From: a virus
Lineage: Duplodnaviria; Heunggongvirae; Uroviricota; Caudoviricetes
Reading direction: 5' to 3' (one strand)
Virus record (IMG/VR): IMGVR_UViG_2698536505_000015
Length of the DNA stretch: 8,994 nt
Shown here: piece by piece, positions 1 through 8,994 of the stretch
Numbering within the stretch: the first letter of the stretch is position 1
How the letters are laid out: every line of letters starts with the position of its first letter
The notes under the pieces: model-generated
Seen by the model: only the letters and a program-made list of their open reading frames with translations
Database searches by the model: none
Told to the model about the DNA's origin: nothing
Translations under genes and position numbers: made by a program

Positions 1-50
1 GGCGAATGCTGTTTACGGGGTTTTTTACTGGTTGATACTGTTTTTGTCAT
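1..50 (-). CDS. Partial CDS, N-terminus only (MTKTVSTSKKPRKQHS...), continues beyond the window start; function unknown
   Basis: ATG at 50..48 preceded by GAGGTGA Shine-Dalgarno 5 nt upstream; frame open to the window edge; starts 46 nt downstream of the stop of the 275-aa gene on the same strand. Confidence 0.4.
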   Translation of the reverse strand, partial: MTKTVSTSKKPRKQHS

Positions 51-96
51 GTGAGTCACCTCTGACTGAGAGTTTACTCACTTAGCCGCGTGTCCA

Positions 97-924
97 CTAT
101 TGCTGGGTAAGATCAACCTGATGGTGAATGCGTTTATGGCTGGCACCCATCAGTGAGATTTTTACGCACGACGGCGCATACATGACGGAGTAAAAACTTT
201 TAACGTAGGTTCCGGAATCCAGATACAGCTCGGTCATTCCGCCGCTGTTTTTCTGCGTCTGTTTCTGCCCTAACTGGACAGCACCGATCGTCATAAACAA
301 TTCACCACAGCGACCGAGATTCGTGTACGTATTCACATCCTCGTTAATGCGCCCCATGAATGAGAACGGTCGATCAACCGAACAGATAAAGCTGTTCATT
401 GCCTTGCGTTTCACCCACGAAGCATGGCCGCCATTGTCACCAAGAAAATCCCCGCCCTGCGACATAGCGATGGAAAGAGCAGGTATTGATTCGTAGTACG
501 CCAGCATTTCAGAAAGGATCGCATCCAGTTTCCTTATCGGAAAATAGGCCTGGTCATAGTTGCGATCCACCCGAAACTGGAACTCGTGATAATCATCATC
601 GAGCTGAATGAAGTATTTACACCCGACCAGTTTTGCCAGGTCGAAACAGGCATTACGGGCGTAAAAAATTGAGCGGCGGTCACAGAAATTATCGGCTTCG
701 TCAAAACGACTGGCGATATCGGCTTTGGAAAACACCAGCACCTGTTCACCAAATTCAGCCATGTACTGATTTCGTGTCTTATCTTCATCATCAACAACGA
801 TAAAAATTTTCCCGGTATAGCCAGCACGACGCAACGTCCGGTAAGTCAGAACTTTGTCCGGTCGCCCGTGAGTCAGAATAAAGGCGCAAAAATCATCACG
901 CATATTCCTCCTCCTCACCACCAT
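97..924 (-). CDS. Hypothetical phage protein (Rac ydaY-position); weak GT-A-like pattern (N-terminal beta-strand, IVVDDED and LDDD acidic motifs); function unknown
   Basis: 275-codon ORF; alternative start at 903 (Met8) has a GGAGG-type SD formed by the GAG GAG GAG codons at the 3' end of the upstream gene; overlaps the upstream ParB-like gene by 8-29 nt, suggesting translational coupling. Motifs read directly from the translation; fold assignment is inference. Confidence 0.6.
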   Translation of the reverse strand: MVVRRRNMRDDFCAFILTHGRPDKVLTYRTLRRAGYTGKIFIVVDDEDKTRNQYMAEFGEQVLVFSKADIASRFDEADNFCDRRSIFYARNACFDLAKLVGCKYFIQLDDDYHEFQFRVDRNYDQAYFPIRKLDAILSEMLAYYESIPALSIAMSQGGDFLGDNGGHASWVKRKAMNSFICSVDRPFSFMGRINEDVNTYTNLGRCGELFMTIGAVQLGQKQTQKNSGGMTELYLDSGTYVKSFYSVMYAPSCVKISLMGASHKRIHHQVDLTQQ

Positions 925-1687
925 GCATGATCTCCACCATGCGCTGCGTCATCCGGACAAATCCATTTTCAATAGCCTGCTGATAATCAATGATCACCAG
1001 CGCCGACTCCTCGAAAAAACACTGAATTTCAGAGGGGGCGTGAGCGTAATAGTCCGCAATTCTGCTGAAATTAAACACCGTGTGACGTTCTGCCGCACAC
1101 AGGAGGAATTTCTCAATATCAGGCTCAAGGGACGCCGAACGTATCCGGCTGATCAGCTCCTGAGTTTTCGTATCGTCGTACAGTTCACTGATATCCGGTT
1201 TACCGCCCGACGGCTCATAAACAGGCGTATCAATTTTCGTCGTATACGGCTCCTCCTCATTTCCTGTACCGGGCAAAACATCCGTCAACAGTTCATCAAT
1301 TTCTGTCGGGATGAAGCCTGTCAGGGAGACATCAAAATCAGCATTGATTAGGTCCGACAGCTCCATCCGCAACAGATCTTCATCCCAGCCAGCATTCATC
1401 GGCAGGCGATTATCTGCCAGGCGGTACGCCTTTTTCTGCTCATCCGTCAGGCCAGACAGAACAATGACCGGAACAGAATCCATTTTGAGCATTTCAGCCG
1501 CCATAACACGACCGTGACCCGCAATAATTTCGCCCTTTTCGTCAATCAGCACCGGATTAGTCCAGCCGAATTGCTTAATACTTTCTACCAGTTGTGCCAC
1601 CTGCTCAGGGCTGTGCGTCCTGGCGTTGTGCGCATACGGTGACAATTCTTGTAATGGGCGATAGACTATCTTTAATTTCTCGCTCAT
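896..1687 (-). CDS. ynaK: ParB-like nuclease-domain (ParB N-terminal domain) protein with uncharacterized C-terminal half and acidic tail; full-length counterpart of Rac YnaK
   Basis: 263-aa ORF; N-terminal ~100 aa (..PLQELSPYAHNARTHSPEQVAQLVESIKQFGWTNPVLIDEKGEIIAGHGRVMAA..) matches the ParB/Srx-fold pattern and, from memory, the N-terminus of E. coli K-12 YnaK; lies next to trkG as in Rac. Confidence 0.75.
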   Translation of the reverse strand: MSEKLKIVYRPLQELSPYAHNARTHSPEQVAQLVESIKQFGWTNPVLIDEKGEIIAGHGRVMAAEMLKMDSVPVIVLSGLTDEQKKAYRLADNRLPMNAGWDEDLLRMELSDLINADFDVSLTGFIPTEIDELLTDVLPGTGNEEEPYTTKIDTPVYEPSGGKPDISELYDDTKTQELISRIRSASLEPDIEKFLLCAAERHTVFNFSRIADYYAHAPSEIQCFFEESALVIIDYQQAIENGFVRMTQRMVEIMHGGEEEEYA

Positions 1688-1700
1688 ACAGCCTTGCTTT

Positions 1701-1738
1701 ATGAATAAAACGCACCCCAGCAGCCAGTGCTACTGGGG
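1701..1738 (-). terminator. Rho-independent terminator downstream of trkG (minus-strand sense)
   Basis: Inverted repeat ccccagcagc (1715-1724) / gctactgggg (1729-1738) with 4-nt loop, one G-U wobble; followed on the minus strand by UGCGUUUUAUUCAU (complement of 1701-1714). Ends 13 nt before the ynaK-like start codon. Confidence 0.5.
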
Positions 1739-1824
1739 ACGGAGGGGTTGCTGGTAAAGTTAGGTATTGGATCAATGAGTGAGTCAACATAATATTAAAC
1801 TCACAATTATAAATCAGCCATATA

Positions 1825-3282
1825 TTAGGAGCGCCAAAAAAAACCTGAAAACAATATAATAACAGGATAAATTTCAAGGCGACCAAGAATCATAGCTATG
1901 CACATTAAACATTTTGCAATGTCATTAAGCACTCCGAATGACGATGCAGTAGCCCCAAAACCTAATCCCATATTATTAATACATGCAGCCACTGTTGCAA
2001 ATGATGTAAGAAAATCATATCCCATACCATTTAACACCAGTATAAAAAACACCGTGAAGAGAGTATAAAGAAAAAAGAAACTCCATACAGACCTCATTAC
2101 ACGATCTGTAACTATCTTCCCTCCTACATTTACACTCAACAACGCTCTGGGATGAGAAAGCTGATTTATCTCGTGTTTGCTTTGTTTGAAAAGTATAAGA
2201 AATCGAAGTGACTTAATTCCACCACAAGTTGAACCTATACATCCCCCAAAGAAACTTGACAACAGCAAAAACACTATCGTGTGCGTGGGCCAACTTGCAT
2301 AATCCTGCGTAGCTAAACCATTATCAGTGAGCATGGAGCTGGCAAGAAAAAACGAATGAATAAAACTTCCATGCAAGTCATACATACCTATATGCCAGAC
2401 CTGGAAAGAGGTAACAATGATCACCCCTAAGGCTATTAACAGAAAGAAACGAAGTTCAATATCTCTGATTAAAGGTTTTATCGTTTTCCTGCTAATAACA
2501 ATATACCAAAGAGTGAAGTTGAAAGCCGATAGCAGGGAAAAAGAACCAGCCACCAGCTCAACCAAATAGTTATTAAAATATCCGATACTCTCGCTATGAG
2601 TTGAGAAACCACCAAGCGAAACTGTGGAAATCCCGTGACAAATAGCATCAAACAAAGGCATTCCTGCAAGTCTATAACAGACAATACAAGCAATACCTAA
2701 TAAAGAATAAGTTATCCACAGTGTCCGTGACGTATCGGCCAGGCGGGGAGTGAGTTTGTCATCCTTAAATGGCCCCGGCATTTCTGACTGATAAAGCTTT
2801 GCACCACCAATACCCAATAATGGCAATACAGCAACCGCCAGAACAATAACTCCTAAACCACCTATAAAATTTAACTGTGACCGATAGTACAAATATGCCC
2901 GAGGTAATGAACTAACATCATCAATTACAGTTGCTCCTGTTGTTGTTATTCCAGAAACCCCTTCAAACAGAGCATCAATGAACGTTAAATTAAGTTCTGA
3001 GTCAATCCATAAAGGGAATGCACTAATAACAGAAAACAAAATCCAAAACATTACAATTATAATAAACCCATCACGGGTACGTAATTGAATGCCAGATTTC
3101 TTAGTTGTATACCACGCTCCGCCACCAATGCAAAAAAATATAACGAAAGTTATAAAGAAAACGAACAGGATTTTTTCTTTATAAAACAATGCTACAACCA
3201 TTGGTGGCAACATTGAAAGACTATAGAGCCAAACCAGGAACCCACACATATGAGTAACAACTCTTACATGAGATGTATTCAT
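1825..3282 (-). CDS. trkG: TrkH/TrkG-family potassium uptake membrane protein (Rac-type trkG moron)
   Basis: Polytopic membrane protein, 485 aa from the ATG at 3282 (the ORF-track start at 3300 is a TTG extension); repeated pore-loop-like glycine motifs (SGITTTGATV, GGFSTHSESIGY, GGCIGSTCGGIK); strong resemblance to E. coli TrkG/TrkH from memory; gene and upstream region visibly more AT-rich than flanking phage genes. Confidence 0.9.
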   Translation of the reverse strand: MNTSHVRVVTHMCGFLVWLYSLSMLPPMVVALFYKEKILFVFFITFVIFFCIGGGAWYTTKKSGIQLRTRDGFIIIVMFWILFSVISAFPLWIDSELNLTFIDALFEGVSGITTTGATVIDDVSSLPRAYLYYRSQLNFIGGLGVIVLAVAVLPLLGIGGAKLYQSEMPGPFKDDKLTPRLADTSRTLWITYSLLGIACIVCYRLAGMPLFDAICHGISTVSLGGFSTHSESIGYFNNYLVELVAGSFSLLSAFNFTLWYIVISRKTIKPLIRDIELRFFLLIALGVIIVTSFQVWHIGMYDLHGSFIHSFFLASSMLTDNGLATQDYASWPTHTIVFLLLSSFFGGCIGSTCGGIKSLRFLILFKQSKHEINQLSHPRALLSVNVGGKIVTDRVMRSVWSFFFLYTLFTVFFILVLNGMGYDFLTSFATVAACINNMGLGFGATASSFGVLNDIAKCLMCIAMILGRLEIYPVIILFSGFFWRS

Positions 3283-3419
3283 ATCTAAATATTCTTTCAA
3301 TTATAACCACCTTGCTGCAATATTATGATTATACTGTATAAAATTTAACTCCTCTTAGATCTTACTTCACTGTTCCTTATGAAACAATCATCAAAATGAA
3401 TCATATTGTAGTTAAGATT

Positions 3420-3884
3420 TTACTTTAAACACTGCTCGGTTATGTATTGCTGAGCACCTTCAAGTTGGGCCTGCATCATTACCAGTCGTTCCCGGAGGGT
3501 GAAATAATCCCGTTCAGCGGTGTCTGCCAGTCGGGGGGAGGCTGCATTATCCACGCCGGAGGCGGTGGTGGCTTCACGCACTGACTGACAGACTGCTTTG
3601 ATGTGCAACCGACGACGACCAGCGGCAACATCATCACGCAGAACATCATTTTCAGCTTTCGCATCAGCTAACTCCTTCGTGTATTTTGCATCGAGCGCAG
3701 CAACATCACGCTGACGCATCTGCATGTCAGTAATTGCCGCGTTCGCCAGCTTCAGTTCTCTGGCATTTTTGTCGCGCTGTTCTTTGTAGGCGATGGCGTT
3801 ATCACGGTAATGATTAACACCCCATGACAGGCAGACGACGATGCAGATAACCAGAGCGGAGATAATCGCGGTTACTCTGTTCAT
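3420..3884 (-). CDS. Rz: Rz i-spanin (inner-membrane spanin)
   Basis: N-terminal TM segment ([18 protein letters not shown]) plus coiled-coil-rich periplasmic domain; near-identical to lambda Rz from memory. Start taken as the ATG at 3884, which overlaps the R stop (ATGA); the ORF-track GTG at 3896 is a probable extension. Confidence 0.85.
3479..3664 (-). CDS. Rz1: Rz1 o-spanin (outer-membrane lipoprotein), embedded in the +1 frame of Rz
   Basis: 61-aa ORF wholly inside Rz; lipobox LVVVGC; proline-rich mature part ([15 protein letters not shown]); matches lambda Rz1 from memory. Confidence 0.85.
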
Positions 3885-4378
3885 TGCTGACCCCACAAAC
3901 AGATTTCACGCTCAATCTCACGACGAGTCATGAGACCTTTCCATTGCTTACCGCCAGCATATGTCCAGCGACGTAGCTGATCACATGCGCCTTTGATATC
4001 GCCCTGGTTTATTTTGCGAAGAAGCGTCGATGTTCTGAAATTGCCAGCACCCACGTTGTAAACGAATGAGTAAAGAGCGCCGCGCGTTGTTTCCGGTATA
4101 TCGACTTTGATGTACGGGTTAATTTGTCTGGCGACCGTGGCAAGGTCTTTATTCAGGAGGGCTTTGCATTCTGCTTTGGTATACGTTTTACCGAGCATGA
4201 TGTCTTTTCCTGTATGCCCGTGACATACAGTCCATACACCAACAATATCTTTGTATGGTATGTAGCTGACACCTTCCAGACCATCGTTACCACTTGGGCC
4301 AGTGATTAACACTGATGCTATAGCAATTGCTCCGCCACCAATAGCAGCAGCAACGACTTTTCGTAATGATGGAGGCAT
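3881..4378 (-). CDS. R: SAR endolysin (phage-21 R-type lysozyme with N-terminal signal-anchor-release domain)
   Basis: N-terminal Gly/Ala-rich weakly hydrophobic segment ([20 protein letters not shown]) followed by a T4-lysozyme-like Glu...Asp...Thr region ([16 protein letters not shown]); start overlaps the holin stop (TAATG). Confidence 0.9.
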
Positions 4379-4593
4379 TATTCACCTCTCGCAGCCTTGC
4401 GCTTATCTTCTTTAATCTTGAAATAAAGGTTTGTCAGGTACGTCAGCAGGCCAAATACCAGACTACCCAGCACACCGATTGCAGCCCACTGTGACGGAGT
4501 TACTCTATCGAGCAACTGTAAAAACCAGTAGCCAGCACTGCCTGCGGAGGTGCCGTAGGCAATGCCTGTTGAAATTTTGTCCATGGATTTCAT
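4378..4593 (-). CDS. S: Class II holin / pinholin (phage-21 S-type) with dual-start motif
   Basis: Two TM segments; begins MKSMDK (Met1 and Met4 dual start, antiholin/holin); strong SD GGAGGTGA upstream of the ATG at 4593; matches S21/EssD from memory. The ORF-track extension to 4650 lacks an RBS and is not supported. Confidence 0.85.
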
Positions 4594-4691
4594 AGCCTCA
4601 CCTCCGCACGGAACGGATGGCATAGTTATTATGTGTAGGCTTTCAGACACATCAATCAGAGCCTTAATTGATATATATGCTGGAGACGATG

Positions 4692-4719
4692 CAATATAAA
4701 AAGCTCGCCGTAGCGAGCT
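4692..4719 (-). terminator. Rho-independent terminator ending the lipoprotein moron (minus-strand sense)
   Basis: Perfect 7-bp inverted repeat agctcgc (4702-4708) / gcgagct (4713-4719), 4-nt loop, followed on the minus strand by UUUUAUAUU (complement of 4692-4701). Confidence 0.5.
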
Positions 4720-4844
4720 AATAAAATGTATTTCTCTGATATTATGTTTATTTGTATTAGCTCAGACTTGACATCACAGGTTTCGTATATAGAACATCAT
4801 CAAATCTGTCAGTTTGCTATGAATGAGATATAGTAATTGAAGAG

Positions 4845-5240
4845 CTAACCTCGCATGTCAAAGCCAGATTTCTGAAAATCTCTGTAGACTTCCGGATTGT
4901 TGAAGGCCGGAAATTTGGCTTTATGAGCTGCGGACTTTATCGCTTCGCAATAGGCTTTATCACCGTTACTGGTAGATATTTTTAACGCCGTGCCATCCTG
5001 AGAGAATTCCATATGCAACCTGCATTTTTTCCCTTTCCAGTTATGCGGCTCATCAAGTTTGGCATTAATTGCAGCTCTGATTCCCCGCGCTTGCGCCCCC
5101 CATTCATCCTGATCATCCCAGCGTCCTGAACTGCAACTACCTGTAGCAGTAGTTTTGTGGCAATCTGAAGGGTGTAAAGGTGTGCATCCCGCAACAAAAC
5201 CGACCCAAAAAGTCAACATAACGATTTTCTTTAATCCCAC
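4845..5240 (-). CDS. Lipoprotein with TolA C-terminal domain (domain III)-like mature region, paralog 2
   Basis: GTG start with GAGGAG SD 7 nt upstream; signal peptide with lipobox FVAGC; mature part shares GK.C.L...DG.L.I...GD..C.A...AA..AK.P....VY..F pattern, including a Cys pair, with paralog 1 and with E. coli TolA domain III as recalled. Confidence 0.7.
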   Translation of the reverse strand: MGLKKIVMLTFWVGFVAGCTPLHPSDCHKTTATGSCSSGRWDDQDEWGAQARGIRAAINAKLDEPHNWKGKKCRLHMEFSQDGTALKISTSNGDKAYCEAIKSAAHKAKFPAFNNPEVYRDFQKSGFDMRG

Positions 5241-5390
5241 TTCTTGCTCCTCAATCCATTAAAATCTCAGCAATAGTAGTTGTTACGTCCGCCACTGGCT
5301 CAGAGCTGACTATCCGCTAAATTTAGCTCAGTGCCGTAGCTGTGTCAGAACAAACCTAAGCCGAAACCGTTTATTACAAAACAATAAATA

Positions 5391-5819
5391 TCAGGGTTTA
5401 AAATCCAGCACCCCATTTTGAAATACTTTATATACTTCCGGCGAAGGGGGGGCAGGTATATCAGCATTCTTTATCGCATTCATCGCTTCACGACATAAAT
5501 CGAGGTCTCCACTTTCTCTTTTAACCTCCAGTAGAAGGCCATTCGGGGCCATATGCATTCTCAGTGTACACTCTTTTCCTGAATACTTACTCGCATCCCC
5601 GAACTGTTTTTCGATGGCGCTCTTGATTTGATGGGCATACAGACGGATATCCTCACTAACATCAGAAGTACGTTCAGATGAACTCACATACTGTGTCTCT
5701 ATTGCTTTATCGGAGTAATATGATGTACGGTCATGATAATTTGTCGATACAGCATCAGTGCACCCGATAATAATCCCACTAATAATCAACGTAAGAATTG
5801 ATGCGCTACGAAAACCCAT
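5391..5819 (-). CDS. Lipoprotein with TolA C-terminal domain (domain III)-like mature region, paralog 1
   Basis: ATG with GAGGA SD; signal peptide with lipobox IIGC; C-terminal 85 aa (YAHQIKSAIEKQFGDASKYSGKECTLRMHMAPNGLLLEVKRESGDLDLCREAMNAIKNADIPAPPSPEVYKVFQNGVLDFKP) aligns closely with the C-terminus of E. coli TolA as recalled. Confidence 0.8.
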   Translation of the reverse strand: MGFRSASILTLIISGIIIGCTDAVSTNYHDRTSYYSDKAIETQYVSSSERTSDVSEDIRLYAHQIKSAIEKQFGDASKYSGKECTLRMHMAPNGLLLEVKRESGDLDLCREAMNAIKNADIPAPPSPEVYKVFQNGVLDFKP

Positions 5820-5848
5820 TTTTCCTCACATATGTCATATAGTAAAGG

Positions 5849-5878
5849 ATTATATATACCGTTGTTTTGGACGCTCAA
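5849..5878 (-). promoter_or_regulatory. Candidate sigma70 promoter for the lipoprotein moron
   Basis: Minus-strand -35 TTGAGC (5873-5878), 18-bp spacer, -10 TATAAT (5849-5854), about 30 nt upstream of the ATG at 5819. Consensus matching by eye only. Confidence 0.3.
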
Positions 5879-6407
5879 ACAGCGAATCAGATCAAATAAA
5901 ACGCACATTTGTTAACATTTACACAAAGTCTGCGTGGGATATTCTGAAAGAATATCCATAATGTGGAGAGAATCTATTGAAGTGCATGGTGCCGGGTGCC
6001 TCCCGGTGAACAAAATGTTCGTGATACCTGTCGGCGACAGAAAAGGTTAATGGTATCACCCCACCGCACAGGGGGATTCACCATGCAGGAGTTTTCTTAG
6101 CAAACTCACTGCGCGCCCGGCAACTCCCAACCACATAAAATGCGGAGTTTGTGGTATTTATGCATATAACTCGCAGGAATTATCTTAAAAAACTGATGTC
6201 GATCCGGATTAAAAAGAAGCAGGTCATCATCAGATGACTGGAAAAAAGGAAAACAAAAAATACTCATCATACAGTTTTGATTGCAGGGATGAGCCTGCTA
6301 TGCACAATATGCAGAATATAAGCAAGATAAAAATATGCAGGCATATTATTTCGGATTTTGTTATTAACACAACCTTTTTAATAATCATTTGGCATACAAT
6401 AAACCAG

Positions 6408-6436
6408 CCCAAAAAGAACCGCCTAAACAGGCGGTT
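6408..6436 (-). terminator. Rho-independent terminator (minus-strand sense) in the late leader region
   Basis: Inverted repeat aaccgcc (6417-6423) / ggcggtt (6430-6436) with 6-nt loop, followed on the minus strand by CUUUUU (complement of 6411-6416). Confidence 0.45.
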
Positions 6437-6680
6437 GGTCAATACAAAGGATGCTTCGTCTTTATTATAGTAATCTGAGGCGTCGGGTGTCTTGTATCAG
6501 ACAACATATTGTCCCGCTAAACAGCGAATTACAAACCACCCTGCAATGATCTCTCATCTCATTTTATATGAGTTGACGACATCAGGATAACGCATCATCA
6601 GCCCCTGCCAAGAAATATCAAAACTCCCGCCAGCAATGTGTTATCACAATATTGTAAAAAAAACACAGCACCGAAACTAT

Positions 6681-6719
6681 AACTGGTCTCTGTTATAATT
6701 TGGAGCAGAAAGACCAGTT
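6681..6719. repeat. Perfect 9-bp inverted repeat AACTGGTCT ... AGACCAGTT separated by 21 bp, bracketing an extended -10 element
   Basis: Arms at 6681-6689 and 6711-6719 read directly; the spacer contains TGTTATAAT. Confidence 0.5.
6691..6699 (+). promoter_or_regulatory. Candidate extended -10 promoter (TGnTATAAT) on the plus strand, directed toward the bidirectional terminator
   Basis: TGTTATAAT at 6691-6699; no good -35; a transcript from here would end at the terminator at 6757-6783 (about 75-85 nt). Confidence 0.3.
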
Positions 6720-6756
6720 GCCCAACTAGCAGCATTCTCCCCTGCTTTCCTGACGT

Positions 6757-6783
6757 AAAAAAACCGCATTAAGCGGTTTTTTT
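6757..6783. terminator. Bidirectional rho-independent terminator (candidate tR'-like late terminator in minus sense)
   Basis: aaaaaaaCCGCattaaGCGGttttttt: GC stem flanked by an A7 tract upstream and a T7 tract downstream, so a stem plus U-tract forms in both orientations. Confidence 0.6.
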
Positions 6784-6838
6784 ACGATGTCCATGTCTGC
6801 AATCCGCCTCGCGATACAGCTTTGCGAAGCATAGCAAA

Positions 6839-6867
6839 ATTGAAGCAGTTTATACGTAAGAAATCAA
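6839..6867 (-). promoter_or_regulatory. Candidate late promoter (pR'-like) directly downstream of the Q-position gene
   Basis: Minus-strand -35 TTGATT (6862-6867, overlapping the Q stop codon), 17-bp spacer, -10 TTCAAT (6839-6844); placement analogous to lambda pR' after Q; predicted short transcript ends at the 6757-6783 terminator. Confidence 0.3.
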
Positions 6868-7406
6868 GCCATTTTCTCAGCAAATGATTCACGCATGGGA
6901 ATATATAGGGCATACTCAGCAACAGCTAACCAATTAGCAATCCGTTTTTCGCATGTGCTAAAACACCACTCTGGGTGTGCATCATTTAGCAATTCAGCCA
7001 TTTTGCGCTTAGTCATCCCCCGCCCTTCATAGCGTTGCCGGAGAATGCAAATCAATCCTGGATGCTCTGCCAGCACCTCACTTATGACTCGATCAATACA
7101 TAACGCCTCTGCATCAGTACAATGCGCCAGCCAGCTCTTTTGCTTGCCGTTGATCATCTCTCGCAAAAACGCTTCCAGCTCAGCTTTCTCTATTCCCGCT
7201 TTTTTCATTCTGCGCAGGGCTTCATTAATGGCTGTTTTCGTCAGTTTTTTGGATGCCAACAACTGATTGAACATATTCCCTGACCTGCCACCGCCAATAT
7301 ACGACCAGCGCCCCCACATACGTAGTTTTCCCTGAATCCAGACACTTTCCAGCGTGGTGAGGCGAAGGTGTTCTCCGCTTTTTCCTGTATTCGTTGGGTA
7401 AATCAT
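6864..7406 (-). CDS. Putative late-gene antiterminator (Q-position protein)
   Basis: 180-aa ORF immediately upstream of the candidate late promoter/terminator and lysis genes; start overlaps the stop of the upstream gene (ATGA). Family assignment rests mainly on position. Confidence 0.5.
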   Translation of the reverse strand: MIYPTNTGKSGEHLRLTTLESVWIQGKLRMWGRWSYIGGGRSGNMFNQLLASKKLTKTAINEALRRMKKAGIEKAELEAFLREMINGKQKSWLAHCTDAEALCIDRVISEVLAEHPGLICILRQRYEGRGMTKRKMAELLNDAHPEWCFSTCEKRIANWLAVAEYALYIPMRESFAEKMA

Positions 7407-7693
7407 AAATGACCTTTCTTTCTCCAGATTTCTTGTGTGCGAAAAACCCCTTCAGCATGCATCAGGCGCAATTCTTCTTTGGTGTAATCGCTGGTTTTTA
7501 CCCGCCCGTCGATTAGATCGTGGCATGAGCTACAGGCTATCGCCGCCTGCATATCGTGTGGTTTTGTCGCTGTTCCGCACGTCCCCGCCAGCCTGTAATG
7601 CGCCAGCACAGAGGTTTCGGGATTGTGATTGCAGTAGCCAGGGATTCTGATCTGGCACATCTGGCCTTTAGCCGCTTTACGTAAATTCACCAT
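7403..7693 (-). CDS. ybcO: YbcO-like DUF1364 zinc-binding protein (putative nuclease of lambdoid nin regions)
   Basis: 96 aa; four-Cys pattern (CQIRIPGYC ... CSSCHD); N-terminal MVNLRKAAKGQMCQIRIPGYCNHNPETSVLAH matches E. coli DLP12 YbcO as recalled; start overlaps the upstream stop (TAATG). Confidence 0.7.
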   Translation of the reverse strand: MVNLRKAAKGQMCQIRIPGYCNHNPETSVLAHYRLAGTCGTATKPHDMQAAIACSSCHDLIDGRVKTSDYTKEELRLMHAEGVFRTQEIWRKKGHL

Positions 7694-8292
7694 TACGCAA
7701 ACTCCAGTAGTTGTGCGGCCACATTTTCAACTTCCTCCTGAGAGGAGAATTTACGGAACAGAATCCAGTTCCACAGCACATTCAGTACAGATTTATAAAC
7801 CTGCTGAAACTCGACTTCGTCCACATTCGCAAAAGCGATGGATTTTGCCCGACGCCCACGGCTACCGTCCGGATAAATATGCTCGGTGTAAAATCCGGCC
7901 TGAATGGTTACCCACTCGCGGAAAGCCTCAAACGACTTTAGCAACGCCGTATCCCGGGTTCTACGAGTCGCAACGGTGTTAAGGTATTGCTCTGCGGCAT
8001 CACTCAGGGCTGGCGTGTGTTCCCGACCAACTGATTCGCACAGGTAATCAACGAAACCAGACAGCAGTTCTCGTTCGCGAGGCGTGATCGCCCCACCGAC
8101 CGGAGTCCAGTAATCGAATCCCAGTTGCAGGAGTTTGAAAAAACGCTTGTGGAATGCGTAGTTACGCACACGCTTAAAGTCTGCGTGTATCCACTCACCT
8201 ATTTTGATTTGATGCAGAAAATCGCAACTCTCCGGCGTCGCCGGGAGAAGTAAACCAGAAGAAGTTTGTTTGACCAGTTGTATATGCGCCAT
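7693..8292 (-). CDS. DUF1367-like nin-region phage protein (YbcN-position)
   Basis: 199-aa ORF, first of three translationally coupled genes; family assignment from memory of lambdoid nin-region proteins, not verified. Confidence 0.5.
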   Translation of the reverse strand: MAHIQLVKQTSSGLLLPATPESCDFLHQIKIGEWIHADFKRVRNYAFHKRFFKLLQLGFDYWTPVGGAITPRERELLSGFVDYLCESVGREHTPALSDAAEQYLNTVATRRTRDTALLKSFEAFREWVTIQAGFYTEHIYPDGSRGRRAKSIAFANVDEVEFQQVYKSVLNVLWNWILFRKFSSQEEVENVAAQLLEFA

Positions 8293-8350
8293 TTCTCAAT
8301 CTCTCGATGGCGCAGTGCAGCAGATGCCAGTTGTTCAGGCTGACGTATAA

Positions 8351-8378
8351 AGTATAAATAAACTGGTTCCAGTGTAAA
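8351..8378 (-). promoter_or_regulatory. Candidate sigma70 promoter upstream of the DUF1367-DUF1364-Q gene trio
   Basis: Minus-strand -35 TTTACA (8373-8378), 16-bp spacer, -10 TATACT (8351-8356), about 55 nt upstream of the ATG at 8292. Confidence 0.3.
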
Positions 8379-8565
8379 GCCCCCACCTTAATGGAATAAA
8401 AACCAAACAACAGATTGCTGGGATACAAACAACGCTTATTATTAAAAGCGGTTAAACAAATTAAATTTTAATGTTATGCAAATTTGTCAGATCACCATAA
8501 TATCTCATTTGAAAACCGCTGAAATAACAATCCTATCAGGATTAATCATATTAAGGTGAGTAAAT

Positions 8566-8652
8566 ATGGAAAACAACAAATCTGCACATTACGCTCCTTT
8601 TTTATCTGTAATACTTTTTGTTTTTTGCTGTGTATGGGCATTATTTTTATAA
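8566..8652 (+). CDS. Small hydrophobic protein, 28 aa (MENNKSAHYAPFLSVILFVFCCVWALFL); candidate small membrane protein or type-I-toxin-like peptide
   Basis: ATG preceded by AAGGTGAG Shine-Dalgarno at 6-nt spacing; short polar N-terminus followed by a single predicted TM helix; the only plus-strand ORF with a strong RBS; below the length cutoff of the supplied ORF track. Confidence 0.35.
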   Translation: MENNKSAHYAPFLSVILFVFCCVWALFL

Positions 8653-8729
8653 AAATATTCACAGATAAAATAAACTCGCCGAATCAGGTTAAGTGTGGGT
8701 GCGTTGAGGATGCCTGACACATCAGAGGC

Positions 8730-8751
8730 GGCGAGGGATTTCTCCCTCGCC
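8730..8751 (-). other. GC-rich hairpin 10 nt after the hok stop codon (3' UTR stem-loop)
   Basis: Perfect 9-bp inverted repeat ggcgaggga (8730-8738) / tccctcgcc (8743-8751) with 4-nt loop; no U-tract follows on either strand, so it looks like an RNA stability or folding element rather than a canonical terminator. Confidence 0.4.
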
Positions 8752-8760
8752 TAGTCACTC

Positions 8761-8916
8761 TTACTCCTCAGGTTCGTAAGCTGTGAAGACAGCGACCTCC
8801 GTCTGACCGGTTCGGATTCGCACCTCGCAGAGGTCTTTCCTCGTTACCAGTGCCGTCACTATGACGGTTAAACAGATGACAATCAGTGCGACTAACATCG
8901 CCTTTTGCTGCTTCAT
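8761..8916 (-). CDS. hok: Hok/Gef-family type I toxin (HokD/RelF-like)
   Basis: Hand translation gives MKQQKAMLVALIVICLTVIVTALVTRKDLCEVRIRTGQTEVAVFTAYEPEE (51 aa), the Hok/Gef pattern with TM helix and conserved C..C; AGGAGAA SD upstream; below the ORF-track cutoff. Confidence 0.85.
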   Translation of the reverse strand: MKQQKAMLVALIVICLTVIVTALVTRKDLCEVRIRTGQTEVAVFTAYEPEE

Positions 8917-8931
8917 AGCCTGCTTCTCCTG

Positions 8932-8994
8932 TCAACGCAAAGCAGAAGTGTCACCTTCGGTGCGAAACAGAGATGTCATGCTTTGGTTCAGAGA
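8932..8994 (-). CDS. 3' end of an ORF entering from beyond the window end, in frame with hok; stops 15 nt before the hok start codon
   Basis: Frame open from the window edge to TGA at 8934..8932 (...SLNQSMTSLFRTEGDTSALR*); could be the last codons of an upstream operon gene or a leader ORF. Too short to classify. Confidence 0.25.
   Translation of the reverse strand, partial: SLNQSMTSLFRTEGDTSALR

What the first reader, a model, noticed from the sequence alone, without database searches (positions are those of the whole stretch)
97..1687. Overlapping gene pair: ParB-like nuclease-domain protein plus a 275-aa protein with weak GT-A-like motifs, candidate DNA-targeting module
The 263-aa protein has a clear ParB N-terminal (ParB/sulfiredoxin-fold) domain and about 160 aa of unassigned C-terminal sequence ending in an acidic tail. 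Its 3' end overlaps the start of a 275-aa protein whose N-terminal third shows the beta-strand / IVVDDED ... LDDD pattern seen in nucleotide-sugar (GT-A fold) transferases, though that fold call is weak. The pair sits after the lysis cassette and trkG, corresponding to the ynaK/ydaY remnants of Rac, which are truncated in K-12; here both frames are intact. ParB-like domains recur in phage DNA-modification and packaging-initiation contexts, so the pair could be a DNA (glyco)modification cassette, a packaging-site recognition module, or a defence/anti-defence pair. A minus-strand terminator abuts the ynaK-like start, so the pair is probably expressed mainly from Q-antiterminated late transcripts.
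Basis: partly seen in the sequence, partly recalled or inferred. Interest (0 to 1): 0.6.

Follow-up and report, generated by a model that had tools for sequence, protein, structure and literature searches.

The report
Prophage ParB-like partner plus DNA-type glycosyltransferase
Two overlapping prophage genes encode a ParB-like protein and a sugar-transferring enzyme of a family known to decorate phage DNA; the pair recurs just ahead of the DNA-packaging genes in viruses of bacteria and archaea, its target is unknown, and the copy in this window is cut short by an insertion element.

Summary
The gene pair is real. ORF 896-1687(-) is an intact 263-aa ParB/Srx-fold protein.

Three details are wrong:
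- The homolog-supported start is the ATG at 903, so the overlap is 8 nt, not 29.
- The glycosyltransferase (GT) is not intact. An IS3 end (window 1-115) replaces its last 47 residues.
- K-12 ydaY is not a GT remnant. Only ynaK is a remnant, of the ParB gene.

In 244 viral loci (67 clusters at 70% identity) this GT always has a ParB-like gene directly upstream. The two usually overlap by 4-14 nt and usually sit just before the terminase genes. No TET/JBP dioxygenase or thymidylate-synthase homolog recurs nearby.

The ParB N-terminal domain is shared with phage ParB-methyltransferase fusions. Its C-terminal motif plus domain occurs only with this GT, co-diverges with it, and stands alone in some Vibrio phages.

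Best reading: a late-expressed, two-subunit DNA-glycosylation module. The ParB-like protein docks the GT and tethers or activates it on DNA. The acceptor is unknown and untested. It is a new variant of known kinds. About 16% of complete E. coli genomes carry the pair.

The parts
1..115 (-). Terminal 115 nt of an IS3 element inserted into the 3' part of the glycosyltransferase gene.
   Evidence: Other genomes and phages match the window only from base 116 onward. In the strain identical over 1-1900, an IS3 transposase CDS runs into this end. The sequence was read directly.
97..903 (-). TAGT-family GT-A glycosyltransferase gene, truncated. Bases 116-903 encode native residues 1-263. Bases 100-115 encode five IS-derived residues (DLTQQ), and the stop codon is at 97-99.
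   Evidence: Pfam PF20691 at E 9.7e-35 and phrog_842 at E 4.7e-100. It is 262/263 identical to the 310-aa WP_001204028. Invariant residues are R14, D102-D103-D104-Y105, Q149-G-G-D152, R166-K167 and N187-E-D-V190...Y193. The fold is GT-A.
896..903 (-). 8-nt overlap between the ParB stop codon and the GT start codon (translational-coupling junction).
   Evidence: Sequence read. An overlap of 4-14 nt is found in 61 of 67 representative loci, with a mode of 11 nt.
905..916 (-). GAGGAGGAGGAA. These are the codons of the ParB acidic tail (EEEE) and double as a Shine-Dalgarno sequence for the GT start codon.
   Evidence: Read directly from the sequence. The ribosome-binding role is inferred.
896..1687 (-). 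Intact 263-aa ParB-like protein, the full-length form of K-12 YnaK.
1283..1687 (-). ParB/Srx NTP-binding fold plus a helical extension (aa 1-135). Box I is N21-A-R23, Box II is G57-H-G-R60 (canonical GERR), and Box III is D92-N93.
   Evidence: The profile alignment to Noc pairs IIAGHGR with IIAGERR and LADN with LIEN. Foldseek aligns 142 columns to Noc 7nfu at rmsd 3.3. This region is shared with ParB-methyltransferase fusions: phrog_498, PADLOC MTase_II and 497 phage records.
1208..1252 (-). Conserved linear motif YTxKIxxPxYEPxG(xKP), aa 146-160, inside an otherwise disordered acidic linker.
   Evidence: Y148, K151, P155, Y157 and P159 are invariant in A3 and at least 80-95% conserved across 67 diverse loci. 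pLDDT is below 50 here.
938..1195 (-). C-terminal domain (aa ~165-250) specific to GT-associated ParB-like proteins. It has no Pfam family.
   Evidence: It is found only in phage records that also carry this GT. It is present in 67 of 67 representative partners. It is as conserved as the GT and co-diverges with it. It is free-standing in Vibrio phages. The family has 1189 representatives at 50% clustering.
1715..1738 (-). Terminator-like hairpin with a 10-bp stem (7 G-C pairs) and a T-rich tail. It lies downstream of trkG and 28 nt upstream of the ParB start codon.
   Evidence: Consensus scan. This is a pattern match only.
1825..3300 (-). trkG, a low-GC moron inserted between the lysis cassette and the pair. 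It is context, not part of the module.
   Evidence: GC is 0.33-0.43 against 0.47-0.53 in the flanks. Pfam TrkH matches at E 8e-145. Annotation.

Best explanation
The pair is a two-subunit, late-expressed nucleic-acid glycosylation module of tailed viruses.

The second gene encodes a metal-dependent GT-A glycosyltransferase of the TAGT family. It would use a host nucleotide-sugar as donor.

The first gene encodes its obligate partner. The partner's conserved C-terminal motif and domain would bind, and possibly activate, the GT. Its N-terminal ParB/Srx NTP-binding fold is the module that other phages fuse directly to DNA methyltransferases. It would hold the enzyme on double-stranded DNA, by analogy with the ParB-like activators of phage thymine dioxygenases.

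The genes are translationally coupled and sit at the head of the packaging/late operon. The modification would therefore be installed post-replicatively on DNA about to be packaged, most plausibly to protect it from restriction in the next host.

Shown here: family and fold of both proteins, the strict pairing, the overlap, the position before terminase, the domain-specific co-divergence, and the lack of a linked dioxygenase.

Inferred: that the two proteins bind each other, that DNA is the target, what the acceptor atom is, and what the biological role is.

In this window the GT has lost its conserved C-terminus to IS3 and the prophage is heavily decayed, so this copy is probably inactive.
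For: GT identity:
- Pfam TAGT at E 9.7e-35 and PHROG 842 at E 4.7e-100.
- GT-A fold by AF2 (pLDDT 78) and Foldseek.
- An invariant DDD motif and other catalytic-type residues.

Family precedent for DNA substrates:
- The second GT of T6-like phages is a TAGT (PMC13390438).
- Phage GT-A enzymes glycosylate 5hmC and resemble the base-J glucosyltransferase (bioRxiv 10.1101/2023.12.21.572611; PMC8256090).

Pairing:
- A ParB-like ORF lies immediately upstream in 229 of 254 GT genes scored across 244 viral loci. The remainder are start-codon artefacts of the ORF caller, second tandem GTs, or contig ends.
- The pair is also present in Lactobacillus, Nocardia and Haloarcula viruses.
- The genes overlap by 4-14 nt in 61 of 67 representative loci.

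Position:
- Terminase large subunits lie within the next two genes in most of the 67 representative loci, while upstream genes are not conserved.

ParB domain logic:
- The N-terminal 137 aa hit 497 phage records, mostly ParB-methyltransferase fusions (PADLOC MTase_II).
- The C-terminal 120 aa hit only 28 records, all of them GT carriers.
- The CTD-only 139-aa partner in Vibrio phages is 52% identical.
- Mantel tests give GT against CTD r=0.38, p=0.0005, and GT against NTD r=-0.04, p=0.66.

Precedent for a ParB-like protein without a DNA-binding domain activating a DNA-modifying enzyme on dsDNA: PMC13229309.

Some loci add a second TAGT, sugar epimerases or radical-SAM genes.
Against: - No acceptor is apparent. 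All characterised relatives transfer sugar to a hydroxyl group (5hmC, 5hmU, a sugar, or Ser/Thr). Yet no TET/JBP or thymidylate-synthase-type gene recurs within six genes either side of the pair in 67 loci. None is annotated in the whole phi jlb1 genome or in the 50 of 55.7 kb read of a Rac-like prophage record, which reaches the tape-measure gene.
- Canonical DNA has no base hydroxyl group.
- Box II is GHGR, not GERRxR. The catalytic Glu is replaced, so CTP-clamp behaviour is uncertain. NTP-site mutations did not matter in the dioxygenase system (PMC13229309).
- No DNA-binding domain was recognised. The CTD model has low confidence.
- No ParB-GT fusion protein was found.
- No paper in the held library tests this pair.
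- Linkage to terminase could simply reflect operon position.
Confidence: 0.5

Rival explanations
1. The target is a protein, not DNA. The GT would glycosylate the ParB-like protein itself, for instance the invariant Tyr/Thr of the YTxKIxxPxYEP motif, in a glycogenin-like or GREB1-like way. Alternatively it would glycosylate a packaging or virion protein. The pair would then regulate packaging or decorate the particle.
For: The eukaryotic TAGT homolog GREB1 O-GlcNAcylates a protein (PMC7968844). The top PDB fold matches include the peptide S-glycosyltransferases ThuS and SunS, and glycogenin. An invariant hydroxyl-rich linear motif sits in a disordered linker of the partner. No hydroxylated base source was found. 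The pair sits next to terminase and head genes.
Against: The fold matches are generic GT-A hits at E~1e-4 with TM 0.4. The partner's N-domain is the one fused to DNA methyltransferases. In Vibrio phages the pair sits among replication genes rather than structural genes. Phage members of the family with known activity act on DNA.
Confidence: 0.15
2. The pair is a defence or counter-defence module that does not mark the phage genome. It might, for example, glycosylate a host or competitor nucleic acid, a nucleotide signal, or a host defence protein. The ParB-like NTP-binding protein would act as sensor or regulator.
For: ParB-fold proteins recur in defence contexts such as GmrSD/DUF262 and DndB (PMC12373910; PMC12704722). 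The pair is prophage-borne and present in 889 of 5426 complete E. coli genomes.
Against: PADLOC has no match for the GT. The genes lie inside the late operon, directly before terminase, rather than in a lysogeny-expressed moron slot. The pair also occurs in large lytic phages and archaeal viruses.
Confidence: 0.1
3. The ParB-like protein is mainly a packaging-initiation or partition factor, such as a pac/cos recognition protein or nuclease, and the GT is only a co-transcribed passenger.
For: The pair is consistently placed just upstream of the terminase genes. In Nocardia phage NTR1 it directly precedes the large terminase with no annotated small subunit. These proteins carry historic 'ParB-like nuclease' annotations.
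Against: A separate small terminase subunit normally follows the pair. There is no HTH DNA-binding domain, and no ParA appeared among the neighbour families listed. The most conserved part of the protein is the GT-specific C-terminal half, which also exists without any ParB domain. Strict co-occurrence and co-divergence with the GT argue against a passenger relation.
Confidence: 0.07

Closest known systems
TAGT (TET-associated glycosyltransferase, Pfam PF20691). The family includes the second glucosyltransferase of T2/T6-like phages, phage GT-A enzymes that glycosylate 5hmC, and more distantly the kinetoplastid base-J glucosyltransferase and eukaryotic GREB1.
   Same: It matches the family profile well above threshold, has a GT-A fold, and has an invariant DDD motif and an acidic NED motif. 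It is virus-encoded and sits among DNA-handling genes.
   Different: No TET/JBP dioxygenase, cytosine methyltransferase or hydroxymethylase is linked, so the usual acceptor is missing. This subfamily is instead tied to a ParB-like partner with its own C-terminal domain. The activity is untested, and the window copy is truncated.
ParB-dependent phage thymine dioxygenases (5mYOX plus ParB-like activator; O'Toole et al. 2026, PMC13229309).
   Same: A ParB-fold protein lacking the canonical DNA-binding domain is encoded next to a post-replicative DNA-modifying enzyme in phages. It has an N-terminal NTP-binding fold plus a required C-terminal domain. Box I is of the N-x-R type, as inferred from the residue numbers given in the paper. 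Terminases are frequent neighbours.
   Different: The partner enzyme here is a glycosyltransferase, not a dioxygenase. In that study, GTs were associated with the ParB-independent dioxygenase clade. I could not compare sequences with ParB176 because none were available. Dependence of the GT on the ParB-like protein is only inferred.
Phage ParB_N-DNA methyltransferase fusions (phrog_498; PADLOC MTase_II; surveyed in PMC12704722).
   Same: The first ~140 residues are homologous at 30-58% identity. They are prophage-enriched and have a presumed role in modifying phage DNA.
   Different: There the modifying enzyme is fused in one polypeptide and is a methyltransferase. Here it is a separate, translationally coupled glycosyltransferase reached through an adaptor-like C-terminal domain.
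Chromosomal and plasmid ParB, Noc and KorB CTP-dependent DNA clamps.
   Same: The N-terminal fold is the same (Foldseek and profile hits). The Box I Arg, Box II Arg (R60) and Box III Asn (N93) are retained.
   Different: Box II is GHGR, lacking the catalytic Glu and the first Arg. There is no HTH centromere-binding domain, no ParA partner, and no parS-like repeats in the window.

Membership tests
Pfam PF20691 TAGT / GT-A DNA glycosyltransferases | Match to the family profile above the curated threshold. | tested here: met
   120.8 bits against a cut-off of 27.5, E 9.7e-35, covering profile positions 4-205 of 205. All listed homologs carry PF20691.
Pfam PF20691 TAGT / GT-A DNA glycosyltransferases | GT-A (Rossmann-like, DxD) fold. 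| tested here: met
   The AF2 model of the 99%-identical full-length protein has pLDDT 78 and pTM 0.78. All top PDB matches are GT-A enzymes: ThuS, AvpGT, GnT-I and SpsA. D102-D103-D104 are invariant.
Pfam PF20691 TAGT / GT-A DNA glycosyltransferases | Genomic association with a TET/JBP (5mYOX) dioxygenase or another source of hydroxymethyl-pyrimidine. | tested here: not met
   No PF12851 or thymidylate-synthase family appears among the recurrent families within six genes either side in 67 representative loci. None is annotated in the whole phi jlb1 genome or in the 50 of 55.7 kb read of a Rac-like prophage record. Limits: only the top 25 families are listed per scan, and flanks are at most 8 kb.
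Pfam PF20691 TAGT / GT-A DNA glycosyltransferases | Transfers a sugar to a modified base, or to a sugar on it, in DNA. | not testable with these tools
   Needs biochemistry or LC-MS.
Pfam PF20691 TAGT / GT-A DNA glycosyltransferases | Complete catalytic polypeptide in this window. | tested here: not met
   IS3 removes residues 264-310, including the invariant or near-invariant W265 and K279.
ParB/Srx superfamily (PF02195) | N-terminal ParB/Srx fold. | tested here: met
   Pfam gives 28.9 bits against 26.3. phrog_620 matches at E 8.5e-91. Profile hits to Noc/ParB chains reach E 2e-5. Foldseek hits Noc, ParB, KorB and sulfiredoxin.
Canonical CTP-clamp ParB (ParB, Noc, KorB) | Box II GERRxR with the catalytic Glu and the arginine pair. 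| tested here: not met
   The aligned segment is G57-H58-G59-R60, so only the last Arg is kept. H58 is near-invariant in the family.
Canonical CTP-clamp ParB (ParB, Noc, KorB) | HTH centromere-binding domain, a ParA partner and parS repeats. | tested here: not met
   There is no HTH Pfam hit. The confidently modelled part ends near residue 135. No ParA-type family appears among the neighbour families listed. There are no meaningful repeats in 1-1900.
ParB-activated DNA-modifying enzyme systems (PMC13229309) | A ParB-like gene without a DNA-binding domain, adjacent to a post-replicative DNA-modifying enzyme in a virus. | tested here: inconclusive
   Adjacency, overlap and co-divergence are shown. 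That the GT acts on DNA is inferred from its family, not shown. The enzyme class differs: a GT, not a 5mYOX.
ParB-activated DNA-modifying enzyme systems (PMC13229309) | Enzyme activity on dsDNA requires the ParB-like protein. | not testable with these tools
   Needs co-expression or in vitro assays.
ParB_N-DNA methyltransferase fusions | The ParB_N module is covalently joined to a methyltransferase domain. | tested here: not met
   N-terminal homology is strong. The C-terminal half, however, is a different, GT-linked domain with no Pfam or methyltransferase match.

The most novel reading that the evidence does not exclude
The ParB-like/TAGT pair installs a sugar on phage DNA that carries no hydroxymethyl-pyrimidine. 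The sugar would go on a canonical base, the backbone or a DNA end. That would be a DNA modification chemistry not yet described, present in temperate phages of E. coli and in viruses of many other bacteria and archaea. The unassigned C-terminal domain of the ParB-like protein would be a new glycosyltransferase-activating, DNA-tethering adaptor.
Probability: 0.2. Interest if true: 0.85.

Novelty: new variant of a known kind. Interest (0 to 1): 0.55.

Why it matters
Phage DNA glycosylation is known from T-even phages and from TET- or thymidylate-synthase-linked pathways. ParB-like activators are known so far only for thymine dioxygenases.

This module joins a DNA-type glycosyltransferase to a ParB-like partner with no enzyme in sight that could make the usual acceptor. 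It is nevertheless widespread:
- The C-terminal-domain family has about 1,200 clusters at 50% identity.
- The pair occurs in hosts from Enterobacteria to haloarchaea.
- 889 of 5,426 complete E. coli genomes carry it.

If it marks DNA, it points to an unrecognised modification in ordinary lambdoid prophages. That would affect restriction evasion, sequencing artefacts and phage engineering. If it marks protein, it is a new kind of packaging-linked glycosylation.

Either way it offers a genetically tractable E. coli system for asking what ParB-fold proteins do for DNA-modifying enzymes.

Tried and rejected
- afdb50 fold search, to look for JGT and GREB1 relatives: the library was unavailable.
- Iyer et al. 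2013, which named TAGT and proposed that ParB directs modification enzymes: not held under two identifiers. It is cited only second-hand, through PMC8256090 and PMC13229309.
- Literature searches for TAGT+ParB, ynaK, GREB1+phage and DNA glycosyltransferase+ParB found no experimental work on this pair. The HHTV-2 search returned papers that I did not read.
- NCBIfam gave only sub-threshold ParB hits and nothing for the GT.
- Repeat search in 1-1900 found no parS-like or pac-like repeats.
- The promoter scan found fewer sites than shuffled sequence gave.
- Natural ParB-GT fusion proteins: none in 244 loci, and none among the 150 best representatives of the C-terminal domain.
- The ParB C-terminal domain model has low confidence, so its fold cannot be assigned.
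- Vibrio phage pv27 was only a quarter read. It has thymidylate synthase, DHFR and dNMP kinase. Whether it makes hmC or hmU was not resolved.
Full report
**What is in the window.** All genes run on the minus strand of a decayed lambdoid (Rac/Qin-like) E. coli prophage. The order is a Q-region, two TolA-C-terminal-like ORFs, holin-lysozyme-Rz/Rz1, trkG, then the pair, then an IS3 end. ORF 896-1687 encodes 263 aa and ORF 97-924 encodes 275 aa. Window 1-1900 is 100% identical to E. coli B19374. Most other genomes and ten phage records match only from base 116, because bases 1-115 are the terminus of an IS3.

**The glycosyltransferase (GT).**
- The second ORF matches Pfam PF20691 (TET-associated glycosyltransferase, TAGT) at E 9.7e-35, and phrog_842 at E 4.7e-100. 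RefSeq names the intact protein 'GREB1-related protein'.
- Family alignments start at MRDDF, the ATG at 903. This ATG is preceded by GAGGAGGAGGAA, so the overlap with the upstream gene is 8 nt.
- The native protein is 310 aa. The window retains residues 1-263 and then reads five IS3-encoded residues. It loses a conserved C-terminal segment that includes W265 and K279.
- An AF2 model of the 99%-identical full-length protein (pLDDT 78, pTM 0.78) matches only GT-A enzymes in the PDB: ThuS, AvpGT, GnT-I and SpsA.
- Invariant residues are R14, D102-D103-D104-Y105, QGGD149-152, R166-K167 and N187-E-D-V...Y193. By eye, this resembles the R...DDD...ED motif set reported for phage GT-A DNA glycosyltransferases and the base-J glucosyltransferase (bioRxiv 10.1101/2023.12.21.572611). 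I did not align against those proteins.

**The ParB-like protein.**
- The first ORF is intact. Its N-terminal ~135 residues are a ParB/Srx fold. The evidence is Pfam 28.9 bits, phrog_620 at E 8.5e-91, profile hits to Noc/ParB chains at E 2e-5, and Foldseek hits to Noc, ParB-CDP and KorB.
- The alignment to Noc pairs IIAGHGR with IIAGERR and LADN with LIEN. Box II therefore keeps only its last arginine (R60) and replaces the catalytic Glu with a near-invariant His. The Box I N-x-R and the Box III Asn are present.
- There is no HTH domain. After residue ~135 comes a disordered acidic linker, an invariant linear motif YTxKIxxPxYEP, and a ~90-residue domain with no Pfam match and a low-confidence model.

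**The pairing is a conserved module.**
- tblastn of the GT against 50,697 phage records finds 34 records. Besides the E. coli and Salmonella prophages, these are Lactobacillus, Vibrio, Nocardia, Porphyromonas and Haloarcula viruses.
- In phi jlb1, HHTV-2 and NTR1 a ParB-like gene overlaps the GT start. In phi jlb1 and NTR1 the terminase genes follow directly. In HHTV-2 the large terminase lies about 3 kb downstream.
- Four scans of IMG/VR gave 244 loci, forming 67 clusters at 70% GT identity. A ParB-profile ORF lies immediately upstream of the GT in 229 of 254 GT genes scored. The exceptions are second tandem GTs, start-codon artefacts of my ORF caller, or contig ends.
- The inferred overlap between stop and start is 4-14 nt in 61 of 67 representative loci.
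- The next two genes downstream are dominated by terminase large-subunit families: Terminase_6N in 26, Terminase_3 in 23 and GpA in 2. Small subunits are also present. A second TAGT (3), radical-SAM genes (3) and sugar epimerases (2) appear occasionally. Upstream genes are not conserved.
- No TET/JBP or thymidylate-synthase family recurs within six genes. None is annotated in the complete phi jlb1 genome. None is annotated in the 50 of 55.7 kb read of a largely intact Rac-like prophage record. There the order is Q, tRNAs, S-R-Rz, trkG, ParB, GT, a 69-aa ORF, TerS, TerL and portal.

**Domain logic of the partner.**
- The N-terminal 137 residues hit 497 phage records, mostly annotated as adenine or 'DNA modification' methyltransferases. 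These are ParB_N-methyltransferase fusions, and PADLOC matches the same region to a Type II methyltransferase model.
- The C-terminal 120 residues hit only 28 records, all of which also carry this GT.
- All 67 representative partners contain the C-terminal domain.
- Across these 67, the C-terminal half is the best-conserved part of the protein. Mean pairwise identity is 0.51 for the CTD, 0.30 for the N-domain and 0.49 for the GT.
- GT divergence correlates with CTD divergence (Mantel r=0.38, p=0.0005). It does not correlate with N-domain divergence (r=-0.04, p=0.66).
- In 191-195-kb Vibrio phages the gene upstream of the GT encodes only the motif plus CTD: 139 aa, 52% identical, with no ParB_N. 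It lies among primase, helicase and exonuclease genes.
- A HMMER scan of 1.84 billion representative proteins finds 1189 with the CTD. Most are 250-310 aa, some are 128-200 aa, and none of the 150 best hits listed is long enough to be a GT fusion. The longer ones I checked carry ParB_N.
- I read this as follows. The CTD and motif are the GT-specific partner element, and ParB_N is a separable, exchangeable DNA- or NTP-handling module.

**How it most likely works.** By family, the GT is a nucleotide-sugar-dependent transferase whose phage relatives act on DNA (PMC13390438; PMC8256090; the 2023 preprint). By analogy with the ParB-like activators of phage thymine dioxygenases, the ParB-like protein would dock the GT through its C-terminal half. 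Those activators lack a DNA-binding domain, need both N- and C-terminal domains, and are required only on dsDNA (PMC13229309). The N-domain would keep the complex on DNA. Translational coupling fits a stoichiometric complex. The position at the head of the late/packaging operon fits post-replicative marking of DNA destined for capsids. All of these steps are inferences.

**The main obstacle.** The acceptor is unknown. Known relatives glycosylate hydroxyl groups, and these phages show no way of making hydroxymethyl bases. This keeps three alternatives alive:
- a protein-acceptor reading, with GREB1 as precedent (PMC7968844) and the invariant Tyr/Thr motif as a candidate site;
- a non-genome-marking defence or counter-defence role;
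- a packaging role for the ParB-like protein, with the GT as a passenger.

I give these 0.15, 0.10 and 0.07, against 0.50 for DNA glycosylation.

**Points specific to this locus.**
- The GT is truncated, and in the strain identical over window 1-1900 the prophage carries several IS elements. This copy is therefore probably non-functional.
- K-12 Rac retains only the first ~85 codons of the ParB gene, as ynaK. It then jumps to ydaY, a gene that lies beside the tape-measure gene in fuller prophages. The GT is absent from K-12.
- A terminator-like hairpin follows trkG, 28 nt before the ParB start. Read-through by Q-modified polymerase is plausible but untested.
- 889 of 5426 complete E. coli genomes hold at least 80% of the pair, and 1580 hold some part of it.

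**Novelty and verdict.**
- Both protein families are already named in Pfam and RefSeq.
- ParB proximity to phage GTs has been mentioned in passing (the 2023 preprint; PMC8256090, citing Aravind and co-workers).
- A ParB-activator mechanism is known for dioxygenases.
- I did not find described the stand-alone ParB-like/TAGT two-gene module, its signature C-terminal domain, that domain's co-divergence with the GT, the CTD-only form, or the absence of any acceptor-generating enzyme. No experiment on the pair was found.
- I classify it as a new variant of known kinds, of moderate interest (0.55). There is a 0.2 chance that it reflects an undescribed DNA modification.

Noticed in passing
L253:6459-6878 (Vibrio phage pv27); the same arrangement in phiKT1024, Va1, TY18 and SRILMA: The gene upstream of the TAGT glycosyltransferase encodes only the linear motif plus C-terminal domain. 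It is 139 aa, 52% identical to window ParB aa 136-244, and has no ParB N-domain. It sits among primase, helicase and exonuclease genes rather than by terminase. pv27 also has thymidylate synthase, DHFR and dNMP kinase. Whether its DNA carries hmC or hmU was not determined.
   Followed up: partly
L007:1357-3938 (also L008, L009; soil and Sphingomicrobium MAG contigs): The gene order is HNH endonuclease, ParB-like, TAGT, TAGT. Two tandem glycosyltransferases follow one ParB-like gene, and 5 of 67 representative loci have two TAGT genes. This suggests di-glycosylation in some lineages.
   Followed up: partly
window 1430-1687 (annotation of the identical DNA in NZ_CP142915.1 and NZ_CP032986.1): NCBI's pipeline labels the first 86 codons of the intact 263-aa ParB-like ORF as a 'ynaK pseudogene, missing C-terminus' in many strains. 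In other strains it annotates the full protein. This is probably an artefact of using the truncated 87-aa K-12 YnaK as the reference.
   Followed up: partly
window 4845-5240 and 5391-5819, minus strand: Two ORFs lie between the antiterminator region and the lysis cassette. RefSeq annotates one as a TolA C-terminal-domain protein and the other as a tolA pseudogene. Both begin with lipoprotein-like signal sequences. They could be superinfection-exclusion or colicin-protection morons.
   Followed up: no
window 1825-3300, minus strand: trkG is a low-GC insert (0.33-0.43 against 0.47-0.53 around it) between the lysis genes and the pair, with its own terminator-like hairpin at 1738-1715. It is a classic moron placed inside the late operon.
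   Followed up: partly
window 905-916, minus strand: The glutamate codons of the ParB-like protein's acidic tail (GAGGAGGAGGAA) form the Shine-Dalgarno sequence for the glycosyltransferase start codon. Part of the 'acidic tail' may therefore be constrained at the RNA level.
   Followed up: no
L252:37181-38488 and L252:41163-42275 (Escherichia phage vB_EcoS-683R6, a largely intact Rac-like prophage): Three things follow the pair. The first is a conserved 69-aa ORF of unknown function. The second is an unusually long (364 aa) small terminase, whose Terminase_2 match lies only in residues 122-321. The third is a head protein annotated as an ADP-ribosyltransferase, which matches only the Mu F-like head morphogenesis family.
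   Followed up: partly
window 8761-8916, minus strand: A 51-aa ORF matching the hokD (relF) type I toxin annotated at the corresponding position in B19374 lies at the far end of the window. It is unrelated to the finding.
   Followed up: no

Follow-up and report, generated by a model that had tools for sequence, protein, structure and literature searches.

Stand-alone copies of TolA domain III, encoded as predicted lipoproteins beside the lysis cassette of an Escherichia coli prophage

Introduction

Among the entry hubs used by group A colicins and by filamentous phages of the Ff, If1 and CTX types, domain III of the cell-envelope protein TolA (TolA-III) is the one studied best. Why, then, would a prophage carry copies of this domain? 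The question is raised by a Rac-like lambdoid prophage of E. coli, which carries a module of two small genes, here called gene A and gene B, flanked by a Q-like gene and a P21-type holin gene. A preliminary description, made from the sequence alone, read both as TolA-III-like lipoproteins and knew of no function for such proteins. A full-text literature search likewise found no paper on the function of stand-alone TolA-III lipoproteins, and the function of this widespread class appears to be unstudied so far. A hint in PMC11125564 of a ciprofloxacin-induced 'TolA' gene of CP-933O was dropped, as the gene is listed there as a tail-fibre protein. Coordinates below refer to the window, the whole stretch of 8,994 nucleotides analysed (IMG/VR record IMGVR_UViG_2698536505_000015), in which all features discussed lie on the minus strand.

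Results

Gene A (5391..5819) encodes a 142-residue prolipoprotein, recognised by its open reading frame, a Pfam TolA match and an AlphaFold2/Foldseek comparison. Gene B (4845..5240), recognised by the same means and by a PDB match, encodes a prolipoprotein of 131 residues. Both have the ribosome-binding sites noted earlier: gene A starts with ATG, preceded 6 nt upstream by GAGG, and gene B with GTG, preceded at the same distance by the Shine-Dalgarno sequence GAGGAG. Downstream lies a P21-type holin gene (4378..4650; Pfam PF04971, E 4.5e-35; RefSeq name essD), the first gene of a holin-endolysin-spanin lysis cassette that includes the spanins. On the other side, a DUF1133 protein (6864..7406; Pfam DUF1133, E 2.5e-107), probably a Q-type late antiterminator, also matches Pfam Phage_antitermQ at the borderline (26.1 bits; cut-off 26). 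This gene forms the upstream border of the cargo slot. The preliminary description had placed the module between the late promoter region and the holin; the flanking Q-like and holin genes uphold the Q-to-S slot, while a late promoter could not be located with confidence. Neither gene A nor gene B lies in a tolQRA-tolB-pal cluster. The GC content of the module (0.39-0.45) differs modestly from that of the lysis and Q-region genes (0.47-0.51), and a tRNA scan found no tRNA genes in the window.

Directly upstream of the module we found a prophage sRNA gene of the STnc100 family (5930..6116; Rfam RF02076, 86.6 bits, gathering score 47, E 5e-18), which the preliminary description had missed. Homology to phage mEp460 ends within this gene. 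The STnc100 family is described in bioRxiv 10.64898/2026.05.13.724894.

The unit had been credited with its own promoter and terminator. A candidate sigma-70 promoter, TTGAGC-18-TATAAT, is indeed present at 5849..5878 (10 of 12 consensus matches in the scan) and is identical in mEp460_ev081. It nevertheless counts for little, because such patterns are common here (11 promoter-like patterns in the region, compared with 6.9 +/- 2.3 in shuffled sequences), and conservation lends it no support, because it is missing upstream of gene A variants of 66% identity. The intrinsic terminator that follows gene B, ahead of the holin gene (4692..4719), is real and stable: a 7-bp GC-rich stem (4702-4719), followed by TTTTTAT, gives a hairpin with T-run of -13 kcal/mol (z -4.1), and none of 200 shuffled sequences was equally stable.

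Both proteins begin with a signal peptide made up of a basic n-region, a hydrophobic core and a lipobox, as the preliminary description had stated: IIGC ending at Cys20 in A and VAGC ending at Cys19 in B, each followed by Thr at position +2. A lipobox matching the pattern [LVI][ASTVI][GAS]C is kept in all homologues. Under the +2 rule of the Lol system, lipoproteins without Asp at +2 are sorted to the outer membrane, and by this rule alone A and B would be expected to reach it. In A, the signal peptide is followed by a tether of ~33 residues, modelled with low confidence, and by the TolA-III domain (residues 54-142), which ends in LDFKP. In B, a linker with a Cys-x8-Cys motif (residues 20-45) leads into the TolA-III domain (residues 46-131), which ends in FDMRG. 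AlphaFold2 confidence is low at the N-termini (pLDDT below 50 in residues 1-50 of A and 1-39 of B) and reaches ~90 in the TolA-III domains. Neither the inner-membrane anchor of TolA, domain I, nor its long Ala/Lys-rich helix, domain II, is present in A or B, where a lipoprotein signal peptide forms the N-terminus and a short low-confidence segment precedes the domain. In agreement, the NCBIfam TolA models TIGR02794 and NF007065 align only at model positions 265-362 and 293-386, and NF007065 scores 107.8 against a cut-off of 213.

The homology to TolA-III is far above chance. The Pfam model of the TolA C-terminal domain (PF06519, cut-off 25) matches A with 82.6 bits (E 2.4e-23) and B with 54.6 bits (E 1.3e-14), and phmmer aligns residues 55-142 of A (E 5e-28) and 50-129 of B (E 5e-9) with solved E. 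coli TolA-III chains. Over 88 residues, A shares ~60% identity with E. coli TolA 334-421, and B is ~31-32% identical to E. coli TolA-III. The Cys pair to which the preliminary description had drawn attention is invariant in 23 family members, C363/C388 of TolA corresponding to C84/C109 of A and C73/C98 of B. Both proteins also match PHROG 5772 (E 1.6e-62 and 6.7e-65), a family without known function. The comparison of AlphaFold models with TolA-III structures, suggested earlier as a check, gave a target TM score of 0.96 for A (rmsd 0.6 Å to 2X9A_B, from the complex of IF1 g3p with TolA) and of 0.92 for B (rmsd 1.1 Å to 3QDP), so that both are modelled with the three-stranded alpha/beta fold of TolA-III, the Cys pair being a predicted disulfide. 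A and B are thus stand-alone copies of TolA domain III carried on predicted lipoproteins. They share the fold, the Pfam family and the Cys pair with the E. coli domain (PDB 1S62, 3QDP, 1TOL, 2X9A), and differ from E. coli TolA in its anchoring: TolA is held in the inner membrane, A and B by an N-terminal lipid predicted to lie in the outer membrane.

The established partner of TolA-III is the N-terminus of TolB; a direct interaction with Pal, the other partner named in the preliminary description, is disputed (PMC7391070). Binding of TolB, colicin N (ColN) and g3p requires the backbone bonds of D418 and K420 (PMC4339652; PMC7391070). The β3 edge strand of A, LDFKP, is identical to that of TolA. 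In B this strand reads FDMRG, a conservative and partly diverged version, and the colicin A site has lost its three Lys residues. Conservation of β3 is equal in 57 short lipoprotein homologues and 51 full-length TolAs, and D418 is retained in 72% of the former compared with 35% of the latter.

The preliminary description called the two genes tandem paralogues. A and B are distant homologues (29% identity, E 2e-18), and a recent tandem duplication is ruled out by this low identity together with the finding that each is nearer to other lineages. The closest relative of A is E. coli TolA-III itself, at 60%, and B falls into another, older clade, whose members are spread over the plasmids and chromosomes of many Enterobacterales. 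Gene B is under strong purifying selection (dN/dS 0.08-0.15), and its linker, CxPLHPSxCHKTTATGSC, with an omega of 0.016, is better conserved than the TolA-III domain itself. For gene A, dN/dS is 0.36, and 0.25 within the domain; variants at 65-91% identity leave its architecture unchanged. Short TolA-III lipoproteins as a whole form dozens of distinct clusters.

The module was found in 774 of 5,426 complete E. coli genomes (14%, about one in seven) and is nearly identical across hundreds of them; a homologue was present in one of 50,697 GenBank phage records. The A-B-holin block recurs in at least two backbone types, and in all 80 IMG/VR loci both the holin and the terminator travel with A and B. 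The recurrence of one block on differing backbones and its modestly different GC content fit the preliminary reading of the module as a phage moron, for which it has a convincing terminator and a candidate promoter. Some other prophages carry gene A without B, among different neighbours, and the 66%-identical variants of gene A take the place of stx, downstream of tRNA genes; the gene order there is Q, tRNAs, cargo, nanS-p, DUF1378, DUF826, holin.

Homologues of gene B extend to other replicons. On I-complex conjugative plasmids, one follows nikB in the same orientation at a distance of 68 nt, and from this arrangement it appears to close the nikAB relaxase operon; another lies near toxB on a pO157-type F plasmid. 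Lone chromosomal copies occur in other Enterobacterales in non-mobile contexts, one of them adjoining a GmrSD/HEPN defence locus. On a Klebsiella bacteriocin plasmid of the cloacin/E3 type, which also bears a colicin lysis gene, a TolA-III lipoprotein is translationally coupled to a secreted TonB C-terminal domain, an arrangement that would place two import-energising docking heads, TolA-III and the TonB C-terminal domain, side by side. The 379 Klebsiella plasmids with this pair were rejected as independent cases and count as one observation, because they form a single clonal lineage at 99% identity or more. Across the phage, plasmid and chromosomal contexts, the homologues have no partner gene in common. 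Profile searches found no homology of A or B to known exclusion or virulence lipoproteins, and neither protein matched any defence-protein model of PADLOC-DB 2.0 at E values up to 1.

Discussion

What might a lipid-anchored TolA-III do for a prophage? The reading we favour, to which we give a little less than an even chance, is that A and B act as decoys, tethered to the outer membrane, against Tol-dependent import. The Thr at +2 would send the lipidated proteins to the inner leaflet of the outer membrane, where the TolA-III head, on a tether of ~30 residues, would hang at the place where colicin translocation domains and the g3p N1 domain first emerge, and where TolB-Pal also sits. TolB, colicin N and g3p dock on β3 of TolA by β-strand augmentation, and since A keeps LDFKP exactly, its head should bind the ligands of TolA. 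A and B could not transduce force, because domain I, which provides TolQR coupling, and domain II are missing; with the head uncoupled from the motor, binding to it would be a dead end. A lysogen would in this way tolerate Tol-dependent bacteriocins and resist infection by filamentous phages. The KD of TolA-III is ~1 µM for colicin N compared with ~40 µM for TolB (PMC4339652; PMC7391070), and as invaders bind far more tightly than TolB, a modest level of decoy could stop import and leave most Tol-Pal function intact. Made in very large amounts in the late phase, A and B would also sequester TolB and loosen the outer membrane. With the Lys residues of its colicin A site gone and a conserved Cys-loop linker of its own, B probably differs from A in ligand range.

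In favour of decoys are also the conservation of β3 and D418 among the short lipoproteins, the purifying selection on both genes, and the signals of an autonomous unit, namely the promoter pattern, the strong terminator and the GC content. The distribution of homologues fits import blocking. I pili are the receptors for the TolA-dependent phage If1. That homologues occur on conjugative plasmids encoding pili, and next to a TonB C-terminal domain gene on a bacteriocin plasmid, makes decoys more plausible. Levengood-Freyermuth, Click and Webster reportedly found in 1993 that periplasmic TolA-III confers tolerance to colicins E1, E2, E3 and A, and also that the cells become leaky and lose periplasmic enzymes; Howard et al. 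are said to have found in 2001 that a periplasmic TonB C-terminal domain inhibits TonB-dependent uptake. Several observations count against decoys. The gene A variants in the stx slot, which lack this promoter, suggest that the genes are expressed late and under Q control, not in the lysogen. The lack of a PADLOC match and the divergence of B at the colicin A face and partly at β3 are further points against, and the constant linkage of the module to the holin would also fit a role in lysis.

Such a role in lysis, which we consider unlikely, would make A and B antagonists of Tol-Pal. Produced in bulk under late, Q-dependent control, they would capture the TolB N-terminus, so that TolA no longer strips TolB from Pal, and the resulting tol-like outer membrane, leaky and blebbing, would speed lysis or, on bacteriocin plasmids, aid toxin release. 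The module lies immediately upstream of the holin-endolysin-spanin cassette to which it is always linked, the TolB-binding strand is exact in A, one homologue shares its plasmid with a colicin lysis gene, the stx-slot variants have no recognisable promoter of their own, and the leakage of periplasmic enzymes reported in the 1993 work would fit an antagonist. However, the unit and the holin have a strong terminator between them, the spanins of the cassette already disrupt the outer membrane, and the weak affinity of TolA for TolB (~40 µM) implies that very high levels would be needed. Nor does the TonB C-terminal domain partner have an obvious role in leakiness, and the lone chromosomal homologues of B are under strong purifying selection in a setting where a constitutive tol phenotype would be costly.

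Another role at the envelope, unrelated to Tol mimicry, seems to us quite improbable: an accessory of conjugation or entry exclusion, a Bor/Lom-like factor in host interaction or serum resistance, or a binder of a periplasmic ligand through the linker of B. The apparent place of a B homologue at the end of the nikAB operon, the copy near toxB and a linker more conserved than the domain would suit one or another of these functions, but the profile searches found no homology to known exclusion or virulence lipoproteins, the contexts share no partner gene, and TolA-III, with its ligand-binding edge strand conserved, is the only recognisable module. That gene A is non-functional debris, a 3' fragment of tolA acquired by the phage, is very improbable indeed. 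RefSeq/PGAP flags it as a tolA pseudogene with a missing N-terminus, a call explained by the score of 75.6 that TIGR02794 (cut-off 59.45) reaches on domain III alone, and near-identity across hundreds of genomes means that conservation there says little. Against this, the reading frame is unbroken, its Shine-Dalgarno sequence and start codon lead into a canonical lipoprotein signal peptide foreign to tolA, the diverged variants keep the architecture with a domain dN/dS of 0.25, and the many similar short lipoproteins make up a large family. We therefore reject the pseudogene assignment.

The decoy proposal has precedents in parts. The free TolA-III head of the laboratory construct of 1993 is reported to compete with native TolA, the mode proposed here for A and B; that construct was artificial, soluble and overexpressed, whereas A and B are natural, predicted to be lipid-anchored and diverged under selection. 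Llp of T5, Cor of phi80, N15 and mEp167, and TraT are also small lipoproteins of mobile elements that protect their carrier at the envelope stage, against phages, colicins or DNA coming in. They have no sequence similarity to A and B, and they bind and inactivate a host receptor, whereas A and B would mimic a co-receptor and bind the invader. In the superinfection immunity and colicin tolerance caused by filamentous-phage g3p, the Tol route is closed at the same interface of g3p N1 with TolA-III; there a phage ligand saturates host TolA, whereas here a copy of TolA would saturate the ligand. With the known Q-to-S cargo of lambdoid phages (stx, nanS-p, nmpC, cspB/F, bor) the A-B module shares the slot, and differs in product and presumed function.

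More broadly, Enterobacterales mobile elements may widely carry docking-head decoys that give broad protection, independent of immunity proteins, against whole bacteriocin classes and filamentous phages, a generalisation that we hold to be possible but doubtful. The decoys would be lipid-anchored TolA-III copies, joined on at least one bacteriocin plasmid by a secreted TonB C-terminal domain, and about one complete E. coli genome in seven would have them. Such decoys would intercept invaders just beneath the outer membrane, by co-receptor mimicry and not by receptor masking. The genes are common, in E. coli genomes and on plasmids of the I-complex, of the pO157 type and of Klebsiella, yet their annotation is no more than generic, and RefSeq lists gene A, mistakenly, as a pseudogene. 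If the proposal is true, decoys would account for some of the differences between strains in sensitivity to colicins and filamentous phages, they would matter for bacteriocin-based and phage-based therapeutics, and the homologues would supply natural variants for dissecting which surface of TolA-III each invader uses. Co-receptor mimicry would then join the exclusion mechanisms of mobile elements as a new principle of defence at the level of the envelope.

Gene A and gene B encode TolA-III heads with a predicted lipid anchor

Gene A (5391-5819, minus strand, 142 aa) and gene B (4845-5240, minus strand, 131 aa) have good Shine-Dalgarno sequences, and both products carry a lipobox signal peptide with a +2 residue other than Asp, as had been read from the DNA: IIGC with Cys20 in gene A and VAGC with Cys19 in gene B, each followed by Thr. 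In gene B, the better start codon is the GTG at 5240, which restores a Lys-Lys n-region common to all homologues; the internal ATG chosen by PGAP shortens the signal peptide. The homology to the C-terminal domain III of TolA (TolA-III) claimed in the preliminary description was confirmed by the Pfam TolA C-terminal model PF06519, which scored 82.6 bits for gene A and 54.6 bits for gene B at a cut-off of 25 bits. Residues 55-142 of gene A align without gaps to residues 334-421 of E. coli TolA in solved structures (E 5e-28, about 60% identity), residues 50-129 of gene B align to solved TolA-III structures at E 5e-9, and the disulfide Cys pair is invariant in the family alignment. AlphaFold2 modeled both domains with a pLDDT of about 90, each behind a low-confidence segment of 30-33 residues. 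Compared with TolA-III crystal structures, the gene A model superposed on 2X9A_B with a target TM of 0.96 (rmsd 0.6 Å) and the gene B model on 3QDP with 0.92 (rmsd 1.1 Å). Both proteins belong to the TolA C-terminal domain family.

TolA domains I and II are absent from both proteins, and their matches to full-length TolA models are confined to the last ~100 model positions. Identity as TolA itself was ruled out, as neither these domains nor the operon context was found. RefSeq labels gene A as 'tolA, incomplete, missing N-terminus' (PGAP; NZ_CP033250.1, L001 9792-10052). This pseudogene call is a misannotation explained by a partial TolA-model match, because domain III by itself is enough to lift TIGR02794 above its cut-off. 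Taken together, these data show that each protein is a motor-less TolA-III head that begins with a lipoprotein signal peptide.

Genomic context and regulatory signals

The genes of the window all lie on the minus strand and make up the late region of a lambdoid, Rac-like E. coli prophage. Their order runs from hok, DUF1367 and YbcO through a DUF1133 protein (6864-7406) whose match to Phage_antitermQ is borderline, an AT-rich non-coding stretch of about 1 kb, gene A, gene B and a P21-type holin (4378-4650) to lysozyme, Rz and Rz1, trkG of the TrkH family (1825-3300), a ynaK-like ParB_N-domain protein (896-1687) and a TAGT-family (TET-associated) glycosyltransferase (97-924; PF20691, E 1e-34). 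The GC content of trkG, known Rac cargo, is ~0.32, far below that of the surrounding prophage. The glycosyltransferase gene overlaps the end of the ParB_N-domain gene on the same strand, and the two may form a DNA-modification pair in the Rac-like prophage.

It had been proposed that gene A and gene B have their own promoter and terminator; the terminator stood up better than the promoter. A hairpin at 4719-4702 followed by TTTTTAT (-13 kcal/mol, z -4.1) is a convincing intrinsic terminator. The candidate promoter TTGAGC-18-TATAAT at 5878-5849 matches 10 of 12 consensus positions, and the 2.7 kb scanned holds 11 promoter-like matches versus 6.9 ± 2.3 in shuffles, so that this match alone is weak evidence for a promoter. 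Since the scan found no terminator-like site between gene A and gene B, they probably form a single unit, with a GC content of 0.39-0.45 versus 0.47-0.51 in the phage genes on either side. The region immediately upstream of gene A contains an STnc100-family sRNA gene (5930-6116, minus strand; Rfam RF02076, 86.6 bits), a family known to mark prophage cargo regions (bioRxiv 10.64898/2026.05.13.724894). Some 370 nt separate the Q-like gene from a second promoter-like site downstream of it, AAGACA-18-TATAAT (6493-6464, minus strand). About 30 nt past this site comes a weaker hairpin of unremarkable stability with a T-run (6436-6417, z -1.7). The site may be the late promoter, and the hairpin its first terminator.

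Many E. coli chromosomes match the 1.4-kb stretch around the two genes at 100% identity, and 774 of 5426 complete genomes contain it at ≥80% coverage. Of 50,697 GenBank phage records, a single one, mEp460_ev081, carries a homologue. This phage shares just 4377-6010 with the window (99% identity), comprising the holin, terminator, gene B, gene A and part of the sRNA gene, inside which homology breaks near 6010; its Q gene and endolysin differ. Gene B, the terminator region and the holin form a block in all 80 IMG/VR prophage loci retrieved, with gene A in 79, and the flanks of these loci are of at least two backbone types. Gene A variants (66% identity) occur without gene B in other lambdoid prophages, in the order lambda-type Q, tRNAs, gene A variant, nanS-p, DUF1378, DUF826, holin; their upstream DNA is unrelated to that of the window, and their slot is that of stx in Stx phages. 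Both products fall in PHROG 5772, a family without known function.

Distant relationship and wider distribution

A recent tandem duplication was rejected, since gene A and gene B share 29% identity and differ in their closest relatives. The nearest full-length relative of gene A is E. coli TolA-III, and its family is narrow (E. coli and Shigella only, 65-100% identity), whereas the clade of gene B is broad (78-89% identity) and spans Citrobacter, Enterobacter, Serratia, Klebsiella and Raoultella. The Enterobacter homologue is a lone chromosomal gene among metabolic genes in non-phage surroundings, and the Serratia homologue stands alone between nrdDG and a GmrSD/HEPN locus. This Serratia locus (L008 6001-8736), where a GmrSD_N and HEPN gene pair adjoins the homologue, is defence-island-like. 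About 600 plasmids carry gene B homologues, including I-complex conjugative plasmids (IncI1/B/O, IncK/Z), in which the gene lies 68 nt past nikB on the same strand (~88% amino acid identity; L003 6001-6432 and L004 6001-6432, minus strand); a pO157-type IncF plasmid has one as well, near toxB (L014 5001-5432, minus strand). The dN/dS of gene B is 0.11 against the plasmid homologue and 0.08 against both Enterobacter and Serratia; that of gene A against its variant is 0.36 overall, falling to 0.25 within the domain. Immediately behind the predicted lipidated Cys, members of the gene B clade share an additional conserved Cys-x8-Cys motif, the linker CxPLHPSxCHKTTATGSC followed by RWDDQDEWG (gene B residues 20-45, window 5163-5240 region). 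This linker, of low AlphaFold confidence, is under tighter constraint than the domain (omega 0.016).

When 1.84 billion cluster representatives were searched exhaustively with a profile, 579 relatives were found; 78 of the best 149 are 100-175 aa long, and a crude rule detects a lipobox in at least 53 of those 78. With gene A as tblastn query, 722 plasmid records were matched, chiefly from Klebsiella. One ColRNAI plasmid lineage of 10-12 kb carries a cloacin/colicin-E3-type bacteriocin with immunity and lysis genes and, ~1.2 kb away on the opposite strand, a gene for a TolA-III lipoprotein of 123 aa with the lipobox LLTAC and the C-terminus LDFRP. The stop of this gene overlaps the start of another, for a Sec-secreted protein of 121 aa with a TonB C-terminal domain (L016 8137-8870, minus strand, K. 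pneumoniae plasmid NZ_CP033403.1; also L018). The 379 records of this pair at ≥99% identity represent a single plasmid lineage and count as one observation. On Klebsiella IncFIB plasmids, a lipoprotein version of 144 aa stands alone.

Ligand-binding surfaces of TolA-III and their equivalents in gene A and gene B

TolB, colicin N and g3p N1 dock on TolA β3 (L417-P421) by backbone β-strand augmentation, all three interactions are lost in D418P or K420P, and TolA-III binds colicin N at about 1 µM and TolB at about 40 µM (PMC4339652, PMC7391070). At β3, gene A has LDFKP, the same as TolA, and gene B has FDMRG. Colicin A uses the opposite edge, L375-P380, with cation-π contacts to K368, K379 and K396 (PMC3365938). 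Here gene A reads LLEVKR, with H, K and K at the three lysine equivalents, and gene B reads ALKIST, with E, S and H, keeping none of the three. Based on these residues, gene A is a close mimic of both TolA-III faces, and gene B has diverged on the colicin A face. The TolA-III core and β3 are equally conserved in 57 short lipoproteins and 51 full-length TolAs; D418 is retained in 72% of the former versus 35% of the latter.

Discussion

The +2 Thr would send both lipoproteins to the outer membrane, where the tethered heads would dangle at the site of invader emergence and hold the invaders in unproductive complexes; the gap between invader and TolB affinities could make such a decoy workable without crippling Tol-Pal. 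We tentatively suggest, from sequence comparisons, that gene A and gene B block import in this way. Periplasmic TolA-III reportedly caused colicin tolerance and leakiness in laboratory work by Levengood-Freyermuth in 1993, which supports this suggestion, as do the types of carrier: pilus-encoding plasmids, the TolA-TonB bacteriocin plasmid, the prophage and chromosomal sites all fit import blocking. The pili of I-complex plasmids serve TolA-dependent filamentous phages.

The main rival reading, which seems rather unlikely, is that the two proteins are Tol-Pal antagonists expressed late, their effect on the outer membrane being to loosen it for lysis or for the release of toxin. Such a role is favoured by how tightly the unit is linked to the holin and by the gene A variants in the stx slot; the terminator of the unit, the constrained chromosomal orphan homologues and the TonB partner on the bacteriocin plasmid argue against it. 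The two activities could nevertheless coexist, because dose could set which effect dominates. The exclusion lipoproteins Llp, Cor and TraT resemble gene A and gene B in logic only, without sequence similarity. As the preliminary description anticipated, we found no functional description of such TolA-III lipoproteins in the searchable literature. This gene class is common, misannotated and directly testable, and it is sited at a much-studied interface.

Follow-up and report, generated by a model that had tools for sequence, protein, structure and literature searches.

Antisense or convergent short RNAs with shared terminators, encoded in the late or immunity regions of lambdoid phages, are exemplified by OOP and paQ of lambda and by sar of P22. 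The late cassette of lambda and phage 21 comprises a promoter, a -10-like sigma-dependent pause element, a terminator and the late genes (bioRxiv 10.1101/651190). In Stx phages, premature termination of transcription from the constitutive late promoter downstream of Q yields the short RNA StxS (PMC7547250, which also names paQ and OOP), and in EHEC prophages convergent anti-sRNA pairs, AgvB and AsxR, occupy a moron site downstream of pR' (PMC4104026). Proteins of the DUF1133 family have been assigned as Q antiterminators through HHpred (PMC8136144). Antitermination activity has been demonstrated for AntQ of Salmonella Gifsy-1, which is encoded upstream of isrK (PMC4825925), and from the organization of a Salmonella enterica locus (L011, described below) we infer that AntQ belongs to DUF1133.

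The locus described here lies in a window of 8,994 bases, meaning the whole stretch of DNA that was analysed. It had been proposed to hold a convergent promoter pair that shares one bidirectional terminator, with a perfect inverted repeat bracketing the plus-strand -10. We consider it likely that the locus is instead the Q-dependent late cassette of a Rac-like lambdoid Escherichia coli prophage, situated beside a deletion scar, and that neither the repeat nor the plus-strand promoter is part of that cassette.

The order of parts matches that of the pR'-6S-tR' region of lambda and of phage 21: directly after the Q gene come a promoter, a hexamer resembling a -10 where the predicted transcript begins, a short RNA that ends at a terminator, and then the late genes. 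The window differs from both in that its Q, a DUF1133 protein, is only a distant relation of Q21, that its -10 combines TTnAAT with a TG motif rather than presenting a canonical hexamer, and that its -35 overlaps the Q stop codon; moreover, its predicted RNA is 76 nt long, against 194 nt for lambda 6S. With StxS it shares the predicted production of a short RNA, by premature termination, from the late promoter directly downstream of Q, a candidate sRNA in lysogens, although we found no sequence relationship between the two. It also resembles IsrK of Salmonella Gifsy-1 (PMC4825925), a short terminated RNA that follows a DUF1133-type antiterminator and comprises a 5' hairpin and a terminator, but the window is without the orf45/anrP/C4 module. 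AgvB/AsxR, OOP/paQ and sar are conserved families with mapped 5' ends, whereas the plus-strand candidate of the window has no homologues, matches no Rfam family and is located at a deletion junction.

Genomic context of the locus

The recognisable genes of the window all lie on the minus strand. Together with one RNA family match, they are arranged as follows:

8761-8916, minus: hokD, first in transcription order
7693-8292, minus: DUF1367 protein
7403-7693, minus: YbcO
6864-7406, minus: Q-position gene, encoding a 180-aa DUF1133 protein
5930-6116, minus: STnc100 RNA (RF02076), 86.6 bits against a gathering score of 47
5391-5819 and 4845-5240, minus: two ORFs with a TolA C-terminal domain, 82.6 and 54.6 bits
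downstream of the Q cassette, minus: phage 21-type holin, lysozyme, Rz and large terminase

An intergenic stretch of ~420 bp follows the DUF1133 gene, ahead of STnc100, and the stretch around the cassette has 100% identical copies in many complete E. coli genomes. The copy in strain CP53 adjoins trkG, within a Rac-like prophage, and the RefSeq record of this strain carries no annotation from the DUF1133 gene to the TolA-like gene. A DNA search of the phage collection with positions 6100-6760 returned no match.

Several neighbouring elements deserve mention in their own right. STnc100 has a terminal hairpin of its own (5937-5957), and a 2026 preprint (10.64898/2026.05.13.724894) links it to the PasD sRNAs of EPEC prophages. 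The two TolA-like ORFs, to which RefSeq gives the name TolA C-terminal domain protein, lie between the Q cassette and the lysis genes and probably represent accessory ('moron') genes; IS elements break them up in strain CP53. A perfect 12-bp inverted repeat, TTATAAAGAAAA/TTTTCTTTATAA (3150-3184), is located close to the 5' end of the ORF for the large terminase (1825-3300, minus), while a 20-nt imperfect inverted repeat and a 9-bp GC-rich hairpin (8600-8670, 8730-8751) are found just downstream of hokD. The Rfam sok family has no match in the window; matches to it occur beside hok in the comparison loci L002, L004, L007, L009 and L011.

A DUF1133 protein at the Q position

The Q-position protein matches the Pfam family DUF1133 (PF06576) with 356 bits, and marginally matches Phage_antitermQ (PF06530) with 26.1 bits against a cut-off of 26. 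Its Salmonella homologue in L011 reaches 36.1 bits with the latter profile. A profile built from 14 members of the family matches the Q21 structures 6JNX and 6P18 (E=3.8e-5), and the match is collinear over residues 14-39 and 95-178. An AlphaFold model of the protein, computed from a shallow alignment, was poor (pLDDT 61.6); when it was compared with the PDB using Foldseek nothing significant was returned, Q21 appearing at rank 3 (E=0.92). Because the structure model is poor, the relationship to Q21 is drawn from sequence profiles, whose scores, weak as they are, indicate that the protein is a distant relative of the phage 21 antiterminator.

The late promoter and its start-site element

Two elements of the putative cassette surround the predicted transcription start:

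6839-6867, minus: late promoter of the pR' type, in a register conserved in 28 distinct sequences
6828-6833, minus: TATGCT, a -10-like hexamer across the predicted start, candidate sigma-dependent pause element

The promoter comprises a -35 TTGATT (6867-6862), a 17-bp spacer with a TG at 6847-6846 (-15/-14) and a -10 TTCAAT (6844-6839), and the predicted minus-strand start is A6832. The stop codon of Q, TGA (6866-6864), falls within this -35. In family members of 192 aa the overlap goes further, with the 3' end of the Q reading frame extending over the -35 and most of the spacer.

We compared 33 loci that carry relatives of the Q-position protein, taken from one genome per species, together with phage and E. 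coli variants. A shared layout, placed after the Q gene or overlapping its 3' end, was found in 30 loci with 28 distinct sequences, and runs in the order TTGnnn, a 17-bp spacer with TG at -15/-14, TTnAAT, 5 nt, TAnGCT, a hairpin-forming transcribed region and a terminator. The loci with this layout represent about a dozen enterobacterial genera: Escherichia, Shigella, Citrobacter, Klebsiella, Enterobacter, Buttiauxella, Kluyvera, Pseudescherichia, Shimwellia, Phytobacter, Silvania and Superficieibacter. In register, TTG, TG, TT.AAT and TA.GCT each show conservation of 90% or more across the 28 distinct sequences, which gives the cross-genus promoter consensus TTGnnn, N11, TGn, TTnAAT, N5, TAnGCT. 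The layout is kept even where Q is only 52-64% identical, in Klebsiella, Enterobacter, Buttiauxella, Kluyvera, Citrobacter, Shimwellia and Phytobacter. Within E. coli, the bands of homology show that Q, promoter and terminator (6757-6867) move as one mosaic unit, which is ~82% identical in O157:H7 prophages. The late promoter that the original prediction had placed directly after the Q-position gene is thus borne out by comparison, since both its geometry and the -10-like element at its start recur after DUF1133 Q genes in many genera.

The -10 TTCAAT is without the usually essential A at -11, presumably compensated by the conserved TG motif. A promoter scan of the window listed neither of the two promoters: the one on the minus strand because TTCAAT is without the A that the scan requires at position 2 of the hexamer, and the one on the plus strand because it has no -35. 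We also considered TAnGCT as the true -10 in place of TTnAAT. This is less likely, given that the invariant TTG stands at a 17-bp spacing from TTnAAT, that no -35 precedes TAnGCT, and that a later start would cut the conserved 5' hairpin of the transcript. The Q21 binding element consists of two 8-bp direct-repeat subsites. In the 28 sequences the spacer is partly conserved and no clear direct repeat could be assigned as a Q-binding element, in a comparison made without the sequence of the Q21 site. By analogy with the lambda/21 cassette (bioRxiv 10.1101/651190), TATGCT would act as the pause element.

A short leader RNA and its terminators

Downstream of the start, three further features complete the predicted cassette:

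6757-6832, minus: predicted promoter-proximal leader RNA of 76 nt, a 6S/StxS-type by-product
6754-6786, both strands: tR'-type intrinsic terminator, symmetric (A7-stem-loop-stem-T7)
6408-6436, minus: second intrinsic terminator, in the late leader; an 8-pair stem followed by CTTTTT (terminator scan)

The length of the leader RNA is that from A6832 to the end of the U-tract at 6757. It begins with a 5' hairpin, GCUUCGC-N11-GCGAGGC, and the whole RNA folds with -30.1 kcal/mol (z -4.2). Positions +1 to +28 are almost invariant in copies from E. coli, Citrobacter and Pantoea; covariation for the 5' hairpin was unobtainable from these near-invariant sequences, in which the terminator columns were also misaligned.

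The terminator is a perfect 14-bp inverted repeat, CGTAAAAAAACCGC/GCGGTTTTTTTACG (6754-6767/6773-6786), with a loop of 5 nt. Its core reads A7-CCGC-loop-GCGG-T7 and hence presents a hairpin followed by a U-run on either strand, folding with -19.7 kcal/mol on the minus strand and -19.5 kcal/mol on the plus strand (z -8.2 and -7.2). Such a structure at 6754-6786 is far beyond chance, and its perfect symmetry makes it bidirectional by sequence. In the window it lies 50-76 nt downstream of the start. Related loci have a strong intrinsic terminator 60-110 nt downstream of theirs; an equivalent is present in all of them except one, where the script pattern found none. This recurrence downstream of DUF1133 Q genes supports the original proposal of a minus-strand transcript, predicted at ~76 nt, that ends at the 6757-6783 hairpin.

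The second terminator folds with -14.3 kcal/mol. Just upstream of it (6436-6408), the minus strand carries a promoter-like site, AAGACA-18-TATAAT (6493-6464, 10/12), which would yield an RNA of ~50 nt within the late leader.

The lambda 6S/tR' logic invoked in the original prediction fits the locus well: the promoter, the -10-like element and the terminator are present and conserved, and pausing and read-through are added by analogy. On the lambda/phage 21 paradigm, the late promoter would be constitutive, RNA polymerase would pause at the -10-like TATGCT, and Q would load there. Without Q, transcription would stop at 6757 and the 76-nt RNA would be released; with Q, both terminators (6757-6783 and 6408-6436) would be read through into the late genes. 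This is the standard Q/pR'/tR' cassette of an antiterminator of the Q21 superfamily and opens no new mechanism. Its value lies mainly in annotation, as it places the late promoter, a probable pause element and tR' for DUF1133, a widespread and little-studied Q family. The promoter consensus could serve to annotate late promoters, and the short RNAs that they would release in lysogens, in many enterobacterial prophages.

A deletion junction between the arms of the inverted repeat

Beyond the terminator, the window contains the features that gave rise to the idea of a convergent regulatory unit, together with a boundary between two modules:

6703-6704: mosaic or deletion junction between the Q-cassette module (6704 and above) and the late-leader module (6703 and below)
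6681-6719: 9-bp inverted repeat across the junction, judged fortuitous
6676-6699, minus-strand RNA: small AT-rich hairpin of the late-leader module, AUUAUAAC-N8-GUUAUAGU

The motifs of the original prediction are all present where it had located them. The inverted repeat is perfect over 9 bp (AACTGGTCT, 6681-6689; AGACCAGTT, 6711-6719), with 21 nt between its arms, and the plus-strand extended -10 TGTTATAAT (6691-6699) lies inside its loop. Three independent comparisons, however, put the junction at 6703|6704, between the two arms. In STEC-type prophages (L038-L041), similarity to the window extends from Q down to exactly 6704; read on the late strand, the right arm is present as ACTGGTCTTTC in L038 and L039, whereas its place is taken by ACCGGTCT in L040 and by GCCGGTCT in L041. 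In L042, L043 and ~30 more genomes, similarity spans 6533-6703 and ends at 6700-6703. The 6533-6703 segment comes after a tRNA cluster in phages of this type, which encode Q proteins of different families, PF06323 for L042 and PF03589 for L043 (Q82-type and lambda-type Q genes). The left arm and the TGTTATAAT region are thus also found together with Q genes of other kinds, where the right arm is missing and no terminator is close by. Strain 2020N21-246 (L045), finally, is 99% identical to the window on both flanks and has 560 bp inserted exactly between 6703 and 6704, which sets its repeat arms 581 bp apart and leaves its extended -10 facing the insert.

The insert of L045 (865-1424) is collinear with the tRNA region of L042, L006 and L009 and also with the flank behind the L038 terminator, which makes the longer form ancestral and the window a deletion form. 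The inserted sequence itself comprises degenerate remnants of the tRNA region and a flank like that of STEC prophages. A deletion of 560 bp would have joined the flank of the Q cassette (from 6704 upwards) to the late-leader segment (up to 6703), creating the arrangement of the repeat and TGTTATAAT. These alignments suggest that the inverted repeat and the opposing promoter are most likely accidental products of the deletion, and that an attractive constellation of motifs can come from a deletion junction.

We also asked whether the arms might form a long-range stem around the tRNA/moron region. The two arm 8-mers co-occur only in the window's lineage, which rules out such a stem as a conserved element. 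The deletion form is the common form, present in 444 of 5,426 complete E. coli genomes (8%), but the 444 full-length copies are near-identical, and their conservation therefore cannot speak for function. As separate observations, the late-leader segment 6533-6703, which begins with the AT-rich hairpin, is common to prophages with three different Q families, and parts of it are present in ~800 E. coli genomes.

The AT-rich hairpin is found in the window, L042 (~2641-2665), L043 (~2600-2623) and L045, and its substitutions in L042 and L043 give G.U wobbles on the minus-strand RNA only. The plus-strand 'TATAAT' is no more than one arm of this hairpin. The counterpart of TGTTATAAT is CGTTATAAT in L042, where the TG is lost, and TGTTATAGT in L043, where TATAAT is altered; neither locus has a terminator near this counterpart.

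Readings of the plus-strand promoter and the inverted repeat

Even as an accident of the deletion, the plus-strand promoter may be active. It would then produce some incidental antisense transcription that ends at the symmetric terminator, a non-adaptive RNA of the pervasive kind that arises from AT-rich acquired DNA, and this is compatible with the late-cassette explanation. The extended -10 is a perfect TGnTATAAT and the only occurrence of this motif in the window, and it is preceded by an A8 tract, 32-39 bp ahead of the TATAAT hexamer. By its motifs it is a credible promoter in vitro, from which the terminator would stop the transcript after ~80 nt. The promoter has no -35, however, and the region may be silenced in vivo. 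We therefore hold incidental activity of this kind to be possible, if somewhat short of probable, and a start on the plus strand might be detectable, though we would not quite expect it.

In its full form, the model behind the original prediction has a real and regulated plus-strand promoter, a repeat that acts either as an operator for a dimeric regulator or as a designed RNA element, and two short RNAs that share the terminator and make up a functional sense/antisense pair. Its motifs are not only present but perfect, the terminator is equally strong on both strands, the predicted plus-strand RNA folds with z -5.6, and convergent sRNA pairs are known downstream of pR' in EHEC prophages (PMC4104026). 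The distribution of these elements argues otherwise. An operator or designed RNA element would not be expected to have its arms in different mosaic modules that a deletion has brought together, and the repeat is not conserved in the related prophages by which the original prediction had proposed to judge it. Nor is the convergent pair a unit that belongs to the family: an antisense TGnTAnnnT (at least 5/6, within 150 nt of tR') occurs in 2 of the 27 distinct family loci, the window and one other, so that the arrangement is missing from 25, and the promoter motif is damaged in both L042 and L043. The motif frequencies are within chance. Per dinucleotide-shuffled window, 1.6 perfect 9-bp inverted repeats with loops of up to 40 nt are expected, as are 0.45 occurrences of TGNTATAAT, which appears at least once in 38% of shuffles; the repeat and TGTTATAAT are for this reason individually unremarkable. 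The plus-strand RNA has no Rfam match, to AgvB/AsxR or otherwise, beyond the terminator. We consider the model of a regulated promoter with a functional RNA pair very improbable, and that the convergent arrangement is a selected regulatory device strikes us as very unlikely.

A related idea is that the deletion accidentally created a functional ~80-nt antisense RNA on the plus strand, which selection then spread to 8% of genomes. The occurrence of the deletion form in 444 of the 5,426 genomes may indeed reflect selection rather than clonal inheritance. If the idea were true, the RNA would pair with the first 50 nt of the read-through leader and modulate the late genes, or would act as a trans sRNA, and the birth of an sRNA would have been caught at a mosaic junction. 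We regard this as highly unlikely.

The repeat could alternatively form a functional hairpin in the read-through leader, such as one that gained a use in RNA processing or stability once the deletion had occurred. Folding of the 61-nt segment by itself does give such a hairpin (-15.2 kcal/mol), and the deletion form is the common one. Its z on the minus strand is only -1.5, however, and in the fold of the 243-nt read-through leader the 9-bp repeat reaches a probability of 0.28, against 0.72 for the conserved small AT-rich hairpin with which it is mutually exclusive. With the 444 copies being near-identical, the leader hairpin has neither conservation nor covariation to draw on, and there is very little likelihood that it serves such a purpose. 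The late cassette beside a deletion scar remains the preferred explanation of the locus.

Relationship to IsrK and other RNA families

The gathering score of the Rfam family isrK (RF01394) is 50; its match to positions 6757-6830 (minus strand) reaches 21.6 bits. As the plus strand scores 20.1 bits, the match is essentially that of the terminator. True isrK RNAs, with 67-81 bits, do occur behind DUF1133 genes, namely those of E. coli ECMA0423 (L007) and Salmonella s1 (L011), and are succeeded there by a C4-type RNA and an ORF6N antirepressor; Rfam and Pfam searches found neither a C4 RNA nor an antirepressor gene downstream in the window. We reject isrK membership of the window leader on its score and on this context. 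For either short RNA, isrJ, AgvB, AsxR and the other Rfam families gave sub-threshold, terminator-driven matches only, and the window RNA is a member of no Rfam family. The leader was also considered as a precursor of the PasA/PasC sRNAs, and it has no similarity to the PasA locus of E2348/69.

An ORF of 45 aa (6598-6735) contains the repeat and straddles the deletion junction. Its length is the same as that of orf45 of Gifsy-1 (PMC4825925). It has no Pfam match and no RefSeq annotation, carries frameshifting indels in L042 and L043 and is split in L045, and so is not conserved. The hydrophobic product was considered as an orf45 homologue or as a type I toxin with an antisense RNA, and both candidates were rejected on these indels and the split at the junction. 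Pairing of the short RNA with the downstream leader, as an IsrK-like activity would involve, is no better than in shuffled sequences (z -0.13). It is accordingly extremely unlikely that the locus works in the manner of Gifsy-1 IsrK, with the short RNA activating translation of the 45-aa ORF in trans and the repeat taking part in alternative structures.

In Salmonella enterica s1 (L011, 3001-4460), the DUF1133 Q gene is followed by isrK, a C4 antisense RNA, the ORF6N antirepressor gene and then a second promoter of the window type. An Rfam c4-a1b1 match overlaps isrK there, below the gathering score of that family. The second promoter lies directly after the antirepressor gene and has the same initially transcribed sequence as that of the window, so that the isrK module stands upstream of a separate window-type promoter; as the two are separate and consecutive in L011, they are different elements. 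The isrK-C4-antirepressor block looks like a module resembling P1 immI that has been inserted between Q and its cognate late promoter. Such an insertion, if true, would change the usual description of IsrK as a pR' transcript.

Follow-up and report, generated by a model that had tools for sequence, protein, structure and literature searches.

Type I toxins of Escherichia coli include very short peptides, such as ShoB (26 amino acids (aa)), IbsC (19 aa), TisB (29 aa), ZorO (29 aa) and DinQ (27 aa). Small inner-membrane proteins of the YohP, MgtS and AcrZ type usually bind larger membrane proteins and were found by tagging and ribosome profiling. Small-protein screens have reportedly been done mostly in K-12. 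Here we describe a 28-codon open reading frame (ORF) that is probably a genuine gene for a tiny membrane peptide and that is absent from the annotation we sampled. It lies on the plus strand of a stretch of 8,994 nucleotides (the window) from a Rac/Qin-type lambdoid prophage of E. coli. K-12 MG1655 lacks the cassette that carries the ORF and has the 'rem' gene in its place, which is the likely reason that small-protein screens in K-12 did not report it.

Prophage setting and cassette boundaries

The rightward operon of the phage occupies the minus strand of the window, and the end of relE lies on the same strand together with hokD (Table 1). Two inducible phages, vB_EcoS-683R6 and vB_EcoS-666R9, share the backbone of the window. 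Both have the gene order cI, cro, cII, O, dnaC-like, ydaW, lygF, variable cargo, DUF1367, ybcO, Q, lysis and trkG, and in both all of the flanking early and late genes run opposite to the small ORF. The ORF is located in a 468-nt AT-rich gap that extends from DUF1367 to hokD. Breakpoints in blastn alignments delimit a mosaic cassette of 355 bp around it, positioned at the border between the variable cargo slot and the DUF1367–DUF1364–Q block, and the 28-codon frame is the only plausible ORF that this cassette contains. The cassette alternates with a 'rem' cassette, which according to the annotation fills this slot in the Qin prophage of K-12 and the Rac prophage of strain 442/2. To the right of the cassette, the cargo differs among copies (relBE–hokD or another hok, an iteS peptidase gene, or a DUF1971/TehB gene). 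The prophage slot beside the cassette collects toxin–antitoxin and defence genes. Synteny with distant DUF1367 phages (Gifsy-1, mEp237 and a Klebsiella phage) revealed no space for the cassette and no counterpart of the ORF.

An earlier note on this DNA, made from the sequence alone, had pointed out that the ORF converges with hok, and in the window this is correct (stop-to-stop distance, 108 nt). The functional tie to hok that was drawn from this arrangement is not supported by the other copies of the locus. Of 161 copies, 95 have a convergent hok downstream of the ORF and 66 (41%) do not; the downstream neighbours in the latter include iteS and the DUF1971/TehB gene. The cassette also ends at 8671, before the homology to the 3′ region of K-12 hokD resumes; this region contains a GC hairpin (8730–8751) and a terminator stem (approximately 8674–8689) with two mismatches relative to K-12. 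With its inconstant linkage and this boundary, the ORF does not belong to a hok/sok locus. Given that hok adjoins the ORF in only 95 of the 161 copies, the link is incidental, and the convergence in the window is an accident of the cargo that occupies the slot.

Table 1 Features of the window and identity between the two alleles (A and B) of the cassette
Feature	Position	Strand	Remarks
trkG-like gene	1825–3300	−	
Lysis genes	3420–4650	−	
DUF1133 gene, Q-like antiterminator	6864–7406	−	
DUF1364 gene	7403–7693	−	
DUF1367 gene	7693–8292	−	First gene of the conserved DUF1367–DUF1364–DUF1133 (Q-like) block left of the cassette
Mosaic cassette carrying the ORF	8317–8671		355 bp; blastn breakpoints
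Promoter-like site, TTTACA-16 nt-TATACT	8351–8378	−	10/12 matches; conserved, same site in alleles A and B
Segment upstream of the AT-rich block	8390–8433		59% identity, A versus B
Best sigma-70-like candidate, TTGCTG-16 nt-TATTAT	8415–8442	+	Score 7.4 in the window, 9.2 in copy L003
AT-rich 'anchor' block, GCTTATTATTAAAAGCGGTTAAACAAATTAAATTTTAATGTTATGCA	8434–8480		Second conserved island; 87% identity, A versus B (flanks 56–59%; P = 3e-4)
Inverted repeat, ATGTTATG (8472–8479) and CATAATAT (8496–8503)	8472–8503	+	Diverged 16-nt loop; candidate 5′-UTR hairpin
Spacer, 72 nt before the Shine–Dalgarno-like element	8481–8552		56% identity, A versus B
Shine–Dalgarno-like element, AAGGTGAG	8553–8560	+	Ends 5 nt upstream of the ATG; moderate strength
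Small ORF, 28 codons	8566–8652	+	ATG 8566–8568, TAA stop 8650–8652; 84% identity, A versus B
Imperfect long hairpin, from mid-ORF to 19 nt past the stop	8600–8670	+	20-nt arms, 80% complementary; allele A only
Sequence downstream of the stop			~40% identity, A versus B; unrelated
hokD 3′ region	8672–8760	−	K-12 homology resumes at 8672
hokD (Hok/Gef toxin)	8761–8916	−	Convergent neighbour of the ORF; outside the cassette

Predicted peptide and ribosome-binding site

The start, the stop and the 28-residue product that had been read from the DNA agree exactly with the sequence. The ORF encodes MENNKSAHYAPFLSVILFVFCCVWALFL, in which the N-terminal 11 residues are polar and the C-terminal 17 residues are hydrophobic. 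The best 17-residue window of the peptide has a mean Kyte–Doolittle hydropathy of 2.86, and a hydrophobic segment is present in all alleles. Seventeen hydrophobic residues are short for a complete membrane span. As a small (<60 aa), hydrophobic peptide that is predicted to be targeted to the membrane, the product has the first of the properties by which type I toxins are defined.

The Shine–Dalgarno (SD) site had been described as strong and as the only convincing ribosome-binding site of a plus-strand ORF in the window; both statements need to be scaled down. The pairing energy with the 3′ end of the 16S rRNA is a moderate −5.2 kcal/mol in the window copy, whereas an SD of −6 kcal/mol or better precedes approximately 12% of the ATGs in the window, and the site ranks only 12th among the 131 plus-strand starts of the window. 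Allele B has a stronger element (AAGGTGGT; −8.4 kcal/mol) and the commonest allele a weaker one (AAAGTGAG; −4.4 kcal/mol). All alleles have the ATG, and nearly all have an SD-like element. We also shuffled the gap (8293–8760) 1,000 times with dinucleotide composition preserved and counted ATG ORFs of 25–60 aa whose SD scored −5.2 kcal/mol or lower and which contained a 17-residue window with a mean hydropathy of at least 2.5. Comparable ORFs appeared in 0.1% of the shuffles, indicating that the combination of ORF, SD and hydrophobic stretch is not a chance ORF.

Annotation, family and literature searches

The locus had been called unannotated, and we confirmed that no feature lies under the ORF in the approximately 40 RefSeq E. 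coli records and four phage records sampled. Exact look-up of eight peptide alleles in a collection of 15 billion proteins recovered none of them. Searches of Pfam, NCBIfam, PHROGs and PADLOC gave no family at threshold (best matches unrelated, E > 0.04), the profiles for Hok/Gef, Ldr, Ibs, TisB, ShoB, ZorO, DinQ and Fst did not match the peptide, and Rfam returned nothing meaningful over the locus, either at the gathering cut-off or at E values of up to 10. No occurrence of the peptide strings was found in paper text, and the peptide matched nothing in the Sakai sORF supplement or in the accessible part of a preprint on small proteins of UPEC. A preprint on Pas sRNAs was set aside as a source on this locus; its sRNAs adjoin the lysis genes, a different site.

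Distribution and intactness of the ORF

Of 5,426 complete E. coli genomes, 1,190 contain a 271-nt region that surrounds the ORF (1,170 at ≥80% coverage), so that carriers of the cassette region make up approximately 22% of these genomes, with identity bands that range from 100% down to approximately 75%. Strain 2018-06-4CC (NZ_AP021893) is one of the carriers. The ORF family was found in Escherichia and Shigella only. A scan with degenerate codons against one genome per species matched only Shigella flexneri, tblastn against plasmids and phages retrieved nothing outside E. coli, and scans in which a synonymous codon was imposed at Pro11 had no matches in viral or metagenome contigs.

Intactness was assessed in two sets of copies anchored independently of the part of the ORF under scrutiny. 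For the first, the conserved non-coding block upstream served as an ORF-independent anchor and was scanned against viral contigs, which yielded 161 copies. All 159 complete copies encode exactly 28 residues, the others being cut by a contig end. For the second, a metagenome scan was constrained on codons 1–18 only, and the C-terminal half and the stop were intact in 71 of 71 matches. Conservation in homologous prophages, which the earlier note had proposed as a check on the ORF, is thus borne out by both sets. Altogether we collected 241 instances of the ORF with 21 distinct ORF sequences, which fall into two alleles. The allele A peptide, to which the window copy belongs, is MENNKSAHYAPFLSVILFV[FL]CC[VA]WALFL, and the allele B peptide is MENNKFAHLAPFLSVILFACCFIWALFL.

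Disruption of the ORF occurs but is rare. A tandem A+B query against 5.8 billion predicted proteins, a search that sees only those versions of the ORF that are long enough for gene calling, detected four aberrant versions of the same locus: two frameshifts, one interruption and one read-through, in which a TGA-to-GGA change fuses the ORF with an in-frame upstream ORF of 27 codons. Three of these variants are disrupted (five sequences altogether), compared with none of the 230 directly sampled copies. Frameshifts in close homologues, which had been named as grounds for abandoning the ORF, therefore exist as rare alleles, and the sampled copies are free of them. The search also disposed of the idea that the ORF is a remnant of a longer gene, as the longer relatives among the 5.8 billion proteins are the frameshifted, interrupted and read-through versions of this locus.

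Selective constraint and coding signal

The two alleles diverge by 16–19% within the ORF, and the identity profile along the cassette (Table 1) rises at the ORF and at the AT-rich block. The ORF is more conserved than the upstream spacer between alleles A and B (Fisher P = 1.3e-4) and also within allele A (97% versus 77%; P = 2.4e-4). There are no indels within the ORF and several upstream of it, and the homology between the alleles stops 1–3 nt past the stop codon. Between alleles, pN/pS is 0.24–0.38. Approximately 40 distinct mutations were counted in the ORF, 18 synonymous and 21 non-synonymous (expected synonymous fraction, 0.286), and the synonymous excess is specific to the ORF frame (P = 0.02), as reading the mutations in the alternative frames gives 7 and 13 synonymous ones. 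Replacements in the hydrophobic helix mostly substitute one hydrophobic residue for another, and M1–N4, H8, P11, S14, I16–F18, C21, W24, A25, F27 and L28 are invariant. Variable sites number 6, 9 and 13 at the first, second and third codon positions, respectively, which is a weak third-position bias, and stop avoidance taken alone is not significant (P = 0.2).

These selection statistics are modest (P = 0.02–0.07 for the synonymous excess) because the family is shallow (two alleles and 21 distinct sequences). Each test of constraint is modest singly; combined, the tests favour a translated gene. As expected of a small-protein gene, the frame, start and stop are kept and purifying selection is detectable, here in a shallow family of only two alleles. 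The ORF behaves as a genuine gene and has the small-membrane-protein architecture that the earlier note had assigned to it. Part of the conservation could nevertheless serve base pairing in the RNA, as structure prediction joins codons 8–12 to the SD and AUG and the mid-portion of the ORF to its 3′ flank.

Other elements of the cassette

The AT-rich anchor block is probably the promoter and/or the 5′ end of the transcript of the ORF. It overlaps an inverted repeat (8472–8503) in which eight pairs are conserved and two inner pairs are kept by compensatory changes. The corresponding hairpin reaches significance in allele B (z, −4.7 to −6), whereas in the window it is weak (−3.5 kcal/mol; z, −0.8). 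The best sigma-70-like candidate is a tentative one that applies to allele A only, as an 8-nt insertion displaces the −35 element in allele B; a plus-strand promoter conserved in both alleles was looked for in the cassette and none could be placed. Inspection by eye did not find TTGC-N6-TTGC, the activator site of the CII type. The long hairpin that spans the second half of the ORF (z, −1.5 in the window and −3.1 in copy L004) is possibly a 3′ stem–loop of the transcript, and none of the mRNA folds over the ORF is significant in the window. On the minus strand, the promoter-like site at 8351–8378 faces the DUF1367–DUF1364–Q-like block and stands back-to-back with the upstream region of the ORF; the segment that contains it (8317–8389) is 89–96% conserved. 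A GC stem (8448–8454/8514–8520) was considered as an element of an antisense RNA and rejected as not conserved or not significant.

Proposed function and alternative explanations

Considering these data together, we regard it as likely that the ORF is translated into a membrane peptide of some kind and, on balance, favour an inner-membrane peptide that lacks a dedicated RNA antitoxin. The gene would ride on an exchangeable 355-bp cassette of Rac/Qin-type lambdoid prophages in E. coli and Shigella. Because the ORF points against the early-right operon of the phage, we infer that it is most likely transcribed from its own promoter, presumably within the conserved upstream AT-rich block, and expressed in the lysogen as a 'moron'. 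The predicted product, 28 residues with a short polar N terminus and a single C-terminal hydrophobic helix, would insert in the inner membrane, where it may act on the bilayer itself or through a membrane protein partner.

The main alternative, which we consider fairly unlikely, is that the frame is untranslated and that the region is kept for a role at the RNA or DNA level, with the open frame a by-product of T-rich sequence. Such a role could be that of a convergent transcript or a terminator/insulator separating the cargo slot from the Q operon, a 3′ hairpin, or part of a divergent promoter. Hydrophobic peptides are readily encoded by T-rich DNA, the adjoining anchor block is conserved even though it is non-coding, a conserved promoter-like site on the opposite strand is only 190 nt away, and the hairpins include the ORF itself. 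The weak third-position bias points in the same direction, and the low diversity limits the power of constant intactness (P of no stop = 0.2). A by-product would not, however, account for a synonymous excess that is specific to one frame (18 versus 7 and 13) with pN/pS below 0.4, for conservative replacements that leave a hydrophobic helix in both alleles, or for an ATG in every allele with an SD-like element in nearly all. The homology stops at the stop codon rather than at the hairpin boundary, and the 3′ hairpin is restricted to allele A whereas the ORF is found in A and B; moreover, no RNA fold over the ORF is significant in the window. If the frame is translated, its product might depolarize the membrane as a type I toxin, with translation restrained by an antisense RNA that originates in the AT-rich block or on the strand opposite the 5′ UTR, as the earlier note had suggested for the toxin side. 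The size and architecture of the ORF fit the class of ShoB, Ibs, TisB and ZorO, the prophage slot gathers toxin–antitoxin and defence genes, and the upstream block exceeds its surroundings in conservation, as expected for two overlapping RNAs. We nevertheless consider this unlikely, since no toxin family model and no Rfam antitoxin RNA matched, and the search for an antisense RNA in both alleles yielded no conserved antisense promoter or terminator. A minus-strand promoter-like site (8572 to 8545), followed by a weak hairpin and T-run (8450 to 8433), could specify such an RNA, but with 9/12 matches it is at chance level (2 found, 1.6 expected), and in allele B it is either displaced or missing. 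The minus-strand hairpin has 5 bp, the whole minus-strand fold is no better than shuffles (z, −0.9), and the covariation term in the consensus minus-strand structure is positive, that is, without covariation support. Similarly, codons 8–12 (CAU...GCUCCUUU) are predicted to cover the SD and AUG in a consensus fold, but this sequestering structure lacks significance (z, −0.5 to +0.3) and does not appear in the prediction for allele B, in which an 11-nt direct repeat (8405–8415/8571–8581) is likewise not conserved. Slightly more doubtful still is a cassette that forms a two-part module, consisting of a new membrane-active peptide toxin (or an effector of abortive infection or lysis timing) paired with a regulatory RNA or an operator located in the AT-rich block. 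Such a module would sit at the edge of a hotspot for defence and toxin–antitoxin cargo in Rac/Qin-type prophages of about one-fifth of E. coli strains, and would have gone unseen so far because K-12 has 'rem' there and gene callers skip 28 codons.

The sequence downstream of the ORF bears on whether it could be a leader peptide or the first cistron of a plus-strand cargo operon expressed in the lysogen, its translation controlling or accompanying that of the downstream genes. Phages with allele B carry the DUF1971/TehB gene on the same strand after the ORF, and vB_EcoS-666R9 has further plus-strand genes downstream. The gap to DUF1971 is, however, approximately 450 nt long and contains an ORF call on the opposite strand; the gene that comes next converges with the ORF, being hok in the window and in 95 of 161 copies and iteS in others; and in the iteS context a terminator-like stem of 15 bp follows directly 3′ of the ORF. 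No alternative terminator/antiterminator pair of the kind used by leaders and attenuators follows the ORF, and we consider this role very unlikely. Weaker again, and extremely improbable, is the case for a lipoprotein-type signal peptide with a very short lipidated product, or for the N-terminal remnant of a longer secreted protein. Over residues 9–22, a lipoprotein family and an Rz-like spanin family match weakly and below threshold, and one minor allele contains FAGC, which is near a lipobox, but both family matches are far below their cut-offs (13.9 bits versus 35). Most alleles have VFCC, VLCC or ACC, which make poor lipoboxes (FVFC, FVLC and LFAC), none of the form [LVI][ASTVI][GAS]C that a signal peptide of this type would have, and the n-region MENNKSAHY carries no net positive charge.

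Comparison with known systems

An inner-membrane peptide encoded on a prophage cassette, the reading that we prefer, can be set beside several described systems. The small type I toxins resemble the ORF product in being shorter than 30 aa with a single hydrophobic helix and in having been missed by annotation, and in ShoB and Ibs, as here, the helix extends to the C terminus. The setting is similar too, as the ORF is on its own between genes of horizontally acquired DNA and has conserved untranslated sequence upstream. Unlike them, it has no sequence similarity to a toxin, no conserved antisense or divergent sRNA gene and no significant structure that sequesters the SD. Hok/Gef, represented by hokD, is likewise a small membrane peptide encoded in the same prophage region, but Hok has approximately 50 aa, an N-terminal helix, a conserved Cys and a periplasmic tail, whereas the ORF product matches no Hok model and its gene lies outside the hok unit and is without hok in 41% of copies.

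The architecture of the ORF fits best with the non-toxic small inner-membrane proteins. Like YohP, MgtS and AcrZ-type modulators of K-12, the predicted peptide has a single helix and fewer than 50 aa and was overlooked by gene callers; those proteins are mostly encoded in the core genome and their synthesis is proven, whereas the ORF is prophage-borne, absent from K-12 and without a homologue among them. In its genomic organization, the cassette resembles the morons of lambdoid phages (bor and lom of lambda): it is short and self-contained, has mosaic boundaries, lies between functional phage blocks, is oriented against the surrounding operon and is present in only some related phages. Classical morons encode larger proteins and have a recognizable promoter and terminator, whereas the ORF has a clean terminator only in the iteS context. 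The 'rem' cassette is its allelic alternative in exactly the same slot (from the hok 3′ end to the DUF1367 or DUF968 block), yet rem specifies a soluble-looking protein of 83 aa, runs in the direction of the phage operon on the other strand and bears no sequence relationship to the ORF.

If translated, the ORF would be an unrecorded gene that inducible temperate phages and approximately 22% of the complete E. coli genomes carry, and its place at the boundary of a slot for toxin–antitoxin and anti-phage cargo makes it a reasonable candidate for an accessory role at the membrane, such as exclusion, toxicity or modulation of a host transporter. As a computational gene prediction it is of a familiar type, another prophage small membrane protein that will hold little surprise for specialists. 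Set against the systems above, the ORF represents a new sequence family among prophage-encoded small membrane proteins and candidate toxins, a well-known kind.

Sequence context of the small ORF

The slot between lygF and the 355-bp mosaic cassette carrying the small ORF is a cargo hotspot, the contents of which differ among copies (loci L001–L008, L172 and L173). In these loci, to the right of the cassette, the slot variously holds relBE–hokD, other hok genes, a zeta toxin, the S8 anti-phage peptidase gene iteS with an FtsH-like ATPase, DUF1971/TehB, part of an AbiH gene and IS elements. Relative to the K-12 hokD terminator (ACCCGC TTCG GCGGGT followed by a T-run; L009 4033–4052), the stem in the window (8672–8690, minus strand) carries two mismatching substitutions, and hokD/relBE transcripts may therefore run on into the cassette, where the read-through RNA would be antisense to the small ORF. 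In the iteS context (L005 1737–1770, plus strand; L172 about 7250–7280), a GC-rich 15-bp stem with T-runs on either side lies at most 15 nt past the small ORF and looks like a bidirectional terminator common to the small ORF and the convergent iteS.

Upstream of the small ORF, an AT-rich block (8434–8480) retains 87% identity between the cassette alleles, compared with only 56–59% in its flanks. The block contributes to two overlapping inverted repeats (8434–8447/8466–8479 and 8472–8479/8496–8503) that could form alternative hairpins; the block itself may be a promoter or operator, part of a 5′ UTR, or a weak terminator. A 27-codon ORF is separated from the small ORF, in the same frame, by only a TGA and two codons; in one database variant (P0001, 58 aa) the two are joined through a TGA-to-GGA change. 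This upstream frame is not kept in allele B. On the opposite strand, within the conserved segment 8317–8389, a well-conserved sigma-70-like site lies immediately upstream of DUF1367–DUF1364–Q. Its position does not change between the two cassette alleles, nor in phages that carry another downstream gene, and it is a candidate promoter supplying the Q operon from within the prophage.

Features located in the window
Feature	Position	Strand	Remarks
trkG-like potassium transporter, ParB-like and 275-aa genes	1825–3300, 896–1687, 97–924	-	
Small gene (131- or 142-aa pair)	4845–5240	-	131 aa; paralogue of 5391–5819
Small gene (131- or 142-aa pair)	5391–5819	-	142 aa; paralogue of 4845–5240
STnc100 (RF02076)	5930–6116	-	downstream of Q-like gene, upstream of lysis genes
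Sigma-70-like site	8351–8378	-	TTTACA, 16 nt, TATACT; 10/12 matches
27-codon ORF (MQICQITIISHLKTAEITILSGLIILR)	8476–8559	+	same frame as small ORF

STnc100 and lysis-side genes

The prophage sRNA STnc100 was matched full-length (86.6 bits; gathering score, 47); a 2026 preprint ties it to the PasD sRNAs of pathogenic E. coli. Two small paralogous genes (131 and 142 aa), with N-termini that resemble a signal peptide or lipoprotein, occupy the interval from STnc100 to the holin gene; RefSeq annotates part of the second as partial TolA. In the mechanical ORF list, TTG is the start codon of the window trkG ORF. Past the lysis cassette, the trkG-like, ParB-like and 275-aa genes are arranged as in Rac-type phages.

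Follow-up and report, generated by a model that had tools for sequence, protein, structure and literature searches.

The hok-family gene near one end of the window (the whole 8,994-nt stretch of DNA that was analysed) is very probably hokD, the third gene of a relB-relE-hokD operon in a defective lambdoid prophage of the Qin/Rac type; hokD would have lost the classical hok controls through the insertion of a transposon of ∼3.3 kb. The junction upstream of hokD also suggests a broader reading, to which we give somewhat less than an even chance of being both correct and undescribed: relBE would be the fixed outward-facing end module of IS1202-type (ISEsa1-like) transposons that home to the Shine-Dalgarno (SD)-ATG region of hok genes. 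The elements of this group would be 2.3-12.8 kb in size, some of them with nickel/chromate resistance genes, and their targets would be hok/sok loci on plasmids, phages and chromosomes. The structural evidence for such homing, drawn from sequence comparison, is strong.

Identity of the hok-family gene

hokD, or relF, of the relBEF operon is a textbook gene, known since the 1980s. As flagged, it needs no attention as a new toxin; the gene itself is already known, and its value lies in its context, in that the transposon surroundings may be new. The encoded protein matches the Pfam HOK_GEF model (PF01848) with E = 7.2e-24 and 83.6 bits (cut-off 22) and covers all 42 profile positions (1-42), with matches to the NCBIfam Hok models falling below the model cut-offs. 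An identical protein, WP_000813269.1, is named HokD by PGAP, and 50/51 residues are shared with K-12 HokD, the two alleles being separated by I9V and four synonymous changes. A hydrophobic N-terminal transmembrane segment can be read from the sequence (residues 7-24, MLVALIVICLTVIVTALV), the C-terminal part is polar and contains the conserved Cys30 within ...KDLCEVR..., and the protein aligns with HokC, HokW, R1-type and PndA-type proteins around the transmembrane segment and the Cys. The initial annotation of an intact 51-residue Hok/Gef ORF with a good SD is borne out by the full-profile Pfam match and by the AGGAG 9 nt before the ATG. On this evidence the ORF is hokD (relF), predicted to encode a Hok/Gef-family inner-membrane toxin, toxicity being known from the K-12 allele rather than the I9V form. 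TadA is reported to recode the Tyr47 position of the protein to Cys through A-to-I editing of the hokC, hokD and hokE mRNAs (bioRxiv 10.1101/2025.08.07.668861). The features of the locus are listed in Table 1.

Table 1. Features at and around the relE-hokD junction, in window coordinates.
Feature	Position	Strand	Details
hokD (relF) CDS	8761-8916	(-)	ATG start, 51 aa, MKQQKAMLVALIVICLTVIVTALVTRKDLCEVRIRTGQTEVAVFTAYEPEE, Hok/Gef family
hokD stop codon	8763-8761	(-)	TAA
Tyr47 motif CTTACGAA	8773-8780	(-)	Tyr47 codon TAC, 8778-8776; kept in hok-locus alignment
Shine-Dalgarno	8930-8926	(-)	AGGAG, 9 nt 5' of hokD ATG
Target-site duplication, right copy	8915-8929	(-)	15-16 bp, (A)GGAGAAGCAGGCTAT; supplies hokD SD and first two ATG bases
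IRR of ISEsa1-like relBE transposon	8930-8957	(-)	AAGGTGACACTTCTGCTTTGCGTTGACA
IRL of ISEsa1-like relBE transposon	left end of element		begins TGTTAACACC...; 28-nt end TGTTAACACCAAGCTGTAATGTCCCCTT
Transposon right arm, relE-proximal 57 nt	8931-8987	(-)	most of 71-nt spacer; 100% identical to K-12
15-codon open frame co-phased with hokD	8932-8979	(-)	ATG 8979 ... TGA 8934-8932; starts 8 nt past relE stop
relE, last 7 nt	8988-8994	(-)	T CTC TGA, stop 8990-8988; translates to L*; K-12 alignment ...AAACGCATTCTCTGA
hok-mRNA 3' stem-loop	8730-8751	(-)	GGCGAGGGA-GAAA-TCCCTCGCC; starts 9 nt past TAA
Orphan fbi-like element	8697-8713	(-)	GCATCCTCAACGCACCC; conserved with 933W hokW and ECCHD184 locus
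Degenerate counterpart of K-12 terminator hairpin downstream of hokD	8664-8696	(-)	AACCTGATTCGGCGAGTTTATTTTATC, -5.4 kcal/mol

Operon context of hokD

The window is a stretch of Escherichia coli chromosome, its last 695 nt being 100% identical to at least 13 complete E. coli chromosomes, each of which is annotated with relE and hokD. By BLAST, window positions 1-8879 align in one piece, with 100.0% identity, to an 8,880-nt stretch of one identical chromosome (L001), which implies that a single-base indel would explain the apparent divergence of the two sequences after 5.4 kb in an ungapped comparison. In L001 relB-relE are directly upstream of hokD, followed by ydfV, flxA and ydfW, and relE, relB, ydfV and flxA are found just past position 8994 in every 100%-identical genome listed. 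The window, which begins at L001 9001, holds only the final 7 nt of relE (L001 8720-9007), and we infer the presence of relBE in the source genome from the identical genomes. RelB and RelE, as encoded beyond the window in L001, pass their NCBIfam models. The relE-hokD spacer is 71 nt long, and the 78 nt 5' of the hokD ATG are identical to those of K-12 MG1655. A scan of both strands of the spacer found no promoter-like or terminator-like site, and neither a sok-like antisense nor a hokD-specific promoter was found between relE and hokD. In K-12 probes for relB, relE and relF detect a single transcript, and deletion of PrelBEF abolishes its induction (PMC3598666). The initial annotation had likened the gene to the distal member of the Qin relB-relE-hokD operon, a view upheld by the relB-relE pair directly upstream in the identical chromosomes and by the K-12-identical spacer. 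The sequence past position 8994, on which it had made the choice between this arrangement and a sok locus depend, contains relE and relB in the identical genomes, and no Sok RNA match adjoins hokD.

The reading frame co-phased with hokD is, as first described, open from the window edge at 8994 and closes 15 nt before the ATG (the frame reads SLNQSMTSLFRTEGDTSALR*QEKQAM), but it is not a gene. It does not represent the end of relE, which finishes in a different frame (...CTC TGA, 8993-8988). Descent from a decayed mok was likewise rejected, as homology to mok ends at position -14 and the stretch in question is the right arm of a transposon; this arm is identical wherever the element sits, and the TGA that closes the frame falls inside the terminal inverted repeat. 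On direct reading the 15-codon frame has no convincing SD and shows no sign of translation, and translational coupling of this frame to hokD is conjecture only. Co-phasing in itself is not a non-classical sign, as mok in the hokW/hokC subgroup, to which hokD itself belongs, is normally co-phased with hok, forming a 19-codon N-terminal extension.

Loss of the hok/sok control elements

Searches with Rfam RF01794 (Sok/hok leader) yielded no match in window 8300-8994 at E ≤ 1 and none adjoining hokD in L001, whereas the controls hokC, hokB, hokW and ECCHD184 score 110-118 bits. The sole Rfam match in the window, a sub-threshold snoRNA (14 bits, E = 0.28), was taken as chance. Homology to 933W hokW/mokW/sokW, to Rac-SA53 hok/mok and to the ECCHD184 locus begins exactly 14 nt before the ATG, and the 64 nt 5' of position -14 display no homology to any canonical hok leader in the alignment. 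With leader homology ending at this point and a TGA upstream, hokD has no overlapping mok frame coupled into it. The end-pairing of tac and fbi is also missing: the fbi-like element, which in intact relatives is complementary to the 5' tac (GCGGGTGCTTGAGG), is present 3' of hokD, while tac is absent from the relBE-hokD transcript and found only in a detached 5' half. This missing half of the hok/sok locus, carrying sok, tac and the mok start, was located by Rfam at L001 5594-5765, 3.3 kb upstream and off the hokD transcript.

These data bear directly on the possibility that the locus is a classical hok/sok system, the probability of which is close to negligible. Its hok ORF, SD, 3' stem-loop and fbi-like element are all of canonical hokW type, with 92-96% identity, but the unrelated leader beyond -14, the relE stop codon within the window, the lack of an adjoining sok match where all controls match and the failure to find an antisense promoter-like site are inconsistent with such an arrangement. 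For genomes identical to the window the classical reading is already refuted.

The 3' portion of the hok mRNA is better preserved. The perfect 9-bp GC hairpin past the stop codon, reported in the initial annotation and present in the sequence, has a GAAA loop, a predicted ΔG of -19.6 kcal/mol and no U-tract. A GC-rich stem-loop follows the stop codon in 8/8 hok loci compared, and across these eight loci 3/7 consensus pairs have been kept through changes on both sides. A terminator role for the hairpin was rejected, as it has no U-tract and corresponds to the stem-loop conserved in the 3' part of hok mRNAs. The last 3' stem-loop of the plasmid R1 transcript shields the processed hok mRNA from 3'-5' exoRNases (PMC9841398). 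In the fold predicted for the window RNA the fbi-like element pairs with the IRR end and the SD with a probability of ∼0.6. Because the whole-transcript fold is not significantly more stable than that of shuffled sequences (z = -1.32), no globally selected structure is claimed, and sequestration of the SD in the hokD mRNA is at most hinted at by the predicted pairing.

A probable transposon end next to the hokD start codon

The right end of the transposon corresponds to window 8930-8994. Its terminal repeat, IRR, is complementary to the left end of the element at 21/28 positions, which no other reverse-complement match in the 18.7-kb locus equals (binomial P = 4e-8). The terminal inverted repeats share no 7-nt exact seed; they were missed by a seeded repeat search and found by direct comparison. 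The same IRR end, with 27-28/28 positions identical, occurs in six further loci (L012, L013, L016, L018, L019 and L028). An exact 16-nt direct repeat (L001 5749-5764 and 9065-9080) flanks the 3300-bp insert, and strain ECCHD184, with an identical hok allele at the same chromosomal place, provides the empty site, in which the 16-nt sequence is present once.

The 3.3-kb unit has the layout IRL-transposase-flxA-ydfV-relB-relE-IRR. Its transposase (L001 5839-7179, 446 aa) scores 466 bits against the NCBIfam ISNCY model NF033594 (cut-off 250), contains HTH and rve_3 domains and is named ISEsa1-family by PGAP. The PGAP annotation splits this intact 446-aa ORF. Sixteen plasmids, from Salmonella, Enterobacter and E. 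coli, carry the unit with 99.0-99.8% identity. The DDE transposase, imperfect terminal inverted repeats, target-site duplication and copies at different sites are those of the IS1202 family, and from the sequences we infer that the unit would transpose as a whole.

Proposed mechanism and fate of hokD

We propose that a transposon of ∼3.3 kb, in which an IS1202-family (ISEsa1-like) DDE transposase occupies the left end and relBE points outward on the right, inserted into the SD-ATG region of a hokW-type hok/sok locus. The insertion would have duplicated 15-16 bp of the target, such that the right copy of the duplication restored to hokD its own SD and start codon, while the hok promoter, tac, ucb, mok start, Sok target and sok gene would have been stranded 3.3 kb away, beyond the transposon. 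hokD would thus lack its classical controls because the relBE transposon landed on its ribosome-binding site. With its promoter left on the far side, hokD would therefore be transcribed only by read-through from the relB promoter, which is autoregulated by RelB/RelE; such read-through as the sole source of hokD transcription was shown for K-12 and, the junction being identical, probably applies here. Sok would be unable to control hokD, and translation of the toxin would normally be poor because mok coupling is lacking and predicted pairing with 3' elements would occupy the SD and AUG. Synthesis of the toxin would then be confined to conditions of strong derepression or of relBEF mRNA processing.

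It is also possible, if unlikely, that the rearrangement inactivated the system and that hokD is an inert relic, never translated and drifting to loss. Every element for mok-coupled translation and activation is missing, base-pairing of the SD and AUG is predicted, and deletions adjacent to IRR remove the 5' half of hokD in four loci. hokD was reportedly described by Pedersen and Gerdes in 1999 as inactivated by a major rearrangement. Drift to loss is difficult to reconcile, however, with a hokD ORF that is intact at 108/152 junctions surveyed, differs from K-12 by one non-synonymous against four synonymous changes and retains its own SD and ATG. In addition, relF is the most abundant part of the K-12 relBEF mRNA after cleavage (PMC3598666), and expression of the K-12 HokD coding sequence was found to be toxic (bioRxiv 10.1101/2025.08.07.668861).

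It is improbable that HokD helps to maintain an intact prophage or takes part in abortive infection, as first suggested. The arrangement of relBE and hok does occur in a deposited 48.7-kb phage genome, PhiR42_1. The description of the present prophage as apparently intact is contradicted, however, by the matching genomes: in these only a remnant is left, in which Rz, tolA-like and ynaK are pseudogenes, its hok side directly adjoins chromosomal genes, and in L001 no int, repressor (cI) or replication (O, P) genes are annotated on that side. Furthermore, hokD without Sok has itself no unstable antidote.

Probable recurrent insertion into hok loci

The junction is not peculiar to the window. Related copies of 2.3-12.8 kb occupy the same point in at least ten distinct hok-family loci, which belong to plasmids, phages and chromosomes. 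Among 131 junctions taken from viral and metagenome contigs, 125 have relE directly upstream of IRR, and the 15-nt duplication matches in 49/57. Each insertion, in a different hok-family locus, has a duplication specific to that target (pndA type ATGGAGGGGCTATGAT, R1 type AGGAGAAGAAGGCCAT and also AGGAAATGTATGGGTC); R1-type hok loci are among those hit by the relBE transposon. On the left side, IRL abuts a hok leader in 11/15 species-representative genomes, at a position that follows a conserved ...AAGGCA/ATGCA motif by 16 nt (by 17 nt in L020). Among 26 distinct right flanks, 14 contain intact Hok ORFs and 19 are hok-derived. Flanks other than hok are seen in a few copies (L015, L016, L022 and seven singleton right flanks), the L027 copy is inverted, and two loci, L108 and L181, have recombinant (swapped) flanks. 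The transposon family appears to home to this exact hok position generally, in which case relBE-hok fusions would arise repeatedly and not from a single rearrangement.

A single ancient insertion that then spread by homologous recombination between hok loci, which are numerous and similar enough to recombine, would also place relBE next to many hok genes, and the two flank-swapped recombinants fit such a history. This alternative is nevertheless very improbable. Both sides of each locus carry a duplication of local sequence, which differs between the pndA, R1 and hokW types and AGGAAATGTATGGGTC, and recombination outside the 15 bp would not yield these locus-specific duplications. Moreover, the target proteins are as little as 37-43% identical, and the junction geometry is common to elements of different size and cargo.

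Homing by whole elements would shed light on two earlier descriptions. In the 2023 list of Harmer and Hall, ISEsa1 is an IS of 1609 bp that lacks a detectable duplication (PMC10132070); the absence of a duplication around the 1.6-kb 'ISEsa1' would be explained if the duplicated unit extends to relBE and IRR. Similarly, the relBEF operon of K-12 together with 'ydfW' would be what is left, after truncation, of one such insertion. The literature searched contained nothing relevant that ties ISEsa1, IS1202, ISNCY or ydfW to relBE or hok, and the transposon context is without description there.

Significance

E. coli relBE is the paradigm of type II toxin-antitoxin systems. The window junction, as a transposon end joined to a target duplication, offers a concrete mechanism for the mobility of a chromosomal type II module and, at the same time, for the loss of antisense control by hokD. 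It further points to hok translation-initiation regions as a second type of specific target for the IS1202 family, beside the known dif sites, and draws attention to the hok/sok loci of conjugative plasmids as places where metal-resistance cargo may land. Two annotations can be corrected: ydfW is a transposase fragment, and the transposase split by PGAP is one ORF.

Comparison with known systems

The closest counterpart is relBEF of the K-12 Qin prophage, which shares the gene order flxA, ydfV, relB, relE, hokD in addition to the spacer, the 78 nt before the ATG and 50/51 HokD residues. The window allele differs in I9V and in its weaker downstream terminator: the K-12 hairpin (AACCCGCTTCGGCGGGTTTTTGTTTTT) has a predicted stability of -11.8 kcal/mol, and its degenerate counterpart here was not flagged by the terminator scan. 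Downstream of hokD, DUF1367, YbcO and DUF1133 genes replace the rem, ydfU and ydfT of K-12. The matching genomes contain the complete transposon and the detached sok/mok half, whereas K-12 retains only element positions ∼1231-3300, its ydfW being the C-terminus of the transposase.

Among classical loci, hokW-sokW/mokW of 933W and Sakai Sp5 is 92-96% identical to the hokD locus in the coding region, SD, 3' stem-loop and fbi region, and in lambdoid genomes hokW loci and hokD are placed alike, upstream of the nin/Q region. Both hokW and K-12 hokC (gef)-mokC-sokC have their own promoter, tac, ucb, co-phased mok and antisense sok, none of which is present in cis at hokD. The R1 hok/sok (parB) toxin is of the same family, and its mRNA architecture is shared in the retained 3' two-thirds. 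Control in R1 depends on tac/fbi end-pairing, mok-coupled translation and Sok-directed RNase III decay (PMC9841398), whereas the relBE-hokD transcript retains only the orphan fbi and the 3' stem-loop.

Compared with the listed ISEsa1 (1609 bp), the duplicated unit here is 2.3-12.8 kb, always ends in relBE-IRR and has variable cargo (flxA-ydfV; ncr/chr metal resistance). The duplication of 15-16 bp, which is unusually long, fits the IS1202 subgroup with 16-28 bp, and the fixed target and mostly fixed orientation recall ISAjo2, which targets dif (PMC10132070). In contrast to the dif-targeting group of this family, the target here is the hok translation-initiation region.

The hokD gene and its operon

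The initial annotation had recognized an intact, 51-residue Hok/Gef-like ORF with a Shine-Dalgarno (SD) sequence, which is borne out by a full-profile match to Pfam HOK_GEF (E = 7.2e-24) and by an AGGAG motif 9 nt 5' of the ATG. The entire window matches E. coli chromosomes at 100% identity and, among the matches listed, at least 13 complete E. coli chromosomes are 100% identical to its last 695 nt, with both 'relE' and 'hokD' annotated under the match in these 13. The window edge falls 7 nt before the end of relE, whose TGA stop codon is at 8990-8988. Past window position 8994 the matching E. coli chromosome L001 (NZ_AP021893) encodes relE, relB, ydfV, flxA and ydfW, the gene order of the K-12 Qin prophage. 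The 78 nt 5' of the hokD ATG in K-12 MG1655 are identical to those of the window, while K-12 HokD differs from the window protein by the sole amino-acid change I9V, along with four synonymous differences. The window ORF is hokD (relF), the distal gene of relBEF. In K-12 a single transcript is seen with relB, relE and relF probes, deletion of the relB promoter eliminates induction of the relBEF transcript and, after mRNA cleavage, the relF portion is the most accumulated (PMC3598666). The proposal that hok is the last gene of a relB-relE-hokD-like operon is thus supported by genome identity, including the spacer shared with K-12, and by the published K-12 transcript. The HokD coding sequence is toxic when expressed, and Cys editing at the Tyr47 position has been reported in hokC/D/E mRNAs (bioRxiv 10.1101/2025.08.07.668861). 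It should be noted that hokD, the relBEF operon and the truncation of the ancestral mok/hok frame by relBE integration are all published already. In 1999 Pedersen and Gerdes reportedly attributed inactivation of hokD to a major rearrangement.

The frame co-phased with hok is indeed open from the window edge, stopping at a TGA 15 nt 5' of the hok ATG, and had been viewed as a departure from the classical arrangement. However, in mokC/hokC (K-12) and mokW/hokW (933W) mok shares the hok stop codon and adds 19 N-terminal codons; as mok is normally co-phased in the hokD subgroup, co-phasing is not what sets this locus apart. The open stretch itself was rejected as a gene, relE ending in a different frame. 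The 15-codon frame between relE and hokD could in principle hand ribosomes on to hokD.

Features of the hokD region and of the inserted element
Feature	Location	Strand	Details
hokD ORF	window 8761-8916	-	intact, 51 aa; MKQQKAMLVALIVICLTVIVTALVTRKDLCEVRIRTGQTEVAVFTAYEPEE
Tyr47 codon	hokD		within conserved CTTACGAA motif
15-codon frame	begins 8 nt past relE stop, ends 15 nt before hok ATG		co-phased with hokD
Target duplication	window 8915-8929(30)		15-16 nt; includes hokD SD and first two ATG bases
Right inverted repeat (IRR)	window 8930-8957		
Stem-loop	window 8751-8730	-	9-bp perfect GC stem, GAAA loop; -19.6 kcal/mol
Degenerate terminator hairpin	window 8664-8696	-	-5.4 kcal/mol
28-aa ORF	window 8567-8653	+	MENNKSAHYAPFLSVILFVFCCVWALFL; preceded by TAAGGTGAG
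STnc100 sRNA	window 5930-6116	-	full-length Rfam match (RF02076, 86.6 bits, E = 5e-18)
Transposase	L001 5839-7179		446 aa; NCBIfam ISNCY 466 bits; HTH and rve domains
flxA, ydfV	within insert	opposite to transposase	
relB-relE	within insert	outward-reading	faces right end

A probable transposon splits a hok/sok locus

Phage and chromosomal relatives are 92-96% identical to the window, and the hok allele of E. coli ECCHD184 100%. In all relatives compared this identity begins just 14 nt 5' of the ATG; upstream of that point canonical loci contain tac, ucb, the mok start and sok, whereas the window contains unrelated sequence. Rfam's model for sok, RF01794, also spans the hok leader; it reaches 110-118 bits on hokC, hokB, hokW and ECCHD184 but has no match adjoining hokD, in agreement with the earlier view that the locus is non-classical. 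A full-length RF01794 match was located at L001 5594-5765, 3.3 kb upstream of hokD, and this hok/sok copy extends through ...AAGGCAAGGAGAAGCAGGCTAT, where it is interrupted. ECCHD184 carries the identical hok allele in a hok/sok locus free of the insert, at the corresponding place in its chromosome, and thus represents the empty site of the transposon. This canonical sok/mok/hok locus (L008 3846-4170) is still named 'HokD' by PGAP, and the name alone is therefore no sign of the relBE-linked form.

The 3300-bp insert in L001 lies between two identical copies of a 16-nt direct repeat, AGGAGAAGCAGGCTAT. Its termini form inverted repeats that agree at 21/28 positions, and no other reverse-complement pairing within the 18.7-kb locus is as good (P = 4e-8). 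Its transposase carries the PGAP label 'IS1202-like element ISEsa1 family'; the uninterrupted 446-aa ORF is cut by PGAP into a 'partial transposase' and 'ydfW'. In K-12 ydfW (b1567) corresponds to the final 49 codons of an ISEsa1-family transposase, only element positions about 1231-3300 being kept. The 5' half that the insert separates from hokD (L001 5594-5838: promoter region, tac, mok start and sok; Rfam 110 bits) is directed toward and into the gene for the transposase. Its truncated mok frame terminates about 55 nt 5' of the transposase ATG, at a TAA within the left inverted repeat. This orientation raises the possibility that transposase expression is influenced by the hok promoter or Sok.

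Probable mobility and target preference

The complete 3300-bp unit is present in 16 plasmids from Salmonella, Enterobacter and E. coli (99.0-99.8% identity), two of which were compared with the chromosomal copy. In L001 a hokW-type target is duplicated and followed by HokD; in L012 (IncI plasmid, Salmonella) a pndA-type target, with duplication ATGGAGGGGCTATGAT, precedes a PndA-like Hok; and in L013 (IncF plasmid, Enterobacter) an R1-hok-type target, with duplication AGGAGAAGAAGGCCA(T), precedes an R1-like Hok. Spread of a single event by homologous recombination would be an alternative to repeated transposition; as the duplications consist of each target's own sequence, these data argue for the latter.

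In a left-end survey of one genome per species (16 loci, 15 with a left flank), the element adjoined a hok leader in 11 of the 15, 16 nt (17 in L020) past the conserved ...AAGGCA/ATGCA motif; one copy was inverted at the same hok site and two or three lay elsewhere. Right-end scans yielded 152 junctions, among which 26 different right flanks occur: 19 are hok-derived, and 14 are intact ORFs of the Hok family, representing four or more sequence types. relE lies directly 5' of the right end in 125 of 131 junctions, and the two copies of the 15-nt duplication agree in 49 of 57, the remainder comprising one-base register shifts, two flank-swapped recombinants and one deletion. In contigs L108 and L181 the left and right flanks stem from two hok loci, a sign that copies of the element have recombined. 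In contigs L061, L069, L144 and L146 the right end is joined to mid-hokD through an adjacent deletion that removed the 5' half of the gene.

A transposase end and a relBE end are common to units of 2.3, 2.6, 3.3, 4.5-4.7, 6.1, 7.7 and 12.8 kb. The 12,843-bp element of Enterobacter hormaechei plasmid pC309-p2 (L183 140-12982) lies in a hok-like leader between perfect copies of a 16-bp duplication, AGGAAATGTATGGGTC, and carries ncrYCBA and chrBA (nickel/chromate resistance) between transposase and relBE (compare L014, L015 and L017). Phage PhiR42_1 from ECOR13 (L009; deposited 48.7-kb genome) contains the whole element (2792-6065, 3273 bp), its transposase apparently split, inside its hok/sok locus, which has replication genes on one side and rem/ydfU/Q on the other; phage genomes can therefore carry the transposon along.

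Expression of hokD after the insertion

Judged from its sequence, hokD retains the SD and ATG (from the duplication), coding region, 3' stem-loop and an fbi-like element, and lacks its own promoter, tac, ucb, mok and Sok target. A scan revealed no promoter-like or terminator-like site between relE and hokD and, in K-12, where the junction is identical, hokD is co-transcribed from the RelB/RelE-controlled promoter (PMC3598666). The hok start would be poorly used without mok-coupled ribosomes. Thermodynamic folding places the orphan fbi opposite the IRR end and SD, and the 3' coding region opposite the AUG region, each at a probability of about 0.6. As the whole-transcript fold is no better than shuffles, SD/AUG sequestration in hokD RNA is offered as a hypothesis.

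The perfect 9-bp GC hairpin reported past the stop codon was confirmed, beginning 9 nt beyond it. It has no U-tract, and each of the eight hok loci compared has a GC-rich stem-loop at this position, in which compensatory changes occur. In plasmid R1 the final 3' stem-loop shields processed hok mRNA from exonucleases (PMC9841398). The terminator hairpin further downstream is strong in K-12 (-11.8 kcal/mol) but degenerate in the window, and relBEF transcripts may therefore read on toward the DUF1367/YbcO/DUF1133 genes. The AT-rich gap ahead of the DUF1367 gene contains a strongly hydrophobic 28-aa ORF, convergent with hokD and unannotated in matching genomes. In E. coli ECZP248, S171-1 and EC20-72C-1 an IS1 lies inside the region equivalent to window 8300-8930 and adjoins a hokD copy without relE.

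The prophage had been described as apparently intact, which does not hold for the matching genomes: these contain Rz, tolA-like and ynaK as pseudogenes, together with trkG, and the hok side is immediately followed by ordinary genes of the chromosome. The STnc100 match, between the DUF1133 gene and tolA-like prophage fragments, is also present in L001 and L008.

Comparison with known elements

The searchable literature contains no prior description of the transposon boundaries, duplication or relBE end module, nor of repeated targeting of hok initiation regions, though earlier reports elsewhere are possible. Harmer and Hall give ISEsa1 a length of 1609 bp and no detectable duplication, and describe the IS1202 family as comprising subgroups with 3-5-bp or 16-28-bp duplications, some members targeting dif (PMC10132070). 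If the mobile unit reaches the relBE end, the missing duplication of ISEsa1 would be accounted for. The transposon would be a target-specific IS1202-family element.
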